From Octopus sinensis (Eukaryota): 64,000 bases of DNA. The stretch is from contig NC_043002.1 in assembly GCF_006345805.1 (NCBI RefSeq), positions 39,928,001 through 39,992,000 of the forward strand, written 5' to 3'. The position numbers and the translations under genes are program-made. The notes beneath the pieces are model-generated. The model saw nothing but the letters and a program-made list of their open reading frames with translations, was not told the DNA's origin and made no database searches. Each line of letters starts with the position of its first letter. Position 1 is the stretch's first letter. Below are positions 1-64,000 of this stretch, in pieces.

Positions 1-948
1 TAACAAGATAAAGAGATTTCAACAGAAATCTGTCTTGAAAGAATTTATATAAACAAGACAATGAATCATAATTTGCAGTTTCTTCTTTTCAATACAATAA
101 ATTATACATAAAGCAAAGATCCCTTCGAAAAATATGTGGCACTACTACTAAACTTGCAAGCAGAAGAGGGTGGGGGACATTCTTTGTCAAATGGTTTATG
201 CTGGAAAAATCAAGCTGAAATAGAGGAACGTTGCAGATGATTTTTAGTTGCTGTAAACAACCATATACTTTCATAAGACTTATTTTCAGATGTAATAAAA
301 TTCTTTACTACACACACACAGTTAAAATGAAAGAGAGAGAGAGAGTAAACAGACAGAAACTGAGACAGAGAGTAGACAACAGACAAACGATAGATAGATA
401 GATAGATAGACAGACAGACAACCAGTTAGACAGACAGACAGACCGATGGATATAACAGGAAATATTTAGCATTTTTATCAATGTCTGTTAGAGTTTTATT
501 AGTTAATTTATGCTACAGTTAACAAGTTTGACAAGTAAATTTAGTGTTGGTTAAGGTCAATTTCTTAATTTTTTGTATTTCTCTTCCTTTCCTTTGGGAA
601 ATCTATTTATTCTCTTAAAATAAAATATACAATGGAGAATAGTGTATTTGTGGACTTGAAGAACAATGTAAAGAACCGGCTTCCCATTTGACGTCAGTCT
701 AAAAATAATATCAATTTTAGAGTTTAGCCTTCTGCTTTCATAAATGTTTCAAACATTAATTGCTTCAACAGTAATCAATGAAACAAAAGAACAAAAAGAA
801 AAGAAAATGTTATGGTAACCATTTTACTGTGAAAAACTAAATAATATTCGCCCCAAATTTCATTACTCAACCACAGAAAGCTGTTTTATATACCAGTTCA
901 TCTTTTGTCGAGGAATGTCATGTTTGAAAGTATATTCTTTTGAGATAT

Positions 949-1537
949 AGGCTCAGACATGGTTGTGTGGTAAGAAGTTTGCTTCCCAACCACATGGTTG
1001 CAAGTTCAATCCCATTGTGTGGTATCTTAGTCAAGTGTCCACTACTATAGCCTCAGGCCAACCAAAGTCTTATGAGTGGATTTGGTAGAAGAAAACTGAA
1101 AGAAGCCTGTTGTACACGGCAGAACCGTTAGCACGCTGGGCGAAATGTGTAGCCGTTACGTTCTGAGTTCAAATTCCGCTGAGGTCGACTTTGCCTTTCA
1201 TCCTTTCAGGGTCGATAAATTAAGTGCCAGTTACGCACTGGGGTCGATGTAATCGACTTAGTTCGTTTGTCTGTCCTTGTTTAGCCCCTTGTGGGTAATA
1301 AAGAAACATATATATATATATATGCACGTATATATGTGTGTTTTTGTGTCTGTGTTTGTTTACTTGCCCCACTGCTTGACATCTGGTGTGTTTACATCCA
1401 CATAATTTAACAGTTTAGCAAAAGAGAATAAGTTCCAGGCTTAAAAAAGTACTGGGGTCTATTCAACTAAAAATTTGTCAGGGCATTGCCCCAACATGGC
1501 CGCAGTCTAATGACTGAAACAAGTAAAAGATAAAAGA
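949..1537 (+). mobile_element. SINE family A (tRNA-like head, GGATTTGGTAGA...GAAACTGAAAGAAGCC core, ACAAGTAAAAGA tail), with a family B SINE nested at ~1117-1306
   Basis: The same head, core and tail recur more than 15 times in the window. Confidence 0.85.
1117..1306 (+). mobile_element. SINE family B (tRNA-derived; B-box-like GAGTTCAAATTC; GTCGACTTTGCCTTTCATCC core)
   Basis: Near-identical to the copies at 5962-6195 and 48545-48749. Confidence 0.85.
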
Positions 1538-1765
1538 ATATAGAAGAAATATGTTAAGTTTAATGAAGCAACATGACTTGCAGAAAATACCAGTTCTATT
1601 TTTTGGTAGATTGGTAGATACTTACTGATTGTTGCTGGAATAACAATGAAATTAAATTTCACTGTTAAAAGGTTAAAGAAATAGAAAAAAAGTTTGTTCT
1701 CAAGTTCAGCAAATAATTTTATTCTTGGTTAAGATCAGTTTTTTATTCATAAATATTTGGATATT

Positions 1766-2128
1766 GAAGTGACTGGCACCTGTGCCGGTGGCACTTAAAA
1801 TGCACCGCTCGAGCGTTGAACCACATGGAGCCAGTGACAGGTGATCAAGACCACTGGCAGTATACCATGCATGTGTAGACCCGTCAAGCCAAGTAAGACC
1901 ATAGTCTTGGCTGATGCCTGTGTGAAATCAATGGCACCCATGCCAGTGGCACATAAAAACACCCACAACATTCTCAGAGTGGCTGGCATTAGGAAGGACA
2001 TCCAGCCATAGAAACCATGCCAAATCAGATCAGAACCTGGTGCAGCTCCCCAACTTACCACCTTTCAGTCAAACTATCCAACCCATGCCAGCATGGAAAA
2101 CAGACGTTAAATGATGATGATGATGATG

Positions 2129-2130
<2 letters not shown>
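1766..2130 (+). mobile_element. RTE-LINE 3' end or RTE-tailed SINE (family C) with (GAT)n tail
   Basis: AGGAAGGGCATCCAGC...CCCATGCCAGCATGGAAA...(GAT)n. The same tail follows the RTE RT fragment at 10680-11965. Confidence 0.75.
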
Positions 2131-2176
<46 letters not shown>

Positions 2177-5100
2177 TTCATGTTACATATTATTTATTAT
2201 TCATGAAAAATTCAAATTTTCTAAGAATATCATTCTAGATAGGCATATACAAAATCAGTATATGCACATATATGAAGGGCACACAAGGTGTGATTAAGGG
2301 GTTTGCTTCCCAACCATGTGGTTTGGGATTCAGTCCTACATTGCAGCAACTTGAGAAAGTGTCTTTATTATCACCTCAGGCTGACTGAATCTGGTTGACA
2401 CTCTCTTCATCCATCCTTGCTCCTTCTATCCAGCTTTTCCTTCTAGTTCTATTGCTCCTAGGGCCCACCCTGGTGCTTAGTCACCACTATATTTATCTCT
2501 CCTTCCAACTCCACACCAATTACTTTCACTTGCTCATTTATGATGTGAGCAGCCAAATATCTTTTCTACAGTAAGAAACCTGTTCAGGCCCCTTCCTTCA
2601 TACTCTAACCTTTCATCACCTAGCATAACGCTGCCTCCTTCAGTACTGTAGCCCCACTCAGAGAGGGAGATTTTAGTCTTGAAAGATTCAAAAGCGCTGG
2701 TGCCACAAAGAATTCACACAGCACACTTTATAAAGCAATTTGCATTAGGAAGGACATACAGCTATAGAAACATGCCAAAGCAGACATTGTGAAACTACCC
2801 AATCCAGCATGGTGGAGGGATATTAAATGATAATGATGTGTGTGTAATGATTTTTAAAATATTTTTATGCTCAGAGATTATGTAGTAGAATATCAAAGAT
2901 AAGTTTTTAAGTAAGTATCTATGCTGTGGAAAGTAAACAGTTATGAATGTATGTCCTTATTTTCTTCATAAACAGAAAGCTAATGTTAGCAAAGTGAATA
3001 ACAAAATGAATTCACTTTTGTTTACTTTCCACAGTGTAGGTGTTATGAACTGTAGTCTTACTAGTTTAAATTTATCTTAGATTTTCTAATTCATGCTGTC
3101 TGAGCACAGAAATATTTCAAAATACTTATCATACATGATATTCGTTCTATATGTCTCTGAAGATGACCAGATTAGCAACTTTACTTGTTGTGGACTGGTT
3201 TCTGAGATAGTTTATAAAACTAATATTAGAATAAAATCCATGGTTACAGTTGGGGTACATAATAACAAAGTCATGACCTAGTAGGACTCTTACTTTTCAT
3301 ACAGCTCTCCTCTCTTTAGTTTTCTAGATAATTTCTAATTCTGACTACTATAGCCTAGAGTTTGTAGTACTTTGCCATAGTTATGTACGACCGTATTTAC
3401 CATGTCTGTGTACACTGTGGAAATAGTCCTGGGAGAAAATTCTCTTCACAGACAAAATGTGTGAAAAAGCATTGGGCTATAAATGATGTCATCAGATCAT
3501 AAACACATGCATTTCTGCATCATTGCATGTCATCAGCTACAAATTCCAAATTCATCTTTCACAGCTCTATAAGAACAGCCATTCTTATTTATAATAACAG
3601 CAAATAGTACATCTACTGATGTTTTTAAAGCTTGTTCAAGTTGGAATTAAATAGCTAGCAGTACACAAAACAGTGTTGAATAAAATATAATCATGTACAA
3701 CTATATTTAACATGTTTGTGTGCTCTCAGACATGACTGGACCTTTCACTGCAAAAATAGTCTCAGGAGAAAATTCTCCTCATGGACAAAATGCATAAAAA
3801 CACAATGGGCTATGATTGGCATTATCAGATAGTAGGATGAATGCATTTTTGCATCAATGCATGCCATCAGCTATGAATAACGAATTTGTCTTTCAGAGTT
3901 CTTATATCATATGATATCAGGCAGACACAGTCTTGCATTCATTGAACGTTCATAGATGTAACTCATTGTATCTTATTCGATAACTTGAAATAAGATTTAT
4001 GCCAATGAAAATTCAGTGAATGTGGGACTGAGTCCAGCTGTTAATATACAACAAAAGGACTCTGAAGATGAATTTGGTATTCATAGCTGACAACAGGATC
4101 AAGTGAAGTTGTTAATACACACACACACACACACACACACTTAGAATGCCTTTAGTAAATTAGGGAAGATGAAAGAGGCTAAATCAGTTTATACTCATGT
4201 ATATATTATATATGTAACACATACATGCATATATATTATATATACACATACATATAATAGAAATTGGATGCAACATGATGATTAAAATAAATACATTCAT
4301 GCATGCATGTACACACACATACACACATATTGTGTGTATTCTGGTTTTAGAGTAAGTAGATATGCCTGAAAAGGTAAAATGAAGATCCTCCAACCATCTC
4401 AGGAAACTCACCCAGCCCATGGCTGCATAGAAAGGTGCATGTACAACCATAATGATGATGGTTTTACATGCACACACACACACACACGCAAACAAACACA
4501 CACACACAAACACACATGCACTTATACATTTGTATATAAGTTCTGAACAGAAGCTCCCTTTTATCTTATCATTGTGATAGTAATCTCTTACAAAGTATTA
4601 ATATTATTATCATAAACTCCTGCGGTTGTTCATATCCAGCTTTCTAGTAATAATCTCTTCCAGGCGATTCAGCGAAGAAGACAAGACTTTAATAGTTTGA
4701 CAAATTTCCAGTCTGCACACTACAATTTAATAGTCACAGTGGCTAATATTGAATTTGTTGGCAGCCATGTCAAATTACAGCCTTGAATAAAAACAAAAAC
4801 AAGAAGGCATGACACATTATGGAAATATATTTTCCAGTTTCTACATAGTTCACAAAATATAAATGATCGGAGAGGCTCTGTTTTGCATGAACATGAATTA
4901 ATGAAAGTTTATTTCATCTTTAAACAACACAAGTTATTGTTGTTGTGGTGGTGGTGGTGGTGATGGTTTAACCCTGCAACCCCTCCCAGCTCATACCAAA
5001 TCATGTAGACTGAGTAGACCTATGATTAAAGGCATTTAGGGTATGACCATCCAGTCTATGTTTTCTTTTCCCCAAGATAAAATGTTTTAAAAACTACAAT

Positions 5101-5619
5101 ATCCAATATACACTGCTTTTTCTATTTTTTTCGATAGACAATCATGTGTGCTTTGAAGGAGATTTGGCTGCTATTTCTAGCAAGTCAAGTAATCACATAG
5201 AAACTCTCACAGCTGTAATTTATATAGCTTATGGGTGCCTAGTGGGGGAGAGGAAACTCAAAGGCTGCCTCAGGCAGCATACATTCCCACTACTTCACAG
5301 AATATAAATAAGAAAAGACATACAGTTCTCTCTGTATGTCTTTTAATTGAAATAAATGATATCTCCCTCTTAATTGTTTAATTTTTAAGTTGATGAATGA
5401 TATTTCAAATTAAGCCAAAAATATATTTTATTTGGTGTTGACTGATGTCCAAAATGGAGGAACCCAATGTAGAATGATGAGTGTGAGACTACTACCCTAA
5501 ATTATTATATGTAAAGAAAATATAATTAGTCTTGTTGATATTCTAAAAATTTATAAAAGTCAAGAGAACAGGAAATAATTTTGGATCTCAAAGCCATGGA
5601 TCTCAAAGCAGACAAATAG

Positions 5620-5829
5620 TTCTTTCTATTATAAGCATAAGGCCTGAAATTTTGGAGGAGGTGGGTAGTTGGCTACATCGACCCTAATGTCCAAATGGTA
5701 CACTTTTTATTGACCCAGAAGGATGAAAGGCGAAGTCGACCTTGGCAGAATTTGAACCCAGAATATAGTCAGACGAAATACTGCTGAGCATTTTGTCCGA
5801 CATGCTAACGATTCTGCCAGCTTACCACT
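5620..5829 (-). mobile_element. SINE family B
   Basis: Reverse complement of the family B core (GGATGAAAGGCGAAGTCGACC). Confidence 0.8.
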
Positions 5830-5833
5830 TTAA

Positions 5834-6288
5834 CCCTCTTGATACCAACCCAGCTGAAACCACCTCTGGCTCTGTAGTAAGTTCATAAGTTTTGAATTAA
5901 AATCTTCCACAAACCTTAGTCTGAATTTATGTTCTTAATACCAGCTTAATGGTAACTAAGTCAAGGTGGCGAGCTGGCAGAAACGTTAGCACGCCGGATG
6001 AAATGCTTAACGGTATTTCGTCTGCTGTTACGTTCTGAGTTCAAATTCCGCTGAGGTCGACTTTGCCTTTCATCCTCTCGGGGTCGATAAATTAAGTACC
6101 AGTTACGCACTGGGGTTGATATAATCGACTTAATCCATTTGTCTGTCCTTGTTTGTCCTCTCTGTGTTTAGCCCCTTGTGGGTAGTAAAGAAATAGGTAA
6201 CTAAGTTATTTTACTAAATTCTTTGTTATATTTAAAATTAATTGAAAGAAACACAGAGCATTTCAAAATAAATACGTTAACAAAAGGG
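5834..6288. mobile_element. piggyBac-type MITE (TTAA TSD, CCC...GGG ends) carrying a nested SINE
   Basis: TTAA at 5830-5833 and 6289-6292. The body is homologous to the MITE at 57998-58199. Confidence 0.8.
5962..6195 (+). mobile_element. SINE family B, full length with 11-bp TSD
   Basis: GGTAACTAAGT at 5951-5961 and 6196-6206. Confidence 0.9.
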
Positions 6289-7479
6289 TTAAAGCAGATA
6301 GATAACCTTTTCGGTTATAGGCACAGCGCCTGAAATTTTGGGGGTGGGGGCTAGTCAGTTACATTGACCCCTGGTGTGCAACTGGTGTTCTTTTTATCGA
6401 CTCTTAAAGGATGAAAGGCAAAGTCAACCTTGGTGGAATTTGAAGTAGATAGATAGAAGCATATGAAATTGCATTAAAAAACCCTTAGGAAAAATCAAAG
6501 GCTGCTCATGACCTGTGAACCCACATCTCCTATAAACGTGACAGAGGTTTCCAAATGGACCAAAGCAACTGATTTTTTTACATACTGGCAGTGTTCCAGT
6601 ACGGCCACAGTCTTAGGGCTGAAACATGCAAAAGAATAAATGAATACTATTGTTTATATCTTCCTCATAAAGTGGTAAGTTGGCAGAAACTTCAGCATGC
6701 TGGACAAAGTGCTTAGCAACATTTCATCTATCTTTTATGTTTTGAGGTCAGCAGGCCTAAAATTTTGTGGGGAGAGGACTAGTTAATTACTTTAACCCCA
6801 GAGCTCAACATACTTTCATTTGACCAATACAAACATAGGTAAGTAGATGATGATGATGATTGTTCAATAACCAACACTCCTACACTGCTAAGCTTCTAGG
6901 TTGTCACAGCTGGAATACCTTTGATCAAGATTGATCTGATGTTAAACCACAATAAATACACCTACATATTTGTTCTTTAATGAGGTCAAATATGTGGGTG
7001 AGAGAGTGAGAGATTCTACATGGTTGCTCAGCTTGCTAGAAATAGTAACCAAATCTCCCTCAAATTATATGCTATCTTCTTAGAAAAAAATACATTGGAT
7101 AATACGGTCCTGGGTTCCTTGCAGATAGGGGGAAAAAAGGATGGTTGCAGAAGGAATGCCTTTGATTATAGGTCTGCTTCATTAGTTCTGAACAACAACT
7201 TAAAGTGAGCTGTTAACTCAATGTGTTGTTAATTCATAAAATTCTATTGAAAAAAAAAAATCAATCATTTCAGTTTAGATTGTCGGAAGTGACTGAATCA
7301 ACACCTCAGTTTCCTTATATTCCAGATTTACGAAGACAGGCACAATAGATTGTCACATTAAATGAATTGCAGTATTCCATTACTTTTCTTTATGTTCTGA
7401 GTTCTGAGTTCTGAGTTCAAATCCCTCCAGAGTCAACTGCCTTCCTTTCATCTTTCAGATCAATGGTATCTACGCAGAA

Positions 7480-7825
7480 TATTCAAGATAGAATCACAAA
7501 CACTGAAGTCCAGAGAAGAGCCAATCTGTGCAGCCTAGAGCAAATTGTAGTGGAAAGAGGAGTGAAACGTGTGAGTTATGTTTTCCAGTTGCCAGAAGGA
7601 CAAATACCTAAGACAGATATATAATGGGTACTACCAGGGGGACAAAAAAAGCGAGGGAGAGCTAAAATGACATGGTGTGCCACCTTCAAAGACACTCTGA
7701 AGCAACTTAGCATCACATGGGAAGGTGCAGGTGACTATGCTAAAAATAAAAGGGATTATTGGAGATGTGTTGCTGCCCAATGTACTGGCCAACTTTACAG
7801 AAAGAACTAAGGCTCACACTAAAAC
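7480..7825 (+). mobile_element. RTE-clade LINE C-terminal RT remnant
   Basis: Translates to DRITNTEVQRRANL...LPEGQIPK...WVLPGGQKKRGRAKMTW, typical of the RTE ORF2 end. In-frame stops present. Confidence 0.7.
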
Positions 7826-8059
7826 AACAGCCTTCTTTTCATCCTTCAGGCCCTCTAGAGTTAACTGCCTTCCTGTCATCCTTCGATGTGTATGTATGGA
7901 ATGGGATGGAATCAATCAATAAAGTCAATTACTTTCCTATAAAGAATCTTAATTTTGAATGAATTATTATAGAAGACTATACTCTCAAAACGCAGTGAAG
8001 TTAGAATTTCTGTATGAGTTTATTATTTTTTATTTATTTATTGGTTTGGCAGAAAAGAT

Positions 8060-9140
8060 TATTACCCATGACCTTCTAAGGTCCTCTTAGATAGTGCAAT
8101 GTCATTCATGTTCCTCTTGAACCTTTGTAAGTCAACACCTGTGGGAAATCCATAAGCAAAGAGGGACTTCCAAAACGCTAACATTAGTGATTAGTACAGA
8201 GTCTGGTGGGTTGGGCATAACAAGGATGGTTGAAGCCATTATAGTGGAGAAAGAAAAAAATAGAGAAGAGACAGTGCACAGATTTGTGGTCTGAGGTTGG
8301 AGCATATCTGTGAATGATTTTATGCCATTCCGTCTGGTAGCCCTTTTCTGGAAGCAGTCAAGCATATCTGTGTATGTTGCAGTTGCAATATCTCATATAT
8401 GAGAGCAATACTCTATTGTAATATATACCTGAACTTTCTGGAATGTCAATAATTGCTGGGGGATGAAGTATCTTCTTGACCTGGAGAGAAGGGCCAGTTG
8501 TTGGGATGCAGTCCTAGCTATGTTAAAGATGTTCTTTCACCAGGAGAGATCTTTAGTGATAGTAAGATCAAACTTTTGGAGTCATTGAGAGATTTCTAAT
8601 TGCATACTGCCCATAGTTAGGAGGGATGGGATATTATGGGTTTTTTTTTTTTCTATGAGTAGTGTTTGTGTTTTCTTACTTTTGGAAGAAACAAGAATGA
8701 CAATTGGAGGAAATTTTTGAGTATCTGTTCATAGTCATTACAAGTTTGGCAAGTGGTATCTAGGTTACAAGTAGATGATGCATGGATGGGGAAAGTAAGG
8801 GAACGCTGAGTGGAGTGTCATCTACATAAGAACAAGTGGTGTTGGACACAATGGCAGATAAGTCATTGATGCATAGAAGGAAAAGAGTGGGTGACATGCC
8901 AGAAATGGTAAAATTATAGGCAGAAAGTGCTCTGTGAATATAAGCCAAGATAGTGGTATCTTATAGGAAGCTACCAATCTAAAGATTTGTATCCAAATAT
9001 AGTCAAAAACTTTATGTGGATGGCAACAACGTTGCTTTACTAAATTTCTCCAAGACATATGTCCACTGGTAGGTAACAAAAAGGAGTAAATCACTGGTAG
9101 ATCTGGCTTTATAGAAACCATACTGGTGGTTGTTAAGTTG
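8060..9140 (-). mobile_element. Degenerate Jockey/CR1-like LINE reverse transcriptase remnant
   Basis: ORF fragments SPTLFLLCINDL...CSYVDD (RT motifs B/C) and LDCFQKRATR. Confidence 0.75.
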
Positions 9141-9769
9141 CACCAATATCTGCATCTAAATGTTTGTGTTTGTGTTATGAAAGTATCAATAATTAAATTA
9201 CAATGAAGGTGTTGCTTGTTACTTTTTAAAGAGATATTTTAGAGAAAAGATTGTTCTTTTTCTATTCTTTAACTCTTACCTGAAACAACTTCGGGTTGTG
9301 ATACAAAATCTGTTTTAAAGAATTCACATTCCATCATAATTAGATTTTATAAATGAAACCTTTATTAAGTTACATTCTAAATATCTTGATATTAAAAATT
9401 TTAGTTATTCTGTTAACTTTCCTCAAATCCTGGAATATTTCAAAACTCAGCTGAACAACAAAGGAGTGTATGTATATTTCATTAGAAATATGAGCATGAA
9501 TGGATTAAAACTAAATGTATTAAATATATAAATAAAAATATCATGCTTGCAGTAAATTTTGCAATTTTTCATACACAGCAAACTGACACGCTTGCATAAA
9601 TTATGTAAACAAATAAAAAGTTTTTGACATATTTCACAGTAAAATATATACAGAGCATATTTTTGGATGGGTTGACAGACTGATGGGATGTTTACTAAAC
9701 AACATAGGTTGATTTTTGCTTTAAACGATTAGTCTAACATTGCTTAGTTTGTAATAAAATAAATATGTG

Positions 9770-10180
9770 CAAACAGACCCAGGAAGACATGGGACAAGGT
9801 GGTGAAACATGGTCTATGGATGTTGAGTCTACAGAGGCAATGACAAGTGATTGAGACCATTGGTGATTTGCTGTGCTTGAGAAGACACGTCAAGCCCAGT
9901 GAAATTGTAGTTGGTGTCAGTGCTGGTGACACATAAAAGGCACAGGTGCCAGTGACACACAAAAGGTACCCTTGCTGGTGATATGTAAGAGGCACCATGC
10001 CAGTGACATATAAAAGGCACCCACTACTTTCGTGGAGTGGTTGGTGTTAGGAAGAACATCCAGCTGTAGAAACCAAGCCTGATCAGATTGGAGCTGGGTA
10101 CAGCTCTCCAGCTTACCAGCTCTCCATGTCTAATCCATGCCATCATGGAAAACGGATGCTAAATGATGATGATGATGATG
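9770..10180 (+). mobile_element. RTE 3' end (family C)
   Basis: CCCAGGAAGACATGGGA...GAGAAGACACGTCAAGC, internal repeats and a (GAT)n tail. Confidence 0.75.
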
Positions 10181-10679
10181 AAGACTGCACCCCAGCTGAA
10201 TTTTGCCCAACATACCTTCAGTCAGAAGAGTTTTAGTAATATTTTACATTGATATATTTTATTATTTCAAAATATAAAAACTTCTGCACTGAATTTAAGC
10301 CTTTCTTACTTGATTCTAACTGACTTTTTCATTCTGTCTTCATTCTTGTATATTTACAAATTAATGGGTTAATACACCATAAAATATTTGTAACTAACTC
10401 ATCAAATTAACAGCAGGTTGGGTTTGGTTGGTTTATATTTTCTCACTTTAGCCCTTCATCCTTATGCAAAGGCCATCGATGACTTTCCTCCACACAGGCT
10501 GTCTTTTCTGCTTCTCTCCAGTTGGAACCCTGTTTGTTCAGCTCTGTCTTAGTATCCCTTGTGGTCATCTGTTTCCCTGAAGGAAGGCCTTCATCACCCA
10601 AGTCTTGTTGGTTTTGAATTGTCATCAATATGTCAAAAAGATGCAGGTAGAAATTCCATACTGTGCACTCAATGCAAGC

Positions 10680-11965
10680 TATGGACACATAAGAAGTGCA
10701 ATGGAATCACAGGAAGGTTAACATAAAAAGCAGTTTTTGCCTGTGGTAAATGTGCAGGTACAATGAACACTAAGGATGTGCAGGAAACAGACTTCCATAA
10801 GTGTGTAAGGAGATCATTGGAGGTAGTAGATAGTTTTTGTTACCCAGGTAACCAAATTAGTAGTGGTGGATGTTACTCTGAAAGCAGCCTCCACTACTAG
10901 AATAAGAACTAGCTGGGCAAAGTTCAGAGAGCAATTACCTTTGTTGGTCACAGAGGGCCTCTCCTTCAGAGTTAAAAGACTAAGTGTGTGATGCCTGTGT
11001 ACAGACAGCTGTACTACATGGCAACAAAACATGGGTTGTGACTGCAGAGGACATGAGAAGGCTTGAAAGCAATGAAGCCAGCATGCTTTACTGGAAGTGC
11101 AATGCCAGGAGTATATGTTTTTAGAGAGAAATTGGATATAAGAGGCATCAGTTTTAGTGTGCAAGAGAGAAGACTGCGTTGGTATGGTCATGTGATGCAT
11201 ATGGATGAGAACACCTGCATAAAGAGGTGCCAATTTCTAAATGTGGCGGGAACTTCTGGAAGAAGAAGATGCATGAAGATGTAGGATGAAGTGGTGAGAA
11301 ATGGTCTTTCGATTTTGAGCCTTACAGAAATTATGAAGACTGAGACAACTGGTGATATGCTGTCCTTGAGAAGACATGCCCAGCAGATAAAACTCCATGT
11401 CCATGATCCCCCTACTACCCCACAACTCACTTATGTTCACCACCAATAATTCCCCCACTTACCTCCATTTTCCCTCACACGTCCACCTACTTGCGCATAA
11501 TATGTCCCAGTTAAATCCCTTCCCCTCACCTTTAGTTTCCATTCTTCTTTCAAAATTTTGTGAACTCACCCACTGATCCATGCTCTTCAGTCCCTGATCC
11601 ACTCCAATGTATACACTGCCCTGTAAATTAGGTGTAGAGCCCCTGATCCCTCTGTCACATTTTCACCATCTTTCTCTCTTCTCCATCTGAGGTAGTTGTA
11701 TCTCTCTTCAAATACAAGACAACTTTCTGTCACTCAGTTGAAGGATCTTGTCCAGCAAGTTATTTGGTGACTTTACTGCTGTGGGTACCATGTAAGAATC
11801 ACCCAGTGCCCTTTGTAAAGTGGTTGGTGTTGTTAGGAAGGGCTGTAGAAATCATGCCAAAACAGACAACAAAGCGTGGTGTAGTTTTCTGACTAGCCTG
11901 TTCCCATCAAACTGTCCAACCCATGCCAGCATGGAAAATGAGCATTGAACAACAACAACGATGAC
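10680..11965 (+). mobile_element. RTE-clade LINE, 5'-truncated and degenerate (RT C-terminus plus 3' UTR)
   Basis: LEVVDSFCY...RIRTSWAKFRE...SVQERRLRWYGHVMHMDE motifs, followed by the family C tail. Confidence 0.85.
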
Positions 11966-13724
11966 GCAGTTGACAAACATGTGTGTGTGTGTATTTATAT
12001 ACATATAATATGTACAATATATGTATGTATATACATGCATGCATACATACATACATACATAGAGAGAGGGTGAAAGTAAGAAAGAGGAAAGGAAAGAAAA
12101 AGAAAGTGAAGTACATTTATATGGATGCATGTATGTATGCATTAGAATCTCTACGAATAAAGATTAGTTCTGTGTTAATTGTATGTAGAAATTCCCCTAG
12201 AGTCATACACACACGCAAATTCTAAAAATAATTAACAGTCTAAATCTTTATCCACACATTTTCTAAAATCTCATTTATCTTAAGATTACCCCTTATAATA
12301 ACCTTCACATTAAACAAGCCATATGATTTTGTTTTAAGGCCAACTTCCTAATCTTCAGAAAATATCTTTTGAAAAGCACTGTAACCATACATATATCAGA
12401 TTTGATATTTTATTTCTATTTGGGTTAAACCAGCAGGTGGATGTTGAATTAAAAACATAACAAAGGAGCTTTCTGTTTCACAGTAAATTACTGAAGGGAA
12501 GGGACAGAAAGTCAGCACATAACAGTGGTAAGCTCGTCAAAATAGAAGCATTTTATGCTACAGGGAGACATCAATACAATATATACTCTCTTTACACACA
12601 CACACTCTGTATATTAATACTTACACAGAATATGCAATGGCCTTGAAAAAAGACAATAACAGAGTCTCTCTGTGGTCGTTTGACCTGCTAGAAATAATTT
12701 CAATATGCCCCTCAGTCACACCCAACCATTTAAAAAGATGGGTAATTGATAAAGTCATTACATTGCTGGATAGAATACCCCACGATATTTATTCTCATTT
12801 TCTGCTCTTTGAGTTCAAATCCCACCGAGTTCGACTTTGCTTTTCATCATTTTGGGGTTCGGGTGGTGGGAAGGGTTGATAAAAACAGTGCTGATCCAGA
12901 AAGGAGGATTAGCAGAACCATAAGAATATTAAGCTAAATGTCTTGAGGATATTTTCCTTTTTGATATTTTTTTCTGGCTCTATATCTCTTGAGCTCAATT
13001 CTTGTCATGGCCTAATTGGGTGGTAGACTTAATCCATTGCCCAGATAAAACTACCACCAGGCACTCTTCTCTTCTGACGAAGAAATTAAAAACAAGATTT
13101 TTTTTCAAACCAGATGGGTATTTTAAATAATTTCATTTTAGATATTCCTAAAAGAATAGGATGATTACTGCTGAAATGCATTTGACTATATATTTACAGC
13201 ATTAAACAACACCCCAGATTTAGGTACTGGAGAGACAGAGCAATTTTTTATGATGGTCTCATTACCCAGTGTTTGCTTCAGTTCTAGGCCTGCTGGGTTC
13301 CATTAACTCAGTGTTGCTTTTGGCATTTCACTCCTTTTAAATCTAACTGAAACAAATTACTTGTATTAGACAGGGTTCAAACATTAACAGTATATTCCCA
13401 CCCTTTAGTCATGCTTTTTTCTAAAACAGTAAGGTGTAATTTAAGAAAGACTTGGGTGTTATATCTAGCAAGTCAAGCGACTCAGTAGAGGTTTCCGCAT
13501 TAATTCAACAATTTAAAATGAGTGATTTAGAGCATGATATAACTAAGGGCAGTCTCAGGTAGGTTGGTATGAAATAGATTAAAAAGGGAGTAAAAAATGA
13601 GTGAATTGGTTACACTAAGTATATAATACATAAGTGCACACATACATACACACAACCATACATATACGCACTCACATACACAGCTAGACATGCAGACATA
13701 TGCATTTTAATCTTTTCTTGTATT

Positions 13725-14096
13725 ACTCTTTTACTTGTTTCAGTCATGCTAGAGTACCGCCTTTAGTCGAGCAAATTGACCCAAGGACTTATTCTTTGTA
13801 ACCCTAGTACTTATTCTATCAGTCTTTTTTGCTGAACCACTGAGTTATGGGAACATAACACACCAGCATTGGTTGTCTAGCGATGTTGGGTGGACAAACA
13901 CAGACATACAAGCACATATATATATACACATACATATATACGACCGGCTTCTTTTTAGTTTCTGTCTACCAAATCCACTCACAAGGCTTTGGTCGGCCCG
14001 AGGCTATAGTAGAAGACACTTGCCCAAAGTGCCATGCAGTGGGACTGAACCCAGAACCATGTGGTTGGTAAGCAAGCTACTTACCACACAGCCACT
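13725..14096 (-). mobile_element. SINE family A
   Basis: Reverse complement of the family A consensus. Confidence 0.85.
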
Positions 14097-14479
14097 GAGA
14101 AAAAGAAAATGGAAAAACTGGCATATAGACATCAATTTATTAGAACATAATACAATTCTGAACAATATCAAACTCAATTTCACCTACAATTGTTTCCATA
14201 TCCTTGATTTAGTTATATATGTATATATGTGTGCGTGCATGTGTGAATTGGTATACACATTCAATTTTAATCATTTCTCAACAGCATGAAAAATAAGTCT
14301 GACTCCCAAACTAATTTTTAACTCTTGCTGGCAGATAGATGAAACTAAATACAGTAATAAAGCATTCTAGAGCCCCCATGCTCTACTGGTTATGCTGTCT
14401 GCACTGATGTACCAAATAACTAAAATGTGACTATGGGTGGGGAGAGAGCAATAGACCAACAGAGAGAAAGAGACTACAG

Positions 14480-15031
14480 GGTGGGTGGTGGTGGCGGTGG
14501 TGGTGGTGATGGTGGTGGTGGTGATGGTGGTGGAGGAGGAGGAGTAAGATAGTAAGTGTATTGTTTTGTGAGTGACATATTCCAAGTGAAGTTGGTAATT
14601 TGGCTTTTATTAATTATTACTGGAAAGGGGAAATTAGAATATAATTGCATTATAATGAGACTTCGAAGCTGCTAAGAATAAATAAGTTGAGTGTTGGAAG
14701 AAAATGTCAAGTAAAAGGCTTTGCTGAAGTATGAAATACAGTTGAGTGCAAAGTACAGTAGTGAGCCTTTAAATGTTGACAAACACTAACAGCTATACAT
14801 ATCAGCAGACTGTGTTGATATATATATATACAGAGAGAGATGAGAAAGATGGACAGATAGATAGATATATATGTATACATATATGTAGACAGAGAGACAT
14901 TCATACATATAAGCATATACATACATACATACATATATATATACATGCATACTATACAATTAATAAGTAAACAAACAAATGTAAATGTCACAATGGAAGA
15001 GGTGTTGATGATGGTGGTGGTGCTGCTGCTG

Positions 15032-15062
<31 letters not shown>

Positions 15063-15468
15063 AGAAGAGTGAGAGATCACTCTAAAATATTTAGAACTAC
15101 AGAAGTAAAAAGAAAAGGTTATGATATATATAGAGAGAGAGAGAAAAGGAAGAGGATAAATGGCAGAATTTTCTATAATCCTCCTCCTCCCCATCATCGT
15201 CAACATCATCATCATCATCATCATCATCATCACCATCACCAACACCATATATTATGATAGCCTTATAGCATTTAGTTCTGTCCTTCTATACTTTCCAATC
15301 AGATTCCTTGAGCAGCTGACTCTACTTTCAGACTTCTGAGGTGTTAGTAAAATAAAATAAGTACAAGCGAACTAATATGAGTGACATGGGTAGGTGGGCG
15401 GATGGAAAAATTAATGAATCAACCATATTCCTACCCTCTGGCAGAGTTAGAAACTGTTGTTGTTGTTG

Positions 15469-15500
<32 letters not shown>
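14480..15500. repeat. Cluster of trinucleotide microsatellites (GGT, TAG, CAT, TGT, TAT)
   Basis: Directly visible. Confidence 0.9.
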
Positions 15501-15503
<3 letters not shown>

Positions 15504-16001
15504 GGCAGCAAGCTGGCAGACTTGTTAGCAAAGTAAGTAAAATACTCAGTGGCATTTTATCCATCTTTACATTCTGACTTCAAATTCTGCCCAGGTCAAC
15601 TTCACCTTTCATCCTTTCAGGGGTCAATGAAATAAGTACCAGTTTTGCACTGAGGTTGATGTAATTGTCTAGCTCCCTCTCAAACAATTTCAGACCTTGT
15701 GCCTATGGTAGAAATGACTATTATTGTTATTATTATGATTATTATTATTATTATTATTATTATTATTGGCAGCAAGCTGGCAGACTTGTTAGCAAAGTAA
15801 GTAAAATACTCAGTGGCATTTTATCCATCTTTACATTCTGACTTCAAATTCTGCCCAGGTCAACTTCACCTTTCATCCTTTCAGGGGTCAATGAAATAAG
15901 TACCAGTTTTGCACTGAGGTTGATGTAATTGTCTAGCTCCCTCTCAAACAATTTCAGACCTTGTGCCTATGGTAGAAATGACTATTATTGTTATTATTAT
16001 G

Positions 16002-16031
<30 letters not shown>
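15504..16031 (+). repeat. Exact 264-bp tandem duplication of a family B SINE plus (TTA)n
   Basis: Units start at 15504 and 15768 and read as identical. Confidence 0.9.
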
Positions 16032-16032
<1 letters not shown>

Positions 16033-16536
16033 GTAGTAGTAGTAGTAGTAGTAGTAGTAGCAGCAGTAGTAGCAGTAGTAGTAGTAGTAGTAGTAGTAGT
16101 AGCAGTGAACTGGTAGACACGTTAGCACACTGGACAAAATGCTTTACAGTATTTTGTCTGTCTTTATGTTCTGAGTTCAAATTCCTTTATGGTTGACTTT
16201 GCCTTTCATCCTTTCAGGGTCAGTTAAATAAGTACTTGTCCCCCTCCCCCCAAATTGCTGCTCTTGTGACAAAATTTGAAACAATTCTTCTTCTTCTTCT
16301 TCTTCACACATGTACATGTACGTACATATGTTTGTATGTATGTATGTATGTATGTATGTATAAAAGCATAAATCCAAGTTTTTTTACAGGGTTTAGAAAA
16401 ACTGAAGAATTGCTGCAATAAGTCTGTGAACCTGAGAGGGGAATATGTTGAATAAAATCATAATTTTATGATTTTATTCAAAACAGATCCTGTTTTATCT
16501 TTTACCCAAAGCGAAGAACTTTTCTGTAACCTCTCA

Positions 16537-16569
<33 letters not shown>

Positions 16570-17499
16570 TTCGTTTTTGGATTTTGTTTGCAATTTTCTT
16601 TATGTGAGTTCGGGTGTTTGGCAAGATTTCGACAGCTAGATACCCTTCCTAACCCTGCCCCTTGAGTATTTTTTGTTGTTGTTCAAATGCTGCCATCCTT
16701 TCAGAGTTGACAAAATAAGTGCCAGTGAGCGCTGGGGGAGGTCAATGTAATTCCCTTCCCCACCCCTCAAAATTGCTGGCCTTGTGCCAAAATAAGAAAG
16801 GATTATTATTAATAGTATTAGTATTATTATAGCACTGTCACATTATCTAAAATCTATGCTTTTTGGGGGGTTTACTGTTGTTTATCATAGGCAATAATAT
16901 GTTAATTACATCAGGAAAATGTTCTAATTGTAGCAAGAGAGGTTTTCTTCTTCTACTAGAGTAAAAAAAAAAATTAGTGAGAAAAACAGAAAAGATATTG
17001 CAAATGAGAGGAGTCCAAAATGTGAAACAAACAGCTACCTAACAAGAGTTCATGTATCAGTATCTGAAATAGGTAAGATAAACAGAGGCATGACATTACA
17101 ACCAACATCCAAAACAATGAGGTGGGTAATGTAATACTTGAACTTAAGCCATCTGGCAAGCTTTAGTGTAGTTGAAGTTGCTTTGGTTATTACTCTCTAT
17201 CTATTATATGCAGCAACCTTGAGGGTTTTCTTGTAAACAAAGTAAATATCACTAAATAAAGTACACTCGACTGATTTAGAAGATATTTGTCCGCATTTGT
17301 AATCACAAGCATTTTTATTTTACATGTCTCACACACACACATACCTACTCCTTTTCTACATTCCGAGCAGAATCATTTTCCTAAAGGAAGTAGAGTTGTG
17401 GTGTGTGCTTTCCCACTAATTAAAACTTTGGTCCTTTGTTAAGTTAAATTTAACACTTTGATTCCAGGTTCTGCTTCTACACCTGGAAATTCTTTAATT

Positions 17500-18220
17500 C
17501 TACTACACATTCAGTTATAAGAATGTGATCATCAGCATATAGTAGTTTCCTCTGTTACGGTCTGTGATTAATATGAAGGGACAGCAAACTGAGCCCTGGT
17601 GAACTCCTACCTGTACACTAACTTTGTTGCTGTGCTTGTGGTAACTCACATTTTACTGATAGTACCCCTTAATATGCTTGTATGGCTCATACAAGCTTTT
17701 TGTTTAGCCCTGGCTTCCTTAGGAACCACCAAATCACAGAGTGAAGAACCCAGTTGAAGGCTTTCTCAGGCCAATGGCAGTTAAGTTCAGAGGTTTACTA
17801 TTAACTAAATACTTCTACAGCTGTCTTTCAAGAAAGAAGGCATGAGCAGTACTTCTTCCTGGCACAAAACCAAACTGCATTTCGTCTAACCTAATTCTCT
17901 TCCTAATTAATTGGGTTATAACACTTTCCATAACTTTCAGGACCTGTTCCAAAGTTTGATACCATTGTAATTACTTCTATCTAAGAAATCGTCTTTAACA
18001 TTAATGCAGTTGACTATAATGCTGTTAAGCAAGTTGCTAAGTATAACACCTTCTTGTACAACCTTATTAACTGTAGGCGTGACTAGGCCATATCCTCAAT
18101 ATTTTAAGCATCTCAGTAGGGACTCGTGATGCACCAGAGAGTTACCTTGCTTTTATATACTTAATTGCTTTAACTATCATACTGCAGTCAACTAGGGTAG
18201 CTGATTCCTCTATTGTATGT
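17500..18220 (-). mobile_element. RTE-clade RT core remnant
   Basis: Minus strand gives VQVGVHQGSV (RT motif B) near 17590-17615. Also an EKAFN-like motif (typical LEKAFD) near 17755-17770 and QFGFVPGRST at 17850-17880. Confidence 0.8.
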
Positions 18221-18859
18221 GTTAGGAACACTCACATTTACCTATATATACACACATATATGTATGCATAATACATACATACATACTTATATGCAGACAT
18301 GGTTGTGTGGTAAGAAGATAAGAAGGGCATCCATAGAAGAACTGCCTCAAGAAATAATATTTGATCCATGATTGATGATGATATATATAGTTTATAGATA
18401 GGTGCTACACAGTGGGACTGAATCCGGAACCATGTGGTTGGTAAGCAAGCTACTTACCACACAGCCATTCCTGCGCCTATATATATACATATATAATGTG
18501 TATACAATATACACATAATATAAATATATGTAAGCATGTATATATGTATTTTTTGTAAAACATGTCTTATAAGACTAATCCAGGTGAAGTAGGTAGACAT
18601 GACCTGGGCTAATAATAGTCAAAACCTATATATAATTACAAGTGTGTCTACGTGCAATTTACATGCAAACAAGTTATATATATATATATATATAAATATG
18701 TACATATCATATTCAGGTAAACAAAGTATGTTTGCATAAATGCCTGTTTTGTGTTCATGTCTCTTGTTTATCTATAGTCTAGAAACTGATAGAGTTGTTT
18801 TTCAAAAAGCATAGAAAGAAAATGTTTATATTTCTTAAATATATCTCTAAGGGTTTTCT

Positions 18860-19250
18860 CATCTTTTATCTTTTACTGGTTTCGGTTATTAGAATGCAGC
18901 CATGCAGAGGCATCACCTTGAAGAGTTTATAATCGAATGAATAGACCCTAGAACTTATATTTTTAAAACTTGATAATTATCCTATTGTTCTCTGTACCGA
19001 ACCGTTAAGTTATGAGGACATAAACACACCAACACCAGTTATCAAACAGTGACACAAAGACACAGATAGATTAGATACAAATATATATGACAGGCTTTTT
19101 CCAGTTTCCACCTCTCAAACCCACTCACAAGGCTTTGGTTGGCCTGAGGCTATAATAGAATACATTTGACCAAGATGCCCGCAGTAGGACTGAACCCAAA
19201 ACCATGTGGTTGGGAAGCAAACTTCTTACCACACAGCCATGCCCACACCT
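18860..19250 (-). mobile_element. SINE family A (older copy)
   Basis: Diverged family A consensus. Confidence 0.75.
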
Positions 19251-20369
19251 ATGTCATATTTAAAATTATTTCTGTACTCCTAGTTCACACTGTGTTGTGC
19301 ATAAAATATAGACTTAATGATGAGCCATCTAAGGTACAAATAGGCAGATAATAGCATATCTGATGACTGACATGTATAGTAGATGAACACACTGTACTAC
19401 CAAATAGGTATGATTCCTCTGAGGAGTGAACAGAAAATCATGAAATGGTGCAATCATTATACATATATATACGTACAGATGCCACACAGTGGGACTGAAC
19501 CTAGAACCATGTGGTTGGTAAGCAAGCTACTTACCACACAGCCACTCCTGTTCCCATAATTTAGAGTAACTGATAGAATAAGTATCATACTTCAAATAAG
19601 TACTGGGGTTGTTTTGTTCCACTAAACCCTTCAAAGCAGTGTCACATAATTACAGTCCCATGACAAAACAAGTAAAAGGAAGGATAGACAGACAGACAGA
19701 CAAATAAAAAGATATTTGTGTTTTCCAACTTTCAAATAATTATATTTTTGTTTACTTTTCATATTGACTCTCCTGTAATAATAAATAGAAACACTTATTG
19801 ACTTCCAGGGGCATATGAAAGTGAATTTTTTAACATAGTGACAAGTAGGTATTTCCCAGGTTAAAAAAACGTTTTTTCCTTTGCGAAAACAGTGTGTTTT
19901 TTATGGACTATTTTAATTCTTGCCACGTCATACATCCAATTATACTTGAGCTGAATGACTTGCACAAGAGATAGTTTCGTTGGAAAAATGTGTTCGTAAT
20001 GACTAGTTAATAGCCATGCTTTGCTCACATTAATTAGGAATTCAGTAATAAATATTTGGTGGATCTAACTTCTTTAATGACAATGTCACACTGAAAGTTT
20101 TGCAGTATCTAACTGGCATAGACTGTATTTTCAAGAAAACACTTTCACCTTCTTTGCCTGGAAACCACCTACTTTAGACAAAATAAAAACATTGAGTTTC
20201 ATGGTGTCCTGGAAACAAAGCAGTGTTGAAATGTTTTATTTTATACAACTCTAGCTTATTATGATAACTAAGTGCTAAATACAGTGGACTGAAGCCCATG
20301 CTAAGCAACATCTTTAACCACACTATCACATCTGCACCTATATTAACAATATATAAATTTTAGCTGTTA

Positions 20370-20705
20370 CAAGTTTCAGTCATGCTGGGGCATTTCCATG
20401 AAGATTTTTAGACAAATAAATCAACCCCAGTATTTTCTTTTACTCTAAGCCTGATATACAGCTGGTCCCTTAGGCCGAATGTCAACATGACTTTGGTTAC
20501 CAAACAGTGGAGATAGGGACAACACAAACACATATATACATCAATATATATGTGTGTGTGATGAGTTTCTTCCAGTTTCTACCAAATCTAGTCACAAGCC
20601 TTTGGTCAGCTTGGGGCTATAGTAGAAGACACTGGCCCAAGATGCCACGCAGTAGCACTGAACCCAAGGCTACATGATTAGGGAGCAAGTTTCTTAACCA
20701 CAAGG
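20370..20705 (-). mobile_element. SINE family A (older copy)
   Basis: Diverged family A consensus. Confidence 0.7.
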
Positions 20706-21103
20706 AATATGTTATTCCATATAAATTACATATACCTTATTTGATAGTATTTAAGGTGCACTTTTCTTTTTCAAAATAATCACCCCAAAATAATCATACA
20801 AAGTTGGGTTTCCCATAAGCTGATGCCACATATGCACTGCTGGAATTGGTGCTGATGCATCTTTTATGCCATCAAATATGGTACATTAAACAATACATAT
20901 GAAGTTACCTTCTTGAGCCATGCCGACACACAAGGGCCAATTTCCCAGTTTCATGACAAATATATATTCTGCACATGGACTGGACGCCTGGAGCAGCATG
21001 AAATGAAGTGTTTTACTCAAGAACACAAAGTATCGCCATGTCCAGGAATTGAAACCATAGTCTTACAATCACGTTTTTAACAATCCAGAAAGGAAAGATT
21101 CAG

Positions 21104-21539
21104 TTTAGGGCAGTCATGGTCAAACTGTGACCCACAAAACTTTCTGAATAGCATGACTAAATGAAAAATTTCTTCAAATTTTATTAGTACAGCCTGTCTG
21201 ATGATGAGCCTTGTCTTATGTGGCCAGTATTTCGAAAAAGGTTGCTTATGACTGGTTTAAGGTAAGGGTTTCATCTTTGGGACTTAGAGTTAGGGTTTAA
21301 AGGCTAGGTTTATGCAAAGAGGGGAAATAATAGGGGGGAAAAATAATAAATTAGTGATGTTTTTTATTACCTCTTATGTTTAAAACATGTAGAAAAACAA
21401 ATTTTTACCTTAAGTAAAAATTGCTGTAATACTTATGTAGTGCATACATGTATTACTAAAAAAAAATTTGAAGAAATTTTTCATTTAGTCATGCTATTCA
21501 GAAAGTTTTGTGAGTCAGTTTGGCTTTGACTGCCCTAAA
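21104..21539. repeat. ~78-bp inverted repeat (21104-21182 / 21463-21539), MITE-like
   Basis: CACAAAACTTTCTGAATAGCATGACTAAATGAAAAATTTCTTCAAATTTT and its reverse complement. Confidence 0.85.
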
Positions 21540-21642
21540 TATAATATACATATGTCCATGTATATACTTAGATACATATATATATATATATATATAATAT
21601 ATATATATATATATTATATATATATATATACATATATATATA

Positions 21643-21853
21643 CGGAGTGTCCCAGAAGCCGCGCACCATTCTGGTTTTCATTTAAAATAATTAAAGCATT
21701 CTATTTTATTATATATTTTTTCTGCATGTTTTATTGTAGAAGATGCTCAATTTGAGCATTTGTTACGATTAATTTCAATAAAGTGTTTTTGAAATCAAAA
21801 AGGGTGTAATCTTTTAAAAAACCAGGGTGGTGAGCGACTTCTGGGACACCCTG
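21643..21853. mobile_element. Tc1/mariner-type MITE in (TA)n
   Basis: TIRs CGGAGTGTCCCAGAAGCCGCGCACCA / TGGTGAGCGACTTCTGGGACACCCTG, flanked by TA. Confidence 0.85.
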
Positions 21854-22781
21854 TATATATATATATATAAATGTATGCATATATATGTGTATATATATAC
21901 ATCATCATTTAAGCATGGTATTTTATATACCTTTCTTTGTCACATATGTAGATATGGATGATATATGTATTCGCTGTTAAGATAATGCAAACTTATCTAG
22001 CATTGCATCTAATAAATTAATATATATGTGCTACTTTCTTCTGTTTCCAACACCAAATTTCTCTCTCTATCATCATCATCATTTTAACATCCACTTGTCC
22101 ATGCTTGCAAGGGGAGGGGGACTCAAACAAAAGTGGAGGCACATTTTCTATGGCCAGATGCCCCTCTTGTCACAGACTCATTTGTTTCGTAGATATCTTT
22201 TAATGGAAGATTAAAAATGAATATCTCTTATATGGTGTTGACATGTGTTTTCAAAAATTACACGTGACGTTAAGGCGGGGAGGTAAACACACATACATAC
22301 ACATCACTTTGCGTTTATAAATTTACTCTAAGTTGGCCCGAGGTAATAGAAGACACTTGTCTAAAGTTCCACGCAGTGGGACTGAACCCGAAACTACATG
22401 GTTAGGAAACGTGCGCGCGCACACACAGACAAACATACATACATATACAAACATAAATACACACACACATTCTATTAGCAAAAAAAAAATCTTGAAATAA
22501 AGCTAAATGACACACACGACCATTCAGGCCATTGCCATCAAGATCATATTTAATGAGTTTACTGTATACAGTGCTAAGAGCCCCATTATTTTAGCTATCT
22601 TTACTCATCAAAACCGTCAAATTACACATCCCTTCTTATCTGTGTGTATGTGTGTGTGTTAAAAAGCTGAAACTACTGTTCCTGCTGTTTGGTAGTTTCG
22701 TTTTGTTTTGGAAATATTTATCTCAGACTACCCCTGTTTAATCTTCGCTTGCATCGTAAGAGATGGTATTACGGGGCCCGA

Positions 22782-22888
22782 AAGTGCTTTGGTTGTTATT
22801 TCTAGACTGTACGACGATCACGTAGACCTCGATCAAGTGCTTTGGTTGTTATTTCTAGACGATACGACGATCACGTAGACCTCGATCA
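22782..22888 (+). repeat. 53-bp tandem duplication
   Basis: AAGTGCTTTGGTTGTTATTTCTAGAC..ACGACGATCACGTAGACCTCGATC occurs twice. Confidence 0.9.
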
Positions 22889-23564
22889 CTTTGGCAACAA
22901 ACAAGCCGCACGTTGTAATGCTTGTGTTATGTTGTGGTGTGGTGTGCGCGTGCGAGAGTGCTTCTCTCCTCCTCTCTCTCCCTCCCTCTCTATATTCGTG
23001 TATAGTGGAGGAGTACGTGCGTGTGCGCGTTGGTTTTTTTTTTTGGTTCTAAGTCATGTTGATGTTATTTTGTTGTTCAGCAGTCAGCCTCAATTTCTCG
23101 CAGGCCTATGATCATAGACGTTCCTATGACCATCCTGTTTTATTTTTAGTTGAGACACGTAGCTGCTATTTTTAGTGTAGGCTGAGGTTTTCCCGTGGCT
23201 GATGTTTCTGTGTTATTTAGGTGAACAGCAAGTAAACAAAGGGAGATGTGGGGACTGATATAAACAAACCCTATACCCCGATAAATTTATTCATTAATAT
23301 TTAAGAAAATGTTTGGCGAAGTTTCGCATGTCGTAGCACAGATTTCCGTCGATTTCCGTAAAAAACTTTTATTTTTTTACATAAGTAATGAGAGCGAAAG
23401 AGACTAAGAGGAAGCGATTTTATGACGAGAAGGTTTCTCTTTGAAATCGGCCTGTGTGTGTTTGATGGGGTGTGGGAGACAGACAGTATGTTGTGTAAGT
23501 GAAGTGCTTCTGTTAGTGTGTGCGAAGAGACAGAGAGAGTAATGTGTGAAAGAGAGAGATAACT

Positions 23565-24015
23565 GATTTTTTACTCGGTGTATGTGTATATGTATGTATG
23601 CATGTATCTATGTATGTGTGTGTGTGTATGTATGTATGTATGGCCGATTCATCGTAATTTTTTACTCGGTGTATGTGTATATGTATGTCTGCATGTATGT
23701 GTGTGTGTGTATGTATCTATGTATGTGTGTATGTGTATGTATGTATGTATGGTCGATTCAGTGTAATTTTTTACTCGGTGTATGTGTATATGTATGTCTG
23801 CATGTATGTGTGTGTGTGTATGTATCTATGTATGTGTGTATGTGTATGTATGTATGTGTGTATGTATGTATGGTCGATTCAGTGTAATTTTTTACTCGGT
23901 GTATGTGTATATGTATCTATGTGTGTGTGTGTGTGTGTAAGTATGTGTGTGTGTATGTATGTATGTGTGTGTGTATGTATCTATGTATGTGTGTGTGTGT
24001 ATGTATGTATGTATG
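23565..24015 (+). repeat. Compound minisatellite: 4 units starting TTTTTTACTCGGTGTATG, each followed by a (GT/GTAT)n tract
   Basis: Directly visible. The GGTCGATTCAGTGTAA spacer is repeated. Confidence 0.85.
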
Positions 24016-24576
24016 AATTATAAAAGTTAGAACCCAAGAAATGGAAAAACGCAAAAATGTCAGGTATACGTGGCAGACCAACAATGAGAAGACAAGAAAA
24101 GGAAGGGATTTAATGGGGAATTGTAGCTTAATTTTATTTTTACTACTGAATAAATTATACCCACTAAAATATTACTTTTGTTCCCCAAAGTATATTTTCC
24201 AATCGCACACACAATTTCAATAACACGAATAGCAATCATCTATATATATAATATAAATATATATTCTTTAACTTGTTTGTTATTTGACTGCGGCCATGCT
24301 GGAGCACCGTCTTATAAATGTAGATTATATACATTTACCCATTTATATTATATTTATTGTGTACAGTATATGATACAGATATAACATAGATTATATATAT
24401 ATTGTTGTTTTCATGTCCAGTTATATATAATAAAATCAGTTTTGCATTAATCTTATTCTTTTTAAACAAGAATGTTGAATGACTTCGAAGTTTCAGCCAG
24501 CTAAGCTATATATATATATGTATAAACATAAAATATACATACATATGTGTGTATAAACGTAGAATATACATACTTA

Positions 24577-24625
<49 letters not shown>

Positions 24626-24656
24626 ATATTTCGGAATGGTCATTTTGCCAGTTTAG

Positions 24657-24764
<108 letters not shown>

Positions 24765-24863
24765 TATATATATATGTATATATATACGTAGCCCCAGCAT
24801 GGCCACAGCTCAAGAGCTGAAACTGGAAAACATAAACATAAATAAACATACATATGTAAATGC

Positions 24864-24896
<33 letters not shown>

Positions 24897-25317
24897 TACG
24901 CACGCGCACTATTCACACAGATAGACACGTGTGTGTGTGTGTTTACATTTATGTATTAATCGCAAGGGAGGCATCCTTTGTTGACATTAAAAAATTGTTC
25001 CATGTTACAAACAAAAGAAGTATGGAACTAAAATATAATTAGAAAAACAGAATATTACCACTTTATTAGAATGCATTTTTTCCTCATGATAATTATGTAT
25101 ATTAATTTGATTTAAATAAAGATATATATTCGCAATGGGCCAACAGTAGCCTTTTATAAAGTAAATATATAGGCCAAACCCGTGCCAAAGAAACCACCGG
25201 TGAATTATATTATTATTGAATAATCTTCGCTCCCAAGTCAATACTGTTTTAAAATACCCTACCATGACCATCCTGCCTCTATTTTATATATTCAGTATAT
25301 GTGGCACTATATCCATA

Positions 25318-25356
<39 letters not shown>

Positions 25357-25942
25357 TTATTTATTTGACAGACCCCGATCTAAGGAGCTCTGACCCTTTG
25401 TTATTTTCTTTTAGAATATATACTATAATTATATTTATTTTACTTTTTGAAAGATAGTAGATAGCCTGTAAATAGGATATTTGGTTGCTATTTTCAGTAA
25501 TATGATCGGCCACGTAGTATTATGATGACTTGAGTGAACGACTAGTTACTTTGTTTTGTTTAAGTACATATAACTCTTATAAAACTGAATTTATTATTAA
25601 GGGAAGAAAATAAACAAAGCCATGAAAAATGCTAAAAGTAAATATTTGCTGCCAACTAAGTGTCCAGAACTTTTGGGAAATTTTAAAAGAAAAAGATTAA
25701 TAGAATCTTTATTTTCCAAACTCTTCACGTAGCTCTCTGAATTAAAAATAATCTAATAAACAAATCATATTATATATATATATATATATTTGTTCCTATA
25801 TGGAAGGGAACTTTCAACACCTTTTATAACTTATATAGCTGTATAATTTTGTTCCAACTTTAAAAATATATACATATACAACCAATACTTTCTTCCTAAG
25901 ATTTCTTTATCTTAAAATACATCGACCTTCTTGTTTGAGAAT

Positions 25943-25990
<48 letters not shown>

Positions 25991-26338
25991 TATAGATATA
26001 TATGCACACACAGCAATCTTTGCTAACTTTTTCTTTCTTTGAGAATTCTTTTCAGCTACGAACATCAACTGTGTAACATATGTGTAAAAACTAAAATATA
26101 CGAGCATATTTTGCCATTAGATTTATTTTTCGGTATCGAAATTGCACACACACATATAGTCTAATTACGGTAGCCGGCAAAACTTCGGAGTCATAGTCCC
26201 CTTGCAATTTAATCGGAATAAAATAAGATTATTTGTACTGAATCAGTTTTTTTCTTTCTCTTTAGCCTTTATGATGTCTATATGTGTGTGTGCGCGCGTG
26301 GGAGTTTCATAGTTTTGTATAATATATATAAATATATG

Positions 26339-26393
<55 letters not shown>

Positions 26394-26437
26394 ATGTGTT
26401 ACCGCTACTGTATATAACTCACTTTGATATTTATCAT

Positions 26438-26470
<33 letters not shown>

Positions 26471-27583
26471 GTATATAATTACATGTATGTGTACACAAAA
26501 CTACGAAACTATAGCTAATTCTTATATTTTTTTTCTCTGTATAATTCAGAGAGCTACATAAAGAGTTTGGAAAATTAAAAAAAACCCAGAACAGTGAAAT
26601 AAAATATTCTGAAAGGATTAGAAATTATACATACATACAACTCCCTCCCTTTCATCCTCTCCGGCACTGATTAAAAAGTACCAAGTACTGAGAGATGAGT
26701 TAATTTTATTCCCTATGAAATTATTTCTAATGGACTTTTAGTTTCCGAACAAACATATATATATATATATATATTATATACAAACACAAGAATAGAGGAA
26801 AGAACTAAATCTACCAAGTTTGCTATTTATGAAACTACATAAAAAAAAAACACACACACAACGAAACTAATAAGAATTCTTTGAAACAAACCAGCTGTAA
26901 TATATTATATTTATATTAGATGGTATAAATATAAATATATATATATATGTATATATACATGTATATATTTTCATCAAATGTACGGAATTAATTTAACATC
27001 ACCGGTGGAAGCTTTTTTTTTTAGTTGAAACTGAGAAAAACAAATAAACTATAGAATTTTGAGAGAAAAGAGCCAATATGGCTGACAAGACGGTAGCAAC
27101 AATAAAAATTACATACTAAATACAGTCTGGTATGTATGTGGTGGGGAATATATATTTCTGTGTGTATGTGTGGGTGTAAGTACTTAGATATGAGAGTATC
27201 ACCATAGATGTATGCATGTGGCTGCGTATGCAATGGGGGGGGGAGAGAAGGGAGGAACATGGATGCGTATCTTCGTGATTGGATATGTGTGTGTTTCTGT
27301 GTGTAGGATGGGGGGGAAAGGTGCGTAGAGTGATGTGTGCGCGTATCATCGTGGAAGTATCTAGGTGTTTGTATGTATGTGCGTGCGCATTTAGTGTATA
27401 TACTGATGTATGTATATATATATATATGTGTATGTGTGTATCTGTGTGTGTGTATGTGTGTATCTGTGTGTGTGTGTATGTGTGTATCTGTGTGTTGTGT
27501 GCTTCGCCGTATGCAAATGTAACATGAGTGTTGTTGTGTATGTAGGGAAATCTGTGTCATAACATTGACTGCTGAGTTAACAA

Positions 27584-27593
27584 CCATATATGG
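27584..27593 (+). promoter_or_regulatory. Perfect CArG box (SRF site) CCATATATGG
   Basis: Matches CC(A/T)6GG, about 90 bp upstream of the TATA-like element. Confidence 0.65.
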
Positions 27594-27627
27594 TATGAAA
27601 ATGGGGGGAGAGGGTGAATAGCCGAAT

Positions 27628-27635
27628 CTGATTGG
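27628..27635 (-). promoter_or_regulatory. CCAAT box (NF-Y) CTGATTGG
   Basis: Consensus inverted CCAAT in a proximal promoter position. Confidence 0.6.
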
Positions 27636-27650
27636 ATAGCTAGACAAAAT

Positions 27651-27671
27651 CGTCATCGTTTTATGACGTCA
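27651..27671 (+). promoter_or_regulatory. Half CRE (CGTCA, 27651-27655) plus full palindromic CRE TGACGTCA (27664-27671)
   Basis: Exact CREB consensus immediately upstream of a TATA-like element. Confidence 0.7.
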
Positions 27672-27678
27672 GTTCCCT

Positions 27679-27685
27679 TATATTA
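27679..27685 (+). promoter_or_regulatory. TATA-like element TATATTA; predicted TSS ~27705-27715
   Basis: Lies after the CRE and just before an ATG-free leader. Confidence 0.45.
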
Positions 27686-28161
27686 TTGCTCGTCCTACTC
27701 CTCTGTCGTTTGGCGTTAGTTGTGTTCCTGTTGTTGATATATACGTCCATTACGCTTCTGCAGTTCTCTCTCTTCCTACCTTACTGGCGACCAAACAAAG
27801 AACCACTTTTTACAGCTCTCAAAGAAAACCAAGAAAAAACAAAAAACCCACCAAAGTATATATATATACCAAACAGACTGTTGTTGGATAGAGAACAAAA
27901 TTGATTCTTTTTCCCCCCTATTTGTCTGTTATCTTCACGCAAGAAAATCTACGTTTTTTTTCTCTTTTCTTCGGAAGCGTAAACTTAAGCCAACTGTTTT
28001 AGAAAAAGCCAGAAAGTTCTTCATAATTCTAACAGTATTCAACTGAACCTCTACCGAAACACCAACAAGAAAAAGAAAACCAATAATTATATAATTTAAT
28101 TTTTTTTAAATTGCTTCTGCGTTGTGCTAATCCCTTCTTTTGACTGAAGTTCCATCTCTGA

Positions 28162-28182
28162 ATGTTTTTGTCAGCACGATGA
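28162..28182 (+). other. uORF (MFLSAR*) whose TGA overlaps the BTG ATG-ATG start
   Basis: ATG TTT TTG TCA GCA CGA TGA. Main ATGs at 28179 and 28182. Confidence 0.55.
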
Positions 28183-28811
28183 TGAACGAAGTAGCAAGCG
28201 CTACCGAATTTCTGTCCAGTATTCTCAGGACCCACTCCATATGTACGGAGAAAACAGATTTATTCAAATGTTACCTACAGTCCCTTCTTCTGAGTCACTA
28301 TAGAGATCATTGGTTCCCGGAGAAACCCAACAAAGGCAGTGGCTACCGATGCCTCCGGATGAATCACAAAATGGATCCTCTGATTAAAGTAGCTGGCGAG
28401 AGGTGCGGATTTACAGAGGAAGAAATCTTCACATTCTTCCCTCGTGAATTGACTGTGTGGATAGATCCACTGGACGTTTCTTATAGAATCGGTGAAAACG
28501 GCAGCATAGGAATACTTTACCGGGGCACAAGTTCCAGTAGTTTGGAGTCTTGTAGCACGCCCGGCAACAACACTACGTACACTTCTAACTTCTCTTCCTC
28601 CATCTCCAACAGTTCCATCATCACACCGAGACCAAACAATAACACCAACAACAACAACACCACTACCAATCTCACCATCTCCTCACCATCAACATCTCAG
28701 TCAGAGTCTAAAGGGACTGCCCTACTTTCCTCTTGTAAGGATCAATTTATCAATTCCTTACCCATTACCGGAGATTCAATGAAACACTTGGCCACTTGTG
28801 TATTTAGTTAA
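28179..28811 (+). CDS. BTG1: BTG1/BTG2-like antiproliferative protein (BTG/Tob family), 210 aa, intronless CDS
   Basis: Box A HYRDHWFPEKPNKGSGYRCLRMN, Box B FPRELTVWIDPLDVSYRIGE, Box C-like NGSIGILY, and C-terminal SCKDQ...VFS resembling BTG1/2. No PAM2 motif seen, so not Tob. The ORF track starts at TTG 28140, but the first in-frame ATG is 28179. Confidence 0.95.
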   Translation: MMNEVASATEFLSSILRTHSICTEKTDLFKCYLQSLLLSHYRDHWFPEKPNKGSGYRCLRMNHKMDPLIKVAGERCGFTEEEIFTFFPRELTVWIDPLDVSYRIGENGSIGILYRGTSSSSLESCSTPGNNTTYTSNFSSSISNSSIITPRPNNNTNNNNTTTNLTISSPSTSQSESKGTALLSSCKDQFINSLPITGDSMKHLATCVFS

Positions 28812-29506
28812 ATCTCCTTCCATAAAAGAAAAAAAAAATATTTTTTTTAAAAGAAAGCTGGAAGAAAAAACTACTTCCTAACTTTTTTTAGAAAAAAAAA
28901 ATTTACCAACAAAAAAAAAAAAATTTACATTTGTACATACGACGGATCTCTTGACTTGTTTTCGTTTCACGGACTCTGAATTAATTGGATGATGGTTATT
29001 TCAAGCTTTTGAGATATATAATAATCTATTATATTAAGGAAAAAGACTCCCATTTATAGATTGAAAAAAAGAGTAATTTTGTAGTAAAATGAAAAGCAAC
29101 AAAAAATATTTTGGCCATCTTGGTATTGGGGAACAAAAAAGAAACTCTTCTCGACACTGGTGGGGGGTAAAAGAAAACTTTCAACATTTTTACCTCAAGA
29201 GATTTTTTTTTTTCCTCCCTCAGTGTAAACATCGAAAGGGTAGTAATATTAAGTTGTTTTTTTTTTTCAAGGTGCTCGGTTGATCTACAACCGTATTCCC
29301 CTCCCCTCAAAATTCTGTTCCCCCACCCCCTCTCAAAACTTCAATCCATTGATAAATTTTTTTCAAAAAGTCTTTCATGAAATCATCCTGACCTCTGCAT
29401 TCAATTTAGTCTTTTTAAAATGTCTGTACGAGATGCCAATTGCAGAAACTTTTATTTTATATAATTTTTTTTTTAGTAAAAATGAAAAAACAAAAAAGAG
29501 AATTGC

Positions 29507-29512
29507 AATAAA
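29507..29512 (+). terminator. Candidate polyadenylation signal AATAAA of the BTG gene
   Basis: First canonical hexamer I found after the stop codon, followed by U/GU-rich sequence. Confidence 0.5.
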
Positions 29513-30911
29513 ATTGTAATGAATTTATTTAAAATGTTTCTTTTTAATTTATATTTTTGTTTGGGAGATTTATATATTTCCAATTGTGGTTAGATTTAAT
29601 ACCTAACTTTAAACTTGACCACCTTTTTTTTTTTTTTTGGTTAAATTAATGATAGGTAGAACTAAATTGTCACTTTCTCTTGTTAATAACCATCAATATG
29701 GTATGTATATACTTTTTTTTTATCACCTTTTTCTTTGTCTTACTAAACTGATATATGTTTTACTAAAGAAAACAAACATCTCTCGTAATGGTTGGACAGT
29801 TTCGCTATTTCAATCACTTCAAACAATGAAACTTACGATTTCTTCATTTTTGCCTGAAGAATGGTTAAGTCATCTAAAAATTCCCGACTTCGATCAATCA
29901 GACCAGAAAACCGTTTCCCATACATTCATTTCCCATTCCCTGTATAGAAATATACTTAAAATTATAGGGGTTTTTCCATACTCCCGTCACTATACAGAAA
30001 TCAATATTTGTCTTTGAGTGCGCGTACAAAGTTAAATATTTCCCCCCATTTCCTGCAGATGGAATGAATACCATTGAGATATTTTCTTGGCTTCCCCTCG
30101 TAATAATAGCAGCAGCGTCAGGATAGATGACTAAATATCGAAATATGACAATCGACCGTGGTTGCTATGTAATATAAAGGAGCCACTTCCTCTCCCCTAT
30201 CAAGCAAGGAATAATAACACCTATTTTTAGATCTCTCTCTCTCTTTGCTACTATTTACTCACTTAGTCACAATATATATAGATAATACACATATAGTAAC
30301 TGATTAATTAGTCTAATAGTGTACAATTTTTTTTTATTTGGTTGGTTATTTTAATACTCCATTTCATAAAGAGCAATTTCGAGAAAATTTGAGGTGGAAA
30401 AAAAAAAGCCCAGTGTCCTCTCATGCCATTTGAACTGGCGACGGCGAAATCGATCGTCTTAAACTATTTATTGAAGCTTTTTATTATTGAATGTCAAAAA
30501 GTTAATTTTTAATGGTGATACGTAACTTATTTTTGGAAGCTAATTTGTACGCACAGTCTTTTGACTTTTTATTTTTCTAATTCATCGGTACGCTAAATAA
30601 TTAGATAAACTTTGGAATTTTGCTTTGAGATGCCACTATTCTGACTACCGATAACTTTTCTGATCTAGCATCGGAAGTTATAAACTCAATAAAAAGTTGA
30701 TTAACGCAATCTGTTTTCTATGGAGCCAAAAAATAGCAATCAGTTAGTTTAGATTTCGTAATTATTGGCGGGATCATCTGTCCGTTTATCTTTTCCCTCC
30801 TTCGCTTGAAGCCTCCTGGTAAACAAAAGTCCGCCTTTTATTTTACTGGTAATTCATTAGATGTATACAAACTCTCATGCATACACACACACACACAGGT
30901 ACCGTATACAA

Positions 30912-30962
<51 letters not shown>

Positions 30963-33900
30963 TGACTGACTGGAAGTGTATGTAACAGTTTGGCTGTCAT
31001 CGTGGTGGTGGGGGCGACGTCCTCTGCCGCCGCCGTCTCTATTGTGGAAACTTGGCCAACAACTACTAAACAGGAGATTAACAGATGTTTACAAACACAA
31101 AGGAAATGTCAATAGTACCATGGAATAGTTAGGGTTTATTTGTTTATTTATTTAATTTTGGTACTTTTAATTTTGTTTCGTCAATGAAATTGGTTGATGC
31201 CGAGCTGAAAAAACGTATTTAAAGATTTTGCGCAAAATGGATTATTTTGGTTATTTTGCTATGCAAAGTTTTAATTTGAATCCTTTCTTTCAGGTCTACA
31301 GTATTGTGTGGAAGATATAATTATGGGTATTTTACCTAATTATGTACTGACAATTAACCCAATATTCTTACTGTGATGCATTATGATTTTAGTCATTTTG
31401 AAATTGTTTGAAAGTTTTCTTAGACACCTAGTCGCCGACTTTTAACTGTTTAGCGTGCTAATTAATCATATTGCTTTCGCCCACTAATTACCCTATCCGA
31501 ATTAGTCTCTCAAGATTCACCCGGTTTAATATAAACGAATTCAACACATGTAAAACTAGTTTTATTTCGTCACCTGATGTTTATTTATAACGGATCTTAA
31601 TGTGTACGTGGCTAGAATTTTTTTTTTCTCGAATCTGAATTGCCATCTAAATTGAGAAAATGGAATCGTGTATTTTTAGTCACATCGTGAAGTCGGGTTC
31701 CATGAATTAAAACTGATGGCTTTATCTCCTACCTTGAATTCGTAGGTTGTTCAAGTGAAATACTTCAATTTCATCTTCAGTAGCTCTACATTTTAATTAG
31801 TAATTTGAATTGACAATCTGGCTGACTTGACAACATATTGCTTTTCTGTGGGTATAGCATTAACAAAGCGGCCTTCTTTCGCATCATGGTCTTGCCGGAG
31901 GCACTTTAATTATTGATCTATTATTCGTATATTGGCTTAATTGGAATTTTGGAGAGTTAAGCGTAAAAATTAGGGTTTTTTTAATTTTATTTTATTTTTA
32001 AGACGTCGCAAATTAGAATTTACTGATAGTCTAGGGTTAATTTTAACCAACGATGATAGTGCTTGGACACAAGCAGCATTTTATATTTATTGCTTAAAAT
32101 ATATTTTCTCTCCTGAACATTTAATGTAAGAAGTAATTTTTCTTTGACAATACTAAATCAAGTGAATTTACAAAAAGGTTTTTTTTAATACAGATTAGAA
32201 AATTAGCATTAAATCTCTCGGTTCTTAGCTCAGTGATTACCGATTATTAATTACATTAAAAGGCAGAGGATTTCCATCATACACACTAATTTCTACGAGA
32301 ATTCCGGTAGTTTTTCTTTCGTATTCTAATTACCTACAAATTGGAGATTACCATCTTATTGCATCTGGCTGCTATTGGTCTATATTCGTTCATAAAATGA
32401 GGAAAATACAATTTGGATTGCATTGTTTTCATGGAAAAAAAATTGCCCGCTGCAGGGCTTTGTTTTTAATTGATAAATGCCAAGATCCAAAACAGCTGCT
32501 TCAGCTGAGCTGGCAAGATTATGAAAGGAACAAAAAAAAAAGTGCAGTCACATCATTACTTGACCTAGCAGAAACAGCCAAATCTCCATCTCAGCCCATT
32601 GTTTAAAAAAAAAAAAAAATCAAAGTTAGCTTGGAATCTTAGCTACAACAACAATAACATTTTAGCTTGTGTAATTAATTACTGGAAGTTCATTTCTTTT
32701 GTAACCAGAAATTTTCAACTTGGAAAACTGAAGCTTAGACAAATGATCCACTAAAATTGGCATTGGCCACACAACAAATTTATTTGCAAAATAGATGAAA
32801 TGAATTGAATTAACTTTGTTGTATATATACATACTTGAAACTTATTTTACCAGGTATGTCACAGTAGTTTGAAACCAAATATTCCTTGAATACTATCCTA
32901 CCATCTTAGAAAAGGCTCATGTGAAAGTAAGCTTGATTCCTGGTTCAGTCATTTCATTTTCCTGGTTTTCTTTCTACAGTTTCCAACTAAGTCAAAAGAA
33001 GGGCTCTCACATTATCCTGACATATTTTGAGATTATATATTTCATTTTATACTGAGAAGAAACTGAAATTTATTTTTTATAATTCTTTTTTTTAGGTCTC
33101 TTGTCCAAGATTTGATCTTGGTGTTGTAAACTACCAAAGCTACTTGGTCACTTTCAAGTTGAATTTTCATTTTTTACTCTTTAATTTGTACCCTTCTCCC
33201 TTTACTGACTGGATTTGGATTCAATGTGGAGAAAGGACAAAACTAAATATTGCAAGGTATTAAAAGTTAGATTTTTACTTTTCTACTAACATGCAGTATT
33301 AACTGAATTAAGTATCAGTCTTTTGACTACACTGTCCTGAGAGAAAGCATTGAATTTCTCTAACTTCCATTTTAATTTAGCATTTTTAGAGCAGAATTGG
33401 GTGGGGGATGAAACTGGTTAAATGCAAAGTAATTTGAAAGTGATTGAGTAGCTTGATTGGTTTACTTTGTACTAGGATCAATTTTTGGTGAAGAAGACTT
33501 ATGAAAAATTTTAATTTCTTTCAGTATAAAATATTTTCTCCTATAGCCTGAAAATGTGTCAGCTAGTAGAATGTGACTTCCTAAATATTGACTGGAAGTT
33601 GAAGAAAGATCAACAAAACAAAATTGACTTGGGATTAAAACTCCCATTTTTAACCTAAATAGGCTGCAGTTTGAAGTGACTGTAGAAGCTTCAGTCAGCA
33701 GTGTGATTTAACAAAGGCTGTCACTGCACACCCAAAAGGTTTCAACTATAATATACTGTATAGCTTGTGATAGGATTGCTAATATGGGTAGAGGCTACTC
33801 CTCACTTTACAAAGAACATCATAATTTATTGCATTCACACAATTTCACAAATATAATTCTAGAATTTTTATTTTCTGAATTATCGAACAAAGCAAGAAAA

Positions 33901-34154
33901 GTCATATGTTGCTGTTTTATCCTTACATATAAAGAAGGCTGTTTGTCAGGAAAGAACTTAAAACTGAAAAGAGTTGATTCTGTTCACTTGATGTACATCA
34001 GAAAGTTGCAAACCTATCATAAGAAGCAGTGTGGCAAACAGCATAATGCATCCAGAAAAATGTCAGTAAAACTGATAGTAACAACTAGGATAAAAACAAT
34101 GTCCCAGGTACACAAAATACATTTAAAAAATACTGCACAAGAAAAAATAAACTG

Positions 34155-34530
34155 TAGGCATGGGTGTGTGGTAAGAAGCTTTCTTTCCTAACTACATGGT
34201 TCCAGGTTCAGTTTCACTGCTTGGCACCTTGGGCAGTCTTCAATAGCTTTGGCTGAATGAAGCCTTGAGTGGATTTGGTAGAAGAAAACTGAAAGAAGCC
34301 CATGATGTACATGTGTGTTTTTTTGTATTTGTCTCCCACTATTACTTGATAACTGGTGTTAGTGTATTTATATCTGCTGTAACTTAGCAGTTTAGCAAAT
34401 GAATACAATAGAAGTACCTGGTTTTTAAAAACAAAAAGTACTGGCATTGATTTGTTTGACTAAAAATGTTCTTCAAGGCAGTGCCCCAGCATGGCTACAA
34501 TCTACTGACGGAGACAAGTAAAAGATAAAA
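34155..34530 (+). mobile_element. SINE family A
   Basis: Head, core and tail match the family. Confidence 0.8.
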
Positions 34531-35689
34531 GTTGATGACAAATATCTAAATTCAAAACTAAAAGAATTAAAAAAAACTGGGATTGATTGATTTTTATATA
34601 GTGATGGTTCAGGAAATGTTCTTAGTACCAAAACACTGAAGACCCAGCTTTCCAGATCATACTCAAAGACTAGACAGAACCTGTCATACAATGTGACACA
34701 ACAATTCCACAATGTTGCTACTGCTTAAAACAGCAAGATATTCAGTTCATACCCCATATGGTACTTATTTTCAGTCAGGTGGACTGAGCCAATTTTAGAA
34801 TTAATTACTTAGTATACAGTGTTGTTGGTGGTGACAGGTTACAAACCACTGACCATTTAGCTGAGTGTCTTCTACACTATTCACTAAGCCCTCAATGCTC
34901 TCACAAGTGAGTGGAAATTAATGATATATTACTAAATACTTCTAGGAGAAACATGTAAGGACAATGGATGTTGCTTACTACTTAAAATGTATTTTAAGTT
35001 TGTCAGTCCTAGTTGAGTAGACCTTTAGTAAAAAATCATTCCAGCTATGACAATACCAGTTTTTTTTTATTTAATTTAATTTTTTTTTTTTTTTCATAAT
35101 TAATATAAGTAGGGCTATGCCAATCAAATGCATTTTTCCTTTTAGTGAGATAATAGCATGTGACTTGAGGGAAATTTGACTGCTATTTTCAGCATGGTGA
35201 GTGAACATGTACAGGCTCCTCGATTCATGGTGGTCTGTATTAGAGGAAAGTGAAAGACTTGAGAGAACCTGCTAGATTTCATCTTAAAACATTGAACTCT
35301 TAAATGAGATGACATGACATCCACACACATAGGGAGCTGATGATGTCTCAAGCCAGCCCTGATCAAGCAGTCGTATAGCTTGTAGACAACTGACAAACCA
35401 TAGATCCATTTTCTCATCCTGTACCATGTCTTTGTCCAGCTGACAGTTATAATATTTGATCAGAAATTCAATGATAAAAGGCAAAGACATAAGGGTGCAG
35501 TGTGACAGTATGAGTATAGCAAAGAAGCCTTTATGCAGGCTTGCAAGAAATTGATACCAAATCTCCCTCAAACACTTCTCTACCAATACTTATACTGGTA
35601 GGTCAGAGAATTTTGTCAGGATTTTCTACTTGGTATTCCATCATCATGTGTCTAAAAAGTGGTAAAATTCATTCAAATTTCAAAAATTT

Positions 35690-36028
35690 CAGGCAAGACT
35701 GCTTCCCAACAACCTGGTTCCAGGTTCAGTCCCATTGCATGGCACCTTAGGCAAGTGCCTTCTACTATAGCCTTGTGAGTCAATTTGGTAGATGGAAACT
35801 GAAAGAAGCCCATCATATATCAGTTTGTCTGTCCCCACTGTTTCACAACTGGTGTTGGAGTGCTTATATCCCCATAACTTAGCTTAGTGGTTCAGCAAAA
35901 GAACTGATAGAATAAGTACTAGGTTTAAGACAACAAAATCTGGGGTTGATTTGCTTGACTAAAACCCTTCAAGACACTGCCCCAATATGGTTGCAGTCAA
36001 ATAACTGAAACAAGTAAAAGATAAAAGA
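35690..36028 (+). mobile_element. SINE family A
   Basis: Core and tail match the family. Confidence 0.8.
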
Positions 36029-36562
36029 ACAGTTGTAGGGGAAGAATTGTGATGATAGGGAAAAAAACCCTGTGATAAAAAAACATTTGTTGTGCTAATT
36101 CAAACAACATTGGAACAGTTTAAAATACTTGAGAAAAAAATGAATAAATTAATCTGACAACCCAATATCATCATCATCATAATCATTTAAATATACACTT
36201 TTTCATGCTTGCATGGGTTGAATGGAGTTTATTGAGACAGATTTTCTATAGCTGGATGTTCTTCCTATCTTCAACCTTTACCTGTGTCCAAGAAATATTT
36301 CCCCATGATCAGACATATATTTTGCAAGATATTGAAATGTTTACAACTTTATGCGATGTCAAGACAGAGGAGACACCAACATGCATCTACATACACATAT
36401 ATATATTATACATATATATGTGTGTGTATATATATATATATATATATTACATGTATATATGTATATATATATATATTACATATATATTATATCTAATATA
36501 TATGTGTGTGTATATATATATATATATATTATACATATGTATATAATTATATATATATATAT

Positions 36563-36950
36563 ACTCTTTTACTTGTTTCAGTCATTTGACTGCGGCCATG
36601 CTGGAGCACCGCCTTTAATCAAGCAACTCGACCCCAGAACTTATTCTTTTGTAAGCCCAGTACTTATTCTATTGGTCTCTTTTGCCAAACCACTAAGTAA
36701 TGGGGACATAAACACACCAGCATCGGTTGTCAAGCAATGCTAGGGGGACAAACACAGACACATGCATACATATATATATATATATACGACAGGCTTCTTT
36801 CAGTTTCTGTCTACCAAATCCACTCACAAGGCTTTGGTCGGCCCGAGGCTATAGTAGAAGACACTTGCCCAAGGTGCCACATAGTGGGACTGAACCCGGA
36901 ACCATGTGGTCGGTAAACAAGCTACTTACCACACAGACACTCCTGCGCCT
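36563..36950 (-). mobile_element. SINE family A, young full-length copy
   Basis: CpG-retaining, near-consensus copy embedded in (TA)n. Confidence 0.9.
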
Positions 36951-36967
36951 ATATATATATATATATA

Positions 36968-37165
36968 ACGGAAGGTTTACGAAAATAAACAAAAGACGAA
37001 GGCAGGTGGAGTACAAACAAATAATGTATTAGTATGGCGCTCAGGAATAGAAATAAAACAAGTCTTTTACATTTCGAGCCTACACTCTTCGACAAAGATA
37101 CACAGAAAAGAAACAAGGAGAGAAAAAAATTGCGTGTAGGGGCTAGCGATCCAACATGGCGTTCC
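36968..37165 (-). mobile_element. (TA)n-embedded short repeat, family D (hammerhead-like motif, Penelope-like)
   Basis: Homologous to 38700-38850 and 62190-62350. Confidence 0.65.
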
Positions 37166-37208
37166 ATATATATATATAATATCATATATATATATATAAT
37201 ATATATGA

Positions 37209-37297
37209 GTAAATATAATATGTGACAAATATTCAGTAGCCATGCTAAAACTCCGAGTTTTATCATGGCTACCGAATAATTGCCACATATATTTACA
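37209..37297. repeat. Near-perfect palindrome (36-bp arms, 4 mismatches)
   Basis: 37218-37253 versus 37255-37290. Confidence 0.9.
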
Positions 37298-37548
37298 TAT
37301 AAATTCCTCTATTTACATAATATTGAGGTCTCTTTCATTCATTTGTCATCATGTCATTTCTATCAATGTATAATATATATTATATATATTTCTAAACTTC
37401 GGTGTGTGGTGAAGCAAATCTTTGCTGAACCCTTTTTATTAGTATTACTTAAACTTACCGTGAAATGGTCCTTTTTTCATACCGAATTCTACTTGGTGAA
37501 ATTATTAATTACTTCTTAATTAATTAATTTTACCCTTTGTTATTAGCG

Positions 37549-37594
<46 letters not shown>

Positions 37595-37647
37595 TAGATA
37601 GATAGATTGGAAGAAAGACGGACAGACATCCATACATCTACATTACA

Positions 37648-37689
<42 letters not shown>

Positions 37690-38699
37690 GATGTGTATAT
37701 ATACATATATGTATATAGATACTGTTATGTATATATATGTGGATGTGTGTATATATATATATATTTATATGTATACATACATAGATACATATACAATGGG
37801 CTTCTTTCGGTTTCTGTCTACCAAACCCGTACACAAAGCTTTGATTGTCTTAAGGCTATAAGTAGCAGGTCCTTGCCCAACATGGCACACAATGGAAATG
37901 AACCCAAGACCATATGGCTAGGTTGGGAATTACACTTCTTAACCACACAGTCATGTCTGTGCTTATATATACACAGGGGACAATTAATACTGCCAGAAAA
38001 GAAGACAGAATGCTCATAGCTAGAAGACTGGTATAACAATATGTATTTGACACAGAAATATTTATCACATGTATTATAAACATTGCCAAAGAACAACTGG
38101 TTATGAATCGAAATGGAGATAAAATACAATAAATACACCCAAAATGGTCTTTTACAAAATATTCCCACAAGCAACATTTGAAAATAATCCAGAAAATATA
38201 CAATGGTAGGGGAAATTGTCAGTGAAACTGGTAATAACAACAACAATAATAATGATGATGATGATGATAATAATAATAATAATGCTTTATGTTTCATTAG
38301 AATACATTTAAAAATAAACACTTTGCACATAAAAAATAAACCGCGTAAACAAAAGGCATCAAAAGCTCCATGGGATTAAATGATTTTATCATTTAGGCCA
38401 CCCCGCCTTGACAGTCATGTGGTTGATGATTCAGGAAATAGTCTTATTATCAGAACACCAAATACACAGCATTCCTGATCAAGACTAGACAGACTACTTT
38501 TTACATTGTGGAGGTTAGTTTTATTATATATATATATAAAAACTAGCATTCAGAATGTAGGTGTCACAAATGACATTTGTAAGCCTATAGGAAATGAGAT
38601 TACATTAAAAATGCAGGTCTTCAAAATAAAAAACTAGCAAAACTAAATACATTATTATGATGAACATGTATGTATCTGCACATTGGACCACTGAACTCA

Positions 38700-38850
38700 A
38701 CAAATTTTTTTCATTCTCTCTCTATTTCCTCTTATACCTTTCTGTCAAAGAGCATAGGCTCAAAATGTAAAAGACTTTTCCATTTTTCCCGTGCATCAAA
38801 CTAATGCACTTTCCTCATCTTTGTTTTTTTTCTATAAATTTTAACTATGT
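38700..38850 (+). mobile_element. Family D repeat (CpG-decayed hammerhead-like motif)
   Basis: CCTTTCTGTCAAAGAGCATAGGCTCAAAATGTAAAAGAC. Confidence 0.65.
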
Positions 38851-38994
38851 ATATATATATGAGTGGACAAATGAAAGAAAGGGCACTCAACATATTTATT
38901 GGGAGTTACATGTATTATTCAAAACAGTTTGATTTGGATTAAGTGCTACTTCAAGGTTTGAAGCCCCTGACAGAGTCTCTCCTCGGGCCGGTGA

Positions 38995-39108
38995 GATGCT
39001 ATCAACATAATGATTGGTCTGGCTGAAGCCAAAACTATTCAAGACTCTGAGGTACGAAAATCTGCTTTAAATGTCATCATAAATTGTGTCTGGGGACCAA
39101 TGGAAAGG
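38995..39108 (+). pseudogene. DCAF1: Orphan DCAF1/VprBP-like exon fragment
   Basis: DAINIMIGLAEAKTIQDSEVRKSALNVIINCVWGPMER resembles recalled DCAF1 sequence GISIILGVAEGEFFIHDAEIQKSALQIIINCVCGP. Ends at a GTAAAT donor and is preceded by an in-frame TGA. Confidence 0.6.
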
Positions 39109-39139
39109 GTAAATGTAATATTCTAATTACCGACTTACT

Positions 39140-39460
39140 GACACTTGTGCTGGTGGGATGTGAACAAAACATTCGAGCAAGGTTGTTGCCAGTGCCGCTG
39201 GACTGACTCCTGTGCAGGTGGCACATAAAAAACACCAATTGAGTGTGGCCATTGCCAGTACCTCCTGACTGGCCCTCGTGCTGGTGGCACGTAAAAGCAC
39301 CCACTACACTCTCAGAGTGGTTGGCATTAGGAAGGGCATCCAGCTATAGAAACTCTGCCAGATCAGATTGAAGCCTGGTGCAGCCATCTGGTTCACCAGT
39401 CCTCAGTCAAATCATCCAACCCATACTAGCATGGAAAGCAGACGTTAAATGATGATGATA
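39140..39460 (+). mobile_element. Family C (RTE-tailed) repeat
   Basis: GGTGGCACGTAAAAGCACC repeats and a (GAT)n tail. Confidence 0.8.
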
Positions 39461-39600
39461 TATATTATTTTAGAGTAAAAATAAAAACCAAAGCAGAATG
39501 AGTATCTCAGGTCATATAGAATAATTTAATTAGGGTAAGGTAAATGACCTGAGATACTCATTCTGCTTTGGTTTTAATTCTTCCTCTAATATAATATATA
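39461..39600. repeat. Long hairpin: perfect 32-bp arms, imperfectly extendable to ~55 bp
   Basis: 39484-39515 versus 39544-39575. Confidence 0.9.
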
Positions 39601-39739
39601 CATGTTATAACAGAACCCTAACATGGATTCTTAGATCCAACTTTAGTACCTACCCAGTGTACCTATTCGCTTAGATCACAAATGAACTAAACCTCTCATA
39701 TTCTTTATATATATGTGTGTGTGTGTGTATATATATATA

Positions 39740-39965
39740 TATTTCTTTATTGCCCACTGGGAGCTAAACATAGAGGGGACGAAGAAGGACAGACAAAAGG
39801 ATTAAGTTGATTACATCAATTCCTGTGCATAACTGGTACCTATTTAACCAACTCTGAAAGGATAAAAGGCTAAGTTGACCTCAGCGGAATTTTGAATGTA
39901 GTGGCAGACAAAATACCACTAAACATTTTCCCAGCGTACTAATGATTCTGCCAGCTTGTCACCTA
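39740..39965 (-). mobile_element. SINE family B
   Basis: Reverse complement of family B. Confidence 0.8.
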
Positions 39966-39977
39966 TATATATATATA

Positions 39978-40375
39978 TAGGCACAGGTATGGCTGTCTGG
40001 TTGTAAGAAGGTAGCTTCCCAACCACATGGTTTTAGATTCAGTTCAATGCATGCCACCTTAAACAAGTATTTTCTACTACAACCCCAGGCCAACCAAAAC
40101 CTTGTGAGTGGACTTGGTAGACAGAAACTGAAAGAAGTCTGTCAGATATATATATATAAGTGTGTATCTGTGTTTGTCCCCCTACCATCACTTGACAACC
40201 GATGCTGATGTGTTTATGTCCCCATAACTTAGTGGTTTGACAAAAAGATAGATAGAATAAGCACTAGGCTTACAAAGAATAAGTCCTGGGGTCGATTTAT
40301 TCAACTAAAACCCTTTAAGGTGATGCTCCAGCATGGCCGCAGTCAAATGACTGAAACAAACAAAAGAATAAAAGA
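39978..40375 (+). mobile_element. SINE family A
   Basis: Full head-to-tail match. Confidence 0.85.
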
Positions 40376-41084
40376 ATGTGTGTGTATATATATATCATCA
40401 TCATCATCATAATTTTACTTTTGTTTTCCATGCTAGCATGGCTTGGATGGTGTGATAGAATCCACTAGTTTGCTGAAGAACGACATTTTGTTCCACACGC
40501 ATGCACACACACACACATCATCATCATCAACATCACTATTCTTCCATCACCTTATCCATCCCAGCTACAACACTTTTTAACATTTTCACAAGCATCATTA
40601 TAAAGGGAGATTTCAATGCCTGCAACATCTCCTGGTTTTCAAATAATACAGATAATAAGAGGTAACATAACATGTTAAAACTAAACTCTCTTTATATTTT
40701 AAACAATTCACACAAACATTTACACATACAAACCAATTGTAAGAGCCCAGACGTCATTTTCTGTGCTAAAACATTAAACCTAAAAACAATGAGGTAACTG
40801 CCATCAAGAATAGCAGCAATCCTGAGAATTAACAACATAATCAACCACCTTTAGAGAATATATTGCTAATTCTTTGTGATTTTTTTAAAGTTTGTAAAAA
40901 TGTCTTCATTGATGTGTGATTGTGTTGTGATGATAAATTTTAGGTGATTTGAAGAAAGTTAGGGACGAAATACCCACACAAGAAAATAATTTTAGATATA
41001 TCCGAAAGGCATATCCCACAAGTAATGTAACAAAAAAATCTAACTCCAGTTACACAGAAGAAACAACCAATATCTTAGAAACCC

Positions 41085-41395
41085 AACCCAACCTCAAATG
41101 CTGTATACTGAAGCCACATAAAAATGAAAAAAACTTCAAGCATAATGTAAGGAAACTACACACAAATGAAATAAAGCTTCAGACATGATACAATGAAACT
41201 ACACACACATGAAATTAAACTGCAAGCAATACAATGAAACTAAATACAGTTGAAATTAAACTTCAAACATAATACAATGAAACTACCTACAGATGAAATG
41301 AAACTTCAAACATATTACAATGAATTTACTCTGAAGCAAAATAAGCTTGTGACAAATACACCAAAACCACATACAACTGAAATAAAACTAAACTC
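41085..41395 (+). repeat. Degenerate ~43-bp minisatellite (~7 units)
   Basis: Unit approximately CATAATACAATGAAACTACACACAGATGAAATTAAACTTCAAA. Confidence 0.8.
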
Positions 41396-41739
41396 GAAAA
41401 TAAAAAAGAAAAGAACTATTCAGAAAGTAACCAACAATCTCTATCCAACATAAACCACAAAATTAACACGAAAACACTACACAGAGTAATTAGCAACATC
41501 AGCGGTAACAATTACACCACTCTCCATGATACAATTGCAATGTCAAATACTATACCCCATACTTCAAAACTAAAAAAACCTTATCAACATTTCTTGAAAA
41601 TCAACCATTAAAAAAGAAACACTAAAACAAAAATAAATATACTTTCCACTAAGATCAGGATTTTCTCCACTTCTTGACCTCATCATATACATGAAAGGCA
41701 AAAAGTTTAAAGATTATCAGGGCCAGATAAAATTACAAA

Positions 41740-42123
41740 TCATCATCATCATCGTTTAACGTCCGTTTTCCATGCTAGAATGGTTTGGACGGTTCGACTG
41801 GGGTCTGGGAAGCCAGAAGGCTGCACCAGGCTCCAGTCTGATCTGGCAGTGTTTCTACAGCTGGATGCCCTTCCTAACGCCAACCACTCTGTTAGTGTAG
41901 TGGGTGCTTTTTACATGCCACCAGCACAGGTGCCAGGCGAGGCTGGCAACGGCCAGGATCGTTTGGTGCTTTTTACATGCCACCGGCATGGAAGCCAGTC
42001 AAGGCGGTGCTGGCATCGGCCACGTTTGGATGGTGCTTTTTACATGCCACCAGCACAGGGATCACAACTACAATTTCCATTGATTTTTGATGTTGATGTA
42101 CTTGACTCAATAGGTCTCCTCAA
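41740..42123 (-). mobile_element. Family C (RTE-tailed) repeat
   Basis: (CAT)n head on the + strand and GGTGCTTTTTACATGCCACC three times. Confidence 0.85.
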
Positions 42124-45079
42124 ATGTAAACCTAAAAGACAGAAAAGCTGAAGGAATCACTGTACTTACTAACATTTACAAATACTCTTACATTGAGGGA
42201 GTCTCTGTATGGTTGCACAACCTGCTAGATATAGCAGCTAAATCTCCCTCAAATCACATTCTGCCATTTTACAAAAGCAGGGGAAGGTTACATTAGATTA
42301 TACATTCCTACGCATCCTAAAAATAACAAGGGCATGGCTTGAGTGCTTTTGATCATAACAACAATTATTTGTAACAATAATGCCAAATTCTCAGGCTCTG
42401 GAATCTGAGAAAAATTAAAACAACTCTAAAGCCCAACAAAAATTCATGTGAAAACTTTATACAAGACCATCACTTCCTATACTCATCATCAAATATTTTA
42501 AAAAGGTACAGATTCTTGTCTCAGCAACTTTCAATGTCAGTAGTCCCTGTCACTACATGAAAACTCCTTTTCAAACAGCCAGACACACAAACAACAGCGT
42601 AAAACAACTACAATAACCTAAAGGCATTGTTTCTCTTTCCCACTCAACCGAAACAAGTGTAAGGAACACATATACAGAAATAGCTTTACTGACCCCAAAC
42701 ACAGTTTTAAGATGCTCACTTCCAGCAATAAGTGCTGAGAAGCAACAACTGTTGTGCTCCAACTGAGTCTACTTTACTCATTCTCATTGTGACCACCACC
42801 AGAATCTACAGTCATATAGGAATTAACTGGACAATGGGGGAAAGATGATATATTAGCTCCATGCAAATAGGGTAAAATATGATACATTAATTAAAACGAT
42901 GTTGAAGAACCAGCAGATGTTTTTTTAGTCAAAGAAAAATAAATGTGAGATTTTCTTCTTATCTAAGAAACCATCATTGGTATTAACTTTGTAGTCAGAA
43001 GCTGGATTTTCCTTTAGTGAATTCATATCTTGATAAGCACATATGACCTTGCCTGATTATGCCAGATGAGTTCTCTGATTGTTAGAACCACATTTATAAA
43101 TACACAAATGGTTACATGTCTCAAATAGTTACTTGTCTCATCAACAAATGTTATTCATTCAAAGAAAGAAAGCCTCTTTATTGCTGCACAGTGTATTCAA
43201 TTGAGGGAGCCACTATTTTGTCACTCAGCCTGCAAGAAGCGGCGCACAAATTCCCTTCAAATCAGATCATGCTGTTTTATATTTATTTCTTTTTAAGTCA
43301 TGGCTTTGATAGAGGAAGAAAGGCATTGTGCCCATGAAGTGTTTTTGCAGGAGTTCTAAGATCATTTAAATGGAAGAAAGAAACCATGACTCATGGGTTA
43401 TTATCAGACAGCTAGCCTGGTTTACACACTTGCAACCAAATGGACATCACTAAAAGTACAAAGAACCAGGTGTTGGTCTTAAACTAGACACAGGTGAGCC
43501 TAAGACACAAAGAAAAGAGATACATAATCATAGTTGTCACGTAACGTCCATCTTCCATGGTGGTATATCTTGAATGGTTTGACAGGAGCTGGCAAGTCAG
43601 AGGACTTCACCAAGCCCTACTGTCTGTTTTGGCATGGTTTTTATGGCTGGATGCCCTTCCTGATGCCAACCACTTTACAGAGTGCACTGGGTACTTTTTA
43701 TGTAGCACCAGCATACATTGGATAACACAGCTCAAGATACACAATATCTTAATATATGTGGTGGTCATGAATGGAATGTCTTTGGTCATCAGTTTACTTA
43801 GTCATGCAGGCGTAGGGCTGAACAACAACAATCTGCTTGATCTAACTGACAATTCTATTTCAATGACTTCCTTACATTATTTTAATCATTTATCCTTCAG
43901 ATTACTCTATCAATTGTAATGCTTATTTATTCCCATTGCTTTGAATTAATCATGTGTTATCTCATAGCTTCAAGATTTTGATGATGTGATTGTTTATTTT
44001 TAGGATAACATTGTCACGTAGATGTGAGAAGCTGGATGTGGTCAGTTTGGATATGAAACAGTTGGAATATTTTGGTCAGATGTGATCAGTTTAAATGTTA
44101 GAGGGTTAAATATATTTCAGACTTTATGCTCACAATGAAGAGAGAATGAGTATCAATCAAACAACGAAACCATGATGATAATGAGTGACACTGTCTTAAA
44201 AGCAGTGTCGTTCATTTCCAGTGTTCTGTGAGAACATATCTTGCCATGGGAAAATGTTACTTTGTTTGGAAACAGGTGACAGTTGGTAACAGAAAGGGAA
44301 TCCAGCCATAGAAAATTTATCTTAATAATCTGTCTGATTGATGCAAGCATGGAAAAATGGATGTTAAAAAGAGAATGATGATGATGATGGTAGTGGTCGT
44401 GATGGTGATGATGACGAGGAGGAAGATGTTGATTGGTAAGAGGAAGGCTTACAAAAGGCATGGAACAACCTCTTCTGCCAGCCAGACCAAACTGAAAAAA
44501 CAAAGAAGTAGCAGATATGATGGGCATCATATCTGCTAATTCTTTCATATTGTATTCACCAGTGATATAATATAGATGCTGGCATGATGTATGGTTGGGC
44601 AATTTGCTTCCTAACTACATGGTTTGGGGTTCAGTTCCACAATGCAGCACCCTGGGAAAATGCTTTCTACTATGAAGGTGCTGGAATACGCATCCCTTCT
44701 CTAACTTGGTTTGTAAAACTGTATACAGTAATGTCCTTTACTATTATTGTATATATAACATAATGCAAACGTGTAGCTTTTTTGTGCATTTTGTTTGCAG
44801 AAAATAAAGAAATAACAGTAATAACGTTTAATAAATGTTGATTACAGCAAATTATGGATGATTCTTTTAGGACTTCATTGCTTTCAGGCTTAGCTTAAGG
44901 TATTTTTGCACCCTACATCACAAAATGCGTCGGAATAAACATTGCCAGGCAGCAAATAGAGACTCGGACATTGCTTAGAAAATAATTTTCATTTTTAACC
45001 TCGTATATAGTACGCACTAGGGATTTTGACCATTAAATTTTGAGAAAAAAATGCGGATTATACTCAAGGATTTACAGTA

Positions 45080-45735
45080 AGTTCACAGGTGTTAAATCTG
45101 GTGAATAGGGCAGGTGTGAAAGTGATACTATGTTGTTTTTGGTAGGAAACTCATGAGTGAGGAGAGCTCAATGAAAAGGTGCATTGTCATCGTGAAGAAT
45201 CCAATTCTTTGTGCTCCACACATCTGGTCGCATTCACTAAATGTTCTCCCTCAAATGCTTCAGAACATTACAGTAGAATTCTCGATTGATGGTCTGGCCC
45301 CAAGGAATGAATTCTCAATGCACAATACCACATTTTCAGACACTTATGGCAGATCTTCCAGATTGCTCATTGTCATCCAAGGACATTTTTCTGCTTTTGA
45401 AGTGCCCACACCACTTGAGACATTGCGTATGACCCATTTGCCTTGTCACCGTAAGTTTGCCAAAGCATGCTCAATGTCTCTGTAGCACATTTCCCAAGTT
45501 TAACATAAAATTTCATATTGGCCTTTTGTTCCTCTCCATGACAAAATCATGGACTACAGCATACACATGATCACAAAAACACAAATTTCACAACTTGCAA
45601 AGTAAACACAGAGATATCACTCAGCACTCTGCTTCATGAAGGTCACTACTAGCTCTCACTGGACACGTAACTGTGTGCTGCCATCTGTTGGCATGCGACA
45701 GAATTTATCTGGGAATGTTTTGATACCACCTCCTA
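45080..45735 (-). mobile_element. Mariner transposon remnant
   Basis: Minus strand gives WILHDDNAPFH...HEF (the mariner HDNA motif). TIR-like end TAGGAGGTGGTATCAAAAACATTCC. Confidence 0.75.
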
Positions 45736-46009
45736 TATTGCTCATGCTAAGTTTGTGTGTGTATGCATTTGTGTAAAGAATTGTATTAAGGCAACACAGT
45801 GATTTAAAAGAGGTAGGTAAATGATAATTCATTTTAATAACGTACTTTTCTGTTAGTAAATATGTTTTTGTTACACATACACACGCATACACATATAGCC
45901 TCACTTGATGTGGAGTGGGAGATTAAAAATTTAAATTACAAATTTTGTTGTTGTTGCTTACATACTAGTAACATCATCATTCCAGAAAATGTGCTTATGG
46001 GGGGGAAAA

Positions 46010-46220
46010 ATATTCTTTTCTACTCTAGGCACAAGGCCCGAAATTTTGGAGGAGGGAGCCAGTTGATTAGATTGACTCCAGTATGCAACTGGTACTTCAT
46101 TTATTGACCTCAAAAGTATGAAAGGCAAAGTCGACCTCAGTGGAATTTGAACTCAGAACATAAAGACAGACGAAATACTGCTAAACATTTTGCCTGGTGT
46201 GCTAACATTTCTGCCAGTTC
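46010..46220 (-). mobile_element. SINE family B
   Basis: Reverse-complement match. Confidence 0.8.
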
Positions 46221-47079
46221 GATGAAAAATATCAATATATGTCAGAGTGGCATAGAAACGAGTAAGGTAGCAGATGGTCGTGGGATCTGCTAGAAACAAC
46301 AGCTAAATCTCCCTTAAATGACACACATTTATACCTGAAAATTATTTTGAAATTATAAAGAGAAACAAATTGCTGGTTTGGACTGTCCATATTTTAAAGT
46401 TATGATTAAAAATAAAATCTGGAGAAAAAAGACAAAATTTTAGGTTTTTATGGAGGGGCGGGGTTAAAGAAAAAGTTAAAAAAGATTTCACTATATATAT
46501 GTGTGTGTATATATATATATACACATACATACGCACATAAACACACACACACACACACACAGAGTCATGCATACACATATGTTCTGTCTGACACAGGCAC
46601 TTATGTAAATTAAACAATGCATATTCTGTATAATATATGTATACACATACACACATATATATAATGTATTTATGAATAGATGAACTGATCTATTTGTGTA
46701 TCTATGTAAGGATATACAGTTGTAAATACATATGTATTTATATATACATGTATGTGCATAGGCAGGTAATATTTAGACTGAAATTTCCCCCCATTACTGA
46801 AAAATTACTTTCAGTTTCTTTATTTCTGCCTTCGACCAATTATTGTGTCTTTCACTTTTATTCATTGATATTCTGCTCAATTTGTTTCACTTTTACAGAG
46901 GGAGAGTAACGGTTTCTACTTCAGTTACAAGGCCAGCAATTTTGAACGATAAGGGTGTTTACATTAACCCTAGTACTTGATTGGTTATTTCATTTTATCA
47001 ACCCCCAGAATCATGAAAAGTATAGTTGTACTTAGTGGGATCATAAGTCAGCATGTAAAGAGCTGGAAGGAATATTGAT

Positions 47080-47290
47080 TTCAAATTTTAGCACAAGGCT
47101 AATGATTTGTGGGGAAGGGGAAAGTCAATTACATTGGGCCCCAGTCCTCAACTGGTATCTATTTTATCAACCCCAAAAGGATGAAAGGAAAAGTCAACCT
47201 TGGCAGCATCTGAACTCAGAACATAAACACAGGTGAAATGCTGCTAAGCATTATACCTGGCATGCTAACAATTCTACCAACTTTCCACCT
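47080..47290 (-). mobile_element. SINE family B
   Basis: Reverse-complement match. Confidence 0.8.
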
Positions 47291-47599
47291 AAAGAGCTGG
47301 AAAAAATATGAAAATCATTTCAAAATTTTTCAGATTTAAGAGTTTTTCTCTATGTATGTATCATTTATGTCAGTAATAAGATTGGTTGAAAGTCGAAAAG
47401 TAACTTCATTTCATAATTTTTTTCCATCTCAATTCTTAATTTTTGCAGTCTTTACATTCTCTAAAGAGATACATAAACATACATACACAATAAATACACT
47501 ACTGTACAACCACTTACGTGGATACATACATATACATACACAATACATAGTTCTCAGTCAGTACACAGAATGCTACAAGAATCTATAAATATACTTTTC

Positions 47600-48015
47600 C
47601 TTTCATTCTTTTATTCTTTTACTTGTTTCAGTCATTTGACTGCAGCCATGCTGGAGCAACGCCTTGAAAAGTTTTAGTTGAACAAATTGACCCCAGGACT
47701 TGTTTTTTTTTTTGAAGCCTAGTACTTTTTCTATCAGTCTTTTTACTGAACTGCTAAGTTATGAGGACATAAACATACCAATACTGGTTGTCAAGCAGTG
47801 ATGAGGGGTGGACAAACACAGATACAAAGACAAACACATATAGATATATACGTATACATACATATGATGGGCGTCTGTCAGCTTCTGCCTACCAAATCCA
47901 CCCACAAGGTTTTAGTCAGTCCAAGGCTATAATAGAAGACACTTGCCCAAGGTACCAAGTAGTGGGACTGAACCCAGAACCATGTGGTTGGGAAGCAAGC
48001 ATCTTACTATACCCA
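47600..48015 (-). mobile_element. SINE family A
   Basis: Reverse-complement match. Confidence 0.8.
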
Positions 48016-48504
48016 CAAAAAAAAAGAACTTAAAATTTTATTTGCAGTTCAATAAACAACAATAATATAAAATAAAACAAAAGGTGCATCAGCTACAACC
48101 ATCTACTTTTTTTCTTTCCAAGATGCCTTTCCTATCACCTACTATGTTACAATATGGACTGCATGCATTTTATCAGGCCACTGGCCCTACAGTGTATATA
48201 ACCAACTGGACTAAAGAGTCCCCTCTGTGTTGCCTTCATTCAGTTCTTCCAGTCAAGTAACTGAGGTCCTTCACTAACAGCTCATGGATTGTTAGTTTAT
48301 AACATTTTTGTGCAAGATAGAAACACTCTTAATTCCTATTGAATAAAAACATCCCTTAAATTGTTCATGAGATGCCACAATAAAACACATATAGTGTATT
48401 TTAGGAAATTTCAAATTCTGTTCATATTCTGGAAGTTCACAAACCAGACCCCTCCAACCAGAGTAGAACTTGAGGCCAAATAAACTGCCACTGTTGGTTA
48501 CAAC

Positions 48505-49022
48505 AATGAAGGTTCCAGTTGATCTGATCAACAGAATAGCCTGCAAGCTGGCAGAAACGTTAGCACACCAGGCGAAATGCTTATCGGCATTTCATTTACC
48601 ATTACATTCTGAGTTCAAATTCCGCCGAGGTCAACTTTGCCTTTCATCCTTTTGGGGTCGATAAATTAAGTACCAGTTATGCACTGGGGTCAATTGACTT
48701 AATCCCTTTGTCTGTCCTTGTTTAGCCCCTTGTGGGCAATAAAGAAATAAGAACAGCCTGCTCACGAAATTAATGTGCAAGTGGCTGAGCACTCCACAAA
48801 CACATGTACCCTTAGCATAGTTCTCAGGGAGATTCAGTATGACACAGAATGTGACAAGAATGGCCCTTTGAAATACAGGTACTACTCATTTTTGTCAGCT
48901 GAGTGGACTGGAACATCATGAAATAAAGTGTCTTGCTCAAGGACGCAACATGCCACTAGGAATCAAATTCATGATCTTGTGATCACAAACCAAATACCCT
49001 AACCACTAAGCTATGCACCTCC
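48505..49022 (-). mobile_element. Third tRNA-derived SINE (TTGAGCAAGACACTTTATTTC...CCAGTCCACTCAGCT core) with a family B SINE nested at 48545-48749
   Basis: TSD AGAATAGCCTGC / AGAACAGCCTGC (48533-48544, 48750-48761). A partial sibling lies at ~20905-21075. Confidence 0.75.
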
Positions 49023-50120
49023 ACAGACCAAATATATCATTATGATGCAACATGAACAAGTCACCATGACAGCGTTGACCACAACTGGAAATTGTGGGGC
49101 CAAAGAGTTAGCAAATAAGTAAAATGGATTGACCAAGAATTCAACCTGCATAGCAGACTCTGTTTACTGGTAAGTATTTACTACTTTTCAACTCTTATAA
49201 TCAAAACCATCTAGAAAGCTGACCTGTTATTGATTAACCTCTTATCTCAAGGAAGACATACCTTCCATCTATCTGTTTAACACTGCAGAAACTGGAGATA
49301 AAAACCAGACCAGTGAGTCATGTAAGCTCAGGGAAGGGATTTATCTTTAGCTCACATTACGCTTTACTGGCTTCTTAAATATAATTCTTACCAAACGAAA
49401 ATGTTTTTATTATGTCAACAGCTGGAATATTTTATGTTTTGTGTTAAACCAGAGAAAAGTTTCACTCCAGGATGAAGATTGAAATTAATGCTTCAACAAC
49501 AAAATTTGTGTGGTATATTTTTTAATCTTCCAATTTAGAAATTTTTCTTTCTTATATATATATATATATATATATATTTTCGTTTGTTTAATGGAGCTAC
49601 AAAATCTACAAACAGAATCAGTACTTTTCAGTTAAAATTTCAACAGCAGTATAATCTTTACACTTTGTTCAATCTCATCCTATGTTGTTTTGATTAAACA
49701 AAGGTAACATCCAAAGCGGCCTGGAGATTTAGCTTCCCACACCTATAGCCAGAGTTCTATTTCTTTATATCTAAAGAATTACAATGCTTGCAGCCTCAAC
49801 TGCATTACATGTAGCATTCCTGAACTTAATATGCAACAACATTCTCCTCTTCCGATTTTATTGTCCATCATACATTCAACATATCTTAACCAGGATTTCC
49901 TTTCTCACTGGGCTTTACTCTTTTCATCAGCTTGGTTTTACAGCTTCCCAGTGGGTGGTGGAAGAGAACTAAGAACTTAAGACCCAGAGAACAAGTTAAA
50001 TGTGTATCAGTAGAAAAAGTCTACCTTGAAATTATGGAGTGAAGAAAAGGCAATAACAAAGTGTGTGTATATATACCAACATCATCATCACCATCGTTGT
50101 CATTGTTGTCGTCGTCATCG

Positions 50121-50151
<31 letters not shown>

Positions 50152-51551
50152 TATCATTTATCATCTATCTCCCATGTGTTGGACAGTTTGCCAGGATCCA
50201 ACAAGCTGGAGGACTGCATCGAGCTCCAGTGTCTGCTTTGATGTAGTTTCTACAGCTGGATGACCTTTACTAACCATTCTACAGAGTCTGCTGGGTGTTT
50301 TTTTCTCATGGCACCAGCATTAATGAGGTCACCAAAAAGCTGCAAGATAAAGAAAAGGTCCCGCCCCTAGGGATTATTAACAGAGAGGGTAGAAAAATAT
50401 GAAAATACATCAATACGTGTGAGAGTGACAAAGAAACGAGGAAGGTGGTTGTGGGATGTGCTAGAAACAACAGTTAAATCTCCCTTAAATTACACACCTT
50501 TTTGTCTGAAAATATTTACAATTTCTTTTTTTTTTTTTTCTCAAAAAGGCTTCTCCCATGGTTTTTACGTTTGTAGCACCAAAAAAATTGACAAAATCGG
50601 TCCAGATGGGGGTGGTGAAGTGGGTGAAGTAAGAAGAAAATATCATAAATTTTCAAAAAATTTTTTTCGTAAAAAGATTCCTCACCATCATCATTTCAAA
50701 AGCCATGGGCAAAAAGCAAAAAATTGTAAAAATCGCCATCAAAGTGGAGAGCAACAAACTTATGTGGGCATCCTGATCTGAAATTCTGCCATACATATAT
50801 GTGTGTATGTAAGTATGTGTGTGTGTATACACACACACATACACATGCAAAAATATATGATGGGATCAGGGTAGGGTTTGCAAATTAGCTATACCATTTC
50901 TGGCATGATAGAGAGGAAAATGTATGAAGTATCTCTCAATGTGGATTTTCAAAAATTATTTACAAGATACATCATGTCAGCATTTTGTGGTGATACTGAA
51001 AAGAATATACTGTCAATTCTTCTTGCAGAATGTTTTTTGTTTTGTTTTTTGTTTTTCTTTTGGTGGCCATCATTCATATGTCAGATATACAGATCTGACA
51101 ATCAAGGTTGTCTGTGTAATGACAATACATGCCTGAGGAAAGGGAAGACTCTGTGAAGGGTTGGTGGTGGAGGTGGCCTTCATCATAGGAGCAAGTAAGT
51201 GAGATTAGGGTTAGTGAGTAAGCATATTGGAGAAGGGAAGGGAAGAGAAATAGCTGGAGAGATGATTCAGTCCTGAACTATCTTTGAATTTAGAAATGTC
51301 ACTCATTATTGAGCAATCTACAAGAAAGCTTCCAATTTGTAATAGAGGATTATAATGTGTATGTGTGTGTATGTATTATATACCTCATGTATGCATGTAT
51401 ATATGTAAATGCATATACACAAACACAAAGTGACATGTATGTGTGTGTGTGTGTGTGTGTGTATGTATATATATATATATATATAAATATATAAACTTAC
51501 TTGGAAATGGATGCATGGTGTTCAATTAAATAATAATATTATATATATATA

Positions 51552-51908
51552 ATTCATCACCCTCTTGTACTATCTTATATCCCTCCCTACCACTACACAC
51601 TCAATAACACTATAAAATGGTCAAATTTTTTTCCCTTGATCTTAGACCCCCCTTGGAGTAAACATTCTGACCAACTACAATAGAAACCAGCAAAACAATT
51701 TTTTCTTCTTCCCTCTCTCCCTTTTCTTCCTTCCTTTCTTTTTCTTTAACACTTCCTTCAGATACAAAAACACACATGCACGCACACACACACACACACA
51801 CGCATGCTCTCTCTCACTTTTTCCCCATTCATCACCCTCTTGTACTATCTTATATCCCTCCCCACCACTACATACTCAATAACACAATAAAATGGTCAAA
51901 AATTTTTC
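51552..51908 (+). repeat. ~78-bp direct repeat, 275 bp apart
   Basis: ATTCATCACCCTCTTGTACTATCTTATATCCCTCCC... at 51552 and 51827. Confidence 0.85.
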
Positions 51909-52334
51909 CTCACAAGAACTTAGTTCAATTTGAAAAATCCACTAGAATGGACGAAAGCGCTAATATATGATATATGATATAAGTTATATGATGTATAAAA
52001 ACATGTAATATACAAATAAATATCTGTAAATATAAAACCATCCGAATTTCTGAGTACCTCATTTCTTCTAATATAAAATACCTGTATATCATATCCAAAC
52101 CTTCTAATATATATATGCATATATGGGTACAGGATGTCACCAACAGTCAACAACATGAAATCCAAAAACAAATGAGTTAAATACACAAATAACGAGAGAA
52201 AAAAGGACAAGTAATACAAAGAATGACCCTTCATCAGTTGTCGGCTGTCTATCTACTCCCCATTTTGAGCAATCAACGACAATATGAGTCTACAAAGACA
52301 GTCACTCCCATAAATACCAAAATAAGATGGAAGG

Positions 52335-52685
52335 CTAGTACTTATGCTATTGATCTTTTTTGCTGAACCGCTAAGTTACAGGAATGTAAACACACCCACA
52401 TTGGTTGTCAAGCATTGGTGGGAGGACAAACACAGACACAAACACACACACACTCACACACACACACACACACACATGCACACACACATACATATATATA
52501 CATATGTGTGTGCATGTGTGTATATATATATATACAACAGGCTTCCTTAAGTTTGCATCTACCAAATCCACTCACAAGGGTTTGATCTGTCCAAGGCTAT
52601 AGTAGAAGACATTTACTTAAGATGCCATGCAGTAGGACTGAACCTGGAACCATGTGGTTAGGAAGCAACCATCTTACTACACAGC
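52335..52685 (-). mobile_element. SINE family A
   Basis: Reverse-complement match. Confidence 0.8.
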
Positions 52686-52896
52686 TACATACATACATAC
52701 ATACATAAATACATACATACATACATAATAAACAACTGACAAGCAAACCTGTGGTATTGAGCAGAATATTTGCTGTAGCCCATCATTTACACCAAGACAA
52801 AACAATGTACATGATGACACTTCCAATCAGTTAAGATCAGAAGCCATGAGAGCCACTGCCTGGTACTGCATCAGGGCATTTATTATTATTATTATT

Positions 52897-55009
52897 CTAT
52901 GTTTGACTTTTGCTTTATGTCGGTACAAGTTGGCTCCAAGTCTCACCCAGAGACCTCAAGAGACAACAGGCTGGAAGTTCACGTTGTTGTTATGCCTAGT
53001 GTGCCATATATTGGTGTTTTTTTGGTGTTGTACTAGTGAATGTCTAATACATAAAAAAAAAAAAGTTTGTTTTAAACCTTGGGATTACATAGAGAGTATT
53101 TTGCGTAGGATATGAGCAGTTCCCATGAGCACTATCTTTTGAATTTCTGCCATTTTGGGGTTTCCTGGTATCTGAGTTAGGTAGCAATCAGTCCCTTCCA
53201 CATTTTGCTGATTTCTATTTCAAGATCTTTATATTTGCTCAGTTTTTGGTAGGTCTTGACAGATACGTTTATATCGATTGGGATAGTCATATCAATGAGG
53301 AGGCATGTTCTTTGTCTGAAGTCTTTCAATATGATGTCTGGCCTATTTGCATTTATCTTTCTGTCAGTTTGAATGGTGAAGTTCCAGAGGAGTGAGATGT
53401 GGTCATTTTCAAGCACTGGAGGTGGATTGTGTTCCCACCAGTTTTTTTCATGGGGCAAATCCAGGTTTTTGGAAATTACCCAGTTAATATATTGTGCAGC
53501 CCTATCATGCCTGTTGAGATAAATGCAGTCTTCTAGCGCCTACTCTGTAGGCGCTAGAAGACTGCATTAGGAGACAACATGATCAATGGTTTCATTTTGT
53601 TGTCGGCATACACGACATGTTGGGCTACTGCCGTTCTTTAATATGTTGGCCTGGTAGTTTCTTGTTGGTAGGCATTGATCTTGTAACGAAATGTGAACGT
53701 CTTCTCTGCACTGTTTGGGTGCAAGAAGCAATCACTATCCGTTGCTTTTAATAATCCAGATTCTACCAGTCAGAAACAGACAAGACGCAGACGTAAAAAA
53801 TATATATCTACTTTATTCTCTTATGACAGTAACAAATATGTGGTGTATCTGGTATCCCTTTGGTATGGATGTGTCTCAGCTGAACTTTATCGCTGTAGAA
53901 TTTACAGTGTTCAAATGCTAACGACACTGGTCAAAGATGGCGTCCGGAGAAAGGAAGATGAGGAGGTCGGCAACAAATGCTGGTTAAAAGTCTTTTGGTA
54001 AAGGCTGCTGCTTTGTCAAGTCCGGAGAGAGAAAGAATTCACGTCCTGTTCCTTCGAAGGCTGTGTCTCAAGTCACTGCTGACTGCTGCTATTTCACTCT
54101 GGACCCCTTTAAGGTTCACGCTCCCCTAGCCTAACAAGCCAAACTGCCACGTAGGCAAATTCCTACTTCCGGGCTTCGCGCATGCGCGAGAGGGCCCTTC
54201 CTCTCTGCCTTGGTGAAAGCACCAACACCGCACGCGCGAAACAGAAATGGACGGTGCGCGCGCGCGCACCGTTATATAGGATCACTACAATCTTGAGCTG
54301 CTATGATAAACCCCTCTGTTTCAGATTTTAAGCCAGAGGCCATTAGCCATTGATGGGTCAGGGTTTTGTCAATATCTGCATTATTCACTCTCTTTGGGTA
54401 TTTGCCATAGAGAGGTTTTTCTTGCCATTTATTATTCAGAATATCTAAGGCCGCAGTTTTGGCACGGGTTTTCATGCACCTAGCTTTTTCTGTGCTTGTT
54501 TCTTGTATGTCTATCTCTAATTCCGAAATTGGTTGTATTCGGAATTCACTTAGATATTCCTTTGCCTGTTTTGTTACTGAGTATGATGCTTTCTTGTTTT
54601 CATGTTTTGAGACAAGTTTTAACATCCAGTCCTCAGACTTTTGCAGGTAGGTGTCTAGGCCAATTGTAGCAATCTTCATTGTTATTGCCAGTTGCAAAAG
54701 ACCACGGCCTTCCTCTTTTATTGGCGGATAAAGTCGTTCTGTATCTGCCTTAGGGTGGTGCATTCTATGCATTGTCAACAGTTTTCTTATTTTTCTGTCG
54801 AGCTGACATATTTCAGTAATTGACCAGTTAACGATATTGAAACTATAAGTCACAACTGGTATGGCTAATGTATTGATTGCTTCAATCCTGTTTCTTGCAT
54901 TCAGCTCTGTCTTGAGTATTGCTTTCACTCTTCGATAGCATTCTCTCCTGATCCTTTCCTTCATCTCTGAATGCCTTATTCCGTTCCCTTCAATTACTCC
55001 TAGGTACTT
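52897..55009 (-). mobile_element. R4/Dong-like non-LTR retrotransposon (RT C-terminus, CCHC finger, restriction-like endonuclease), 5'-truncated
   Basis: KYLG; LNARNRIEAINTLAIPVVTYSF; GRGL; SETEGFIIAAQDQCLPTRNY; CRVC..ETIDH; RHD; W..TIQTDRKINANRPDI..IDMTIP..K..KYKDL. ORF stop at 53085. Flanked by (TAA)n on both sides. Confidence 0.9.
53682..54289 (-). mobile_element. Solo LTR (probably Gypsy-type) inserted in the LINE
   Basis: TGTA...TACA termini and a 4-bp TSD ATCT (53678-53681, 54290-54293). Removing it restores AAQDQCLPT. AATAAA on the minus strand near 53812. Confidence 0.85.
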
Positions 55010-55027
55010 ATTATTATTATTATTATT

Positions 55028-55122
<95 letters not shown>

Positions 55123-55133
55123 TATTATTATCA
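55010..55133. repeat. (TTA)n(TCA)n(TTA)n compound microsatellite
   Basis: Directly visible. It produces the poly-D/N run in ORF 54272..55186. Confidence 0.95.
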
Positions 55134-56184
55134 TTTAGTCCAAAGCCACCACTAATATGTTCAAGGCCATATACTATGAATTCCATTCCCTACTAAAACT
55201 CTTAACCACACCCTGACACCTGGTTCATTTCCTTCCTATCTCCTCCTCCTAATTCTTGACCTTCTCAATTCATTACTCTTTATCCTTTTTCATAGATTTT
55301 GTATGAAAACATTCAGATACACCTATCCCATCTCCTTTCAATACTTTTCACCTGTACATTTTCTTTTCTTTCCTTTCCACACTACCTCACTTTCTATATC
55401 CTTCTGTTCTTTTTCTCTCTTTTACACTCCCTTCTTTATCCCCCTCTAAATACATATTTATTCTCCTAACTTTGTAGCCATCTTACAGCTCTGACCATAT
55501 ACAGTAATATCTCACTTTACAAGGACCTGCTTTATGAAACCCAAGGTTTGCAAGTTTTATTTTATGATGAATATAAAAAGGTTAAACACCCATTTTATGT
55601 GTGTGGCAACAGCGCAACATGTGGCAACACTGGTCCTGACACATCTACACAGTTGTATATAGCGACAGAGTAAAAGCTTCTTCTAAGCAAACAACTTCAG
55701 ACTTGTTTTTTAAAAAGAAATCTACAAGTCCATCCACGAGGGCTTGTGAATTGGCATTCATGTTACAAGTGATGGTGTGTGTGAGTCTAATGTGAATGAA
55801 AGTGATTTACAAAACGATTATAATAATAATATTTTTTATTATAAATGATCTTGACATTCTTTTTACTTTACATAAAATATTCTTTACATTCTACTGTTGC
55901 TTTATTGCCATTTACTTACGAGTTGTTATAAATTTTATAGGTAAAATATTTTTCTGAGAATGAACTACGATTTATAACATTGCTACTATGGGAAATTATT
56001 ACACTGTTTTACAATTGACCACTTTACAAGTGGTCTCCAATAACAAATTAACTCATATACGGATGCATTACTGTATATTGAAATATTTCCATAACTGCTT
56101 CATAGTTTCAAATGTTTTAAATCAGAAAGGTTTGTAGTGTAGCTCAGTGATATCCTCACTGTTTGAGAGGTATATTAGAAATAA

Positions 56185-57332
56185 TGTCGTAGCAGATGAC
56201 AGTTAACTTTTGGCCGCTATTTGGACACTGTTGTGTCCACTGTTCTGATTGGTTGGCATTGGCGCAGTTTGTCTCTTGACTTATTTCGCATCAATGTGTG
56301 AACCAACCAATCAGAACCTTCCATTAAGATCATGTGATACAGTCTTTTGGGTTTTCTTCTGGAGCCTCTAGAATGTTATAAAAACCCAACGATCCAGTGA
56401 ATCTGGGTCTTTGGTCTCTGACCATTGACTACGCCAGACCAGCCAGTTCCCTCGATGATGCCAGTTCCAGTGACCCAGCCATGTTCCTACTACAGCCAGT
56501 AACCCAACCATGTTCCTGCTCCAGCTAGCCAACATACACCAGCAACGCAGGACGTCTCCACCACCGTCACCTTCATCTCAACATCACCCTTCTCTGCCGT
56601 CGCCATCACCATCGTTGACTTCACTTTGACACTGCCATCAACACCGATGCCTTAGCTTATCGTCGCCCTTCAACTTCACGTCGTCTCCAGCAACACCAAT
56701 ACGTACACAGCAACTCGCTCAAGTTCGTGTATACACTGTTCGTGTATACACTGTTCGTGTATACACACACAGGTTAACAGCACAGCACTACCAGCGAGAT
56801 CTTCTGTACCGATGTAACCTGGCAAATGGATCAAAGCCCAACTTCTACAGGCATAGTAACTGCTCTCCTCTTCGCCCCAACTTCATTGACACAGAACAAA
56901 CTGCTATTGTGTACCTCTACGAACTGGTATTTATCACTATCTTGTGTCTGGACATTTCAATTTGTTCTCTATTTTGTTCTTCATGTTCACTCTTACAACA
57001 CACACGAACACACAGACAAACTTTTGCTGTACACACCGTTATTGCACTTACAACGGACACGCAGAAACATATGTGCACGCACTCAGACACTACACTCGGC
57101 TAGCGCTCACACTTGCTCTTATCACTACGTACACATCTGTAAAATAAAAGTCTATATTTCTCTCAAACAGTAGAACGGTTGTGTTGTTCTCCTTATTCCT
57201 TACTGGTACACTTTATTCCTTTATGCCATACATTTGGCTTATTCTTTTGTAAGGAGAATCGTGCGGCATTTAAAAAGGAGACATTTCTGTCACCAATTCC
57301 TTTTCGTATGGTCATTCACTGCAGGTTTAACA
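56185..57332 (+). mobile_element. LTR-like element (~1.15 kb, CpG-rich)
   Basis: TGT...ACA termini, paired CCAAT boxes, TATAAAA at 56377, AATAAA at 57143. The TSD is ambiguous (ATAATG on both sides). Confidence 0.55.
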
Positions 57333-57961
57333 TAATGGATGCATTTCTTATTGTATATTATGCAGACCTGTCTACCAAATCGATTCACAAGGCTTTGGTC
57401 AACCCTTGTCTCTTGTAGAAGGCACTTGTCCAAGGTGCCATGCTGTGGGACTGAATCTAGAATCATATGGTTGAGAAATGAGATTCTTAACCATATATTG
57501 CCACACCTGTATGATCTAAATATGTCCATTGCTTTCTTGTGCTGTTTTTATAGGCCAGATCCATTGTCATCTGTATAGTTTACATTATTTCCAAAATTTC
57601 AGTCAGCTGATTTTATTAGAATTATCTCTGTTGCTTTTTGTAGTAATATCGTAGATAGTCTTAGAAAGAGTTTTGTTTATTAATTTCAAAGATAATCTCA
57701 ATTAATTGAAGTTTTACAACTATTATATTGGTTATATGAGATCTTATTGTATTTCTATAATTTTCACCTAGTCTCTCTTGGTTTCATAGATTTTTACCTT
57801 CCTCATTTAAGATATCATTCTCAGCCTTTTCATTCACTCAAGATATTCTGCATTAACAATTCATGTTTCACTTCTATACAGCACCATAGTTCATTACACT
57901 TCACTGTATTAGCAGATTCACAAACATTTTACGCCTCCGCACTAACCATCTAGCCATACTA

Positions 57962-59035
57962 CAGGATGTTCAGGATAAAGTTGACAGTTTGCCTTAACCC
58001 TTTCGTTACCAACCTGGCTGAAACCAATTGTCTTGTTTTCATAAATTTTGAATTAAAATCTTCCACCAAACCTCAGTCACAATTTATGTTCCTAACACTA
58101 GCTGAATGATAACTAAGCTATTTTCTAAATTCTCTGTTATATTTAAAGTAATTTGAAAGAAACACAGAGCATCTCAAAATAAATATAGTAACGAAAGGGT
58201 TAAAGTATCAGAAAACACATCATATTATCCAAACATAAAAGTAGATTATGACTGGGGGATAACAATTTACTCAAAATAGTTGCTCTCAGCTTCCACCACA
58301 GCATCAAGATTGTCCCAGAACCTGGTGCATGTATTCCTCACTGTGTCCTTCGGAAGGTCTTTAAACATCTTATTGATCTTGGCTACCAGCTTGGCTTCGA
58401 TGTTGCAGGCAGAGTGGTTGGTGTCTTACTCAACCACGCCCCATTCATGGTGATCCATAGGGTTATAATCAGGGAATTAGAAGGTCAGAAATTGGTACTA
58501 GTGAAGTCACAGAAACTCTCTCACAATCACTTCTGTTTTTTTCTAGAGGTGTGGCAAGGAGCTGAATCCTGTTGCCATCATACATAGCCTTCCAACAGCA
58601 ACCCCCTCCAGGCACAGTTGAATCACACGGTCTCCAGCAGCTTCATATAGCCATCTGAATTAAACCTAAAGCTCTGTTGAAAGATGTTAGATGGCATGAC
58701 CTCACCTTCACAAGAGACACACCCAAAGGCCATTACACTTTTGAGGAACTTTGTTTCCATATTGTCCATGTCATGTCTTAAAGCTTTTATAGTGTTCACT
58801 GAGCATTGAGCCATGATGTTGGCAATTTGATACCAGATGTGAATCATCATGACACAGGTAAGGCTTTTCCAATATTCAAATAGATTCCAGTCGTCCACAT
58901 CAGTGAACTTTTTCTCAATTACAACTTTAATCTTTATGCTCTCCAACGTTGTTGACTGTTCACCACAACATCAAGCTGTTCCTGAAAAAAAAAAAAGACA
59001 TAAAAAAAATCATCATATTTATCCCAAACACCCTT
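57962..59035 (-). mobile_element. maT/DD37D-like Tc1/mariner transposon, internally deleted
   Basis: TIRs CAGGATGTTCAGGATAAA / TTTATCCCAAACACCCTT with TA flanks. Peptides VMAFGCVSCEG, WQQDSAPCHTS and PSNSPDYNPMD. Confidence 0.8.
57998..58199. mobile_element. piggyBac-type MITE nested in the maT element
   Basis: TTAA TSD and perfect 12-bp TIR CCCTTTCGTTAC / GTAACGAAAGGG. Confidence 0.9.
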
Positions 59036-59884
59036 TATTATCAGTAATTCCCATCTCATGAACTAATTGTGTCACCTAGATAACAGAGTTTATTTTCCTT
59101 CATCCAGTGAACCGTTTGAAGAACTGAAAATAAAACTAAATGTTTTAAAATAGCAAGATGATTTCATTATTACAATCCTACAAAAATATATCAACTCAAG
59201 GTAACATGTATTATTTTTGTGATTTCAAGCTCCACCAATCAGACAATTTTATGAAGCTTTCAAGCAGTGTAGCGGAACCTCCAACAAATGAAAAACATTT
59301 ATTTCCACAGTTGGTTGACTGTTTACCCATAGGACAACTCTGCTCAAGCAGACCTATGATCAAGTGTGTTCCAGTCATGATCATCCTACCATTTACTTTT
59401 TATTTTTGTCCAAAAAAGCAATTTCTTATATTACTTCCTACATACCAATAAAAAATAGACATTTTCCTATCTAGTTGGTAGAATCAAGCAACAAAATAAC
59501 ATAGTATGTGGCTTAAGAATACATGTTAAAATAGGATAGCATTCAAACATAGAAAATGTAATGCATTTAATGTACTACTTCAATCAAGACAAGTTTACAT
59601 AAATATATTTGTGAAAAAGTACATAATTATTTTTGTATTTAACAAAGTCATATAAAGAATGTCTTGTTAAAAGTATTACAGGAAAGCAGTGTTCTAACAT
59701 GGCCACAGTCCAATGACTGAAACAAGTAAAAGATTTACATATTTTTATGCTTTACAAAGTCAATTGGATAATGACCAATAAAAAGAAATGTAGAGATATA
59801 TTTTCTTATCCTACAAACCCAATGGAATGGCATGTTGGAGGGTCAAATATGTACAAACAAATAAATGACTTTCAAGATAGGGAC

Positions 59885-60036
59885 AGATGTGGATGTGTGG
59901 TAAGAAGTTTGTTTCCCAACTACATGGTTCCAGTTTCGGTCCCATCGCATGGCGCTTTGGGGAAGTGTCTTCTACTTGGGCTAACCAAATCTTGTGAGTG
60001 AATTCGGTTGATAGAAACTGAAAGAAGCCTGTTGTA

Positions 60037-60091
<55 letters not shown>

Positions 60092-60320
60092 GTGTGTGAA
60101 TGTGTGTGTGTGTGTGTTTTCATTCTCCACCACCACTTGACAACCGGTGTTGGTGTGTTTAAGTCCTTGTAACTTAGTGGTTTGGAAAAAGAGACTGATA
60201 AAATAAGTACCAGTCTTTACAAGAAATAATAAGTACAGGGTTGATAAATTCAACTAAAATTCTTCAAGGCAGTACCCCAGCATGGCCACAGTTAAATTGA
60301 AACAAGTAAAGGATAAAAGT
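59885..60320 (+). mobile_element. SINE family A with internal (TG)n
   Basis: Head, core and tail match. Confidence 0.85.
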
Positions 60321-60789
60321 TGAAAAATAGAGAAAAATCACTTATACATGTCTTTTAACTGGAAGAAGTTATCCTATTATAGTAACCAGGCCAAGGGCAA
60401 AGTTTATTGCTGACAAAAGCTGAGTATGGTGAATAAAGTAAAATATGACAGCAAAAACGAAAAAGGATGAAGCAGTCATATATTCTCTTAAATAGCCAAA
60501 GTGTGACTCACTAAACACTGATTAACTAAAATACCTAATTGGCTAAAATTTCAGATTAGCTACAATAGGACATAATAACAGTAGTGTATTATGTGAACTC
60601 ATTTGCCACCAAACCATTTAAGACTGCCTCTAATTCTGTGGCATAAACTTCCAGTTTTAAAGTGATCAAAATTATAATTTTTTAGCAGAATTTCAAGTTA
60701 ACTTATGTTCCAAACACCAGCTGTATTAAATCCTTCTTTATCTTAAAGATTAAATTAAACGAAAGCAATGCTTTTCAATAGAAATATTA

Positions 60790-61000
60790 ATTTCAAATTT
60801 TGGTACAAGGCTAGCAATTTCAGGGAGGTTTAAGTTGACTACACCAACCCCAGTGCTCAACTGGTACTTATTTTATCAACCCCAAAAGGATGAAAGGCAA
60901 AGCCACCCTCGGTGGAATTTAATCACAGAATGTAAAGACTGATGAAATACAGTTAAACATTTTGTCTGGCGTGCTAGCAATTCTACCAGCTTGCTGCCCT
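60790..61000 (-). mobile_element. SINE family B
   Basis: Reverse-complement match. Confidence 0.8.
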
Positions 61001-61944
61001 CATTTTAACAGAAATATATTAACAAAAGAATTGTCTAGTGACAAGCATGATTGATAGCCTACTAATCACTAACTGGTTAAAATAAAACACATGACAAAAC
61101 AGTGAAACTAAACTGTTGTTTGCATAAGGTTGCTACATGTCTTACTTTTCTAATAATGGTAAGGTGATGTTTGAAGGAAATCTAACTGCTATTTGTAGCA
61201 GATCAAGTGGCTTTGTAGCAGCTCATTTGTTGATACTCACTTTCATTTTATGTATTAATTATTGATAAATCAGAGTTCATACCAAAGGACAACAGTTCAC
61301 TTGAATCTGTAAAAAAGACATTTAGCTGCTCAGAATGAATGAACACAAGTGAAGTAACCAGTGACAACATGTGACAGTCACTAACTGAGTGAGTTTTTTT
61401 TTTTTTTTTTTCAATGATAGCAATACAACTAAATCATAAGTGCCCTTCTATGCTGTTATATTGTTATTACCTTTGCCAGTTTTAGTGTTTAGCTTGCAAC
61501 CATGCTGAAGCAGCATCATCAGGGGCTCTGACGGATCATGAGTGCAGATATTGGCTGCGAGGTTAAGTTTACTACACAACCATGTAGATCTGAATTCAAT
61601 TCCACTGCATGGCACTTTCGCCAAATACCTTCTACCATAGTCAAGGGTTAAGCAATATCTCATGAATGGAATTCGATAAATAAAAGCTATACAGTAATTT
61701 ATGGGTGTGTGTATGTGAGTGTGTATATGTGTATGTGTGTGTGTATGTGTGTGTGTAGGTGTGTGTGTTTCAGTCATTTGACTGTAGCCATGCTGGAGCA
61801 CCACCTTTAGTCAAACAAATCAACCCCAGGATTTATTCTTTGTAAGCCTAGTACTTATTCTATCAATCTATTTTGCTGAACCACTAAGTTACGGGGACAT
61901 AAACAAACACAGTCACACAAACATTCACACACACACACACACAC

Positions 61945-62160
61945 ACAAGGCACCAACCGATCATGGCTGTTTCCAGTCTCCCCAGGCCCCTGTTCCATTG
62001 GCACGTAAAAAGCACCCACTACACTCACAAAGTGGTTGGCCTTAGGAAGGGCATCCAGCTGTAGAAACACTACCAGATCAGACTTGAGCCTGGTTCCCAG
62101 ACCCCAGTCGAACTGCCCAACCTATGCTAGCATGGAAAACGGTCATTAAATGATGATAAT
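61945..62160 (+). mobile_element. Family C (RTE-tailed) repeat
   Basis: Core plus (GAT)n tail. Confidence 0.75.
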
Positions 62161-62189
62161 TATATATATATATATATATATATAAATAT

Positions 62190-62350
62190 ATAGTTGAATT
62201 TTACAGAAAAACAAAGCAAAAAGACAAGTGTATGAGCAACAAGCAGATGTATTAGTTTGACACTTAGGAAAGTGAGAAATTCTTTTACGTTTCGAGCCTG
62301 TGCTCTTCAACAGAAAGTAGTATGAGAAAATAAACAGAGAAAATAAAAAG
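62190..62350 (-). mobile_element. Family D repeat with the best-preserved hammerhead-like motif (62282-62317)
   Basis: Minus strand CTTT CTGTTGA A GAGC ACAG GCTC GAAAC GTA AAAG. Confidence 0.65.
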
Positions 62351-62789
62351 ATATATATATATATATAGATAGATAGATTGATAGATAGATAGAGAGAGAG
62401 AGAGAGAAAAGGAGAGAGAGAGAGAGAAAGGAAAAGAGAGAAAAGGAGAGAGAGAAAAAGGATAAGATAGAGGGAGAGAGAATGTTTATAAATTATCTTA
62501 ACATTTTCTGCAATTTATTATATCAATGTGTAAAAATAATTTACGTACACTCTGTATGTGTGTGTGTGTGTGTGTGTTTGCGCATACACGTGTGTATATG
62601 TTTGGATGATGATGATGATGAAATATATAGGAACAAATTTTGTTGAGATATACCAAGATACAATACTTGCTAGTAATTTTGCTGGCATAAATGCAGTGAG
62701 CCAGTACTTGGCCCATTGAAAACCTGTCATCAACAATACTGTTGTCCATAAATTGCAATATAAAATATATAAAACTAGATGCCAGCTTC

Positions 62790-62950
62790 GCTGTGTGGTT
62801 AAGAAGCTTGCTTTTCTATCATGTGGTCTTCGGTTCAATTCCATTGTGGAGTGTTGAGCAAGTGGAGTAATTAAAGCTTTGGGCTCACCAAAGCCTTGTA
62901 AATAGATTTGGTAAATGAAAACTGAATGAAACTTATTGTGTGTGCTTGCA

Positions 62951-63011
<61 letters not shown>

Positions 63012-63450
63012 GTGTGTTTGTGTATACGCTTGTCAAGACACATGCTAGTTGTAACTGAGTATCATCATCATACTATAGCCCAAGGCCAAACAATGCCTTG
63101 TGTGTGAATTTCATTGATGGAAACAGTGTAGTTCATTGTGTATGTACATGTGTGTGTGTGTGTGCATGTGTACCTGTGTGTGCATGTGTACCTGTGTGTG
63201 TGTGCATGTGTGCATGTGTACCTGTGTGCATGTGTACCTGTGTGTGTGTGCATGTGTGTACATGCATGACTTTGTGTCTGTTTGTCCTCTTACACTAATC
63301 AAGAACCAGTGTTGATTTGTTTACAACTTGGTAACATAAGGGCCACATTTAAAAAAAATAAGTACTTGGGTCGATTTATTTGATTAAAACTCTTCAAAGC
63401 AGTGCCCCAGCATGACCACAGTCAAACGCTTGAAACAAGTAAGTGATAAG
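62790..63450 (+). mobile_element. SINE family A copies (degenerate or compound)
   Basis: Two cores and one tail. Confidence 0.7.
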
Positions 63451-64000
63451 AGATAAACTATAACATTTGAGACTATTGCATGTGATGTGTTCATCCTTTG
63501 CAAGGAAGTTTGACTACTATTTCTATAGATAAACACACAGAAGCTCCCTTGTTGATCTGGTCAATATTTATTGGTTATTTTGTTATATATTCCCAAGGGT
63601 ACCTATGAAAGCATTTAGTCATCCTTCAGTGTTATGTTCCAAACTCCACTGCAATAGGTGGAAATCCGGGAAGTAGAAACAGTAGTGTACTGTATATATT
63701 TGTTTTTTGTTATTTTTATAATTTGTATATATTCATTTTATTATAAATGCAAACCAACACCATGGAGGAATTGGTGTAAGCTTAAATAATAAACCACAAT
63801 AGGTGAACTGCTATATGGCAAGGGATTACTATATATCTTGGACGACAGGACTAGCAAAGGTACAGAGATAAACTCACTCATTTAGTCAATATTTATTGGT
63901 ATATAGGGTAATGAGCTGGCAGAATTGTAAACACATCAGACAAAATGCTTAGCGACATTTTGTCCATCTTTATATTCTGATTTCAAATTCTGCCATGGTC

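What the first reader, a model, noticed from the sequence alone, without database searches (positions are those of the whole stretch)
27584..27690. Immediate-early-gene promoter on an invertebrate BTG gene
Within ~100 bp the sequence shows a perfect CArG/SRE (CCATATATGG), an NF-Y CCAAT box, a half CRE, a full CRE (TGACGTCA) and a TATA-like box. SRE plus CRE plus TATA is the established c-fos/egr1 architecture, and mammalian BTG2 (PC3/TIS21) is a known activity-induced immediate-early gene. Inference: this BTG is a Ca2+/cAMP/MAPK-inducible IEG, which would imply deep conservation and offer a possible neuronal activity marker for cephalopods.
Basis: partly seen in the sequence, partly recalled or inferred. 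Interest (0 to 1): 0.75.

Follow-up and report, generated by a model that had tools for sequence, protein, structure and literature searches.

The report
Conserved signal-response promoter of octopus BTG
Just upstream of an octopus growth-arrest gene (BTG) lie three DNA control motifs in the same order and almost the same spacing as in two clam-like bivalves, so this promoter likely switches the gene on quickly after a stimulus, although that induction and its use as a nerve-activity marker are untested.

Summary
RNA contigs start at 27708-27709 and end in poly(A) at 29527, giving an unspliced 1.8-kb BTG1/2-type mRNA. On that start: CArG -124, CCAAT box -77, CRE -44, TATA-like -29. Two bivalve-type BTG genes from metagenomes carry the same ordered module. 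CArG to ATTGG is 47, 47 and 49 bp; CArG to CRE is 80, 76 and 77 bp; 0 of 20,000 shuffles of each matched. The genome encodes SRF, NF-YA and a CREB-type pKID, and its jun and srf genes have upstream CArG boxes. So this is a constrained SRF/NF-Y/CRE-type promoter, likely stimulus-inducible. Limits: induction was not tested. The TATA-like box is off-consensus and absent in the bivalves. No conserved Ets site supports the c-fos MAPK/TCF route. No vertebrate promoter was compared. Invertebrate BTG reports point to stress and quiescence, not only to neurons. The same motif set is already described for insect egr-B, and egr1/creb are already proposed markers in octopus. Verdict: new member of a known kind. 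The scan's earlier notes held nothing on it.

The parts
27584..27593 (.). CArG box / serum response element CCATATATGG, -124 to -115 from the inferred start; predicted SRF site
   Evidence: Identical in L040, CCTTATTTGG in L064 (two A/T swaps inside the A/T core). SRF gene present in the genome.
27628..27637 (-). CCAAT box (CTGATTGGAT on +), about -77; predicted NF-Y site
   Evidence: ATTGG at +47 from the CArG here, +47 in L040, +49 in L064, same orientation. NF-YA genes present.
27651..27655 (.). Half-CRE CGTCA, -57; not conserved at this place
   Evidence: The bivalves have their second half-CRE at +21/+22 from the CArG instead of +67.
27664..27671 (.). Full palindromic CRE TGACGTCA, -44 to -37; predicted CREB/ATF site
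   Evidence: TGACGTAA at +76 and +77 from the CArG in L040 and L064, against +80 here. pKID-bearing gene present.
27679..27686 (+). TATA-like element TATATTAT, -29; off-consensus, not conserved in the bivalves
   Evidence: for the sequence; for the distance to RNA 5' ends; for its absence in L040 and L064.
27708..27709 (+). Inferred transcription start (C|G, pyrimidine-purine step)
   Evidence: X2 contig of depth 368 begins at 27708 behind an adapter while the contig upstream has depth 2.9; X13 begins at 27709; X10 at 27728; X7 runs on upstream.
27708..28178 (+). 5' UTR, 471 nt, no intron seen
   Evidence: single contigs across it, no joints.
28162..28182 (+). Six-codon upstream ORF whose stop overlaps the two start codons of BTG
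   Evidence: function not tested.
28179..28811 (+). Single-exon BTG1/2-type coding sequence, 210 aa (BTG domain 1-113, Ser/Asn/Thr-rich linker, conserved C-terminal tail)
28812..29527 (+). 3' UTR, 716 nt, with AATAAA at 29507-29512 and poly(A) site at 29527
   Evidence: A-tails not in the genome at 29527 in X7 and X13. Five ATTTA, not above chance (P 0.33).

Best explanation
This is the proximal promoter of the octopus BTG1/2-type gene: a CArG box, a CCAAT box and a CRE, kept in order and spacing between octopus and bivalves, that are predicted to bind SRF, NF-Y and CREB/ATF and would make the gene a rapidly stimulus-induced primary-response gene. Shown: the motifs, the gene, an unspliced 1.8-kb transcript whose contigs start 44 bases after the first base of the CRE, conservation in two bivalve-type orthologs, and the presence of the cognate factor genes. 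Inferred from established biology: NF-Y keeps the promoter open; CREB/ATF at -44 relays cAMP/PKA and Ca2+ signals; SRF at -124 adds a growth, injury or activity input, more likely through an MRTF/actin-type cofactor or direct SRF activation than through an Elk/TCF ternary complex, since no Ets site is conserved; the short intronless unit allows a fast pulse; BTG protein then recruits CAF1/CCR4-NOT to deadenylate mRNAs, damping the response or promoting cell-cycle exit. The response is likely general (neurons, muscle, haemocytes, wounds) and not neuron-specific.
For: Spacing CArG-ATTGG 47/47/49 and CArG-CRE 80/76/77 in window/L040/L064; pattern centred on the octopus spacing +/-5 in 0 of 20,000 shuffles of each bivalve upstream region, and any-spacing cluster in 17 and 13 of 20,000. 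Surrounding DNA does not align between octopus and bivalves (best blastn E 0.08). L040 and L064 are 70% identical in protein and group with Mactra BTG (100/99) inside a mollusc clade (98/92) that holds the window protein. The L064 CArG changes two bases, both A/T to A/T, which fits selection for CC(A/T)6GG. RNA 5' ends at 27708/27709 in 2 of 4 runs from different studies, 27728 in a third. SRF, Elk/TCF, RPEL proteins, pKID and NF-YA are encoded in G000. Octopus jun has one and srf two perfect upstream CArG boxes; 0 of 4 other bZIP genes checked had one in the DNA held. Mouse Btg2 induction after seizures needs SRF (PMC5513048, passages), rises with CREB (PMC3407521, passages) and follows depolarisation and cAMP (PMC13133959 section 5). 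The cricket IEG egr-B core promoter has two CREs, an SRE and a CCAAT box (PMC6140108 section 46).
Against: No induction data were available. CCAAT and CRE sites are also common in constitutive promoters (established knowledge), and the transcript was present in all 4 same-or-near-species runs laid, though these runs were chosen for holding it. One of the 4 runs (X7) continues upstream through the promoter, and contigs cannot prove a start. Only two mollusc promoters were seen, both from one bivalve clade. The TATA-like box is not conserved. AU-rich elements are not enriched in the 3' UTR. The text of the snail IEG screen does not name BTG (0 hits; its 37-protein list is in a figure I could not read). 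In rat hippocampal slices Btg2 fell in a cluster other than the SRF-linked one (PMC3720722, passages). Invertebrate mentions of BTG1/2 concern ageing or metal stress, quiescence and CO2. No perfect CArG in 7 of 7 non-mollusc loci with more than 1 kb upstream.
Confidence: 0.65

Rival explanations
1. Constitutive or tissue-type promoter: NF-Y and CREB/ATF1 give steady expression and the CArG gives SRF/myocardin-type expression in muscle or motile cells, with little acute induction.
For: The conserved core is CCAAT + CRE + CArG without a conserved TATA or Ets site; the bivalves have a YY1-like GCCATTTT downstream, a word typical of TATA-less promoters (label recalled); the transcript is present in all 4 runs; no ARE enrichment.
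Against: Short unspliced unit; the same motif set drives a proven insect IEG; mammalian Btg2 is acutely induced through SRF and CREB; jun and srf share the CArG.
Confidence: 0.17
2. Stress, nutrient or quiescence promoter: the CRE is read mainly by ATF/C-EBP/PAR-type bZIP factors together with FoxO, and the gene rises slowly in stressed, ageing or cycle-exiting cells, as vertebrate BTG1 does.
For: The bivalve site is TGACGTAA, overlapping a FoxO-like GTAAACA, with a second TGTTTAC 32-33 bases before the CArG in both (factor labels recalled). BTG1 is a FoxO3a target (PMC6587536, passages). Aplysia BTG1-labelled transcript rises in aged neurons and mussel BTG1 responds to cadmium (PMC8840921, passages). 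Platynereis btg1/2 is enriched with foxo in quiescent neurogenic cells (PMC12669781, passages).
Against: The octopus promoter has no FoxO consensus in 26500-27760 and has a perfect palindromic CRE; the CArG is the best-kept element and is not explained by this reading.
Confidence: 0.15
3. Chance cluster of short words in AT-rich octopus DNA, without function.
For: CArG-CRE pairs are not enriched genome-wide (86 against 128 control), and the triple occurs at the control rate (7 against 7); the first-stage scan read many windows.
Against: The cluster sits 29-124 bases before the RNA 5' ends and recurs with matching spacing in 2 of 2 orthologous mollusc promoters (0 of 20,000 shuffles each).
Confidence: 0.03

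Closest known systems
Insect/crustacean egr-B core promoter (Gryllus bimaculatus; PMC6140108)
   Same: SRE, CCAAT box and CREs within about 200 bp of the start, conserved across distant arthropods (section 46 read).
   Different: Different gene; egr-B was shown to be induced under cycloheximide and by behaviour, this one was not tested; the order and spacing in egr-B are in a figure I could not see.
Vertebrate SRF/CREB immediate-early promoters (c-fos, Egr1, Nr4a1)
   Same: CArG plus CRE near the start. The conserved Nr4a1 CArG lies at -123 to -111 (PMC3720722); this one at -124 to -115.
   Different: No conserved Ets/TCF site beside the CArG, which defines the c-fos SRE (recalled); TATA off-consensus and not conserved; a CCAAT box is part of the conserved unit.
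Mammalian BTG2 (PC3/TIS21) and BTG1
   Same: Same protein subfamily (135 bits to BTG2 against 93 to Tob1; box C-like ENGSIGILY). Btg2 is SRF- and CREB-dependent in neurons.
   Different: One octopus gene corresponds to both vertebrate paralogues (inferred from 3 BTG hits in G000: this one, a Tob, and an odd contig). It is unspliced, while the vertebrate genes have an intron (recalled). No vertebrate BTG promoter could be compared, so homology of the cis-elements to mammals is not shown.
Molluscan IEGs already reported (Helix c-jun, C/EBP, c-fos, Egr1, Ier5l, Socs2, Dusp10; octopus creb and egr1)
   Same: Same proposed role: rapid response genes of the mollusc nervous system (PMC6584072 sections 24 and 26; bioRxiv 10.1101/2025.10.16.682951 part 1 of 4).
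   Different: Those rest on expression data without promoter analysis in the parts I read; BTG is not named in the snail paper's text; here the evidence is promoter anatomy and conservation.

Membership tests
Immediate-early (primary-response) gene | Rapid, transient induction after a stimulus | not testable with these tools
   Only Logan contigs without conditions were served.
Immediate-early (primary-response) gene | Induction without new protein synthesis | not testable with these tools
   Snail anisomycin screen does not name BTG in its text; its full list is in an unreadable figure.
Immediate-early (primary-response) gene | SRE and CRE close to the start site | tested here: met
   CArG -124, CRE -44 from the inferred start.
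Immediate-early (primary-response) gene | Short primary transcript with few or no introns | tested here: met
   27709-29527 in one contig with poly(A), no joints in 4 runs.
Immediate-early (primary-response) gene | Strong TATA box | tested here: inconclusive
   TATATTAT at -29, two mismatches to TATAWAWR; absent at that place in both bivalves.
Immediate-early (primary-response) gene | AU-rich elements in the 3' UTR | tested here: not met
   5 ATTTA against 3.9 expected, P 0.33; no WWATTTAWW.
c-fos-type SRE (SRF + TCF ternary complex, MAPK input) | Ets site beside the CArG | tested here: not met
   No (C/A)GGA(A/T)G(T/C) in 26500-27760; only an AGGGAAAT at -38 from the CArG; L040 has a TGGAAGT overlapping the CArG's end, L064 none. 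An Elk/TCF gene exists.
Conserved cis-regulatory module | Same motifs, order and spacing in orthologs while flanks diverge | tested here: met
   2 of 2 mollusc-type loci with enough upstream DNA; 0 of 20,000 shuffles each; flanks unalignable.
Conserved cis-regulatory module | Factor binding (SRF, NF-Y, CREB/ATF) shown | not testable with these tools
   Factor genes are present; binding needs ChIP or EMSA.
BTG1/2 subfamily of BTG/Tob | BTG domain with boxes A and B, plus box C; short protein without the Tob tail | tested here: met
   Pfam BTG; RIGENGSIGILY aligns to RIGEDGSICVLY of BTG2; 210 aa; a separate 588-aa Tob-type gene is L002. Box C is restricted to BTG1/2 per PMC13133959.
Neuronal activity marker | Low baseline and activity-dependent rise in neurons | not testable with these tools
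   Contig depth cannot rank expression.

The most novel reading that the evidence does not exclude
BTG1/2 belongs to an ancestral bilaterian immediate-early programme: an SRF-NF-Y-CREB module with fixed spacing has driven it since before cephalopods and bivalves split, its CCAAT-CRE half may survive in arthropods, and the 130-bp octopus element is a ready-made activity-dependent promoter for mapping active neurons in cephalopods.
Probability: 0.3. Interest if true: 0.7.

Novelty: new member of a known kind. Interest (0 to 1): 0.45.

Why it matters
Cephalopod neuroscience has few validated activity markers and few native inducible promoters. A compact, single-copy promoter with a located start and motifs kept across mollusc classes gives a direct in situ probe and a reporter to test. 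It would also add an mRNA-decay effector, not a transcription factor, to the conserved early-response set. Alignable-free conservation of a three-motif spacing between octopus and bivalves is unusual enough to be useful as a model of promoter grammar. The architecture itself is a known kind.

Tried and rejected
Promoter of a more distant octopod from reads: runs X16, X18, X19 and X22 gave no cover of 27510-27805; X16 and X22 matched only simple repeats; X18 held a related 3' UTR only. BTG loci in prokaryote and viral collections: one stray eukaryotic contig with 514 bp upstream and no motifs noted, none in viral contigs. Genome-wide enrichment of CArG-CRE pairs: none. Structured RNA: no Rfam hit in 24000-34000. 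AU-rich element enrichment: none. Bivalve start sites from the short contigs L039 and L066: the alignment to L040/L064 was poor; at most a weak hint that they begin about 120 bases after the CArG. CCAAT-CRE pair in arthropod-type loci: present in L096 and L081 (45 and 82 of 2,000 shuffles), absent in L052; the pattern was chosen after seeing the data, so it is weak. Aplysia sensitisation data: the 1-hour paper PMC4262601 is not held; the table of PMC7665899 was cut when stored, has 1-day and 8-day points only and no row labelled BTG; PMC5602346 supplements had no hit with one file not searched; PMC13064417 supplements could not be read. Unseen supplements and figures of these papers and of the snail and octopus IEG papers may hold BTG data.

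Full report
1. Observation. All five motifs are at the stated place: CArG CCATATATGG 27584-27593; CTGATTGGAT 27628-27637 (CCAAT on the minus strand); half-CRE 27651-27655; CRE TGACGTCA 27664-27671; TATA-like TATATTAT 27679-27686. The window has 2 perfect CArG boxes and 2 full CREs in 64 kb. The TATA-like word misses the TATAWAWR consensus at two positions, in a window with 437 consensus matches. Genome-wide, CArG followed 55-85 bases later by the CRE occurs 86 times (control 128), and CArG-ATTGG-TGACGT at this spacing 7 times (control 7; this pattern was set after seeing the bivalves), 4 of them copies of one repeat. The cluster is therefore rare but not enriched; its weight comes from position and conservation.

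2. The gene. ORF 28179-28811 encodes 210 aa with a BTG domain. Best solved match is BTG2 (135 bits) over Tob1 (93 bits), and the box C region aligns. The nearest named relative is Argonauta BTG2-like at 76%. G000 gives three BTG hits: this gene, a 588-aa Tob-type gene (L002), and a divergent one on small contig C6303 (L003). I infer that this gene corresponds to both vertebrate BTG1 and BTG2.

3. The transcript. Of 24 runs listed I laid 8. In the 4 near-identical runs, X2 has a contig of depth 368 that begins at 27708 behind a sequencing adapter, with only a depth-2.9 contig upstream; X13 has one contig from 27709 to 29527 ending in A residues that are not in the genome; X10 covers 27728-29363 in one contig; X7 runs on upstream past 27510 and also ends in poly(A) at 29527. 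No joints were seen. AATAAA lies at 29507. This gives an unspliced mRNA of about 1,820 nt (5' UTR 471, 3' UTR 716). Contigs cannot prove a start, so 27708 is an inference from 2 of 4 runs, with a third 20 bases further in and one against. On it, the TATA-like box is at -29, the CRE at -44, the CCAAT box at -77 and the CArG at -124, all ordinary positions for these elements (established knowledge). The other 4 runs did not cover the promoter.

4. Conservation. A metagenome scan confirmed 269 BTG stretches and kept 80. Nine of the 80 have more than 1 kb upstream; 2 of the 80 have a perfect CArG upstream, L040 and L064. I put 15 of the 80, plus L121, into a tree with 19 database proteins and the two other G000 hits. 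L040, L064, L039, L055 and L066 group with Mactra BTG (100/99), inside a mollusc clade (98/92) that holds the window protein. L039, L055 and L066 have only 169-271 bases upstream, too few to reach the module. So 2 of 2 informative mollusc-type loci could be tested, and both have it. Distances from the first C of the CArG: ATTGG +47 (window), +47 (L040), +49 (L064); TGACGT +80, +76, +77. The L040 CArG is identical to the octopus one; L064 has CCTTATTTGG, two A/T swaps that keep CC(A/T)6GG and lose the CCAT core, which favours SRF over a CCAT-binding factor (inference). A pattern centred on the octopus spacing +/-5 was found in 0 of 20,000 dinucleotide shuffles of each 1.6-kb upstream region, and an any-spacing cluster in 17 and 13 of 20,000. 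Outside the motifs octopus and bivalve DNA do not align, and the two bivalves align with each other mainly over this block. Not conserved: the TATA-like box, the octopus half-CRE at +67 (bivalves have one at +21/+22), and any Ets site. Shared by the bivalves only: TGTTTAC before the CArG, GTAAACA overlapping the CRE (FoxO-like) and GCCATTTT downstream (YY1-like; labels recalled). The 7 non-mollusc loci with over 1 kb upstream have no perfect CArG; a crustacean-like and a hymenopteran-like one keep ATTGG followed by a CRE or half-CRE 26-34 bases later, at weak, post hoc significance.

5. Trans-acting side. G000 encodes SRF (L122, best match human SRF, E 1e-33), an Elk/TCF (L145), RPEL proteins at two loci (MRTF or Phactr not told apart), a pKID-bearing gene and NF-YA. 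As an internal control, jun (L132) has CCATATAAGG 455 bases before its ATG with CCAAT boxes and CRE-like words, and srf has two perfect CArG boxes at -384 and -365, as expected from SRF autoregulation (recalled); four other bZIP genes had none in the 0.4-1.7 kb held, with unknown start sites.

6. How it likely works. NF-Y at -77 keeps the promoter open; CREB/ATF at -44 relays cAMP and Ca2+; SRF at -124 adds a growth, mechanical or activity input. With no conserved Ets site, an MRTF-type or TCF-independent route is more likely than the c-fos MAPK/TCF route. The short unspliced unit allows a fast pulse of BTG, which would then promote deadenylation through CAF1/CCR4-NOT (established for the family). 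All of these steps are inferred. I put the constrained-promoter claim at about 0.95, acute stimulus induction at about 0.65, and usefulness as a neuronal activity marker at about 0.35.

7. Against. No induction data. No ARE enrichment. The transcript is found in every near-identical run laid, though they were selected for holding it. Only one bivalve clade was sampled. In invertebrates the BTG1/2 mentions I found concern ageing and metal stress (PMC8840921, passages), quiescent neurogenic cells (PMC12669781, passages) and CO2 exposure in a squid (PMC11202396, one table passage). The snail IEG screen under anisomycin names jun, C/EBP, fos, Egr1, Ier5l, Socs2 and Dusp10 but not BTG in its text; its full list is in a figure I could not read (PMC6584072, abstract, sections 24 and 26, passages, one supplement).

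8. Known systems. Mouse Btg2 needs SRF for seizure induction (PMC5513048, passages), rises with CREB (PMC3407521, passages), and is induced by depolarisation and cAMP, as BTG1 is by cAMP (PMC13133959, section 5 and passages). In rat slices it peaks early and falls, in a cluster other than the SRF-linked one (PMC3720722, passages). The insect egr-B core promoter already shows SRE + CCAAT + two CREs (PMC6140108, section 46 and passages). creb and egr1 are already proposed as octopus IEG markers (bioRxiv 10.1101/2025.10.16.682951, part 1 of 4). Ten literature searches (most hits seen as listings only) showed no paper on a molluscan BTG promoter or on BTG as a molluscan IEG; subscription papers and unseen supplements may hold one. 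Look-ups in the scan's own notes by place, sequence and words found nothing on this element.

9. Verdict. Observation confirmed; interpretation partly supported. A real, conserved SRF/NF-Y/CRE-type promoter on a molluscan BTG1/2 gene, likely inducible, of a known kind. Interest 0.45.

Noticed in passing
window 28162-28182: A six-codon upstream ORF whose TGA overlaps the tandem start codons of BTG; it could tune translation or start-codon choice.
   Followed up: partly
window 28892-29448; run X18: A related species' 3' UTR aligns over 557 bases with 28 substitutions; a Pumilio-type word TGTACATA at 28932 lies in the part with no listed substitution.
   Followed up: partly
L132 (G000:C8 about 104.235 Mb) and L122 (G000:C9 about 94.137 Mb): Octopus jun and srf have perfect upstream CArG boxes (one and two); jun also has CCAAT boxes, TGATGTCA words and an AP-1 site. 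Both are candidate early-response promoters.
   Followed up: partly
L003 (G000:C6303:791276-791599): A very divergent BTG gene on a small, compact, AT-rich contig; long branch in the tree; possibly from a co-sequenced parasite, not the octopus.
   Followed up: partly
L040:1401-1483 and L064:1203-1294: The two bivalves share a further block upstream of the CArG (GAGTAACTACGGTA, TGACGC, TGTTTAC) that the octopus lacks; a possible bivalve-specific extension of the module.
   Followed up: no
window 27200-27285: A weaker echo of the promoter 350 bases upstream: a degenerate CArG-like word, a G-run and a second GATTGGATA at 27277; chance or an old duplication.
   Followed up: no
window 30110-30190: Downstream of the gene, a half-CRE, an RFX-like GTTGCTATG word and TATAAA lie close together; possibly another regulatory element (labels recalled).
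   Followed up: no
window 54272-55186 (-): 304-aa ORF that reads like the C-terminal part of a non-LTR retrotransposon polymerase (recalled resemblance); Pfam gave only low-complexity hits.
   Followed up: partly
L121 (WTIT01000149.1): An arthropod-type BTG gene lies in a contig filed under an archaeal MAG; likely eukaryotic contamination of that bin.
   Followed up: partly
L114, L116, L117, L119: A repeat family in G000 carries a CArG-ATTGG-TGACGT arrangement at similar spacing in at least 4 copies; whether it donates promoters was not examined.
   Followed up: no
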